Of a DNA stretch of 64,000 nt, positions 1-64,000 are shown in pieces. This stretch comes from Eledone cirrhosa (Eukaryota). The notes under the pieces were generated by a model. It was given only the letters and a program-made list of their open reading frames with translations. It was not told the origin of the DNA and made no database searches. The stretch lies in NCBI GenBank assembly GCA_964016885.1, contig OZ024747.1, positions 77,004,001-77,068,000 on the forward strand, in the 5' to 3' direction. The first letter of the stretch is position 1, and the number at the start of each line of letters is the position of its first letter. A program made the position numbers and the translations under genes.

Positions 1-269
1 CGATTGCTGGCTATTTGTCTCATAAACCTCACCATTGAAACACTAAAATAGCCATCACAATGAACAAGTATCCCCCAATATTACAGCCATATATAAGAGG
101 GCGATGTCGGAAGAGCGTCGGACAATATACCTAGTGGTATATAGTTACGTCCCTATATTAATTTGTATAACACTTTAATTCTTTAAGTTTGAAGAATGCA
201 CCTTTTGAGATGTGCGTCCTATGCGGCAGTCTAGTTGACACAATGGTGGAGCCGACCATTCCTATTTCT

Positions 270-680
270 TAAGTCTTGTGTGATCACAAAATGCAGTACA
301 ATTCCAAATGTATTCATCTGAACATAATGTCTACAAAATACTATGTACTTGATCTCTGTCTACTGAATGGAATATTCTAAAGCATCGGTGTATAATATAA
401 CATCATCGATTTTACTGCAGTTTTTCCAATGAAGTTGTTTTATAAATAATGACTTCCAGATATTTGAGGTTATACAATGTATCAAAATCAGCCCCCTGGG
501 ACAAAGAATATTTGTTTTACTGTGTGTTCTGTGACAAATTGAGCTAGCTCAAATATATTTATTTCCATTAAATTGTATAGAATTCCACCCCAGTCAAATT
601 TGCTAAAGAGTGAATAATTTATTGCAGTAAAGTTTGTCTCGGAGTTTTTGCGCAGTTTAAAGTCATCAGCTAAATTCTTG
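270..680 (-). pseudogene. Highly degenerate CR1/L2-like LINE reverse transcriptase relic
   Basis: Minus-strand peptide fragments occur in the expected order across frameshifts and stops: LADDFKL (~F/YADDTKL), IQFNGNK, NLKYLEVII (~KDLGVII), LELYCIL*SHK (~LEYCSxxWSPH). Confidence 0.4.
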
Positions 681-866
681 CTTTTAATACAACTAAATTA
701 TCATAAAAACCACCAATACGACCACGACCAAGACTTCAACGACCACCAATAACACTATGCTTGGTATAGTTAGTAAACAGTCATAACGTTTCGACGCTAG
801 TTCTTCATCGTGCGAGAGAAGACTGAAGAGAAAAAAAGGAAGACAGACAAGAGCAAAACATGTGTA

Positions 867-926
<60 letters not shown>

Positions 927-1174
927 TATATATATATATAAAGTGATTTTCGATACGGCTAGTATTTAATGTTCTAAGACCTTCAACAGAGAAAAATAGT
1001 AATCTTCTACCCACAAAGATATCAGTAGCTTGTAGTTATTTACGATGTATGCAAACTTGGACGCAACTAAACGGGTCAGTCTAATTTGCGTAAAAATGCA
1101 TACACCGATAACGTAGATTAATTAACCAATGTCGGTTTTCCTCAATAGCATAACATGACACAATACAGCTTGCC

Positions 1175-1297
1175 ATGTGAGCTGGAGCAACGTGAAATAA
1201 AATGTCTGGCTCAGTGACTCATTACGCTGCCCGTTCCTGAAATGGAATTTACAATCAGAAGATTGTGAGCCAAACATTCTGACTACTATGCCACGTA
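1175..1297 (-). mobile_element. Degenerate tRNA-headed SINE (family B)
   Basis: ctggagcaacgtgaaataaaatgtctggctc... matches the body and head of the copy at 30535-30820. Confidence 0.55.
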
Positions 1298-1892
1298 TCT
1301 TCACTTCTTCGTAAATAGCTACGTATTTATATCACTTCTTGCTCCGAGCAAGAGAAACAAGGAAACTGCTGATATAAATGTATATGCCTTGGAACCTGTT
1401 GTTCTCAACAGAACTATAAGGAATGGACAATTTTTAACACCCTCAAACTAAAACCTATCCCTATTTTAGCGAAAAACGTTGTTTTTAAAAATAATGTTAT
1501 TTTGATGCTGTGAATAATTGCATATCTTTAGGCAGTTAACAATAAATTTCTGCCTTACTGTTGTAAAGCATATCTTATAAGCATTTGATTTATATAAAGG
1601 AAATGATAGTTGGCCTGATAGTAAAATAAAAGGAGACTGTTTGGAATACTCCTGATATAGGGATAGAATTTTCATCTGATATAGATACAGATTTGTGTAA
1701 AGAAATGTTTGAGCTTTCAATTTCGAACATGGGTGCAGAATATGATCACGAATACAAGCGGCGGAAATGGGTGGAAATGGGTAAAAACGAACAAAAAAGA
1801 ACACATCCCTTCATTAACTATTACATGAGGTTCAACACTGCTTTGCCAGTTTAACCAACAGGACTGCATGCATTATAGTAGTGCCAATGTCG

Positions 1893-2050
1893 AAATGGCT
1901 TCTACAGGACTAGAACTGTAATGATTTCTTTTGAATGAAAAGGTTCTAGTCCTGTAGAATCCATTTATGTATTAAACTTGATGTTTACACTCTAGTAATG
2001 TATTGAGTACATTATTAACTGTGTTTTCCCCCGATTGAACCCGGGACTCA
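1893..2050 (+). mobile_element. PLE pLTR-like remnant (family P2) with inverted 5' end, ending at (CA)n
   Basis: Homologous to 8141-8278 and 35341-35527. 24-bp inverted repeat 1893-1916/1943-1966 (1 mismatch). Hammerhead-like tgatttct..gaatgaaa core. Confidence 0.6.
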
Positions 2051-2066
2051 CACACACACACACATG

Positions 2067-2136
<70 letters not shown>

Positions 2137-2460
2137 TTTGTGTGTAAATGTGAGATCTCCTATAAGTACCCAGTAGTCAACTTCACCTTTATGTTGTATT
2201 GTTTGGTATTTTATTCTTTGAAATACCAAAACCGACGGAACCTCTTCTACTGCCAGACGGCAGCATCGATTTTGAATTTTACCAATACCATAACGTCTAC
2301 TCAACAGGGAGATATCACACTTGAAATATCGATCGGAAAAAATTCGCTTCGTTCAACTTTACGTGAAGAATAGGACATATTGTAATTCAATCATATTAGA
2401 ATTAGAATTAGAATTTTCTAAAATGAAATATTAAAATATTTTCTGCAAAACATACACAAT

Positions 2461-2930
<470 letters not shown>

Positions 2931-3439
2931 GTGTTCGTCCGTATGTGTGAATAAATAGATACAGTAAAATTAATCAAAAGGCCGCTTATATCATTGAAAT
3001 AAATGTCAGAAGAACTATTAAGATATAGAATGCTTATTTTGTCATCTAAAGCTCTGTAAGAGACAAATGTTTAACATTTTGGCAGATTAAAATAGGATGT
3101 TATTTATAGTTTTCTATCGATTTCTTTCCTAAAATATACGTTCATATATTCCCTACGGTATTATACCAGAGGCCACGCCTATTTCACATCTTTGGATCTA
3201 TAAATCTATGTAATCGTTTTGTTTTACCAATATTACAATATTGTCTATATATTTTTTTCAAGCTGGAAGAGATGGGAACTTGTCAACAACAGCTGTACTG
3301 GCAGCACCAAAAATAGCAGCCATAGAAGTAATAACTCTTCTCAACACAACATCCGAGGAGGGGCCTCTTCCCTATTCTGAATTTCCCGACATAATGAAGG
3401 AGATATAAATGAGACAAACTGTCGCTGAAAAGGAGAGGA

Positions 3440-3895
3440 GAAAAAAGATTATCATGCTGGGAGTATCTTTCAAGGAGTTCCTTCGCAACTCTCATGATCT
3501 TATCTGTCTCATGCAGACAGACTTGTGCAGGAGATGGGCCCCAACGCTTCGAGATTCGTAAATGTTGTCGGGGGGATATGATTCGACATTCAAATGCTGT
3601 CTGGACGGATGTTAGCCTGCTGCCTCCCTGCCTACGTTTCAAGTAAAGGCGCTCTAAGTCACTGTTGATATGGAAGTTTCCGGTGTTGTTTAGTGTTTTT
3701 CAGGGTTTAACATCAATAGTTCGGATTTTGTCTATCACCCAATCGAGTATTCCAAACGTTGGTGTTAGGACAGGTACAGCAAACACATTGGGAGCAACTG
3801 TTTTATTGTGCGCAGAGATTTCAGATGACCATATTTTTCTTAATCGGGTGTAATATTCCCTGGTTACGAGTTTCTTGTCACAGATACCGTCATGC
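3440..3895 (-). pseudogene. R4/Dong-like non-LTR retrotransposon fragment, post-RT region
   Basis: EYYTRLRKIWSSEISAHNK..NVFAVPVLTPTFGILDW, frameshift, then FHINSDLERLYLKRRQGGSRL; typical of R4-clade thumb/linker sequence. Confidence 0.8.
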
Positions 3896-3914
3896 ATGTG
3901 TGTATATATGTATG

Positions 3915-4176
3915 TCATCTTCGCAGTCATAAAGTGAGACCAGTGGTTGACTACCAGACTGCTGTCGGAGATGCTACTCATCATACCTGTCAAGCATGTG
4001 GTAGAGAGTGTAGATCAGCAGGAGGGCTCAAATGACATGCAAAAGTACTTGAAGACCAACCACAGCCAGTTATTGCCAGTGAATGTTTGTATCATGGTTG
4101 CCAATCATGGTTGCCAATCGCAGCACTGTTAAGATATCGAGCAATGGCCATACTCGATAACGTGGGGACAGTCATC
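3915..4176 (+). mobile_element. RTE-like LINE 3' fragment (C-terminal C2H2 finger plus 3' end)
   Basis: Frame reads ATHHTCQACGRECRSAGGLK*HAK. It ends in gcaatggccatactcgataacg..catcat, which is shared with 6531-6572. Confidence 0.6.
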
Positions 4177-4252
4177 ATGTATAGGAAGAGAGAGTGAGAG
4201 TGAGAGATGGAGACATTGGTGGAGAAACATATCTTTTCAATTGAGTCGTGAG

Positions 4253-4430
4253 GATGATGATGATGATGATGATGATGTTGATGATGAAGAAGAAGAAGAA
4301 GAAGAAGAAGAAGAAGAAGAAGAAGAAGAAGAAGAAGAAGAAGAAGAAGAAGAAGAAGAAGAAGAACAACAACAACAACAACAACAACAACAACCATCAT
4401 CATTATCATCAACATCATCAACAACAACAC
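4253..4430. repeat. (GAT)n-(GAA)n-(CAA)n trinucleotide array
   Basis: Direct inspection. Confidence 0.95.
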
Positions 4431-4805
4431 AAGAGGAGGCATGAGAAAGCTGAGGAATTTAATTAGCAATAATGAAATTGTCTGTGTTGTATGAACAAAT
4501 GTGGTGTGGTTGTAATTATCACAGATCACCTATAAACGGTAAGCTGTGGCTCGCTGGAAAACAATTAACAATTATCTCTTAATTGTCTTCTCTCTGTGGT
4601 GGTGGTGGTCGTCGTCGTCGTCGTTGTAGTTGTTTTTGCTGATTTGTTTGGGACATAAGAAGATTAGGCTGTTATTTCTAGCAGGTCAAACTACCGCAGC
4701 CTTTACTCGTTTGCCTGTTTCTGTAGTTTTTCTTGTTATTTAGCCAAAGGTGAAACCTCATCATTTAAAGGTGCTTCGTCCAATAGGTTGCTTTAGGGAT
4801 GTGAA

Positions 4806-5100
4806 GGTGTGTGACTCGGTGGTTAGAGTGATTGGCTCACCATCCTAAGGTTGTGAGTTCGATTCCTGGCTGCATGTTGTGTCCTTGAACAACACAGCTT
4901 ATTTTAAATTCCTCCAGTCCACTCAGTTGGTAAAATTGAGTTATATTTTGTAATTTAAAGGACCAACTTTATCACACACTCTCACACTGAATCTCCTCGA
5001 GAATTACGTTAAGGGAAGCTAGACGTGTTTGTGGCATGCTCCATCACTTGCAAGTTAATCTCATGAGCAGGTAGTACCATCGTGTCGTCTTCTGTAAGCT
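4806..5100 (+). mobile_element. tRNA-derived SINE (family B)
   Basis: A-box-like tgactcggtgg, B-box gagttcgattc, followed by a ttgtgtccttg..ctccagtccactcag body. Confidence 0.7.
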
Positions 5101-5135
5101 TTCATCCTTTGAATCGTAAAAAATGTTTCACAGAT

Positions 5136-5758
5136 ATTGTTTCTACTTTTGGCACAAGGTCAGCAATTACTCCAGTGTATTACTGGTACTTCATTTTATC
5201 TACCCCGCAAGGATGAAAGGCAAAGTTAACCTCGGCGAGATTTTGACTCGGATCATAAAGGGCCGTAACTGTATGCCACAAAGTATATTGTCCAACGCTC
5301 TACAGTTACTGTCAACAACCCCACCCCTCCAATGACACATTAATAATAAAAATAATATTTATAGAGAGAGACATATATATATATATAAGTGCTTTAATTA
5401 GAAACTATGAATCTATGATGACTTTATACAACGTCCTTTCGTTGGTGAAGACGGTAGGATCTTATCCGAAGGACATTTTTATGACTTATCAGATCATAAA
5501 GGGCCGTAACTCTATGCTGAAAAGCATGGCGACCGACCCTCTACCAATATTGCCAAACCACCCCAATAATTGTTTCCACTTTGGACACAAGGCCAGCAAT
5601 TACCCAGTGTATTACTGGTACTTTATTTTATCGACCCCATAAGGATGAAAGGCAAAGTTAACCTCGGCGGGATTTGAACTCAGAATGGCAAGGACCGTAA
5701 CTCTATGCTTCAAAGCATTACGTCCGACCCTCTACCGATACTGCTAATCTACCACTCC
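5136..5758 (-). mobile_element. Cluster of tRNA-derived SINEs (family A), including a templated insert
   Basis: Reverse complement of the family A consensus (tggcagtatcgg A-box, gagttcaaatc B-box, gcctttcatccttacggggtcgataaaataaagtaccag core). Copies at 5136-5330, 5492-5562 and 5566-5758. Confidence 0.9.
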
Positions 5759-6003
5759 AATAATAATGGGTAAGAAGCTGAACATGTATCTTGGATATTG
5801 GATCTCCAAACACCTCATAGATATCTTCCTTCCCTTGTGTCTTTCTTATTACACTCACATCAAGTGAGCAGCTGACTTCTACAACAGAGCATATTCTATG
5901 TCTTTAATGTGTGGTTCTAAACAATATCAGGCTGGTTGTATTTGGTGGAAATATTTAGGTTCTACAAGTTTTCCTTTCAACTATCAGGTTCAACATATTC
6001 CTC
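5755..6003 (-). pseudogene. R4/Dong-like REL endonuclease fragment
   Basis: Nucleotide similarity to 62070-62260 (cctgatattgtt..ccacacatt..atccaagatacat..cagcttc..acccat..attattggag); abuts (TATG)n. Confidence 0.7.
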
Positions 6004-6261
6004 CTTATGTATGTGTGTATGTATTACGTATGCATGTATATGTATGTATGTATGTAAGTATGTATCTATGTATGTATGTTAGTGCGTGCATGTGTATGTA
6101 TGGTGTGTATGTATGTGAGTGCGTGCATGTGCATGTATGTATGTATGCATGTATATATGTATATATGTATGTGAGTGCGTGCGTGTGCACGTATGTATGT
6201 ATGTATATGTATGTATATATATATGTATGTATGTATGTACGTATGTATGTATACATACGCG

Positions 6262-6572
6262 GTTAAATCACTGGGAGTGAAGGACCCCTAGCCTTTGTCA
6301 GGGCATTCTTCTAGAAGGCAACTCAGGAAACTGGGATAACTCCGATATAAAACCTGCGGCTCAGTAGTTACCGATGATGTTGATGTTTTCGTCTTTTCGG
6401 GTTATAGCTACTGTCGCTCAGAGAGTGGGATTGGCTCAGTGCACAGTCTTCCCTCACTTTAAAAAATATATCTTAATGCACAGGCATTGCACGATAGAAT
6501 TAATTAATAATTATTAATAATGGTATGTTGTGCAATGGCCATACTCGATAACGAGGGGGCAGCCATCATCAT
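6262..6572 (+). mobile_element. Short non-autonomous element with RTE-type 3' end
   Basis: No ORF. The last ~40 nt match the end of the RTE fragment at 4141-4176; the 5' part resembles an RTE 5' UTR. Confidence 0.5.
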
Positions 6573-6659
6573 GTATGGTTATATGGCTGTATCTTTCTGT
6601 TAGTTGTTTGGTGAAGAATGTGTCAACAGATCTCTTCTGTATTCTAGCTTCTCCTCACA

Positions 6660-6870
6660 CCTTCCCTCTCTACTCTCACTTGAACCTCCCTCTCTTTATG
6701 ATGACATACCCCCCTCTCCTCCCGCCTCTACACTGAACCTAACTCTCTCTTTCTGATGACAGACCCCTCTCTCTACTCTCACCTGAAGCTGCCCCTCTCT
6801 TTATGATGACAGACCCCTCTCCTCCCGCCTCTACACTGAAAGTCCCTCTCTTTCTGATGACACCACACAC
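6660..6870. repeat. ~50-bp degenerate minisatellite, ~4 copies
   Basis: Repeated ctacactgaa..ccctctcttt(a/c)tgatgaca..cccctctcctcccgcct. Confidence 0.75.
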
Positions 6871-7252
6871 CTCCGCCCCCTCCACACATCGCCATACTCA
6901 GCCCCCCTCCCCCCACCTCTATACTACACACCTCCTCCCCCTCCTCTTCCTCCTCTCACTTCCATACTCAGCTCCCCCCCTCTCTTTCCGATGACATTTA
7001 ACATTTTTACAATTCTGACGTAAACAAGGAATCAGGAGAAATGAGTTTATCGCGAGAGTTAAAGAAACGACAAACACGGACAATGGGGGGGGGGGGGGAT
7101 AGAGAGAGAGGGAGGGAGAGAGAGAGGGAGAGAAAAAGAGAGTATATAAAATGAGGCGGGATTTTGATATCGGTTTATGGTAATAACTGAATTGGAATAC
7201 TATATATGAGTATATATATATGTATATATAAATGTATATAAATGTATACATG

Positions 7253-7299
<47 letters not shown>

Positions 7300-7535
7300 C
7301 ATTTATTTTGTTTTGACCGGTTTAGCTTGATTTGGTTTTTGGCTTAGGTGGTTAATGCCTTCTTGACCACCTTTTCAGTTTTGTATGGCTTCTTAACATA
7401 TTGTTTAGCTCTGGTTTTTAACTATGGCCCACTTTGCCAGTATCATTTCTGATTTTTGCGTTTCGCTTCGCTTTTCCTGCCCGCCGAAATGCGATTCTTG
7501 CTGAATCTTTATTTGTATATATATATATATATATA

Positions 7536-7716
7536 GCGAAAGAAAAGTGGTAAGGAACCAGGTGGACCATAACGCACCAAAGTACTCAATACTTAGGGTA
7601 GTAGAGTGGGTAATAGGAGTAAGTAAGACCCCGACGGCTGAGCTCAAGCCGTTTCGACGGCTAATTAGCCGCCGAAACGGCTTTAGCTCAGCCGTCGGGG
7701 TCTTACTTACTCCTAT
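7536..7716 (-). mobile_element. PLE pLTR-like remnant (family P1) with 52-bp palindromic arms, in (TA)n
   Basis: Homologous to 32809-32940 and 35914-35966. Palindrome 7613-7716 centred on ctaa|ttag with 2 mismatches; cgaaac hammerhead-like 3' half. Confidence 0.65.
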
Positions 7717-7738
7717 ATATATATATATATGTGTGTGT

Positions 7739-7788
<50 letters not shown>

Positions 7789-7794
7789 CGGTGT

Positions 7795-7942
7795 GTAGTG
7801 AAAGCGTGAAGAATAACATGGTGGGCTGTACAAAAAGGGCTTTATTTACAGTATTAACAATTGTTTCATTGATCAGGTGAGTCTAAAGGCCGCTGATCAC
7901 TTTTTGTACAGCCGACCATGTTATTCTTCACTCTTTCACTAC
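7795..7942 (-). mobile_element. pLTR-like remnant with 43-bp inverted repeats next to (TG)n
   Basis: 7795-7837 is the reverse complement of 7900-7942 (2 mismatches). The spacer on the minus strand reads tgatcag..ctgatca-at-gaaacaattgtta, i.e. hairpin, GAAA, palindromic stem III. Confidence 0.5.
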
Positions 7943-8140
7943 TATTACTCCAAGAATAACCAGCATGGAAATTCTCGCGAACTCCCTACCTAACTAAGGA
8001 AACCTCTCGTTGAGTCAAACAACGCCGTACGTTAAAACTATCCATAGTACAGAGTACTCACAACCTCTAACTGGATTACCTAAAACGATAACTTGTTATC
8101 CCCCCCCCCCACACACACATAGACACACATATATATATAT

Positions 8141-8275
8141 CAGGGCTTCTTGATGATTTCTCCAGAATGAAACAGTTCTAGTTCTGTAGAAGCCATTTCT
8201 ATATTAAATGTTTATACTCTGCTATGTATTGAGTACCTTACTTACTGTGGTTACCCCCGATTGAACCAGGATAAA

Positions 8276-8278
<3 letters not shown>
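8141..8278 (+). mobile_element. PLE pLTR-like remnant (family P2) in (TA)n
   Basis: tgatgatttctccagaatgaaacagttcta..gattgaaccaggataa; homologous to 35341-35473; (TA)n on both sides. Confidence 0.6.
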
Positions 8279-8324
<46 letters not shown>

Positions 8325-8546
8325 GCACAAAATGACAAGCATATTCTCGTAATTGTAGGGAATTGAACTTGAACCACGTATCAGTCGTGTGTGGGATGTA
8401 ATAGTTAAATGTTTTCCCTCCACCCCGTCATTATTTACATTTAACTACTATTATCATAGATATTTCTATTGTAGCCGTCTGGGTGGCCTAGTCTGGGTTT
8501 CAATCGTTGTCAGGAAATACACATAGATGGTCTTACTAAACCTTTA

Positions 8547-9130
8547 GAGGACGGTAGATTGGCAGAATTGTGTACATTCTGAGTTCACATCCCCCGACCT
8601 TAGCTTTGCCTTTCAGCCATACAGGAATGATAAGATAAGGTACCAGCAATGCACTGGGGGCGGTTTAATCCTTCCCTCTCCTCAAAATCATTGGTTTTGT
8701 GTCAAGTGAAACCTTAATCCCGTTGCGCCTATTTCTACAAAGTTCAAACTTCGCGAATGTTCGTAGATCAACTAACCCAATATGGCGGGTATTTATATCT
8801 TATCGGCTTTGAATGGGGTGAAAGGTTTGGTTGACCTTCGAAGGATTTGAACTCAGAGAACGTAAAGAGACAAGAAAAACACCAAAGCATTTTTCTGGGG
8901 CTCTGCCGTTTCTGTCAATCAGGCGTCTTGACAAAAATGATTATAAAGGTTTCCGATTTAAGCTTAAAGCCAACAATTTTGGGGGGAAGGAAAAATCGAT
9001 TAAATCGACCCAGTACGTTACTGGTACTTTATTTTATCAAACCCGTAATGTTGAACGTCAAAGCTAACCTTGGTGGGACTTGAACTCAGAACGTAAATAG
9101 TTGGAATAAATACTACAAAGCATTTATTCC
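8547..9130. mobile_element. Three diverged family A SINEs (+ 8547-8705; - 8790-8930; - 8945-9130)
   Basis: B-box gagttca / tgaactcaga and core motifs are recognisable. Confidence 0.65.
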
Positions 9131-9182
9131 AGCGCTATAGTGATTCTGTGTGTGAGAGAGAGAGAGTGTGTGTGTGTGAGAG

Positions 9183-9214
<32 letters not shown>

Positions 9215-9325
9215 AGTGTGTGTATGGGGGGGGGGGTATCTGACTCTGTGGGGTGGAGAAAGATATAGTAATATATTGAGGGAATGAATGTAAAAGAGAG
9301 ACAGGGAGGTAAGAAAATAAATAGA

Positions 9326-10505
9326 TAGATATGTTTCTTTATTAGCCACAGGGGCACAAAAGAAGGGGACAAATACAAAGTTTACATACAATAAATACGT
9401 GTAAAAAGATATGTTTCTTTTATTTGCCACTAGGGCATCAAAAGTGGGACAAGTACAAAGGGGGGAGTTTACACAAAAAGGCGTCCTCAATAAGGAGGAG
9501 GCAATAACAAAATATAAAAATAAAATAAGATATAACAAAAAATAAAATTTATAACAAAATCCTCAATAGAGAGGAGGCGCCTTGGGGGGTCGCACACACC
9601 CCCGAAAAAAGTGTGCAACCATTTTCCTCAGGAGCACAGAGAGGGGTGCTCCCTCGTTCCTTCCTCTTTTCCACCTACAGGCTTATGTAAAGAGAAGGCC
9701 CATTCACACGGGCCATTCTCGCCACTTTCACCCACCTTTCATAAAAACGACTGGGGTGGAGCACCTCTCTCTCCATCCTGATCCTTCTTCCGAAATGATA
9801 TCGGAAGAAACGGACCAGTTGTTGGCCAGAGAGAAAGGTGCCTGACCTCAGTCCTTTCAGACGCGTCCACCATACAACCTCTTTCGCCATGGCTATTACG
9901 CACAGAAACACCGCCTCTGCTTCATCTTTGAAGGGGGGAGGCGTCTTGATCATTACAATAGACTCGGTGGTCAACCGGATCGGTCCCACCCTTGACAGCA
10001 GTTGTTCGACATAGCCCCACAGATCGGCTACGCCCGAGCAGTGTACCAATGCGTGTGCAACGGTTTCCTCGTCGCACACGCATCTGGGACAGATCTTTTT
10101 GGCGGGGTCCCTACCCGGGCGCCCGTGTCTGTAGAGCCTTTCTCGAACGGGTAAAGCCTCTCGGTAGCACTGCCAGGCCAGGGACTTCTCGAAGTTGTCC
10201 ATAGGTCCCGGGCTGAATGTCCTACCGAACAGGCTGGCCAGTTCGTCCTCCTCCATGTCTAGGGCTTCTCCGAGGGCGTCGTCGCACCTGCTGCGTACCA
10301 GCCCTCTATAGAATGTTGCGGTGGAGTCTCCACTGATAACCGGATCCGCCTGCCAGAGGGCGGTGAGCGCCTGGGCACACTCAGTGTGCCAGGCGCCCAG
10401 TTTTCTCGGTCTTTGCTTGACCCAGGATTGCAGCTCGGTGAGTGAGACGAGTCTGGGAAAGGTTCGTCTCACAAACGAGGCCCACGCCGGTTGACCGGTG
10501 AGGAA
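9326..10505 (-). mobile_element. 5'-truncated L1/Tx1-clade LINE in a (GATA)n array
   Basis: Open ORF2 C-terminus 10500->9675 with LAWQCYREALPV and a CPRCVCDEETVAHALVHC zinc knuckle, GC-rich. 3' UTR ends aataaagaaacatatctatct. The 5' junction is fused to (TATC)n. Confidence 0.85.
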
Positions 10506-10512
10506 TACGTAG

Positions 10513-10581
10513 AGAGATAGATAGATAGATAGATAGATAGACAGATAGCTAGATAGATAGATAGACAGATAGATAGACAGG

Positions 10582-10666
<85 letters not shown>
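10513..10666. repeat. (GATA)n array
   Basis: Direct inspection. Confidence 0.95.
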
Positions 10667-10876
10667 CGACAGGTAGATAAGTAGGAAGGCTGGAAACTAC
10701 TTCTAATCGAGTGTGCACCGGGTGCAGAATAGCAATGTGCAACATTATTATTTTTATTTTATTTATTTTTGCCGCGTTTTTCATGTTTTCTTTTTCCTAA
10801 TGGGGTATGTAGTTGACATGGCGTCTACAGCTCACCTCACTCTCACAGACACCACATATCTTACACGGCTAACACC

Positions 10877-10925
10877 TACACATACACACACACATACATA
10901 CACATACATACACATATACATACAC

Positions 10926-10966
<41 letters not shown>

Positions 10967-11605
10967 TACATACATACACACATACACATATAAATACATA
11001 TATACATACGTACATATATACCTACCTACATACGTGTGTACATACATATATACTTACCTACCTACATACACACATACATACATACATACACACATACATG
11101 CATGCATATAGATACGTACACACAAACATACATACATACATACATACATACATACAAACATACATATATACATACAAACATACGCACAAACATATATACA
11201 TACATACATGCATATATACATACATACATACATACAAATATACATACACACAAACATACATACATACACACATACATACATGCAAACATACATACATACA
11301 TATATACATACACACATACATACATGCAAACATACACACATGCACACCCACGCATACATACATACACACACACACACACATACATACACACAAACATACA
11401 CACACACCACACACATACATACACACAAACATACACACACACATACATACACACAAACATACACACAAACATACACACATACATACATACATACATACAT
11501 ACATACATACATACAGACATACATACAAACATACATACATACATACATACATACATACATACATACATACATACATACATACATACAAACATACATATAT
11601 ACACA
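10877..11605. repeat. (TACA)n/(CA)n compound array
   Basis: Direct inspection. Confidence 0.95.
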
Positions 11606-11656
11606 ACTCATGCAGACAAGATCTTTCGGCTGCCATATTGCAATAGCGTGTTTGCA

Positions 11657-11886
11657 TGTGATGAATGGTAAGAGACCGAGGCCCAGCGTGAAGGAAAGGC
11701 GGCGTGTCGACTGCGGTCTTTTCATGTTATGTGTTGTTCGTGACCAACAGGCTGACTGACGAACGCCTAGAATTAACCGGATGTGAGACGATAGCAAAAT
11801 GGTTGGAATGGGATTAGATCTGTGAATAAAAATTCATAGTCACTTTCGTCACGAACTTGTATTTATTTGGTCAGATCAGCACTACA
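11657..11886 (+). mobile_element. Possible solo LTR
   Basis: TGTGATG..CACTACA termini with AATAAA ~60 nt from the end; no TSD found. Confidence 0.25.
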
Positions 11887-11889
11887 ACT

Positions 11890-12331
11890 GGGGAGAGAGG
11901 GAAGGAGAGAGGTAGAGAGGGAGGGGGAAGGGGAGAGGGAAGGGGAGGAGGGGAAAAGGGTGGGAGGGATGGAGAAAGGGAAGGAGAGAGGTAGAGAGGG
12001 AGGGAAGATAGATAGATAGATAGAGAGAGAGAGAGGAGAGAGGGAGGTGAAGAAGAAACATGACGAGAAGGAGGTGGAGGAGACGAAGGAACGTCAAGGT
12101 GAAGAAGAAGAAGGTAGAGGAGGAGGAGGAGGAGGAGGAGGATGAGGAAGTGGTAGAGAAGGTAAGGGTGTGTGTGGTGAATGAAGAGCAATGAGAGCAG
12201 GAAGAGGAAGGACAAGAGCAAGTACGAGATGGTGGAGACGAAGGCGAGGGGATGGAGAAAGTGGATAGATGATGATGATGATCATGATGATGATGGTGAT
12301 GATGATGATGATGGTGATGGTGATGATGATG

Positions 12332-12362
<31 letters not shown>

Positions 12363-12777
12363 CAGTGAAGGTGACCATAATGATGAGGGCGATGATGATG
12401 TTGACGGCCGTGTTGGAGAAAATACATCGCAAGTTGGAGAAACAGGAAAGAAAATATAAAAATATAAAAATATATAAAAATATAAAAATATAAAAATATA
12501 TAAAAATATAAAATATAAAAATATATAAAAATATAAAAATATAAAAATATAAAAATATATAAAAATATATAAAAATATAAAAACATAAAGATATAAAAAC
12601 AATATAAAAATATAAAAACAATATAAAAACAATATAAAAAGCCGACAAAAATCGATTCTTCTCTCTTCTCGCCATTTTTCTTGGTTGTTTTTATTTGATA
12701 CTCTACCAATAACATCTTTTATACAACACCACCCCTCTCTCTCTCTCTCTCTCTCTCTACCTTACTTTCCTCCTTAC

Positions 12778-12847
<70 letters not shown>

Positions 12848-13127
12848 TCTCTCTCTCTCTTCCTTTCTCTTTACTCTTTCTCTCCATCCCCCCCTCTCTC
12901 TCTCTCTGTCTTACCACCCCTGTTTCTTTCTCTACCTCACCCCCCCCCCCCACCTCCTATATAAACCACCAGTGAAATATTTAGCTACATTCTTCCACTT
13001 CTTCCAATATGTCGACTCAGAAACGTCTTCTTATCCACCTTGGATTCTTCTTGTTGGTCGTTCCACTACAAACAATTCATTACTCCCTTTCTTTCCTTTT
13101 TTCTCTCTCTCTTTCTCTCTTTCTCTC

Positions 13128-13173
<46 letters not shown>

Positions 13174-13734
13174 TCTCTCTCTCTTTCTTTCTCTCTCTCT
13201 CTTTCTCTCTCTCTCTTTCTTTCTCTCTTTCTTCTTTCCTTCCTTCTCTCTTTCTTTCTTTCCTTCTTTTCTTATTTCTCTCTTTCTCACTCCTTCTTTC
13301 TTTCTTTCTCTCTTTCTCTCCTCTCTCTTTCTTTCTTTCACTCTTTATTTATTTATTCATTTTTTTTCTATTTCTTTCTTTCTCTCTTTCTTTCTTTTTC
13401 CCTTTCTTACCTTGTCTTCTCTCTTTCTTCCTTTCTTTCTTCCTCTTTTTCTTTCTCTCTTTCTTGCTGTCTATCTTTCTTTCTTCCTTTCTTTGGTTCT
13501 CTCTTTCTTTTTTCTGTCGTTCTATTGTCCTCAATTCTTTATTTATTCCTTCATTCCTTCTTTCATGTCTATCTTCATTAATTCATTCTTTTCTCTCCTT
13601 CCTTTTTTCTTCAGATTTCCTTTCTTCCTTCAATCTTTCCAGTCGTTCACCCACGTCCATCCTTCTCTCCTTCGGTTTGTTACACTTACCAATCTTTAAG
13701 TAAGTTTTTATACCTTGTACCTCTGTGTCCAAAC

Positions 13735-13765
<31 letters not shown>

Positions 13766-13830
13766 CTTCTTCTTCTTCTTCTTCTTCTTCTTCTTCTTCT
13801 TCTTCTTCTTCTTCTTCTTCTTCTTCTTTC
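11890..13830. repeat. Low-complexity block: purine tract, (GAT)n, (AAAATAT)n 12452-12640, (CT)n/(CTTT)n, (CTT)n
   Basis: Direct inspection. Confidence 0.9.
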
Positions 13831-14229
13831 CATCCCAGATCTCTTCCCAAATCACGCCCCTACTGTCTTAGAAACAGCAAGGAACACATTCAATAATGTA
13901 TTTCTATCTAGATGTAATATATCTGGAGGAACAAAGACGAAGAGATGGTCATATCAGGCATGGAAATACCAATTGAAACATAATTTCCATCGTCTGATCT
14001 AACAAATGACTTCTTTCTTATCCTCCCCTTGCCTTATCAGAGGTCACTTGAGCTCAACACTTTAAACACATACTAACCCATCCCAAACTAACTTGGTTTC
14101 TATGAAACAAAACCATTTTTAAAAGTTCTAATATAAATTGAGATATTCCAACATAACATATGGTTCTTATATAAGTTACTATCTTAGTAATGAAATAATT
14201 AGCAATTTTAGTAAATTCCTCATAATTCC

Positions 14230-14530
14230 TCACAATCCATTCCACTCCATGACCTTCTCACTGCTGTCGGAGGAACCCTCCCTTGCTTGACCGGTGCTAC
14301 TTTCTGGTTGGTTTTGTCTATGTCACGTGTGTAGCTGTACTCACCCCGTTTAGTCAATTGCGTGTTAGTGAGGCTGTTTGACCCATAGTTGGGGTGGATG
14401 GCCGTTGACTCTGAGGAATCCATCCTCCCTTTTAGCAACTCTTGCTTTTTGCGCTGCTGGGGTGGGGTTCCACTTACCGCCCTCACCAGAACAGGGTCTG
14501 GTGGAGGAGCCGGGTTAAGTCGCCGACCAC
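14230..14530 (-). mobile_element. Unclassified GC-richer insert, possibly a LINE 5' region
   Basis: Abrupt rise in GC; resembles RTE 5' UTR/ORF start; no diagnostic domain. Confidence 0.3.
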
Positions 14531-14566
14531 TTGATCATTAAATAATTGAAACAGATTGGTTCGAAA

Positions 14567-14602
14567 GACGACGACGACAACAACGACGACAACAACGACG
14601 AC

Positions 14603-14692
<90 letters not shown>

Positions 14693-14696
14693 AACG

Positions 14697-14729
<33 letters not shown>

Positions 14730-14735
14730 ACAACA

Positions 14736-14813
<78 letters not shown>

Positions 14814-14866
14814 ACAACAACAACGACAACAACGACGACGACGACAACAACGACAACAACGACGAC

Positions 14867-14898
<32 letters not shown>

Positions 14899-15085
14899 CA
14901 ACAACGACGACAACAACGACGACGACGACAACAACGACGACGACAACAACGACGACGACGACAACAACAACGACGACGATCATGACGACGATGAATGCGA
15001 CGATGATAACGACGATGACGACGACGATGATAACGACGATGACGACGGCGATGACGGCGGCGATGATGGCGGCGATGACGACGAT
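14567..15085. repeat. (GAC/AAC)n trinucleotide array
   Basis: Direct inspection. Confidence 0.95.
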
Positions 15086-15502
15086 AATCTCTTATCCTTA
15101 CCGAAACTGTTAGATCTCTTGTTCTGTAGCAAGTGAAGTGATGCAGAAGGGGATTATTATAATCGCCGACACTGTAATTAAAGCGAGCTTAACTATGTTA
15201 ACTGCAAGATCAGATAATCTACTCTGAGATGTCAAAACCTCTAAAGTTGCAAAGGTCTTCAGTATTTATAGCGACTACAAGAGTCCAACAGTAGCTCCAA
15301 ATTGGCCATTCACACGAACCAGTAAGGGATGATCCGTTACTGGGTCACTTGACTTGCTAGAAATGACAGCGAAAGCTCCATCATATCACCTCCGTCTTTA
15401 CAACAAAAAAAAAACGAAACAAAGCCAGCACTAGATGTATACAATACTACTTCTACAATGTTCACATTACATAGAATACAGAGGTGACGAAATACACATT
15501 AA

Positions 15503-15746
15503 GAGATCTATATAGCACCTCTGCAATATACACAACACAGAAGACATGGTACCTCTCATATTCTAGGAGATCTATATAGCATCTCTGCAATACACACAAC
15601 ACAGAAGACATGGTACCTCTGATACTCTAGGAGATCTATATAGCACCTCTTCTGCAACATACACAACACAGAAGACATGGTACCTCTGATACTCTAAGAG
15701 ATCTATATAGCACCTCTGCAATACACACAACACACATAGGAGACAT
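15503..15746. repeat. ~63-bp minisatellite, ~4 copies
   Basis: Unit gagatctatatagcacctctgcaatacacacaacacagaagacatggtacctctgatactctag. Confidence 0.9.
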
Positions 15747-16287
15747 GTCAAAATGTCAAAGAAATGAAAACAATGCACAAATATATACCTAGAGCAATAC
15801 CAAAATTGACAAACAGAAATAGATAACAACAATGTCAGACCTACCAACCTCTAGAAACCCAAAGGGAAAAAGTGGCCCGAAACGGGGAGAAATGAGGCAA
15901 AATCGGGAGATTTTACATAATTAAAGCTGTACCCATTTTCATAAGAAAAGACATCTCTCACCCACCCCAAAGTGGGTGGGAGATCTCCCATTGGGACTGG
16001 GAGAGTTAGCAGGTCTGCATTGGTGTATTACTCTACTTGAGAAGGGCACCCTGTTGCAGCGAGTGTGTCTGACCCTTCTCTGGGGTAAAGTTATGGCCGT
16101 TTTGTCCGCTGGACGTGGCTTAGGTACAACTCAGACTGGGGTGTAGGGACTGCCAATCCCTCTCTTTTTTTCGTTGCTTCATCCTTCTTTCCTTTTCTTT
16201 TCCAACTTTTCTCTTTTTCTTTAATAGTGTTTTGTTTTTCTTAGATACTGCTCAATATGTACTAGTACTTCACCCTGTACAGAGAGA

Positions 16288-16570
16288 GAGATATGCCAGC
16301 CTTCCATGCATATCTGTCGTTGTACGTAAAAGGAGAGTAAGATTTGCTGGCCACTGCCATCCTGCCACCTATGAGGCTATGTACCCAATAGTGCTTTGGA
16401 AACCACAAGCAGTCACTAATAACAGGGGGCGCAAGCTCTCCTATCCCGATGTCATCTCCAGAGATTCTGGTATTGAAATCCAGGACTTGGCAACGGCAAT
16501 GAACGACAATCCCACGTGGAGATCAATTGTTGAGTCCATTTCGGCTGAATCCACCGGATGATGATGATGA
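16288..16570 (+). mobile_element. RTE/RTEX-like LINE 3' fragment with (TGA)n tail
   Basis: ISVVVRKRRVRFAGHC..IVLWKP..RGRKLSYPD..AMNDNPTWRSIV, then stop and tgatgatga tail. Confidence 0.8.
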
Positions 16571-16585
16571 CAAACTTAGTTTTGT

Positions 16586-17713
16586 CTCAGACATAATTGA
16601 ACTACCTCAGACATAATTGAACCATCTCAGACATAATTGAACTACCTCAGACATAATTGAACCATCTCAGACATAATTGAACTACCTCAGACATAATTGA
16701 ACCATCTCAGACATAATTGAACTACCTCAGACATAATTGAACCATCTCAGACATAGTTGAACTACCTCAGACATAATTGAACCATCTCAGACATAATTGA
16801 ACTACCTCAGACATAATTGAACCATCTCAGACATAATTGAACTACCTCAGACTTAATTGAACCATCTCAGACATAATTGAACTACCTCAGACATAATTGA
16901 ACCATCTCAGACATAATTGAACTACCTCAGACATAATTGAACCATCTCAGACATAATTGAACTACCTCAGACATAATTGAACCATCTCAGACATAATTGA
17001 ACTACCTCAGACATAATTGAACCATCTCAGACATAATTGAACTACCTCAGACATAATTGAACCATCTCAGACATAATTGAACTACCTCAGACATAATTGA
17101 ACCATCTCAGACATAATTGAACTACCTCAGACATAATTGAACCATCTCAGACATAATTGAACTACCTCAGACATAATTGAACCATCTCAGACATAATTGA
17201 ACTACCTCAGACATAATTGAACCATCTCAGACATAATTGAACTACCTCAGACATAATTGAACCATCTCAGACATAATTGAACTACCTCAGACATAATTGA
17301 ACCATCTCAGACATAATTGAACTACCTCAGACATAATTGAACCATCTCAGACATAGTTGAACTACCTCAGACATAATTGAACCATCTCAGACATAATTGA
17401 ACCATCTCAGACATAATTGAACTACCTCAGACATAATTGAACTACCTCAGACATAATTGAACCATCTCAGACATAATTGAACCATCTCAGACATAATTGA
17501 ACTACCTCAGACATAATTGAACTACCTCAGACATAATTGAACCATCTCAGACATAATTGAACTACCTCAGACATAATTGAACCATCTCAGACATAATTGA
17601 ACTACCTCAGACATAATTGAACCATCTCAGACATAGTTGAACTACCTCAGACATAATTGAACCATCTCAGACATAATTGAACTACCTCAGACATAATTGA
17701 ACTACCTCAGACA
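16586..17713. repeat. 20-bp satellite with 40-bp dimer, ~56 monomers
   Basis: ctcagacataattgaactac and ctcagacataattgaaccat alternate. Confidence 0.98.
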
Positions 17714-17799
17714 ATACTAGACTTCGATCCCAAATCTCTCCAAAATACATACAACACTACTAATATACTAAAATAACATTCTAAAAATATCTCTCTTTC

Positions 17800-17860
<61 letters not shown>

Positions 17861-18334
17861 CCACTCTCTATTTTCTGTCTCTCCTTCTTCCTCTTTCTCT
17901 CTTTCTTCCTATCTCTCTCTATCCCACCTTCTCCCTTCTCTCGCTTCCCTCTATCTCTCTATTCCTGTACCTCGTTACAATCGATCGTCTCACTCTCTCT
18001 CTCTCCCTCTCTATCTCCCCCCTCTCCGTCTCTCTCTACTGCTACGGACTTATATGACAGCTGCAGTAAATGTAGAACGTGGTTCAACACATTTGGGGTT
18101 GGTTGTTGAGATGATGATGATGTATTTGTCGTTGTTGTTGGTGATGGTGGTGGTAATGGTGGTGGTGGTGGTAGTGTTTGTGTTGTTAGTTAGCCCAGTG
18201 ACAGCCCTGGTCAAGCAGGCCCTGTTATCAGAGGCTCTCCAACCACGACCACATCTTTCAGAAATCCTGTACCACAGACTACATAATAGCTTAGATTTTT
18301 TTTTTTTTAATAAAATAAAAAAGTGATTAGTCTG

Positions 18335-20115
18335 GCGTTGGTATTGATTGTGGTGGTGTTGGTGGTTTAGGTGGTGGTAGTTGTGGTGTTGGTGGTGGTA
18401 GTTGTCGTGTTGGTGGTGGTAGTTGTGGTGTTGGTATTGATTGTTGCGGTGTTGGTGGTTTAGGTGGTAGTAGTTGTGGTGTTGATGGTGGTAGTTGAGG
18501 TGTTGGTGGTGGTAGTTGTCGTGTTGGTGGGGGTAGTTGTGGTGTTGGTATTGATTGTGGCGGTGCTGGTGGTTTAGGTGGTGGTAGTTGTGGTGTCTGT
18601 GGTAGTAGTTGTGGTGTTGGTGGTGGTAGTTGTCGTGTTGGTGGTGGTAGTTGTGTTGTTGGTATTGACTGTGGCGGTGTTGGTGGTTTAGGTGGTGGTA
18701 GTTGTGGTGTCGGTGGTGGTAGTTGTGGTGTGGGTGGTGGTAGCTGTCGTGTTGGTGGTGGTTGTGGCGGTGTTGGTATTGATTGTGGCGGTGTTGGTGG
18801 TTTAGGTGGTGGTAGTTGTGGTGTCGGTGGTGGTAGTTGTGGTATTGGTGGTGGTAGTTGTGGTGTTGGTGGTGGTAGTTGTCGTGTTGGTGGTGGTAGT
18901 TGTGGTGTCAGTGGTAGTTGTGGTGTTGGTGGTAGTTGTGGTGTTGGTGGTAGTTGTTGTGTTGGTGGGGGGGCGTTGATGGTTTTAGTGTCGCTGGGTG
19001 TAGTTGTGGTATTGATGGTAGTATTGATGGTGGTGGTGGTAATGATGGAGGTGGGGGTATCGATGGTGGAGGTGGTGGCATCGATGGTGGAGGGGGGGGG
19101 GGGTATCGATGGTGGAAGTGGTGGTATCGATGGTGGAGGTGGTGGTATCGATAGTGGAGGTGGCGGTATCGATGGTGGGGGTGGGGGTATCGATGGTGGA
19201 AGTGGCGGTATCGATGGTGGAGGTGGTGGTATCGATGGTGGAGGTGGTGGTATCGATGGTGGAGGTGGTGGTATCGATAGTGGAGGTGGCGGTATCGATG
19301 GTGGGGGTGGGGGTATCGATGGTGGAAGTGGCGGTATCGATGGTGGAGGTGGTGGTATCTTTGGTGGAGGTGGTGGTATCGATGGTGGAGGTGGTGGTAT
19401 CGATAGTGGAGGTGGTGGTATCTTTGGTGGAGGTGGTGGTATCGATGGTGGTATCGATAGTGGAGGTGGCGGTATCGATGGTGGGGGTGGGGGTATCGAT
19501 GGTGGAAGTGGCGGTATCGATGGTGGAGGTGGTGGTAGTTGTTGTGTTGGTGGGGGTATCGATGGTGGAGGTGGCGGTATCGATGGTGGAGGTGGGGGTA
19601 TCGATGGTGGAAGTGGCGGTATCTTTGGTGGAGGTGGTGGTATCGATGGTGGAGGTGGGGGTATCGATGGTGGAGGTAGCGGTATCTTTGGTGGAGGTGG
19701 GGGTATCGATGGTGGAGGTGGGGGTATCGATGGTGGAGGTGGGGGTATCGATGGTGGAGGTGGGGGTATCGATGGTGGAGGTGGGGGTATCGATGGTGGA
19801 GGTGGCGGTATCGATGGTGGAGGTGGGGGTATCGATGGTGGAGGTGGGGGTATCTTTGGTGGAGGTGGGGGTATCGATGGTGGAGGTGGGGGTATCGATG
19901 GTGGAGGTGGTGGTATCGATGGTGGAAGTGGCGGTATCTTTGGTGGAGGTGGGGGTATCGATGGTGGAGGTGGGGGTATCGATGGTGGAGGTAGCGGTAT
20001 CTTTGGTGATGGTGGTGGTATCGATGGTGGAAGTGGCGGTATCTTTGGTGATGGTGGTGGTATCGATGGTGGAGGTGGCGGTGATGGTGGTGGTGGTGGT
20101 GATGGTGGTGATGGT
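18335..20115. repeat. Two G/T-rich 18-bp-based minisatellites: (ggtggtagttgtggtgtt)n and (ggtatcgatggtggaggt)n
   Basis: Direct inspection; switch near 18970-19050. Confidence 0.9.
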
Positions 20116-20405
20116 GGTGATAATGTCGGTGTCAGTGAGTGAATGAGTGATGGAATTATGAATGAGTTAGATAGAGTGATTGAGTTAATGGGTAGTCTAG
20201 TGAGTGAAGGAGTGAGTTAAGGAGTGAGTGAGAGAGAGAGAGAGAGAGGAAATGTGAGTGAGATATATGAGTATATAAATGATAGAGAGAGAGGGGGGGG
20301 GTGAGAGAGATAGAGAAGCTAAAGAACAAGTGCAGATGTGCAGATGTGCAGATGTGCAGATGCATCTATGCACGTCAACACCATTAGCTGTAACAGAACA
20401 ACAAC

Positions 20406-20466
<61 letters not shown>

Positions 20467-20829
20467 ATAATAGTAGTAGTAGTAGCAGCAGGAGATGATG
20501 ATGATCATAATGATGATGATGATGATAATGCGAATGAGAGAAGGAAAGATAGAAATGAAGATAAATGGGTAGACGTATATATAGAGAGGAGGAAGAGAAA
20601 GAGAGGCAGAGTAAGAGGGAGGGGGAAGGGAGAGAGAGGGAGGGGGAGAGGGAGAGAGGAGGGAAGAGTGAGAGAGACAACGCACACACACAGTCACAAA
20701 GACATATCCACACATATACACACAAAAAACAAACACACTCACACATACACATACACACACACAAACACACACACGCAAGTACATACACATATACACATGT
20801 AAGTACATGCACACAAAAACAAATATATA

Positions 20830-20880
20830 TACACACACACATATTCGGACACGCACATACACACACAAAGATACACGCAT

Positions 20881-20916
<36 letters not shown>

Positions 20917-21018
20917 ACATATTCGGACACGGACATACACACACAAAGATACACGCACACACGCACACACACACACACACACACACATATTCGGGGACAC
21001 ACATACACACACAAAGAT

Positions 21019-21110
<92 letters not shown>

Positions 21111-21135
21111 TTGGACACGTACATACACACACACA
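20830..21135. repeat. (CA)n-embedded minisatellite
   Basis: atattcggacacgcacatacacacacaaagatacacgc repeated ~4 times. Confidence 0.85.
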
Positions 21136-21298
21136 GGCGTGTGTAGTGATAAATTGTAAATAAATGTGAAGGTTTGATAAAAATAAATTTAGCTTCGATC
21201 TGGCTAAATCACGTGATTCTCCCTTGAAAACGAGAACAACTCCACTAGTTTCACCTGGTCTTTAGTGGTTCATCGGGTGTATCAAGTAAGTTTGGACT

Positions 21299-21353
<55 letters not shown>

Positions 21354-21435
21354 AGGACATATAGACACAAAGATATACTAAAAGGATTGTGAAATAGGTA
21401 TAAATGTGAATAAGGTAAATAAATGTATGTAATCC

Positions 21436-21439
<4 letters not shown>

Positions 21440-21469
<30 letters not shown>

Positions 21470-22782
21470 TGTATGTATGTATGCATGTGTGTATGTATAC
21501 ATGTGTATGTGTGTGTATGTATGCATGTATGCATGTTTGTATGTATGCATGTGTGTGTGTATGTATGCATGTGTGTCTGTATGTATGCATGTATGCATGT
21601 ATGCATGTATGTATGTATGTATGTATGTGTGAATGTATCTATGTATGTGTGTGTATGTATGTATGTATGTATGTTTGTATGTATGTGTGTGTATGTATGC
21701 ATGTGTGTGTGTATGCATGCATGTATGCATGTATGTATGTATGTATGTGTGTGTATGTGAATGTATCTATGTATGTGTATGTATGTATGTATGTATGTAT
21801 GTTTGTATGTATGCATGTGTGTGTGTATGTATGCATGTGTGTGTGCATGTATGCATGTATGCATGTATGTATGTATGCATGTATGTATGTATGTATCTAA
21901 GTATGTATGTGTGAATGTATCTATGTATGTGTGTGTATGTATGTATGTATGTATGTCTGTATGTATGTGTGTGTATGTATGCATGTGTGTGTGTATGCAT
22001 GCATGTATGCATGTATGTATGTATGTATGTGTGTGTATGTGAATGTATCTATGTATGTGTGTGTATGTATGTATGTATGTATGTTTGTATGTATGCATGT
22101 GTGTGTGTATGTATGCATGTGTGTGTGCATGTATGCATGTATGCATGTATGTATGTATGCATGTATGTATGTATGTATGTATCTATGTATGTATGTGTGA
22201 ATGTATCTATGTATGTGTGTGTATGTATGTATGTATGTATGTTTGTATGTATGTGTGTGTATGTATACATGTGTGTGTGTATGCATGCATGTATGCATGT
22301 ATGTATGTATGTATGTATGTGTGTGTATGTGAATGTATCTATGTATGTGTGTGTATGTTTGTATGTATGCATGTGTGTGTGTATGTATGCATGTGTGTGT
22401 GCATGTATGCATGTATGCATGTATGTATGTATGCATGTATGTATGTATGTATGTATCTATGTATGTATGTGTGAATGTATCTATGTATGTGTGTGTATGT
22501 ATGTATGTATGTATGTTTGTATGTATGTGTGTGTATGTATGCATGTGTGTGTGTATGCATGCATGTATGCATGTATGTATGTATGTGTATCTGAATGTAT
22601 CTATGTATGTGTGTGTATGTATGTATGTATGTATGTTTGTATGTATGCATGTGTGTGTGTATGTATGCATGTGTGTGTGCATGTATGCATGTATGTATGT
22701 ATGCATGTATGCATGTATGTATGTATGTATGTGTGAATGTATCTATGTATGTGTGTGTATGTATGTATGTATGCATGTGCAT
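21440..22782. repeat. (TATG)n-based higher-order tandem repeat
   Basis: The marker gaatgtatctatgtatgtgt recurs about every 130-150 bp. Confidence 0.9.
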
Positions 22783-22790
22783 TTGTATGC

Positions 22791-23047
22791 CGCAGTTCAA
22801 TCAGGAACTTGGTCATCGTGTTTTTCGACATCCATGGCATTGTTCATCATGAGTTTGTCCCCCTGGGCCTGATTGTCAAAAAATAGTTTTACTGCGAATT
22901 TCTTAGGCGTTTGAGGGAGAACATTCGACGAAAGGGGCCGGAATTGTGGCCCGCGAAGAACTGGATTCTTCACGACGACGACAACGTACCCTGTCACTGA
23001 GCTCTCATAGTCCGTGAGTTTCTCTCCAAGCACAACATGCCATCATT
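22791..23047 (+). pseudogene. Mariner transposase fragment
   Basis: VIVFFDIHGIVHHEFVP, frameshift, FYCEFLRRLRENIRRKGPELW..NWILHDDDNVPCH*ALIVREFL (HDNA region of DD34D). Confidence 0.9.
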
Positions 23048-23055
23048 ATTCCGGT

Positions 23056-23224
23056 CGAGGGTCGGACGCCATGCTTTGCAGCATAGAATTACAGCCCTTT
23101 GCAGTCTGAGTTCAAATCCCGCAGAGGTTAACTTTGCTTTTCATCCTTACGGGGTCGATAAAATAAAGTACCAGAAATTCACTGGTATAATTGCTGGCCC
23201 TGTGCCAAAAGTAGTAACAATTAT
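23056..23224 (+). mobile_element. Family A SINE
   Basis: Consensus match including B-box and core. Confidence 0.85.
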
Positions 23225-23684
23225 TCTAACCCTTGGAGTTTTATACTAAAGTAAATACTGTAAAATAATATCTCTGTTGTAGCCAAGAAATATTTATCGA
23301 TATCTCCTCTCATTGACACTTTTCCTCTTTCCTGTTATCACTTTACTTCCATTACTCTGCTTCACCTCCTTCTCTTCCATTATTTGTCTCTCAGTTCCTT
23401 CATACTATCTCTCACACTCTCTATTTCTTCTTCTTTCAGTTAATCTTAACTGTCAAACTCTACACCTTGTTTATATATTAATATCTTCTGTAGCTCGAAT
23501 TAGATACTCAGTGCCAATCTTTCAGTGTTCATGGTTTTGTCTTTCTTTTACCTTGCAATTGCATTTCTATTTAAAGTGACAGTTCTTCAAGTTCTCTGGA
23601 ACATAAAATTGCTTTTTTCTTTATTGTTATTATTATTATTATTATTATTAGTAGTAGTAGTGGTAGTTGTAGTGGTTTATGGCA

Positions 23685-23856
23685 TGTCATTTAGTTACGG
23701 GGCTTTACATTCTGAGTTCAAATCTCTCCGAGGTTAACTTGCCTTTCATCCTTACGGGGTCGATAAAATAAAGTACCAGTAATGTACTGGGATCGAATTA
23801 ATCGACTTTCCCCTCCCCCAAATTGCTCGCCTTGTGCCTATATAAGAAACCATTAT
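23685..23856 (+). mobile_element. Family A SINE (long-tail variant)
   Basis: Consensus match ending gccttgtgcctatataagaaaccattatta. Confidence 0.85.
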
Positions 23857-24079
23857 TAAGAACGTTTCTAACAGTAATAGAAGAAGAAGAAGAAGAAGAA
23901 GAAGAAGAAGAAGAAGAAGAAGAAGAAGAAGAAGAAGAAGAAGAAGAAGAAGAAGAAGAAGAAGAAGAAGAAGAAGAAGAAGAAGAAGAAGAAGAAGAAC
24001 CCCCTCCCCAATCCCAGCTTATGTTAGGCAGAGTAGCTACTTGTAATCTTAACAACCATTTCTATAGAATTTCAACAAG

Positions 24080-24450
24080 TTTATATTTGAGCAAGTTTCT
24101 CAAGAAATACCGAAGTAGGATCTATGTATTAATTAATACAACCATGTTTTCTGATCCTAGCTTTTGACTCATGAGTCAACGTCACATAATATTTCACATA
24201 TGAATCCCGCCTTTTATTCTCAGCATGTTCGATACAGACTTAAGTCTGCCAGAAGACAGCAAACCTGGAGATATATTCAGTTACATTTACTATTGTATTC
24301 TCCAAGGTTCTACACAGTTTTCTTGGAACACATCTGTCTCTGACAATTTGTAAGTTTCAATCACTGACAATCGATAAGAATGATTTAATAGCAGTTTGTT
24401 TACTTGTGGTGTTTACCAAGGGATATAGCACCTGAGGGACATATTAGTTT
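24080..24450 (+). pseudogene. Possible old Penelope-type RT-EN linker relic
   Basis: SKFLKKYRSRI (~SQFLRxRRIC) and HLRDILV (~NLRDILV) in order, different frames. Confidence 0.3.
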
Positions 24451-24562
24451 TAACATACAAATTACAGATATACATATATATCTAGTCATACTTCGTCTCC
24501 ATTTTTGTCTGTGATCTGTAGCTCTACCACCCCTCTCCCCCTCCCCCTCTCTCTCTCTCTCT

Positions 24563-25366
<804 letters not shown>

Positions 25367-25527
25367 TCTTCCGATTCTCTCTCTCCAACTTCTCCGATTC
25401 TCCCCCAATATTATCATATCACCTTATAAGCTGTACAATATCAATTATTTTTAATCGATCTCTAATCCCATCCTTCGGCAATAGACTCTTATAAGAACAA
25501 CACTGTCAACAACTGAGAAATGGATAA

Positions 25528-26350
25528 TAGCACCAGCAACAGCAGCAAAGACAGCAGCAACGACAGCAGCAACGACAGCAGCAACGACATCAACAGCAGC
25601 AATAACAACAGCGGCAGCAACAACAACAACAGCAGCAACGACAGCAGCAACAGCAGCAACAGCAACAACAGCAACGACAGCAGCAACAAAAATAACAACA
25701 ACAGCAGCAACAGCAGCAACAACAACGACAACAACAGTAACGTCAACAACAGCAGCAACAACAACAGCAGTAATAACAACAACAGTAGCAATAGCAGTAA
25801 CTTCAACAACAGGAGCAACAGCAACAGCAACAACAACAACAACAACAGGAGCAACAGCAACAGCAACAACAACAACAACAACAGCAACAACAACAACAAC
25901 AACAGCAATAACAGCATCAATAACAGTAACGTCAACAACAGCAACAACAGCATCCCAACAACAACAACAACAACAGCACTAACAACAACAACAACAGCAC
26001 TAACAACAACAACAACAGTACTAACAACAACAGTACTAACAACAACAACAACAGCACTAACAACAACAACAACAGCACTAACAACAACAACAACAGTACT
26101 AACAACAACAACAACAACAACAGTACTAACAACAACAGTACTAACAACAACAACGACAACAGTACTAACAACAACAACAACAACAGTACTAACAACAACA
26201 ACGACAACAGTACTAACAACAACAACAACAACAGTACTAACAACAACAGTATAACAGTTCTAACAACAACAACAACAACAGTACTAACAACAACAACGAC
26301 AACAGTACTAACAACAACAGTATTAACAACAACAACAGTACAACAGTACC

Positions 26351-26396
<46 letters not shown>

Positions 26397-27053
26397 GTAT
26401 TAACAACAACAACAACAACAGTACTGACGACAACAACAGTACAACAGTATTAACAACAACAACAACAGTACTAACAACAACAGTACAACAGTACTAACAA
26501 CAACAACAGTATTAACAACAACAACAACAACAGTCCTAACAACAACAACAACAACAGTACAACAATACTAACAACAACAACAACAGTACTAACAACAATA
26601 ACAGTAGTAACAACAACAGCACTAACAACAACAACAGCAACAACAGAACTAACAACAGCACTAATAACAACAACAACACTAACAACAACAAGAGTACTAA
26701 CAACATCAGTACAACATTACTAACAACACTAACAACAACAACCTAACAACAACAACACTAACAACAGCACTAACAACAGCAACAACAACACTAACAACAA
26801 CAACAACAACACTAACAGCACTAACAACAACAACACTAACAACAACACTAACAACAACAACAGACTAACAACACTAACAACAACTGTAATGACAACAAGA
26901 AGGCCACTTAGTACATTGATAAAGAGAGCGTGCTAACTTTGATTATGTTCCATTATATGTGTCGGCCATTTTATTGATTTACAGCATTGCTTTTTATGCT
27001 TTCAGGCTCGTCTTCTCTTATTTTATCCTACATTATAGATGATGGATTGTTGC

Positions 27054-27084
<31 letters not shown>

Positions 27085-28324
27085 GGTGTGGTGGTGTTTA
27101 TGGTGGTGGTGCTGTTGGTGCTGTTGGAGCTGGTGGTGGTGGTGGTGGTGGTGGTGGTGTTTATGGTGATGGTGGTGGTGGTGTTTATGGTGATGGTGGT
27201 GGTGCTGGTGGTGCTGGTGCTGGTGATGGTGTGGTGGTGGTGGTGGTGATGGTGGTGGTGGTGATGGTGGTGGTAGTGGTGGTGTTGTTGTTGTTGTTGG
27301 TGGTGTTGTTGTTGGTGGTGGTGTTGTTGTTGGTGTTGTTGTTGGTGGTGTTGTTGTTGGTGTTGTTTTTGGTGGTGGTGGTGTTGTTGGTGGTGTTGTT
27401 GTTGTTGGTGGTGTTGTTGTTGGTGGTGGTGGTGTTGTTGATGTTGATGCTGCTGTTGTTGCTCTTATTGTTGCTGTTGTTATTGTTGTTGTTGCTGCTG
27501 TTGTTGCTCTTATTGTTGTTGTTATTATTATTGCTTGTTGATGATTGATGATATTCTTGTGGGATTGTTACAAACAATTTGTTTTAGTTGTGTCTATTTT
27601 AGTTGTTGTGGTTGTTGTTGTGATTGTTGCTGTTGTGATTGTTGTTGTTGTGATTGTTGTTGATGTATTTTTTGTATTAATTTTCGGGACGTAATTTAGT
27701 TTGTTTTTGTGTTTTTATTGTTGTCTTCTTTTATTTGTTTGTTTTGTTTTCGTATTGTCAGATGCAATAAAATTAGTCTTTAAAATCTGTACAAAACTAT
27801 TGCGTGTTTTAACAATGTTATCTCCTCATTTGAAGAGCTCTACTCCACTCGCAATTGCAATATCAGTGGAAATATACCCCCACTGTCAATACCAACCATC
27901 ACCACCACCACCACCACCACCACCACCACTCTCAATACCAACACCACCACCACCACCACCACCACCACCACCACTACCATTACTACCACCACCAACCACC
28001 ACCACCACTCTCAATACCAACCAACACCACCACCACCATCACCACCACTACCATCACTACCACCACCAACCACCACCACCACCACCACCACCACCACTCT
28101 CAATACCATCACCAACACTACCATCATCAGCACCACCACCACCACTACCATCCACCATTACCACCACCACCATCATCACCCACCATTACCATCCTCATCC
28201 ACCACCAATAACAACACCACCACTACCAACAACACCATCACTACCACCACAACCACCACCACCACCGCCACTACCATCACCTTCTCTACGACACGCAACC
28301 ACAACAACGACGACATCAACAATA

Positions 28325-28376
<52 letters not shown>

Positions 28377-28478
28377 TTATAACTACTACTACTAGTACTA
28401 CTACTTCTACTACTACAACTACTATTATAACTACTACTACTACTACTACTACTACCACTACTACTACTACTACTACTT

Positions 28479-28551
<73 letters not shown>

Positions 28552-29560
28552 CACTATTATTACCACTACTACTACTACTATTATTACTACTACCGCCATT
28601 CAACCACAATTATCACCCTCACGCCCACACTACCACCACCACCACCACCACCATTACACCACTCCACACCACACCACACCACTCCACGCCACACCACACA
28701 ACTCCACACTACACTACACCATCCCAACCCACACCACATCACACTACACCACACCACACCATACCACACTACACCACACTATACCACACCACACCACACT
28801 ACACCACACCACACCACACCATACCACACCACACCACTCCACACCACACCACTCCACACCACACCACTCCACACCACACCACTAAACACCACACCACTCC
28901 ACACCACACCACCACAACACAACACCATACCATACCACACCATCTCAACCTACAACACACTACACCACACCACACCATACCACAGCACACCACACCACTC
29001 CACACTACACTACACTACACTACACTACACCACAACACCACACCAGACTACACTACACCACACCACACCACACCACACTACACCACACTACACTACACTA
29101 CACTACACTACACTACACCACAACACCACACCAGACTACACTACACCACACCACACCACACCACACTACACCACACTACACTACACTACACTACACTACA
29201 CTACACCACAACACCACACCAGACTACACTACACCACACCACACCACACTACACCACAACATCACACTACACTACACCACACCACACTACACTACATAAC
29301 ACCACACCACACCACACTACACTACACCACACCACACACACAACCATGCCTCTCCACACTGCCACCATCCCCACCCACACAGCCACATCTCCACACCGCC
29401 ACCATCCCCACACACACAACCATGCCTCTCCACACTGCCACCATCCCTACAGACACAGCCACATCTTCACACCGCCACCATCCCTAAAGACACAGCCACA
29501 TCACCACACCGCCATCATACCTCAGACACAGCCAAGCCCCTCCACAACGCCACCACAGAC
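25528..29560. repeat. Large low-complexity block: (AAC/AGC)n, (GGT/GTT)n, (ACC)n, (ACT)n, (ACACC/ACACT)n
   Basis: Direct inspection; short unique spacers at ~26890-27040 and 27670-27880. Confidence 0.9.
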
Positions 29561-30281
29561 AAGCTGTCCGTGGTTCAGTAAGTTAACCTGTAGCCCAGCA
29601 GTCGTGCCGTGTATTTCAATGTCAGTAATGTAATTAGTAGAAACCAACAGAATCAGTTGAAGTATTGATGTGTTTTATACCAAACATTACATTAACACTG
29701 GATTGTCTCCCCTGAATACACAAATATCAACTAGTGGCCAGCAACAACAACAGCAACAACAACAGCAACAACAACAGCAATAGCGGCAGCAACAATAACA
29801 ACAACAACAACAACAATACTAGTAATAATGAAGACAACAATAATAAAAATGACAACAATAACGACAACAACAACAAGAGCAACTACTACAACAACAGCAA
29901 CAGCAACAACAAAAACAATAATAGTAACAATGACAACAACAACAGCAACAACAACAACAACAACAACAACAACAAAGAATCAACGACACAGAGGTCGATT
30001 TCTTGTAAAGCAAGTCCTACTGATTTAAGATAAAATAGGTGATATTGGAAGGTCATCAAGAGACATGGTGGTCACCGCTTGAATGGCGTGGATTTTAGTA
30101 TGGGAGTGCCATGAATATTGCTAACCTAGGGTTAAACAACAACAATAACAACAGTAACTACATTATGATAAAAAAATAAACAGTGGCAACACGTATAACA
30201 ACAACAACAGCAACAGCAGCAGCAACAAAACCAGAACGAGGTAAACAATTCTATATGAAGACATTATGTATATGATAGTGC

Positions 30282-30468
30282 GGTGGGTTGGCAGTATCGG
30301 TAGAGGGTCGGACGCCATGCTTTGACGCATAGAGTTACGTCCCTTGCCATTCTGAGTTCAAAGCCCGCCAAGGTTAACTTTGCCTTTCATCCTCATGGGG
30401 TGGACGAAATAAAGTACCAGTAATGCACTGGGTAATTGCTGGCCTTGTGCCAAAAGTAGAAACAATTA
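30282..30468 (+). mobile_element. Full-length family A tRNA-derived SINE with 19-bp TSD
   Basis: A and B boxes. TSD attatgtatatgatagtgc at 30263-30281 and 30465-30483. Confidence 0.95.
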
Positions 30469-30534
30469 TGTATATGATAGTGCACATACTTAAATATGGA
30501 ATGTTAGGCGTTTGGTTATCATGCGCATGTCTCT

Positions 30535-30820
30535 CTTAAGCAGGAGGCTGGTTAGGCCGGTGCTTATCCCGGTTTCATGGCGTGAAGCGACTGAGAGTAC
30601 AAGACTTCCCCCTGGACAGGACGCCAGTCCATCGCAGAGTTAAACTCCCAGCTACTGCTGATACTCATTTTCAGCTGAGTATACTGGAGCAACGTAAAAT
30701 GAAGTGTTTTGCTCTTACACATACATTACATTGTGTGTTTTCAACACAACACGCACCCCAGCCCAGGAATCGAACCTACAACATTATGATCGTAAGTCCA
30801 ACACTTTTACCACTAGGACA
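30535..30820 (-). mobile_element. tRNA-derived SINE (family B head, V-SINE-like tail)
   Basis: ggaatcgaacc (reverse B-box); ccctggacaggacgccagtccatcgcag tail motif. Confidence 0.75.
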
Positions 30821-30955
30821 GACGTATATGAAACAATGAAATTCCTTCACATCCGTAGTTTTCTCATTCGTCAAGAAACAAAATGGTATATTATAGAGCA
30901 GAGCAGTCGTGGACATTCTGTCACTCACATCGATATGTACTAGAAGTAGTATTTT

Positions 30956-31539
<584 letters not shown>

Positions 31540-31867
31540 TTACATAGATGTATGTCTCCATACATCATGTAGTGATGATCTGAATACTGTTTATACAAGA
31601 TGAATTTCGATGATCTGAATACTGTATAATTTATCCCAAGGACGACTGGTTTGGTCTCTCGATTCTTCAGACTATGAACAGTTTCAAGACAGCTTTTCAC
31701 TCTAGATAGGACAAGCAGCTTACTGTGATAATTATAACAGTGGGATCTTATTTGAGGGGTTGTTTGAGGCTAGGAATAAGTAAGTTGAGAGGATCTAGAG
31801 ATATTTATGTGTATATCCCTTCCAGTCTCCTATCATTATCCAGACATACATCCATCCGACTGACTAG

Positions 31868-32135
31868 TCCTTCATAGCTCGACAGCTTCTGGAAAGTGAA
31901 GAGTTTAGAAAAGGGTCATTAGCTTTGCTTTCTATGAGCTATGTAAGGTTTTTGACAATGTCAATCGTGACTATGGAACGAATTAGGGAGCGAGTTAAGA
32001 TGGCCGACATGTTCCGGACTTTCCTGATGGCACAATAAGTGTCAAATTGTCTCTACTTTTCGGGGGTGATGTGTTAAACAGTGATGTCACCTTGCTGCTA
32101 TACTTTTCAACGTGTGTCTTGTTGCTGTGACACGA
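31868..32135 (+). pseudogene. Degenerate RTE-type reverse transcriptase relic
   Basis: FIARQLLE.., FAFYELCKVFDNVNR (~AFVDLxKAFDxVNR), VKQ*CHLAAILFNV (~GVKQGCVLAPTLFN). Confidence 0.7.
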
Positions 32136-32267
32136 CTCTCAAGGTTTGACATAAATGATATAGACGTCACTATATTATCTGCGTAAATATTCTGCCCTAA
32201 CTAAAACTTGGACCAAGCTCATTTGTAAGGTGACGTAGGCAGGCATTATGACACACACAGACACACA

Positions 32268-32301
<34 letters not shown>

Positions 32302-32313
32302 ACACACACACAC

Positions 32314-32383
<70 letters not shown>

Positions 32384-32386
32384 CAT

Positions 32387-32423
<37 letters not shown>

Positions 32424-32474
32424 AAATAAAATAAAATAAATAAGTCAAATGTTTAAAATTTGGCTTCGTTTGTT

Positions 32475-32529
32475 ACTGCTATATATATTTCGGTGACAGC
32501 CATCTTTGGCTGTGACCTCTTCAGGCAGT
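32475..32529 (-). ncRNA. Minimal type I hammerhead ribozyme
   Basis: Minus strand: ACUGC-CUGAAGA-GGU c ACAGCCA aaga UGGCUGU c ACC-GAAA-UAUAUA-UA^GCAGU. Stem I is perfect, stem II has 10 bp, stem III is palindromic. Located in an insert between (TA)n tracts. Confidence 0.85.
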
Positions 32530-32706
32530 CCGAATTAGTAACCAAACCAACCTGCGCACTTCGTCGAGTGCTCCAATCTGCATACTGAGGTGTTGGTATA
32601 CAACCAACATATACTAAAAAAAAATATATATATATTTAAATATATATAGATATAAATATAGATATAGATAGATAGATAGATACATAGATATAGACATACA
32701 CACACA

Positions 32707-32756
<50 letters not shown>

Positions 32757-32808
32757 CATATGTATATACATGAATATATATAAATATGTATATATATATA
32801 GAGTCCAG

Positions 32809-32938
32809 AATTAGCCGTCGAAACGGCTTGAGCTCAGCTGTCGGGGTCTTACTGGTTCCTATTACCCACTCTACTACCTCAAGTATCGAGTACTTTGGTG
32901 CGTTATGGTCCACCTGGTTCCTTACCACATTTCCTTCG

Positions 32939-32940
<2 letters not shown>
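32809..32940 (+). mobile_element. pLTR-like remnant (family P1) in (TA)n
   Basis: Reverse-complement homolog of 7536-7668. Confidence 0.65.
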
Positions 32941-32997
<57 letters not shown>

Positions 32998-33000
32998 CAT

Positions 33001-33822
<822 letters not shown>

Positions 33823-33890
33823 ATTAAGCTCTGTTGCTTACAAAGAGCACTCTTTTTTCCTGGACTTTTCCGACGGAATTACTTCATTCA

Positions 33891-33924
<34 letters not shown>

Positions 33925-33932
33925 TATATACA

Positions 33933-33985
<53 letters not shown>

Positions 33986-34020
33986 GTATATATACACATA
34001 CACACGCGCGCACCTCCCCC

Positions 34021-34102
<82 letters not shown>

Positions 34103-34353
34103 AAATGTAGATCAAAGGATACCATTTTTGTTGTTGATCATAGAAACATATAAAAGAGTAGATTTGAGAGAATAATGCTAATAAGTAGTAACAATAACTA
34201 TTCCAGAGAATCTGGCAATATTTGGTAAAACTAACATATACAAAACAATTGAACAAAAGGTCGAGAGATACTTTTCACGTTAGACTAGCCAAAAACTTGT
34301 CTTTAGCAGCAGCTTGGCAACGTCTACAATGTGTACTTATTAGCGATGTACAG

Positions 34354-34425
<72 letters not shown>

Positions 34426-34435
34426 ATATATGTAT

Positions 34436-34638
<203 letters not shown>

Positions 34639-34688
34639 CACACACATATATATGTATATATATATATATATGGTATATATATATATGG

Positions 34689-34761
<73 letters not shown>

Positions 34762-34771
34762 GTAAATATAT

Positions 34772-34834
<63 letters not shown>

Positions 34835-34922
34835 ATATATATATGATCGTCTGGTACGTTTTTTCTCATTATTCCCATAGCGATGGTTTAGCTTATGCTT
34901 GCATAATGCTAAATATACGAAC

Positions 34923-34956
<34 letters not shown>

Positions 34957-35307
34957 TCTACATATCACGTCTACATATCGATTCAGTGGTACCGAGATTT
35001 ATTCATCGACAGATATAGATCTCTCCCTCTCACATATCTTTCCACACAATCACTCACAAAATGTATTAATCATATGAATATATAAGTGCATAAACACACA
35101 CAGACACAAACACACATACAAACAAACACATATATATACATATGTGTCTGTGTGTGTGTCTGTGTGTGTGTCTGTGTGTGCATGTGCAGGCATGTTTCCA
35201 GTCCTTCTCTTTGAACGATATCCATTATACATACGTTATATATTCATATTAACGCATGTACTTTTGTCAATATTAAAAACACATAAGACATATATATTAA
35301 AATACAT

Positions 35308-35625
<318 letters not shown>

Positions 35626-35645
35626 ATATATACATATACATATAC

Positions 35646-35683
<38 letters not shown>

Positions 35684-35867
35684 GAGAGGGGGTGTTTTTC
35701 TCTGAAGGCACTCCGCTGTCCAGCTCTCTCCTGAGAGTTTCTTACCAATATGTGATAAATTTATTCTGCGAGTTGACTTAGACTTTGAATTTCACCTTTG
35801 CTGACACATTGCAGTCTTGAGTATTTAAGAAGCGATGGTGAAGTTCGTAATCCCAGACAATACACTA

Positions 35868-35913
<46 letters not shown>

Positions 35914-35917
<4 letters not shown>

Positions 35918-35966
35918 AACGAGTAGGACCCCGACGGCTGAGCTCAAGCCGTTTCGACGGCTAATT
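35914..35966 (-). mobile_element. pLTR-like remnant (family P1) in (TA)n
   Basis: Matches 7613-7666. Confidence 0.6.
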
Positions 35967-35978
35967 CAGTATATATAC

Positions 35979-36027
<49 letters not shown>

Positions 36028-36280
36028 TGGCTTCTTGGTCGTCGGTTCTATTCCTGTATGGGATGCGACCAGCAGAGCTAGTATCAGCAATAGAAAGACC
36101 AATGGGAATATTGATTCTTTAGTCTGATCTCCTCGTAATCGCCACCTATTCTTTCAAATGTATATTTCCATTCCTTCTCTAGCTAGAACTAAAGAAATGT
36201 TTTATTATTTTTATTTATCGATTTTTTTTTTATTAATGTATGTATGTACGCATGTATGTATCTATATGTATGTAGATATG

Positions 36281-36355
<75 letters not shown>

Positions 36356-36359
36356 TATA

Positions 36360-36472
<113 letters not shown>

Positions 36473-36658
36473 TATATATATATATATATATATATAAATA
36501 TATATATACATTACATATCTCTCTCTCTCTGTATATATATATATATATATATACATATATATAACACATTTATATATATTCTCCGTTATTCAATTCATGC
36601 ATGTGTATGTGTGTGTGAGTGTGTTTGTGTGAGTGTCAGAGAGAAAGAGAGAGTGTTC

Positions 36659-36734
<76 letters not shown>

Positions 36735-37215
36735 TTGTGTGTGTGTGACTGTGTGTCTACATTACAAATATTTATGCATATCGGTAAATACGCCTAACTA
36801 CATAAGGATATAAGGACATCCATGGAAATATAGAACCCTCCAACCATATATCCACCATATATCCACATCTATCTGTAATGGCGTCCTTACAAAACTGTTA
36901 CAGTCTTTATATATACTGTAACTGTATAGTCTTTCTGACGTCGGCAAACATACGTACTATGACTACACATGGATACACATAGGAGGGGCTATATGTTGGC
37001 GAATAAATGCATAATTATACATACATGCACGCACACAGATATACGTATATGTACATATAAAAGGTATGTATATGTATATATATACTAATGTATATGTATA
37101 TATGTATATATATACATATGTATATGTATATATATATATATATACAGAGAGAGAGAGAGAAATAGATAGATAGATATTTCTATAAGTGTTTGAGTATATG
37201 TGTATGCGTATACAT

Positions 37216-37256
<41 letters not shown>

Positions 37257-37577
37257 TGTGTGTGTGTGTGTGTATGTGTGTATGTGTGTGTGCTGCTCTG
37301 TGTCTCTGTTTGTGTATATGATGCATACACACGCCGCCCTATCCACCCCGCACGTATACTCACTTGCTCACATTCCCGCCATCTTACACAGCTCCACGTG
37401 CTTATCAATGACTATTGAATGATATTTCCATAGTGAGTGTCAATCAGAAATAAAATAAAATAAAATAAAATAAAATAAAATAAAATAAATAAATAAATAA
37501 ACAAAGATAGAAAGAAAGAAAGAAGCAAAGAAATGGAAAAAGAATGAAAGAGAAAAATAAATGAATAGATAAAGAAA

Positions 37578-37643
<66 letters not shown>

Positions 37644-37977
37644 AAAAAGAAAGAAAGAAAGAAAGAAACATTGAATGAATGAAAAATATTACAAAGCAAA
37701 ATTAAATAAATGAAACGTAAATTGGAACGGAAGAATGGCGTCAAAAGTCGTCCATATCTATATCAGTTCTTGAAAAATATATACATGAAAATATAACAAA
37801 AAGGAATATATAGATAAAAAAGATATAAAATCTAAATACTCACTAGGTTACCATAACAACGGAAGAGGTTCTCTGTAATATATTCCAAATAAATGAATTT
37901 TTAAAATATATCTTGAAAATCAGAGACCAACGTGGCGGCCATTTTATTATTTATGTACTTTTATTAATGACACAGTA

Positions 37978-38176
37978 AATAATTGTTTCTACTTTAGGCA
38001 CAAGGCCAGCAATTACCCAGTGCATTACTGGTACTTTATTTTATCGACCCCGTAAGGATGAAAGTCAAAGCTATCCTCGGTGGGGTTTGAACTCAGAACG
38101 TAAAGGGCCGTAACTGTATGCCACAAAGCATATTGTCCAATGCTCTACAGTTACTGTCAACCCCCCCCCCCCCTCC
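37978..38176 (-). mobile_element. Family A SINE
   Basis: Consensus match; head plus right flank duplicated at 5256-5492. Confidence 0.9.
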
Positions 38177-38697
38177 AATGACACATTAATAATAAAAATA
38201 ATATTTATATAGAGAGAGAGACATATATATATATAAGTGCTTAAATTAGAAACAATGAATCTATGATGACTTTATACAACGTCCTTTCGTTGGTGAAGAC
38301 GGTAGGATCTTATCCGAAGGACATTTTTATGACTTATCAGGTTGAGCTTCTATAGTTGGCCTCTCTTTAATTGTGTGAAACGTTTGAGAGAAAATTCTCC
38401 TCTACCCAGGACCAGATTTATTACGGGTTATGCGGTCGAATGCCCTGGGCACCTATTATCAAACAGAGGCCTCTCAAGCAATAGCCTTGGCCCCTTGAAA
38501 CCTAAACTGCCCTGAGCCCTCCAAAACTGAAAGACCCACCACCCAAATCTGAATTCTACACGGCCCTCCAAACATGAACTACCCCGGCTCTCCAAACCTA
38601 AACTGCTCTGGGCTCCCAAAACATGAACTACTCCGGGTACACCCAGAAAAGGAAGAGTGACGGTATTACGCAATCGCCATTGTTTGACCCCATTACA

Positions 38698-38770
<73 letters not shown>

Positions 38771-38905
38771 TTCCTACTATATCTAGCGTAAAACCAATGT
38801 ATTCCTTGAGTGTTGTTTGCTTTGTTTCTGTTTACGTTTCTTTTTGCACATACACACATATACACACACATAGATAGATATATAAATATTTATATATATA
38901 TATAT

Positions 38906-39004
<99 letters not shown>

Positions 39005-39035
39005 ATTAATAAATGGAAACTATATTTATAAAACC

Positions 39036-39111
39036 ATATTTATTTCATTATATATATTTCAAGGATACCAAGTTAAATCATGGTATGCCTTCATCAGACA
39101 AAATACAATAT
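39036..39111 (-). ncRNA. Minimal hammerhead ribozyme (inverted copy)
   Basis: Exact reverse complement of 39250-39325. Confidence 0.75.
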
Positions 39112-39249
39112 ATAACAGTTTTACAAATAGATATTGACGTACCCTTTCAAAAAGGTGACCGTTGTTTTTGGAGGCCATCCGGATGGCCTCCAAAAACAAC
39201 GGTCACCTTTTTGAAAGGGTACGTCAATATCTATTTGTAAAACTGTTAT

Positions 39250-39325
39250 ATATTGTATTTTGTCTGATGAAGGCATACCATGATTTAACTTGGTATCCTT
39301 GAAATATATATAATGAAATAAATAT
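39250..39325 (+). ncRNA. Minimal type I hammerhead ribozyme
   Basis: UAUUUUGU-CUGAUGA-AGG c AUACCA loop UGGUAU c CUU-GAAA-UAUAUA-UA^AUGAAAUA. Confidence 0.8.
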
Positions 39326-39450
39326 GGTTTTATAAATATAGTTTCCATTTATTAATATTGTATATCTACTCCAATTATTTGTCGAGTGCTTTATATCAGT
39401 TATAATAATATTTTCTTGTTGTATCCCAACAATTTAAATAGAACTTTTGC

Positions 39451-39492
<42 letters not shown>

Positions 39493-39931
39493 GCACTTGA
39501 CCAAGCCGGTATGAATTTTTTTTCTCTCTCTCTCGTCTGCGACTTCACAGAACTTATGTTTACCGAATTCGCAGACCAGACCCTTTCTTCCTCCCGATAG
39601 ACCTGTGCGAAATTCCTTCCTTGCTCACATTTCAACCAGGTTTGATGGTCTTTATTCTCTCGTTCACGATTTCACCGAATTTATATTCATAGAAATCTGG
39701 GACTTGTTTCCTTCTTCATCACTTTCTGTTGCTTAAACCATTTTGTTTGTTTACCCTAGCGCCCCCTTTATTTACGTGTCCCAACGACTTTTTTTTAGCC
39801 GTTGCTCGCACCAACCTGAGGTATATGGCCTTTAATGCGACGAAATGCCTACGACGGTTGGATGGCCACTGATGAGGACAAACTTTTTCATATGTAACCC
39901 ATTTGCAGCGCCGCAGCTCCATTATTATCAT

Positions 39932-40004
<73 letters not shown>

Positions 40005-40109
40005 ATTGTTCTCGGTATGGTGAACTAACTGTTGTGTTACCACTCCTACCTAACACGTCCTATGGACTGAGCGCTCTACCACTACGGATATTACCTTCCA
40101 GTGTTCTAC

Positions 40110-40141
<32 letters not shown>

Positions 40142-40309
40142 GTGTGTATATATATATATATATATTAGAAAGATCGAGTATCGAAAAATCGGCGCACGAG
40201 TTCACGATAAACGAGATTCGATATGAGCGGCAGCGGGCTCAATAATTCAGATGAATCAGATATATATATATATATACATAGAGATAGCTAGATAGATAGA
40301 TAGAGATAG

Positions 40310-40422
<113 letters not shown>

Positions 40423-40608
40423 CAGAGAGAGAGGTAGATAGACAGATAGGTTGATATATGTTTGTATATATCTTACATAGCCATATATACAAGCACACGT
40501 GATATTGACAAGGAGGATTTTCAAGTTGTAAGACTATAAGATTGTTCAGGTCATTGCTACTGCGATTGTATCCACCATTTGTTTGTGTAATTGCCCAGAA
40601 CACATAAA

Positions 40609-41622
40609 ACACACACAATATACAACACAATACACAACACAACATTACACACACAATATACAACACAGCATTACACACACACAATATACAACACAATATA
40701 CAACACAACATTACACACACAATATACAACACAATATACAACACAACGTTACACACACAATATACAACACAACATTACACACACAATACACAACACAACA
40801 TTACACACACAATACACAACACAACATTACACACACAATATACAACACAACATTACACACACAATACACAACACAACATTACACACACAATATACAACAC
40901 AACATTACACACACAATATACAACACAACATTACACACACAATACACAACACAACATTACACACACAATACACAACACAACATTACACACACAATACACA
41001 ACACAACATTACACACACAATACACAACACAACATTACACACACAATACACAACACAACATTACACACACAATATACAACACAACATTACACACACAATA
41101 CACAACACAACATTACACACACAATACACAACACAACATTACACACACAATATACAACACAACATTACACACACAATACACAACACAACATTACACACAC
41201 AATACACAACACAACATTACACACACAATACACAACACAACATTACACACACAATACACAACACAACATTACACACACAATATACAACACAACATTACAC
41301 ACACAATACACAACACAACATTACACACACAATACACAACACAACATTACACACACAATACACAACACAACATTACACACACAATACACAACACAACATT
41401 ACACACACAATACACAACACAACATTACACACACAATACACAACACAACATTACACACACAATACACAACACAACATTACACACACAATACACAACACAA
41501 CATTACACACACAATACACAACACAACATTACACACACAATACACAACACAACATTACACACACAATACACAACACAACATTACACACACAATATACAAC
41601 ACAACATTACACACACAATACA
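40609..41622. repeat. 26-bp minisatellite, ~38 copies
   Basis: Unit ttacacacacaata(c/t)acaacacaaca. Confidence 0.97.
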
Positions 41623-41699
41623 CCATCAATGGCAAAACTCGACAACTATACTTGTTCATATTTTGTTTACCTAGAAACAGAGTCATTGACACCATAGTG

Positions 41700-44600
41700 A
41701 AGATGATGTTGTTGCTGTTGTTGTTGTTGTTGTTGTTGTTGTTGGTGTTGTTAGTGGTGGTGGTGGTGTTGTTGTTGTTAGTGGTGGTGGTGGTGGTGGT
41801 GGTGGTGATGATGTTTGTGTTGTTTGTGTTGTGGTGGTGTTATGGTTTTAGTGATGTTGTTGTGGTGTTAGTGGTGTAGTGGTGTTAGTGGTGGTGTGGT
41901 GGTGCTGCTGTGGTGTTAGTGGGGTTGTTCGAGTGTTAGTGGTGTGGTGGTGTTAGCTGTGTGGTGGTGTTAGTGGTGTAGTGGTGTTAGTGGTGTAGTG
42001 GTGTTAGTGGTGAGGTGGTGTTAGGTGCGTGGTGCTGTTAGTGGTGTTAGTGGTGTAGTGGTGTTGGTGGTGGTGTGGTGGTGTTGCTGTGGTGTTAGTG
42101 GGGTTGTTCGAGTGTTAGTGGTGTGGTGGTGTTAGCTGTGTGGTGGTGTTAGTGGTGTAGTGGTGTTAGTGGTGGTGTGGTGGTGTTGCTGTGGTGTTAG
42201 TGGGGTTGTTCGAGTGTTAGTGGTGTGGTGGTGTTAGCTGTGTGGTGGTGTTAGTGGTGTAGTGGTGTTAGTGGTGAGGTGGTGTTAGGTGCGTGGTGGT
42301 GTTAGTGGTGTGGTGGTGTTAGTGGTGTAGTGGTGTTAGTGGTGTAGTGGTGTTAGTGGTGAGGTGGTGTTAGTGGTGTGGTGGTGTTAGGTGTGTGGTG
42401 GTGTTAGTGGTGTTAGTGGTACAATTGTGGTGTTAGTGGTGTTGTGGTGGTGGTAGTGGTGCTGTGGTGGTAGTGGTGTAGTGGTGTCAGTGGTATGGTG
42501 GTGTTAGTGGTGTGGAGTTGTTAGTGGTATTGTGGTGGTAGTGGTATTGTGGTGGTGTTAGTGGTGTTAGTGGTGTTGTGGTGGTGGTGGTAGTGGTGGT
42601 GCTAGTGGTGTGGTGGTGGTGGTGTTAGTGGTGTTGTGGTGGTGGTGGTAGTGGTGTAGTGGTAGTGCTAGTGGTGGGGTGGTGGTGTTAGTGGTGTTGT
42701 GGTGGCGGTAGTGGTGTAGTGGTGGTGCTAGTGGTGTGGTGGTGGTGGTGTTAGTGGTGTTGTGGTGATGGTAGTGGTGTAGTGGTGGTGCTAGTGGTGT
42801 GGTGATGGTGTTAGTGGTGTAGTGGTGGTGGTAGTGGTATAGTGGTGGTGCTAGTGGTGTGGTGCTGTTAGTGGTGTCAGTGGTGTTGTGGTGGTCTTAT
42901 GCTAACTACATGTTAAGTATGTGTTTGACATCACTCCCGCCACTATGTCCAGTCTTCACCACTGTCCATCATGGCGGATATTTTTACTGTTTTTAAAATT
43001 CCTTTTGTCCTTGTTGAAAATAACAAAATTATAACCACCTGCCATCATCACCACCACCATTACCCCCCCCCCCCCCCCCCCCCCCACCACCACCACCACC
43101 ACCACTATCACCCCGCCCCCACCACCACCACCATCACCACCTGCCATCATCATCACTACCATCACCCCCCCCCCCCCCACCCCCACCACCACCCCCACAC
43201 CCCACCACCACCACCATCACCACCTGCCATCATCATCATCACTACTATAGTCGTCATCATCATCATGCCTTTGTTGATTTTATTGATAACCTTGATATTG
43301 TTTGCTTTGTTACTGGCGGTGGGGGTGGAGGTGGTGGTAGTGGTGGTGATGGTGGAGGTGGCGGTAGTGGTGGTGGTGGCGGTGGGGGTGGAGGTGGTGG
43401 TGATGGTGGTAGGTGGTGGAGGTGGCGGTGATGGTGGTAGGTGGTGGAGGTGGTGGTGATGGTGGTAGTGGTGGAGGTGGTGGAGGTGGTGGAGGTGGTG
43501 GTGATGGTGGTAGGTGGTGGAGGTGGTGGTGATGGTGGTAGGTGGTGGAGGTGGTGGTGATGGTGGTAGGTGGTGGAGGTGGTGGAGGTGGCGGTGATGG
43601 TGGTAGGTGGTAGGTGGTGGAGGTGGTGGTGATGGTGGTAGTGGTGGAGGTGGTGGAGGTGGTGGAGGTGGCGGTAGTGGTGGTGATGGTGGTAGTGGTG
43701 GAGGTGGTGGAGGTGGCGGTGATGGTGGTAGGTGGTGGAGGTGGTGGTGATGGTGGTAGGTGGTGGAGGTGGTGGAGGTGGCGGTGATGGTGGTAGGTGG
43801 TGGAGGTGGTGGTGATGGTGGTAGTGGTGGAGGTGGTGGAGGTGGTGGAGGTGGCGGTAGTGGCGGTGATGGTGGTAGTGGTGGAGGTGGTGGAGGTGGT
43901 GGTAGTGGTGGAGGTGGTGTAGGTGGCGGTAGTGGTGGTGGTGGTGGTAGGTGGTGGAGGTGGTGGAGGTGGTGGAGGTGGCGGTAGTGGTGGTGATGGT
44001 GGTAGGTGGTGGTGATGGTGGTAGTGGTGGAGGTGGTGGAGGTGGCGGTAGTGGTGGAGGTGGTGGTAGGTGGTGGAGGTGGTGGAGGTGGTGGAGGTGG
44101 CGGTAGTGGTGGAGGTGGTGGTAGTGGTGGTGATGGTGGTAGTGGTGGTAGGTGGTGGAGGTGGTGGAGGTGGTGGAGGTGGCGGTAGTGGTGGTGATGG
44201 TGGTAGTGGTGGAGGTGGTGGAGGTGGTGGTAGTGGTGGAGGTGGTGGAGGTGGCGGTAGTGGTGGTGATGGTGGTAGGTGGTGGAGGTGGTGGAGGTGG
44301 TGGAGGTGGTGGAGGTGGTGGAGGTGGCGGTAGTGGTGGTGATGGTGGTAGGTGGTGGAGGTGGTGGAGGTGGTGGAGGTGGTGGAGGTGGCGGTAGTGG
44401 TGGTGATGGTGGTAGGTGGTGGAGGTGGTGGAGGTGGTGGAGGTGGTGGAGGTGGCGGTAGTGGTGGAGGTGGTGGTAGTGGTGGTGATGGTGGTAGGTG
44501 GTGGAGGTGGTGGAGGTGGTGGTAGTGGTGGAGGTGGTGGTGGAGGTGGAGGTGGAGGTGGTGGTGGTGGTGGTAGTAGTAGTGGTGGTGGTGGTGGTGG

Positions 44601-44700
44601 TGGTGGTGGTGGAGGTCGTCGTCGCTGTTGTTGAGATGGAGAATGTTGTTGTGATAGTTGCTGTGGTAGTTGTTGTGGTAGTTGTTGTTGTTGTTGTTGT
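41700..44700. repeat. G/T-rich (gtggtgtta)n block, (ACC)n block and (GGT/GGA)n block
   Basis: Direct inspection. Confidence 0.9.
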
Positions 44701-44819
44701 TGGGGAGCCGGTGAAGAGGTTATATTTGTTGTTGAAGTCCTTGTTGCTGTTGTTATACGACCACGTTACTAGGAAAACCAGGCATGCAACAGCTGTCAAC
44801 TTGCCCGAGCGACCGCATG

Positions 44820-44898
<79 letters not shown>

Positions 44899-44899
44899 A

Positions 44900-45002
<103 letters not shown>

Positions 45003-45119
45003 GTGAGTAAATTGTATCTGTGTGAGACGTGCCCATGTATATATGGATGAAAATCATAAACGTACATGTATATGCATGTAAAATAACTGTATATATTTCA
45101 AATGAATGTACGTCTAACT

Positions 45120-45623
45120 CCTGTATATATGTGTATATAGTTGTAATATCTGTGCAGGTGCACTATGTATATGAGTGTGTAACATGTATTTGTGAATATG
45201 TGTGTAATGTATTATGTATCTTTGAAATCTGTCATATAATATAATTGTTTCTGCTTTTGGCACAAGGCCAGCAAATACCCAGTGTATTACTGGTACTTTA
45301 TTTTATCGACCCCGTAAGGATGAAAGACAAAGTTAAACTCGGCGGGATTTGAACTCAGACCATAAAGTTACGGCACTTTATGGTCTGAGTTCAAATCCGG
45401 CCAAAGTTAACTTTACCTTTCATCCTTACGGGGTCGATAAAATAAAGTACCAGTAACACACTGGGTATTTGCTGGCCTTGTGCCAAAAGTAGAAACAATT
45501 ATATTATATGACAGATTTCACAGATACATAATACATTACACACATATTCACAAATACATGTTACACACTCATATACATAGTGCACCTGCACAGATATTAC
45601 AACTATATACACATATATACAGG
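45120..45623. repeat. Inverted repeat: two head-to-head 5'-truncated family A SINEs plus 121 bp of mirrored flank
   Basis: Arms 45120-45368 and 45375-45623, loop tacggc. Confidence 0.95.
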
Positions 45624-45854
45624 ACCTATGTGTCATGTAATGTAATATATAACTGTTAGCAGTAATTATTTCGGTTCGGTGTTCTTTGAGTTCAAATCTC
45701 GGCGAAATCCATTTTGCCTTTCATCTTTTCAAGGTCTATAAAATAATTTCTAGTCGAGGGAAGGGGTGAGTTGGTGAAATCATTTAGAGCCTCAAACGAG
45801 AAACTTTACAATATTTGTATCGACGCTGTATGTCCTGGGTTCTAGTCCTCCTTT

Positions 45855-46052
45855 GGTTTATTAGGGACCCCTTCACCATTGCCCGGTTTATTAGGGACCC
45901 TATCCCCATTGCCCGGCTTATTAGAGACCCCTTCACTATTGCACGGTTTATTAGGGACCCTATCCCCATTGCCCGGTTTATTAGGGACATAGACCCCCAT
46001 CTCCATTGCCCGGTTTATTAGGGACATAGACCCCACCCCCATTGCCCGGTTT
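45855..46052. repeat. 30-bp minisatellite, ~6 copies
   Basis: Unit ggtttattagggaccc(cttca/tatcc)ccattgccc. Confidence 0.9.
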
Positions 46053-46922
46053 AACACCAGTGCTTGGCTCCTGAATGTCTTCGCCGTTGTCATTAATGTT
46101 TCTGTTGTGATTCAACATTAAACCAGTCTTGATTAAGCAGACATTTAATCAAATCGCTGCGATTATTTTGTTTTTGTTTTTGTTTTATTCTAGCTATAAT
46201 GTTACTCAGACCACATTATCTACTGTGTCCTTCCTTTTTTTAAGATGGTAGGTTATTATTTCTAGCATGTTGATCGAGAATATAGAAGCTCCCTCGTCGA
46301 TCATATCGGTGTTTATTTCGTGCGGTTCAATATGTAACAAGCGCTATGTTGGTTAATTTCTTTGCAGACTTTCCACAAATGCTTGTCTTTTGAGAGCTTC
46401 TGAAGAAATTATTCACATCTCACCATGTAAATTTTCTTTCTTCTTCTAGCTTGTTTCTCGAATAACAGTAATATTTATTTATTGTCTTGTTCAGATTATT
46501 TATTATTCCCCGGATTTTTGTGTTTAGTGAAGCCAATTATCCAAGCGAAATCGTTGAGAAAGTTTTTCTTTAAACTTTCGTTCCAACATCTGCAACAATC
46601 TACCGACAGTTTCTTCATTTCATTACATCAATACATCAATAAAATTCTTTCCTTTGATACCGGTTCCAAGTAATTAATCTTACTTTACTTCTTCCACAAC
46701 AAAAGCATGTTTTCGATATAAAAACGAGCGAGAAACTCAATCTTAACAAGAATTATTACCTGCCTGTTCAGCATTCCTGTCACATTTATCCATTTCTTTT
46801 CATGCGCTACTTTGGTTAAGAAATGACAGACCCATTACCTATTACATATTACTACATAACATGACTTGGTTTTTCTGTTAAGATTCTTAAATTTCTATCT
46901 ACACATGCAAACAGAGATGCAC

Positions 46923-47070
46923 GCACAGGCATGACTGTGTTGTGTGCTCAAGGACTTCGCTTCGCTACCAAGTAATTTCGGGTCCCATTAATTGGTACCT
47001 TGGGTTGACTAATGTCTTGTGATTGGAATTTGGTAAATGAAATATGTGTGGACGCTCGTCAGATATATAT
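46923..47070 (+). mobile_element. Degenerate octopus-type tRNA SINE (family C)
   Basis: gcacaggcatgactgtg..gtcccat..ggtaccttggg..cttgtgattggaatttggta..gctcgtc, then a TA tail; resembles octopus OK/OR-type SINEs as I recall them. Confidence 0.5.
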
Positions 47071-47106
47071 ATGTCAATTATAACCTGTTGACTTGTACTT
47101 CATGTT

Positions 47107-47863
<757 letters not shown>

Positions 47864-47910
47864 GTATCTTGCTCCAATACTGTTGAGCGCTTTATATTAT
47901 AACTGAAAAA

Positions 47911-49494
47911 ATGGAATTCTTTAAGATTACTTCCTCTTTAAAAGACATACCTCTACCTAGAAACAAAGACTTTATAAAACAATTAATAGATAAATCTGAC
48001 TCTTTTATAAGGAGAATCAGGTGGCGAGCATTCCACTTTGATAAATCTAATATAAATGAAAATGTCTCGGACTTAAACAAAGTTTTCAAATCTAAAAGAA
48101 ATCCACCCCCTAACAAACTTTTATCTGACTTTGAAAACGATATAATCTCTATCATACAAGGGGTCAAATTCAAGAGAAACTTCAAAGGCCAGGAATATCT
48201 GAAAGGCATTAAGGATAATATTGAGAGCTTAGAGAAAACTGAGAAGATCTTAGTGAAATCTGACAAGACCAACAACCTCTATGGAGTGCAGAAAGACATG
48301 TATAATGGCCTCATACTGAAGGAACTGAGGAAAAAGTACAAGGTAGCAGATAAGGCCGAGCTTGAGAAAATGAATGTCGAAGCATCTTGTATAATGCACG
48401 AGTTGGAAATTGAGAACAGAACACAACCTTTCGTGCCCAGGAAACCGAAGATCAATATGAAAGATCACAAAAGGAATTTTGAAAATGACTTGCCAGTTAG
48501 ATTGATCGCACCATCAAAATCGGACCTGGGCAAATTAAGCAAAAACATTCTTGACAGGGTGATACAGCAAATTAAGAACTTGGATTGTTTACCTAACCTG
48601 AGCTTGTGGAAGGGAACTGGAGAGGTTGTTGAGTGGTTTAAGCAAATTAAATATAACAATAATAATAAGTTTATTCAACTTGATATTGCTAACTATTATT
48701 CTTCTATTACCCCTAATCTACTAAATAAGGCACTAAATTACGCATTCAAACATACAGACCTAACTAGCAATGAAATGCACATTATATTATCGGCTAGGAA
48801 AATATTGATAGAATTTAATGACCAACTATGGACCAGAGCAGATAGAGATAGCAATTTTGACATTACTATGGGATCATCCGACTCAGCTCAGGTAACTGAC
48901 CTTGTGGGCTTATTTTTAATCAATTCGCTACATAGGAAAATACCTGGTACTACCGGAGGTTTATATAGAGATGACATGCTTTTACTTATTGATAATAATA
49001 ACTCTGAACTAAATAGAAGAAGAAAACAAATTACACAATTTTTTAATTACTTTAATCTTAAAATAGAAATTGAGAACAACCATAGAATAGTCAATTTCCT
49101 AGATATAACATTAAATCTCAACACATGTCTTCACTATCCTTTTCACAAGTTGAATGAAAACTTAAACTATGTCAGCTTTAACTCTAACCACCCCAGATCT
49201 GTCAAAAACACTATAGTAAACTCTGTTCAAAAACGTATCTCTAGAATCTCGTCTAATAGAAAGATTTTCGACGAAAAAGCCCAGTACTACAATGAAGCGT
49301 TAGCTAGAGCAGGATATAGTGATAAGATTATGTACATAGATAATGATAGACAAACTAAACAAAATAACAACTATTTTAATTACGGCAACAACCTTAACAA
49401 CTATAATAGAAAGCATTACAATAATTCCAAAAGCCAAAAAAGAAATAGAACTAGGAACATAATATGGTTTGCCCCCCCCCCCCTTTCTCACTAA
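47911..49494 (+). CDS. Penelope-like reverse transcriptase (N-terminal part of single ORF)
   Basis: KSDKT, PKINMKDHK, PVRLI, LDIANYYSSI, ITMGS, YRDD, VNFLDI, SNHP motifs; frame breaks in the C12 run at 49472-49483. Confidence 0.92.
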   Translation: MEFFKITSSLKDIPLPRNKDFIKQLIDKSDSFIRRIRWRAFHFDKSNINENVSDLNKVFKSKRNPPPNKLLSDFENDIISIIQGVKFKRNFKGQEYLKGIKDNIESLEKTEKILVKSDKTNNLYGVQKDMYNGLILKELRKKYKVADKAELEKMNVEASCIMHELEIENRTQPFVPRKPKINMKDHKRNFENDLPVRLIAPSKSDLGKLSKNILDRVIQQIKNLDCLPNLSLWKGTGEVVEWFKQIKYNNNNKFIQLDIANYYSSITPNLLNKALNYAFKHTDLTSNEMHIILSARKILIEFNDQLWTRADRDSNFDITMGSSDSAQVTDLVGLFLINSLHRKIPGTTGGLYRDDMLLLIDNNNSELNRRRKQITQFFNYFNLKIEIENNHRIVNFLDITLNLNTCLHYPFHKLNENLNYVSFNSNHPRSVKNTIVNSVQKRISRISSNRKIFDEKAQYYNEALARAGYSDKIMYIDNDRQTKQNNNYFNYGNNLNNYNRKHYNNSKSQKRNRTRNIIWFAPPPLSH

Positions 49495-50129
49495 ACATTA
49501 AAACCCACATCGCTAAACTATTTTTTAAAGCTCTTGATAATCGCTTCCCTAGAACACATAGGTATCACTCAATTTTCAATAGACATACTATAAAATTAAC
49601 CTACTCATCCACCAAAAATTTAGCACAAAATATTAATAGAATAAATAATAGGAACTTAAAACCTAGCGATAATAGCATAAATAATATACAAGTTAACAAA
49701 TGTAACTGTAGAGATAGATCTAAATGTCCGTTAAATAACAACTGCTTAGTTAAAAATATAATATACAATTGTAATGTTAAAACTGACTCTAATTCTTTTA
49801 ACTACGTCGGTTCCACATCGACGGAATTTAAACTTCGATATAATAACCACAAGAATTCTTTCACAGATCCAAGCAAAAAATCTTCAACAGCACTATCAGG
49901 CGTACTCTGGCAACTTAGGCTAGATAACGTTAGATATTCGACGGCTTGGAATATAGTCTCAAGAGGAATTCCTTTTAATTCATCCTCTGAGACATGTGAC
50001 CTCTGCGCAGAGGAGATATTCTTTATACTAAAATCTAAAAATTCCCTTAATCTACGGACAAATTTATTCAGTTGCTGCAAACATAGATTAAACTTAACTT
50101 TTAAATATAAATTTAAATTTAAAACGTAG
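49464..50129 (+). CDS. Penelope-like linker plus GIY-YIG endonuclease (frameshifted continuation)
   Basis: PPFSLNIKT, IFNRHTIKLTYS, CNCRDRSKCP..C, NIIY..YVGST..FKLRYNNH, CDLC..E, CKH. Confidence 0.9.
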   Translation: MVCPPPPFSLNIKTHIAKLFFKALDNRFPRTHRYHSIFNRHTIKLTYSSTKNLAQNINRINNRNLKPSDNSINNIQVNKCNCRDRSKCPLNNNCLVKNIIYNCNVKTDSNSFNYVGSTSTEFKLRYNNHKNSFTDPSKKSSTALSGVLWQLRLDNVRYSTAWNIVSRGIPFNSSSETCDLCAEEIFFILKSKNSLNLRTNLFSCCKHRLNLTFKYKFKFKT

Positions 50130-51107
50130 TATATTTAGTTTGATTTATAATTATTTGGGAAACTAGCCGATAAATCTTTCGATTTCTTCTTTTTATTCTT
50201 CTTTTTATTTTTATTTTTATTTAAACATTCTTCATGAAAAATTAAACTACCCTAAAAGTTGATGCTCCAAATATTTCGAATAAACGTTACACTAGATAAA
50301 CTTCTATATTAAATATAAGAACACATGTAGACCAAATGGGCATCCTAAACTTTTTGAAATGATTTTTGCTAGACGCGATTTGATAAATAATCTTTAGCTT
50401 TATCTGCTTTCGACTCTGATGCTTATAATGAACTTGGCAATATATTGTCAATTAATTTTTGATGGGTTGATCTTTGTGGTCGATTTGCGTGGCATATTAT
50501 GTTTCTATTATGTTTTTATTTTTATTATTGTAATATTTTCTAATATTTTTATTTTTAATATGTAATATTTTTTAGTTTTCTATTTTATTATTATTTATTA
50601 TTATTATTATTATTTTTTGTTTTTGTTTCTGATATTTTTTATTAATATATTGAAATCTGTTCTCTATTTCTGCTTGATAGATAATCATGTAGAGTAAAGA
50701 CAAGAATAGTATTGTTAAAATTAATATAGACTCTATATATATGTGTATATATATACACATATATGTATACTTAAATTTTTATAGCACAATGAGAATGTTC
50801 TCCGTGTGAAATAGGGGTTTGCAGAGTTGATCACGTAAATTCACATCGATGTTTGGAGTTATCATATAAACATATGAATTTTTAAAACTAAACATAAGAT
50901 CATTACTTTTCACACATTATGGATACGTGTCTCATTCAGGAATACTGATATTTACATTATAGTGCCTGGTTTTTATACATACTAATACTTCTACATTAAA
51001 ACATAGGGTTTTTAAATTTTGCCTCGCCTATGTCTGGTTACTTTTCATTTTTCTCTCTATGTAACGGCTGTTTTCTTTCCTAACCACATATATCTCCCTT
51101 ACATTAA

Positions 51108-51637
51108 TACTAGAGCTAAATAAATAAATAAATAAATAAATGTATCATTGATACGTTCATTCAACGGATGTCCAACTATCTATTTCCTCTCTCTATATAT
51201 ATCTCTATCTGTTTCTTTACATGAAGTTCTTCTCTTTATCTATCTTTCCATCTCTCTATTTTGTTGCATGCATTTCTTCTTTTTCTTCTTTTTCTTCGTT
51301 TTCTTTCTTTCTTTTCTTTCTTTCCTTCTTTCTCTCTTTCTTTCTTTCTGTTTACAATTTTTCACTGCCAAATCAACTTTTTCAAATACAAGTCGATGTT
51401 GAACGGTATGTCAAATCTATTTATCTATAAAACTGTCTATATTGTATTTTGTCTGAGGAAGGCATAACATATTGTTAATATGATATCCCTGAAATATATA
51501 TAATGAAATAAATATGGTTTTATAAATATAGTTTCCATTTATTTAATATCGTAAATATACTCCAAATACTTGTTGAGTGCTTTTATATCAGTTATAAATA
51601 TTTACTAGTTGTAACCCAACAATTTAAATATAACTTT

Positions 51638-51641
<4 letters not shown>
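51108..51641 (+). repeat. 3' pLTR
   Basis: Direct repeat of 47331-47863. Confidence 0.95.
51439..51515 (+). ncRNA. Minimal type I hammerhead ribozyme in 3' pLTR
   Basis: Identical to 47661-47737. Confidence 0.8.
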
Positions 51642-51702
<61 letters not shown>

Positions 51703-52034
51703 AACATGAAGTACAAGTCAACAGGTTATAATTAACGTTTATTCATAATCGCTGGAGAGAGAGAGAGAGAGGGAGAGAGAGAGAAGAAGAAGAAGAAGAA
51801 GAAGAAGAAGAAGAAGAAGAAGAAGAAGAAGAAGAAGAAGAAGAAGAAGAAGAAGAAGAAGAAGAAGAAGAAGAAGAAGAAGAAGAAGAAGAAGAAGAAG
51901 AAAAGAACATGCCCATGCATGAACAACGACAACAAAAACAACGACGACATGCCTGCGAGAGATCCTCTACGTGGCGTCTCATTGTCCGGGAAATAGCAGC
52001 TAAATCTCACTTCAATCACGCATACCTTGTATGT

Positions 52035-52550
52035 ATGTAAGAAACACCTTTCCAGAAATAACTTCTGGAGAGAAGAGGATATGTGTGATGTCCGAACGAG
52101 TATCCGCCAACTCCAATACACTTACCCTCCGCCTCTGGGCCCCGGCTGACGCGATGGAGAATACCTTGCCCCGGAGGACACGGGGAGAGAGACAAACTGG
52201 ATCAGCCACTCCAGGTCGCGGGGCTCGCACTTGCGGGCAACCAAATCCACTCCGATACCCTTGAGTAGGGATGTAGTTCGGGTGACAAGAACATCCTGTA
52301 TGAGGAAAACGCAAATACTGCAGTTCTTCATACACCAAATGGTTATTGATGGAATAAATTTGCAAATAGGATTGCTCGACCTTTGGCTAAACAACGACGC
52401 AATACCAGAGGTATATCATGTATAGCAGATAACGAGTGGAGGCCCAAGAACAGAAGTATATATTTAGAGAATGGTGTGAGCTGCAATAGGCGTAGTTCCA
52501 ACTGTAAGCGAAACCATTCATAATTCTATAGGTATTGCATAGTTCTAGCT
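52035..52550. mobile_element. Unclassified LINE-like relic(s)
   Basis: GC-rich 52090-52290 resembles an RTE ORF start (MENTLPRR..GSATPG). Minus-strand NTYRIMNG / KFIPSITIW weakly resemble a CR1/L2 C-terminus. Confidence 0.3.
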
Positions 52551-52586
52551 GTGTGCGTATGTATACATATATATGTATATGTAAGT

Positions 52587-52632
<46 letters not shown>

Positions 52633-52706
52633 ATATAATTTCAACCGGAAATTCAGTCTTCGGATTTCTCTTTCATGTAACCATTAGATGCGTGTATACA
52701 TACATG

Positions 52707-52762
<56 letters not shown>

Positions 52763-53052
52763 CATACACAAATATGTACATACTAACGTATATATTTGCA
52801 TTCTTCGATACATATGCGCAGACATTTAGTCATAATGGCATGCATACAATGATACGAATAGTCCTTGTTGCTATTATATATATATACATACAAGCATATA
52901 TATGTATATATATATATGTATATATCACCGCATTAATGAGGATGTAGATTTATACATGTATATACCTTTCAACGGAAACATATATACTTTCATACTTGTA
53001 ACTATATACCTATATACGTACGCATTTAAATGTGTATTTACGACATTCGTTA

Positions 53053-53128
<76 letters not shown>

Positions 53129-53285
53129 ATACATTAACAGAGAAAGCTTTAAGCAATACTCCGACCGGCTTCCGTCTCACTCAACAAACATTACGATATA
53201 CCTTAGTATAATCCCAATTATACGTTTGGTGTGCTAACTATACGTATTTTGCGGATAGCCAGTTGCATTATTTTATATTAGACAA

Positions 53286-53458
53286 GGGCGGTGGATTGGC
53301 AGTATCGGTAGAGGGTCGGACGCCATGCTTTCCAGCATAGTTACGTCCCTTTGCGGTCTGAGTTCAAATCCCGCCGAGGTTAACTTTGCCTTTCATCCTT
53401 ACGGGGTCGATAAATACTGGGTATTTGATGGCCTTGTGCCAAAAGTAGAAACAATTAT
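53286..53458 (+). mobile_element. Family A SINE with 18-bp TSD
   Basis: TSD attattttatattagaca at 53267-53284 and 53454-53471. Confidence 0.95.
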
Positions 53459-53489
53459 TTTATATTAGACATAATTAAAATACATATAT

Positions 53490-53537
<48 letters not shown>

Positions 53538-53746
53538 TATTATCTACGAACAGAATGGAAAATACATAGAAATTAAAAGGATTATGGTTTTCACTCTGGT
53601 GGTATTATATTTCTTATAATTGAACACATGCTTCTTTGCGTATTTTGCTCTATATGGTGTATTATAAAGAGCCCACTATCTATTCCTTGAGCTCATTAAA
53701 TTATAGGGGTTTAATGTGAGTCTTTAACTCCGTTTTTTTTAATTTG

Positions 53747-53781
<35 letters not shown>

Positions 53782-53785
53782 TATA

Positions 53786-53853
<68 letters not shown>

Positions 53854-54230
53854 TGTGTGTGTGTCTGTGTGTGTCTCTGTATATATGTACGTATGTAAGT
53901 ATGTATGTATGTATGTATGTACTACGTATTTACGTATGTATGTATGTATAGTATATATGAATGTATGTATAGTATATTTGGCAATATACGTTATGTTTAA
54001 TTTAAAACATTTAGAAGACCATACACTATCAGTTTTAAAGTAGTGACTATGTCACTTACTTCTGTTCGGCGAAAGAAGGGAGAGAAGCTGACAGTCTGTT
54101 TCATGCTGGTTGGCGTTCATCAGAGCCACGTACTCCCCTGCTTTCGCCGAAAGAATTCGAGTAATAATCAGAAGCTGATTATACAGAGCGATATATATGT
54201 ATATATGTATATATATATATATATATATAT

Positions 54231-54640
<410 letters not shown>

Positions 54641-55039
54641 AACATATGTCTAAATTAGAAAGTAATACATTCTGACATCCAGTCAGTCAGAGAGAAATAT
54701 ATTTATCAATTATATATTTAAAGTCATTCGATCTCTAACTTATAAAATGAAATGGTATCGTTGTCAGCCATGTTGTCTTTGAAATCGAAGCACCATATTC
54801 TGTATATATAACCCAATCCTAACCACTACCAGCTCGGCATTTATTAGACTCTATGCTAAGACAATACTTATCAAACTCATCTAATTCTCTATGGAGACTG
54901 ATGAGTGATAAATATCCTTGCCAATGTAATCATATACTGCGACTGTCATGGCTGCCTGTCGTTACACAATATCGCATCCAAATATATCGTATCCCCATGG
55001 AATTTATACAATAGTTTGTAGATATCATAGTAATGATTG

Positions 55040-55231
55040 AGGGCGGTGGATTGGCAGTATCGGTAGAGGGTTGGACGCCATGATTTCCAGCAAAGTTACA
55101 TCCCTTTACGGTCTGAGTTCAAATCACGTCGAGGTTAACTTTGCCTTTCATCCTTACGGGGTCGATAAAATAAAGTACCAGTAATACACTGTGATATTTG
55201 CTGGCCTTGTACCAAAAGTAGAAACAATTAT
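55040..55231 (+). mobile_element. Full-length family A SINE
   Basis: Consensus match; short TSD atagtaat. Confidence 0.92.
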
Positions 55232-55553
55232 AGTAATTGTTTCCCAGGTTCAATAATCATTATATCCTGTTTTAGTTTTCTCTTTTGTACATTTTTGGTA
55301 TTTCTTTCTACTACTCCGACTCATTCTCATACACCTCCTCCTCTTAATAATTCTCCACTCCTTTTAATCCTCCTCCTCTTCTTCCCCTTCACTCCACCCC
55401 TCCTCCTCCCCATCCTCCTCCTCCTCCTCCTCCTCCTCCTCCTCCTCCTCCTCCTCCTCCTCCTCCTCCTCTTCTCCTTCATCTTTTTCTTGGCGCTATT
55501 ATTTTCTCATACACCATTGTAACAAACGTCCACCGTTTTGTATCACTTCCTTG

Positions 55554-55633
<80 letters not shown>

Positions 55634-55766
55634 ATATATATATATATGTCGAAAGAACCATTAGATAAACTATATACAGTATTTCCTCTCCTAATCAGTA
55701 TAAATCAACGACATAAAAAATTCATTTAAACGAGTGACTATGTGTAAGTATATATATACCTTTTGA

Positions 55767-55803
<37 letters not shown>

Positions 55804-55825
55804 CATATATATTGTATATATATAT

Positions 55826-55970
55826 AGTATCGATTCCTGAGTCGGACGCGATTACTACCGATCGTACCTTGAGCAGATCGATCGCGAAACGCGCGTCACG
55901 TGTTGATAAACATAATGACGTTATATTGATACTTCGTTCCTGTTCCTTATCATTAGAAACGATTATTATT
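55826..55970 (+). mobile_element. pLTR-like remnant with hammerhead 3' half
   Basis: gcgat..cgatc..gatcg-atcgc-GAAAC-GCGC-GUC; no intact CUGANGA; lies between TA-rich tracts. Confidence 0.45.
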
Positions 55971-55993
55971 ATACATATATATGTATAATAATA

Positions 55994-56077
<84 letters not shown>

Positions 56078-56612
56078 GTGTGCGTATGTGTGTGTGTGTA
56101 TGTGTGTATGTATGTACATATATATGTGTGTATATATGTATGTGTGTGTGTGTGTATGTATGTACATATATATGTGTGCATATGTGTGTATATATATATA
56201 TGTGTGTGTGCATGTGTGTGTGTGTGCTTGAGCATGTGTGTATGTGTATGTGTGTCTGTGTATGTGTGTCTGTGTATGTGTGTATGTATGTATATATATA
56301 TATGTGTGTATATGTGTATATATATATATGTATGTATATATGTATATATGTATGCATAAATTGTATTATCTGTTGTAGACTGGGAACGGTTTTAATGTAG
56401 TGATAATTTCCCATGGAATTGCAAAAGAAATAATAGGTAATAAATGTTGGGAACATTAAATTTGCAAATGTTGATTGTATCTGAACATGTCTGCTGTCTT
56501 TGTATTAGAAAGATAATCTCTGGCAGAAAACAGACTGAAAATGAAACAAACAAAAAATATGGAAGACATTTGATAGAATAAAAAAGAAAAGTTATATAAT
56601 ATAAAGTTATAA

Positions 56613-57197
56613 AATAATTGCTTCTGATTGAGACAAAAGGCCAACAATTTTGTGGGAGGGGAAAGGCGATTAAATCGACACCAGTGTGTAACTGGTATTT
56701 TATTTTATGGACACCGTGAAGATAAAACTAATCTCAACTCGATTTGAACTCGGAACGTAAAGTGACGTAACTCTATGCTGCAAAGCGTGTTGTCCGACGC
56801 TCTACCGATACTGCCAATTCACCGCCATTTATAATAATGGTTTCTTATATAGGCACAAGGCCAGCAATTTGGGGGGAGGGGAAAATTGATTAAGTCGACC
56901 CCAGTACGTTACTGGTGCTTTATTTTATCGACCCCGGAAGGATGAAAAGCAAAGTTAACCTCGGCGGGATTTGAACTCAGAATGGCAAGGGCCGTAACTC
57001 TATGCGTCAAAGCATGGCATCCGACCCTCTACCGACACTGCCAATCCACCTGATTTAGGCACAAGGCCAACAATTTGGGAGAGGTGAAAAGACTAGTGTC
57101 TGAAACGTTAAGACTCTCTTCTTGTTATTTCAAGCGTTAAACTAATACATTTCTTCCATACACTGTAGCATTTGTTTTGTTATTTCTGTTTACCTTT

Positions 57198-57269
<72 letters not shown>

Positions 57270-57418
57270 TTCTTATATAGGCACAAGGCCAGCAATTTTT
57301 GGGGAGGGGGAAGTCGATTAAATCGACCCTAGTGCGTGACTGGTACTTTATTTTATCGACCCCGTAAGGATGAAAGGCAAAGTTAACCTCGGCGGTGTTT
57401 GAACTCAGATCATAAAGG
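56613..57418 (-). mobile_element. Stack of same-orientation family A SINEs
   Basis: Copies at 56613-56826, 56835-57050, 57052-57090 (3' piece) and 57266-57418. Confidence 0.9.
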
Positions 57419-58434
57419 TATATATAGAAAATTAGATATATAATTCTCAAGGACGATTGTTCTCATATTCACCTCTCTCCACCTCCATCCTCACCCACCC
57501 ACCCCTCCACACATACACACAAATTCTGGTTATTTCTATTTATTGTTTTCGTTTCATTTAGTGAATTATATATTATTACAGAGGGGAGGAAATATTTTCG
57601 AAAAATAAAATGTTTAGTTTTCTTGCTTTTACAATTGTTTCTACCTAATTTCATGGTGCTGAGTTCAGAAATACTCTCAGAAATTTTCTATCATGTCAGG
57701 GTTTTTTGATAAACAGGAATTCATTTTTTACCAAAATATATCAATTTTGCCATTAAATTAGGAATAAATCTATCTTCCTTCTGGTGTTTGACAATAATAT
57801 ATGAATGTTTTGTCTTCATCTTACTGTTCATATAAATCTTTCCTAGAGTACAGCTTCTTGGCTTCCTTCTGAGACTTTTCCTTCCATAAGTGTTTATACC
57901 ATTATTTGGATTTTCAATATCTGAAATCTTCATTTCTGTCATACACTTAAGCAATGAAATACAAAGTAGCTACATATATCTTTAACAGAGCCAGTTGCTT
58001 CGGGAATGTCTTCAAATACAGAAATACCTTACAACGTAAGACATTGCTTTTGAAAGACATCTATCTAGATACCTAGCAAGTTGCTACATTGAGTTAGTCA
58101 GTTGCTGATGGAAACTTGCTACATGAAGTTACCTACTCAGTTGTTGATGGAAAGTTGCTACATAGATTTACCGAATTAGTTGCTGATGCAAAGTTGCTAC
58201 ATAGAGTTATACAGCTAGTTGCTTAGGAAAAGTTGCTTCATAACATATAGTTACATAAAAATACTGATTGACCAAAATGTTGCTAGATATCCCGTTGCTT
58301 CTGAAAAGTTGCTAGGTAGCCTGTTGTTTGTGTAAAGTTGCCAGATAGTCCTTTGCTTCTGAAATGTTGCTAGATAGAGTGACACAACCAGTTGCTAATG
58401 AAAAGTTGCTACATTAAACACATAGTTATGTAAT

Positions 58435-58523
58435 AACTGTTTCTACTTTTGGCACAAGGCCAGTAATTACCCCAGTAATTACTGTTATTTTATCGACCCC
58501 GTAACGATGAAAGGCAATGTCGA
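58435..58523 (-). mobile_element. Family A SINE 3' fragment
   Basis: Consensus match. Confidence 0.8.
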
Positions 58524-58542
58524 AATAATACTGATTGACCAA

Positions 58543-58977
58543 AAAGTTGCTAGACAGCCGATTGCTTCTGAAAAGTTGCTAGACAGCCGGTTGATTCTGA
58601 AAAGTTGCAAGACAGCCGGTTGATTCTGAAAAGTTGGAAGACAGCCGGTTGCTTCTGAAAAGTTGCTAGACGGCCGGTTGATTCTGAAAAGTTGCAAGAC
58701 AGCCGGTTGATTCTGAAAAGTTGCTAGACAGCCGGTGGTTGCTTCTGAAAAGTTGCTAGACAGCCGGTTGATTCTGAAAAGTTGCAAGACAGCCGGTTGA
58801 TTCTGAAAAGTTGCTAGACAGCCGGTTGATTCTAAAAAGTTGCTAGACAGCCGGTTGATTCTGAAAAGTTGCTAGACAGCCGGTTGCTTCTGAAAAGTTG
58901 CTAGACAGCCGGTTGATTCTGAAAAGTTGCTAGACAGCCGGTTGCTTCTGAAAAGTTGCTAGACAGCCGGTTGCTTG
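58543..58977. repeat. 29-bp minisatellite, ~15 copies, with degenerate related units at 58075-58415
   Basis: Unit ttctgaaaagttgctagacagccggttg(a/c). Confidence 0.95.
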
Positions 58978-59178
58978 TAAAACTTTAGGATATTATATTG
59001 ATATGTTGCAACAATAAATGACCAGAAAGATCCTATCTAGAGTTACATACACCCCCACACCATATGTTCCTTCAATAATGTTTCTTTACTTTCTGTGGAA
59101 ACAATTACATAGATACACAACATTTTAGAGTTAAATTGATTAAATATTATGAGATGTGCTGTAGTTGATGTGATTATC

Positions 59179-59246
<68 letters not shown>

Positions 59247-59855
59247 CAGTAGTAGTAGTAGTAGTAGTTGATGTTGCTGTTGTTGTTGGTTTTGTTGCTG
59301 CTGCTGTTGTGTTGTTGCTGTTGTTGTTGTTGTTCCTGTTGTTATTGTTGTTGATGCTATTGTTATTGTTGTAGTTGTAGTTGTAGTTGTTGATGCTATT
59401 GTTATTGTTGTTGTTGTTGCTGTTGTTTTTGGTGTTGATGCTACTGTTGGTGTTGATGCTATTGTTATTGTTGTTGTTGTTGTTGCTGTTGTTGGTGTTG
59501 ATGCTATTGTTATTGTTGTTGTTGTTGCTGTTGTTGTTATTGTTGTTATTGTTGTTGCTGTTGTAGGTGTTGATGCTATTGTTATTGTTGTTGTTGTTGT
59601 TGTTGCTGTTGTTGTTGTTGTTGCTGTTGTTGTTGGTGTTGATGCTATTGTTATTGTTGTTGATGCTATTGTTGTTGTTCCTGTTGTTGTTGTTGTTGTT
59701 GTTGTTCCTGTTGTTGATGGTGGTGGTGTTGTTGATGGTAATGTTATTGTTATTGTTGTTGCTGTTGCTGTTGTTGTGGTTCCTGTTGTTATTGTTCCTG
59801 TTGATGTTATTGATGTTGTTGTTATTGTTGCTGTTGCTGTTGTTGTTGTTGTTGT
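59179..59855. repeat. (TAG)n and (TTG)n arrays
   Basis: Direct inspection. Confidence 0.95.
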
Positions 59856-60536
59856 ATTCGAACTATTCTTGGTAACAGTTTGATTACACCACGTTATCTT
59901 CCTACATCCAGCAGAGAATAGTGAAGAAAATCATTTGTTTAGCTACAGGCATTGTTCCTTTTCTTCCTTCATCCAGCGAAGAAATGATTTATTGGAAGTG
60001 TATATATTCGAAATATGTTGCCGTCATCTAAGTGTGAAGAAATTAACTTACATTTCAAATGTAAATAAATGGTTTCTAGAAGAATACAAGACGTGGAATC
60101 TATATTTGTTAGAAGTATCGCATTACATAATTATTTTCCATCACTTTTTTTTTTCTGGTGGGGCAGCTTCAAAATTATTTCACATCCGGCAGTCTTTACT
60201 CAGTCTGCGAAATGTTATTATTAGATGCGCACATCGAAGTCGGTTTTGCTAATTTCCATACAGTGAGCTATTTCGGAATCCATAAGTTTGTTTTCAATCT
60301 TAACTTTTCGTTTCCTTCCCCTTTACCTAACTTCACACTTTCTTTGTAAGAGTACAAGAGCTTTATGTACGAGAGAGACATAGTCTTTGCATTAACGAAT
60401 ACTTCACAAGTTCGTGTTCAAATGTGATGTAAACCTTGCATCTATATTTTTCAAAGGTTAAAGTAATTTTATGTTTAAACTGGGTAATATGGAATCTTTC
60501 TAGAAAAGTAAACTTTAACCCTTTCGTGATCATACA

Positions 60537-60735
60537 CGAAAGGCGGCTGGAAAATTTCATAGGTTGACCAAGATACTCTCATGGAATGACCAAATGAGGT
60601 TCATTTTTCAACATAGTCACTGGAAGGAAACAATGCATTTGTTAATAAGAAGAGTTGAAATTAATGCATACAAGATTTCACAGCTCTAGCATCACTCTCT
60701 CATAGCCAGCCAATGAACTTTTCAGCTGATTCTCG
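60537..60735 (+). mobile_element. Internally deleted mariner / MITE
   Basis: Imperfect TIRs cgaaaggcggctggaaaatttcataggttg / cagccaatgaacttttcagctgattctcg, followed by TA; mariner-like subterminal tttttcaacatagtc. Confidence 0.65.
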
Positions 60736-61070
60736 TATATAATGAAATATACTACTATGATTTTCTTAAATTTTTGAAAATATTCATGAAACTGTAGAGA
60801 TTTTGGAGCATAGCTTAACAAACTTTCTTTAATGGAATGCTTTTAATTCGATATAAAAACAGTGTTATTTGAAGGTTACGACAATGCAAAATGGACAGTA
60901 GATTTCGGAATAAATTGAAGGCAACAATGATGTTTGTGTACAACATGTTATTTTATTACCTGTCCTAATATTTCGGATCTAAAGACCCTTCGTCAGAAGA
61001 CTATAATAAGAAACTGAGTCGGAGTTCCTACCATTGTTGTCGTTACCGTTCGCGATGCTTCTTCCAACAC

Positions 61071-61156
<86 letters not shown>

Positions 61157-61341
61157 GGTAAACAGAAATAACAACACAATCGGTACAGTATATGGAAGGA
61201 ATATATTCATGCTTGCATGCATACATACACACACACACGCACATATATATATATATATATTTACATATATATATAGAGAGAGAGAGGGAGAGAGAGAGCG
61301 AGAGAGAGAGAGAGAGAGATGGAGAAAGAGTGAGAGAAAGA

Positions 61342-61453
<112 letters not shown>

Positions 61454-62037
61454 AATTTGAAATTCACTACGAATCATTTTTTTTTTTCTGTTTAGTCAAA
61501 TATTTCTATCAATCGATCTCTGTCAATTCCAATGTTTTTCTTTCTCAATTCCTGCCAAATACGATGTAATTTGTTTATCTCTAAAATACTTTGCAACGAT
61601 AAGACACGATTGCTTTAAAATTGCTCTGTCTGCGAATTTTAAGAGACGAAACAAAAGACTGTTATTGGAAGTAAATTATATATTCACAATAAAAAATATG
61701 GTGTTTTCTATATAATTAATATATTAACAAGAGTAAGTATATATTTCCAGCGAGATTTGACTCACTACTTTTTAAAGAAGAACCAGGACAACCAATATGG
61801 AATTAGTTCAAGTTTGGATAATAAGGTAACATCCACGTTAGGGATGAGGGTGAGTTAACGAAAGAACCTGACAACTTTTCATTGGTTGGTAAATACTGTT
61901 ACTGCTGGTCACTACGTACACGCATACATCCCTGCATACATACATATATTCATACATACATGCATACACATACATACATACATACATACATACATACATA
62001 CATACATACATACATACATACATACATACATACATAA

Positions 62038-62450
62038 AATGAAAGCACAACCGCCACCAAATTAAAGCACAACCGGCCTGATATTGTTGTTTGGGACCAC
62101 ACATTGAAAACGTGTTCTGTTGTGGAGATCATCTGCCCACTTGTGTAAACGTTGTCAGAAAAATACAGGAGAAGGAGGACATCTACAGACCATTGATGAG
62201 GAGTTTACAAATCCAGTATCCAAGATACATCTTTAGCTTCATACCCATCATTATTGGAGCTACGGGTTATATACCAACCCGCTTGGACCAAAGTATGATT
62301 GAACTTGGATTTGCGGACAAAGAGCGCAGCTCCCTAATTCATAGTCTACAAATGGCTGCGATAGCTGGCACCTTCAAAATTTGCAAAACATTCTTGCGAT
62401 TCAAGGGATGACAATTTCTTTTCTTTTACAACCTTGCCACCAGGAAGGTG
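62038..62450 (+). pseudogene. R4/Dong-like 3' fragment, REL endonuclease
   Basis: LKHNRPDIVVWD..CSVVEIICP, frameshift, EKEDIYRPL..FIPIIIGATG..ICKTFL; begins directly after (TACA)n. Confidence 0.88.
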
Positions 62451-62479
62451 GCCGGTCAAAAAAATATACTCGAAATTAA

Positions 62480-63070
62480 GAGAAAGAGATATAAATGCAG
62501 GCATAACAGACCATATATTATGATATGGGACAGGGAAAAGAAGGCATGCACAGTAGTGGAAGTTAGCTGTCCAGCAGATGCCAATATAATATCAAAGATT
62601 AGAGAAAAGCAGAATGTTTATGCAGAACTGATGAGAAATCTGCAGATACTCCACCCTGATTACACCTTCAGATTTATACCTGTGATTATTGGGGCACTGG
62701 GATATGTTAGTAACTGCCTCAATACAAATCTTGAGAAGCTGGGCTTCAGAGGAACAGAAAGAACACAACTAGTTAAGAAATTACAAGTACAATCCATTAA
62801 TGGAACAGTAAAAATATGTAAAACATTCCAAAAATGTTTGCATCTAATAACTGCATATACACATGTACATATACAAAGCATATACACATGCACACATACA
62901 ACTCCAAACATACAATAACATCCATATCTACACATGCATGCATGAAGAGATGCAGACATATCTACCTAGTTGATGTTGTGTAAATTCCAATGAGAGTCTT
63001 GTGTCTATGTTAGAAACCGACTCTCTCTCTATTGGTAAACATTTGTGAACTTATAAAAACAGAAGAACAT
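62480..63070 (+). mobile_element. Second R4/Dong-like 3' fragment with 3' UTR ending at (CATA)n
   Basis: CRHNRPYIMIWD..VVEVSCPAD..EKQNVY..IPVIIGALG..ICKTF. Confidence 0.88.
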
Positions 63071-63284
63071 ACATACATACATGAAAACATACTTACACAC
63101 ACACATATATATACATATATACATACATAAATACATACATACATACACACATACATACATATATACATACATACATAAATACATACATACATACATACAA
63201 TTATACATACATACATACATATATACATACATACAAATATACATACATACATACATACATGTATATATGCATACATACATACAT

Positions 63285-63390
63285 ACATATCTACCTAATT
63301 GATGTTGTGTAAATTCCAATGAGAGAGTCTTGTGTCTATATTAGAAACCGGCTCTCTCTATTGGTAAATATTTGTGAAATTATATAAACA
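63285..63390 (+). mobile_element. Extra copy of the R4/Dong-like 3' end within (TACA)n
   Basis: Diverged repeat of 62957-63058 (catatctaccta..gttgtgtaaattccaatgagag..ttagaaaccg..ttgtgaa). Confidence 0.8.
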
Positions 63391-63410
63391 TACATACATA
63401 CATACATACA

Positions 63411-63444
<34 letters not shown>

Positions 63445-63494
63445 CATACATACATACATGCATACATATATACATACATACATGCATACATTCA

Positions 63495-63562
<68 letters not shown>

Positions 63563-63684
63563 AACATACATACATATATACATATATACATACACACGTA
63601 TATACATACATACACATACACATACACACAAATCTATGTGATTACATCATATGTCCCCGCGGGTCCTTTTCTCAAATTTCTCCA

Positions 63685-63695
63685 TCAACAACAGC

Positions 63696-63729
<34 letters not shown>

Positions 63730-63752
63730 TCATCAGAAGCAGCATCAGCAGT

Positions 63753-63817
<65 letters not shown>

Positions 63818-63907
63818 TAGCCCCAACAACAACATAATCAACAACGACAATGACAACAACAATAACATCAACAATAACAACAACAACAACATCAACAATA
63901 ACAACAG
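63685..63907. repeat. (AAC)n array
   Basis: Direct inspection. Confidence 0.95.
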
Positions 63908-64000
63908 CTAGCAGCAATCTCTCCCCAACATTATTCAGTGCAACCAAAAATATGTGCAGTGTGCAAGTAATGCACATTCTTTCTACACGTAGATATGACG

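Follow-up and report, generated by a model that had tools for sequence, protein, structure and literature searches.

The 64,000-nucleotide stretch of Eledone cirrhosa DNA analyzed here (the window) harbors a perfect palindrome at 38996-39365, built from two 185-bp arms with no mismatch and no spacer between them. These arms are by far the longest of any perfect nonmicrosatellite palindrome in the 64-kb window, the next being 17 and 14 bp. The left, inverted arm (38996..39180, minus strand) is a pLTR copy that lacks a tail and ends at a stereotyped short end, the mirror of 39360-39365, while the right, direct arm (39181..39365, plus strand) is a 5'-truncated pLTR that shares 86% identity with an element at 47 kb from 39215 on. 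The two meet without a spacer at TCC/GGA (39180/39181), and this center (39177..39184) is probably a self-complementary template site of 6 to 8 nt. The right arm then continues, with no mirror image, into a one-sided tail of 88 to 91 nt (39366..39456, plus strand; end at 39453/6), the final 3 nt of which are common to the adjoining repeat. The insert is bounded by (TA)n target sequence at 38870..39000 on the left and 39454..39490 on the right, with microhomology of 5 nt at the left end (the last 5 nt of the tract are common to the arm end) and 3 nt at the right end. Because both flanks are (TA)n, a TSD is not discernible, and Craig et al. (PMC8557442) note the same limit on TSD calling.

A first-pass annotation had described this locus as a recent, spacerless perfect palindrome of ≈370 bp that is embedded in (TA)n and spans 38996..39452. 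The palindrome, its start and its (TA)n setting are all borne out, but its end is misplaced, as 39452 falls within the nonpalindromic tail. Recent origin is plausible: 0 mismatches of 185 correspond to an arm divergence below 1.6% (95% bound), unless hairpin-type conversion has homogenized the arms. What that annotation overlooked is the one-sided tail on the right arm, and the fact that an inverted pLTR together with a tail is the standard published form of a PLE insertion.

The palindrome is very probably a young, 5'-truncated Hydra-clade PLE insertion of the "inverted pLTR + direct pLTR + tail" form in (TA)n. Over ≈250 nt it is 86% identical to each of the two pLTRs at 47 kb, with similarity dropping 5' of 39215, in agreement with the earlier description of a sister pLTR related to, yet distinct from, that at 47 kb. 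This reference relative, which lies outside the insert, is a near-full-length element (47333..51640, plus strand) with pLTRs at ≈47333-47867 and 51108-51640 that are 99.3% alike. Its RT frame (47911-49491, plus strand) and EN frame (49455-50126, plus strand) are broken as a continuous reading by a frameshift near a C-run. The frames harbor RWR (a variant of RWK) at 37, DKT at 118, CNCRDRSKC, CDLC, and CKH, as well as YRDD and YVG motifs (RT + GIY-YIG type). The RWR, DKT, CxCX5C, CxxC, and CxH motifs, together with the hammerhead in the pLTR and the (TA)n target, would place the element in the Hydra clade, an assignment that rests on motifs and that follows the definition given in PMC8557442 (RWK, DKT, a CxCX5C linker, and CxxC + CxH in EN). 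Look-alike clusters in the Atlas are eukaryotic (scores of 0.94-0.97), and some contain RVT_1 (16-20% of members) or GIY-YIG (23%). A Pfam scan returned no family for the RT and EN frames of the 47-kb element (one of the six proteins scanned matched, to the unrelated zf-RVT), and searches for RT relatives gave six pattern matches in viral contigs and 55 in prokaryote genomes, none of which was confirmed. Elsewhere in the window, an open frame at 9675-10796 (minus strand) matches zf-RVT with an E value of 8.5e-6, below the curated cutoff, and is probably the 3' end of a LINE. The palindromic insert itself encodes nothing.

Each arm carries a minimal hammerhead motif. The type I motif in the direct arm (39256..39320, plus strand; core at 39264, predicted cut after 39312) consists of an 8-bp helix I, CUGAUGA, a helix II with a C.C mismatch, GAAA, and a short palindromic helix III, with all parts of the core (CUGANGA, GAAA, UH, helices I and II, and palindromic helix III) present; its mirror copy occupies 39041..39105 on the minus strand (core at 39097, predicted cut after 39049). 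The G10.1-C11.1 closing pair is absent, and helix II is closed by A-U in both the 39-kb and 47-kb copies (columns 22/52 of their alignment). A search of Rfam gave no match at gathering score, and the monomer hammerhead fold is no better than that of shuffled sequences (z of -0.87). Of the 12 helix II pairs compared between these two sequences, seven are invariant, one has changed on one side (G-U/G-C), one has changed on both sides (G-C/A-U, columns 33/41), and three are broken in one copy; covariation across helix II does not beat shuffles in this two-sequence comparison (249/500). The stem II difference previously read as compensatory is in fact C-G in one copy and an unpaired A.A in the other (columns 29/45). 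A candidate match to the hammerhead motif in the JGI metagenomes (one match, L001) was judged to be due to chance, since neither helix II nor GAAA follows.

The motif is indeed found on both DNA strands, but "a ribozyme on each strand", as first proposed, does not follow from this arrangement, as a transcript across the center pairs the motif with its mirror arm. Computed energies are -101.9 kcal/mol for motif against mirror arm and -2.8 kcal/mol for the monomer hammerhead fold. Because a center-crossing transcript would bury the motif in duplex, the two hammerhead motifs of the palindrome are, on these modeled energies, most likely passive, and transcription through the insert would be predicted to yield, in place of an active ribozyme, a dsRNA hairpin of 185 bp. 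In DNA, the palindrome is a potential cruciform adjoining (TA)n. In a hammerhead dimer, U.G wobbles would be retained by 39308 A>G, the helix III variant seen most often in the family. Pairs of minimal hammerheads on opposite strands, 100 to 700 bp apart, were already mentioned by Cervera and De la Pena in 2014 (PMC4209133).

The arrangement at 39 kb is a recognized one. PMC8557442 lists, among features common in PLEs, an inverted 5'-truncated copy beside the pLTR and a one-ended tail of 30-40 bp. PMC8969392 gives the same features for curators, and Arkhipova et al. in 2013 (PMC3846280) described head-to-head pLTRs in which the inverted member is the shorter of the two and palindromes occur where they meet. 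The 39-kb palindrome is thus an ordinary by-product of a known PLE insertion form. Within the window, five of the seven inverted pairs examined have a one-sided tail, these being the inserts at 1.9, 7.6, 33, 35, and 39 kb, whereas the 45-kb and 7.8-kb pairs lack PLE anatomy. The arms are separated by 26 nt in the 1.9-kb insert (1/24 arm mismatches), by no spacer in the 7.6-kb palindrome (2/52 arm mismatches), and by 4 nt with 2 nt of microhomology in the 35-kb insert; the 33-kb insert has 240-bp arms around (CA)n/(TG)n plus an insert. The 33-kb insert has hammerheads on both strands and the 35-kb insert on one. A hammerhead scan of the 7.6-kb family found none, and anatomy is what identifies this family as a PLE.

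These inserts belong to several families. The head-to-head insert at 33036-33900, from another hammerhead-bearing family, has the motif on both strands and its tail on the right, and its (CA)n/(TG)n center contains an inserted fragment of a 35-kb-family tail (≈33410-33469). A family with a long helix III is represented at 35291-35527 by a palindrome with 54-bp arms and a 4-nt spacer that turns at helix I, at 8147-8323 by a solo copy in which C3 is changed to U, and at 1893-2050 by an older asymmetric head-to-head copy. The copies at 7510-7716, 32800-32945, and 35897-35966 share PLE-like anatomy and a tail hairpin (see below), with no hammerhead in the scan, and all have 5' ends ≈10 nt or less from the same AATT site. 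A further minimal hammerhead at 32480-32530 (minus strand) lies in a short stub terminating in simple repeats; it comes from a different family and has the same helix III as the 39-kb motif. The inverted pair at 7795-7942 has 43-bp arms (41 positions match) and a 62-nt spacer and lies beside (TG)n. The inverted duplication at 45119-45624 (506 bp, 241/250 pairs matching, 6-nt spacer) includes part of the common SINE of the window, has mismatches clustered near its center with almost identical outer arms, and has neither a tail nor (TA)n ends. By its resemblance, this SINE points to a molluscan host, possibly an octopus. Finally, a young tandem array at 16585-17713 consists of 28 copies of a 40-bp unit with 97% matches.

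Just past the short end, the 39-kb tail begins with a hairpin of the form RCTC-(3 bp)-loop-(3 bp)-NN-GAGY (39368..39387, plus strand; 2-7 nt past that end). This motif occurs nine times in the window against 0.87 expected (maximum of three in 60 shuffles), a contrast that overstates the case, since the motif was defined after its instances had been seen and pairing is built into the pattern. The real evidence is its positional regularity. Eight of the nine hairpins begin a tail, and they come from four repeat families in which the inner stems differ and the outer pair is A-U or G-C. The distance from the short arm end to the hairpin is 2 nt at 39 kb, 5 nt at 7.6 kb, 5 nt at 33 kb, and 12 nt at 35 kb. 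In the 1.9-kb insert, which is older, the hairpin is degenerate and lies 22 nt past the short end. The ninth hairpin is found in a (TA)n-flanked 215-nt stub (53536-53750), ≈100 nt from its right end; a hammerhead scan of this stub found none.

A second, degenerate tail hairpin is known from one element, that at 47 kb (47871..47888, plus strand), where the inner stem has 2 bp and the outer pair is changed from A-U to G-C. It lies 7 to 9 nt past the joint between the 3' pLTR and (TA)n and 3 to 6 nt past the equivalent of the 39-kb tail end. A MAFFT alignment of 10 hairpins misaligns two of the rows. In the MFE fold of this region, 10-nt complementary stretches at 47810-47819 and 47897-47906 could close the tail and the second hairpin into one putative RNA domain, located directly before the ATG at 47911.

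We compared 39141-39930 with four of the 22 sequencing runs listed, none of the 22 being an RNA run: X1, possibly the assembly's own sample; X4, another sample under the same species label; X5, from another organism; and X20, RAD reads from another individual. The PLE family of the 39-kb palindrome is abundant and diverse in all four, with 7824 (X1), 1074 (X4), 118 (X5), and 34,501 (X20) records aligned to this interval. The right flank (39491-39930) is itself a multicopy repeat, present in 4/4 of these runs. Among the 24 loose ends listed of 581, those running into (TA)n fall at 39365 (54 contigs) and 39358 (58 contigs) of the 7824 X1 records, at 39350 in 4774 of 34,501 X20 reads, and in the 39350-39365 zone in 1 of 118 X5 contigs. 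The left arm therefore stops at a family-typical end and at no random point.

Among the 15 joints listed of 25, 11 connect opposite strands inside the element, at many positions. Record 9 of X4, the one listed joint with a visible orientation, runs antisense down to 39177 and then sense from 39227, and is thus a sister head-to-head junction in an independent sample; a joint in X1 (39183>39238) can be taken as a head-to-head connection of 39178 with 39238. Taken together, these two records suggest that the template continues past the center as a self-complementary site of 6 to 8 nt, but an equally good reading is that both arose by deletion within a palindrome centered here. The orientation of nine opposite-strand joints in X20 is not visible; they may include library chimeras and lend weak support. 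Depth at 39141-39167 is 866 (X1), 0 (X4), 0 (X5), and 0.44 (X20), figures to which mirror-arm contigs can contribute and for which RAD covers few loci, and among the records listed, none demonstrably spans the center of the 39-kb locus. A cluster of joints at 39245-39247, considered as the 5' end of the RNA, was dropped, as it may reflect an alignment break against a 47-kb-like subfamily.

We consider it probable that the palindrome was made by twin target-primed reverse transcription. The anatomy, the family, the stereotyped ends, and the hairpin positions are observed. A PLE protein, probably a dimer, would nick both strands of (TA)n, and one 3' end would prime at the tail end (39453-6) with the other priming at the short site (39360-5). 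Each priming site would lie directly 5' of an RCTC..GAGY hairpin, which would position the enzyme. Both cDNAs would then extend toward the 5' end of the RNA on identical pLTR templates, halt near 39177-39181, anneal via their identical self-complementary ends, and be filled in, giving a spacerless palindrome with a one-sided tail and one passive hammerhead motif per strand. We infer the order of these events, the role of the hairpin, the dimer, and the annealing step. The model is supported by the stereotyped short end, the solo copies, the hairpin positions, the one-sided tails in 5/7 inverted pairs, and the X4 junction. In the 7.6-kb family, one solo copy (35.9 kb) terminates precisely at the short end and lacks an inverted partner, a second (32.9 kb) terminates at the tail end, and both of these ends occur in the 7.6-kb palindrome. 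Twin priming is further favored by the work of Frangieh et al. in 2024 (PMC11167929), where, in the portion covered here, a PLE protein (PAc, Poseidon) cut and extended both target strands in vitro and was modeled as a dimer, and reverse transcription started at two internal sites, the interval between which is the tail. That element is of the Poseidon and not the Hydra clade, a point against the model.

The serious rival is a fold-back mechanism, which we regard as rather unlikely. Here a single TPRT event would begin at the tail end, the 3' end of the cDNA would snap back at a short palindrome of the template and copy itself, and an endonuclease that recognizes the tail hairpin in DNA or RNA would resolve the product at the short site. 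Arms made in this way are identical by construction, and the 35-kb insert, with its 4-nt spacer and 2-nt microhomology, has the textbook shape of a looped fold-back, to which the asymmetric X4 junction also conforms; the portions of PMC3846280 and PMC8557442 covered here likewise favor self-priming at palindromic junctions and EN-mediated resolution of the tail, respectively. Set against this are the spacerless center of the 7.6-kb palindrome, which lies on a natural 4-nt palindrome of the template (AATT) that is too short to form a loop, the solo copies that stop at the short site and have no inverted counterpart, and the equivalence of the tail with the interval between two RT starts in vitro. 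Twin priming has its own difficulties beyond the shape of the 35-kb insert and the published readings, in that none of the listed records demonstrably spans the 39-kb center junction, the second hairpin is degenerate and comes from one element, and the two asymmetric near-center junctions also fit deletions.

A different origin, as a nonautonomous mini-element of palindromic form (MITE-like or retrozyme-like) propagated as a prefabricated unit whose center is fixed, would explain why the center position recurs in two further junctions, in each of which one arm ends 3-4 nt past it (X4 record 9 and X1 39183>39238). These junctions are asymmetric and unlike each other, the opposite-strand joints noted above lie at many positions, all five inserts in the window have different centers and spacers, and an RNA of palindromic sequence would be paired along its whole length, which together make such an element improbable. 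More improbable still is an assembly or library artifact in the form of a fold-back chimera: although no read or contig among the listed records is shown to span the 39-kb center, and the best-matching runs may derive from the sample used for the assembly, the mirror leaves out the tail and flanks and halts exactly at the family-typical end, sister palindromes carry arm mismatches (at 7.6 and 1.9 kb), and an independent sample has a sister head-to-head junction. We attach as little weight to a plain solo stub that later underwent inverted duplication via DNA repair or replication template switching beside fragile (TA)n; the window does have an inverted duplication that lacks PLE features (45119-45624), but repair would not be expected to halt, in one family after another, at the stereotyped short end with the hairpin 2-7 nt further on.

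As a routine PLE insertion form, the 39-kb palindrome is of small importance on its own, and the tail hairpin is the sole new lead, one that may mark where the PLE enzyme begins copying. According to PMC8557442, it is an open question how PLEs make their tail and inverted pLTR. The hairpin past the short end in four families, with the degenerate second copy past the tail end, suggests two RT starts joined at a self-complementary site. We tentatively propose, as a possibility that falls short of probable, that a duplicated covarying RCTC..GAGY hairpin is a cis-element that places two protomers of a (TA)n-targeting PLE, each setting an RT start 2 to 12 nt upstream, such that the tail would correspond to the interhairpin spacing and the palindromes to twin-priming products joined at self-complementary sites. 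If true, this would provide one sequence-level account of the tail and the inverted pLTR, two unexplained hallmarks of PLEs. A literature search found no description of a duplicated tail hairpin or of twin priming for PLEs in the portions of the sources covered; Pyatkov 2004, Evgen'ev and Arkhipova 2005, and Arkhipova 2006 may bear on this point. A conserved hairpin beside both junctions offers a defined target for mutation in the in vitro system already available, and such inserts are dense enough in this genome for twin priming to be tested against fold-back by computation alone.

In L1 twin priming, two target ends prime two cDNAs that are joined head to head, and the arms are nonoverlapping parts of one RNA. 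The 39-kb arms, in contrast, overlap fully and start at fixed sites. PAc, the Poseidon element characterized in vitro (PMC11167929), offers a closer parallel, as it shares two internal RT starts that bound the tail, an AT-rich target, cutting and extension of both strands, and a start in a stem-loop; it differs in clade (Poseidon versus Hydra) and in that the hairpin here lies just 3' of each junction and is duplicated, and inverted inserts are not addressed in the parts of that study covered. Relative to the metazoan PLE minimal hammerheads of PMC4209133, the candidate motif at 39 kb shares the conserved core, a long helix II, and a short palindromic helix III suited to dimers, whereas its helix I is 8 bp and A-U closes helix II, where G10.1-C11.1 is called highly conserved in that work. 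The 47-kb relative shares its motifs, hammerhead, and (TA)n target with the Hydra clade of PMC8557442, and differs in having a long pLTR, a frameshifted ORF, and a unit of ≈3.8 kb between pLTR starts, as compared with "generally <3 kb". Finally, the 39-kb palindrome shares with the EN+ PLE insertions described in PMC3846280 and PMC8557442 a head-to-head 5'-truncated inverted copy, a junction palindrome, a simple-repeat target, an inverted arm shorter than the direct arm, and a tail at one end. It differs from the insertions described in those sources in its 88-91 nt tail (30-40 bp as published) and in arms that overlap completely with zero spacer, and, with neither an ORF nor a second direct pLTR, corresponds to a minimal version of the same form.
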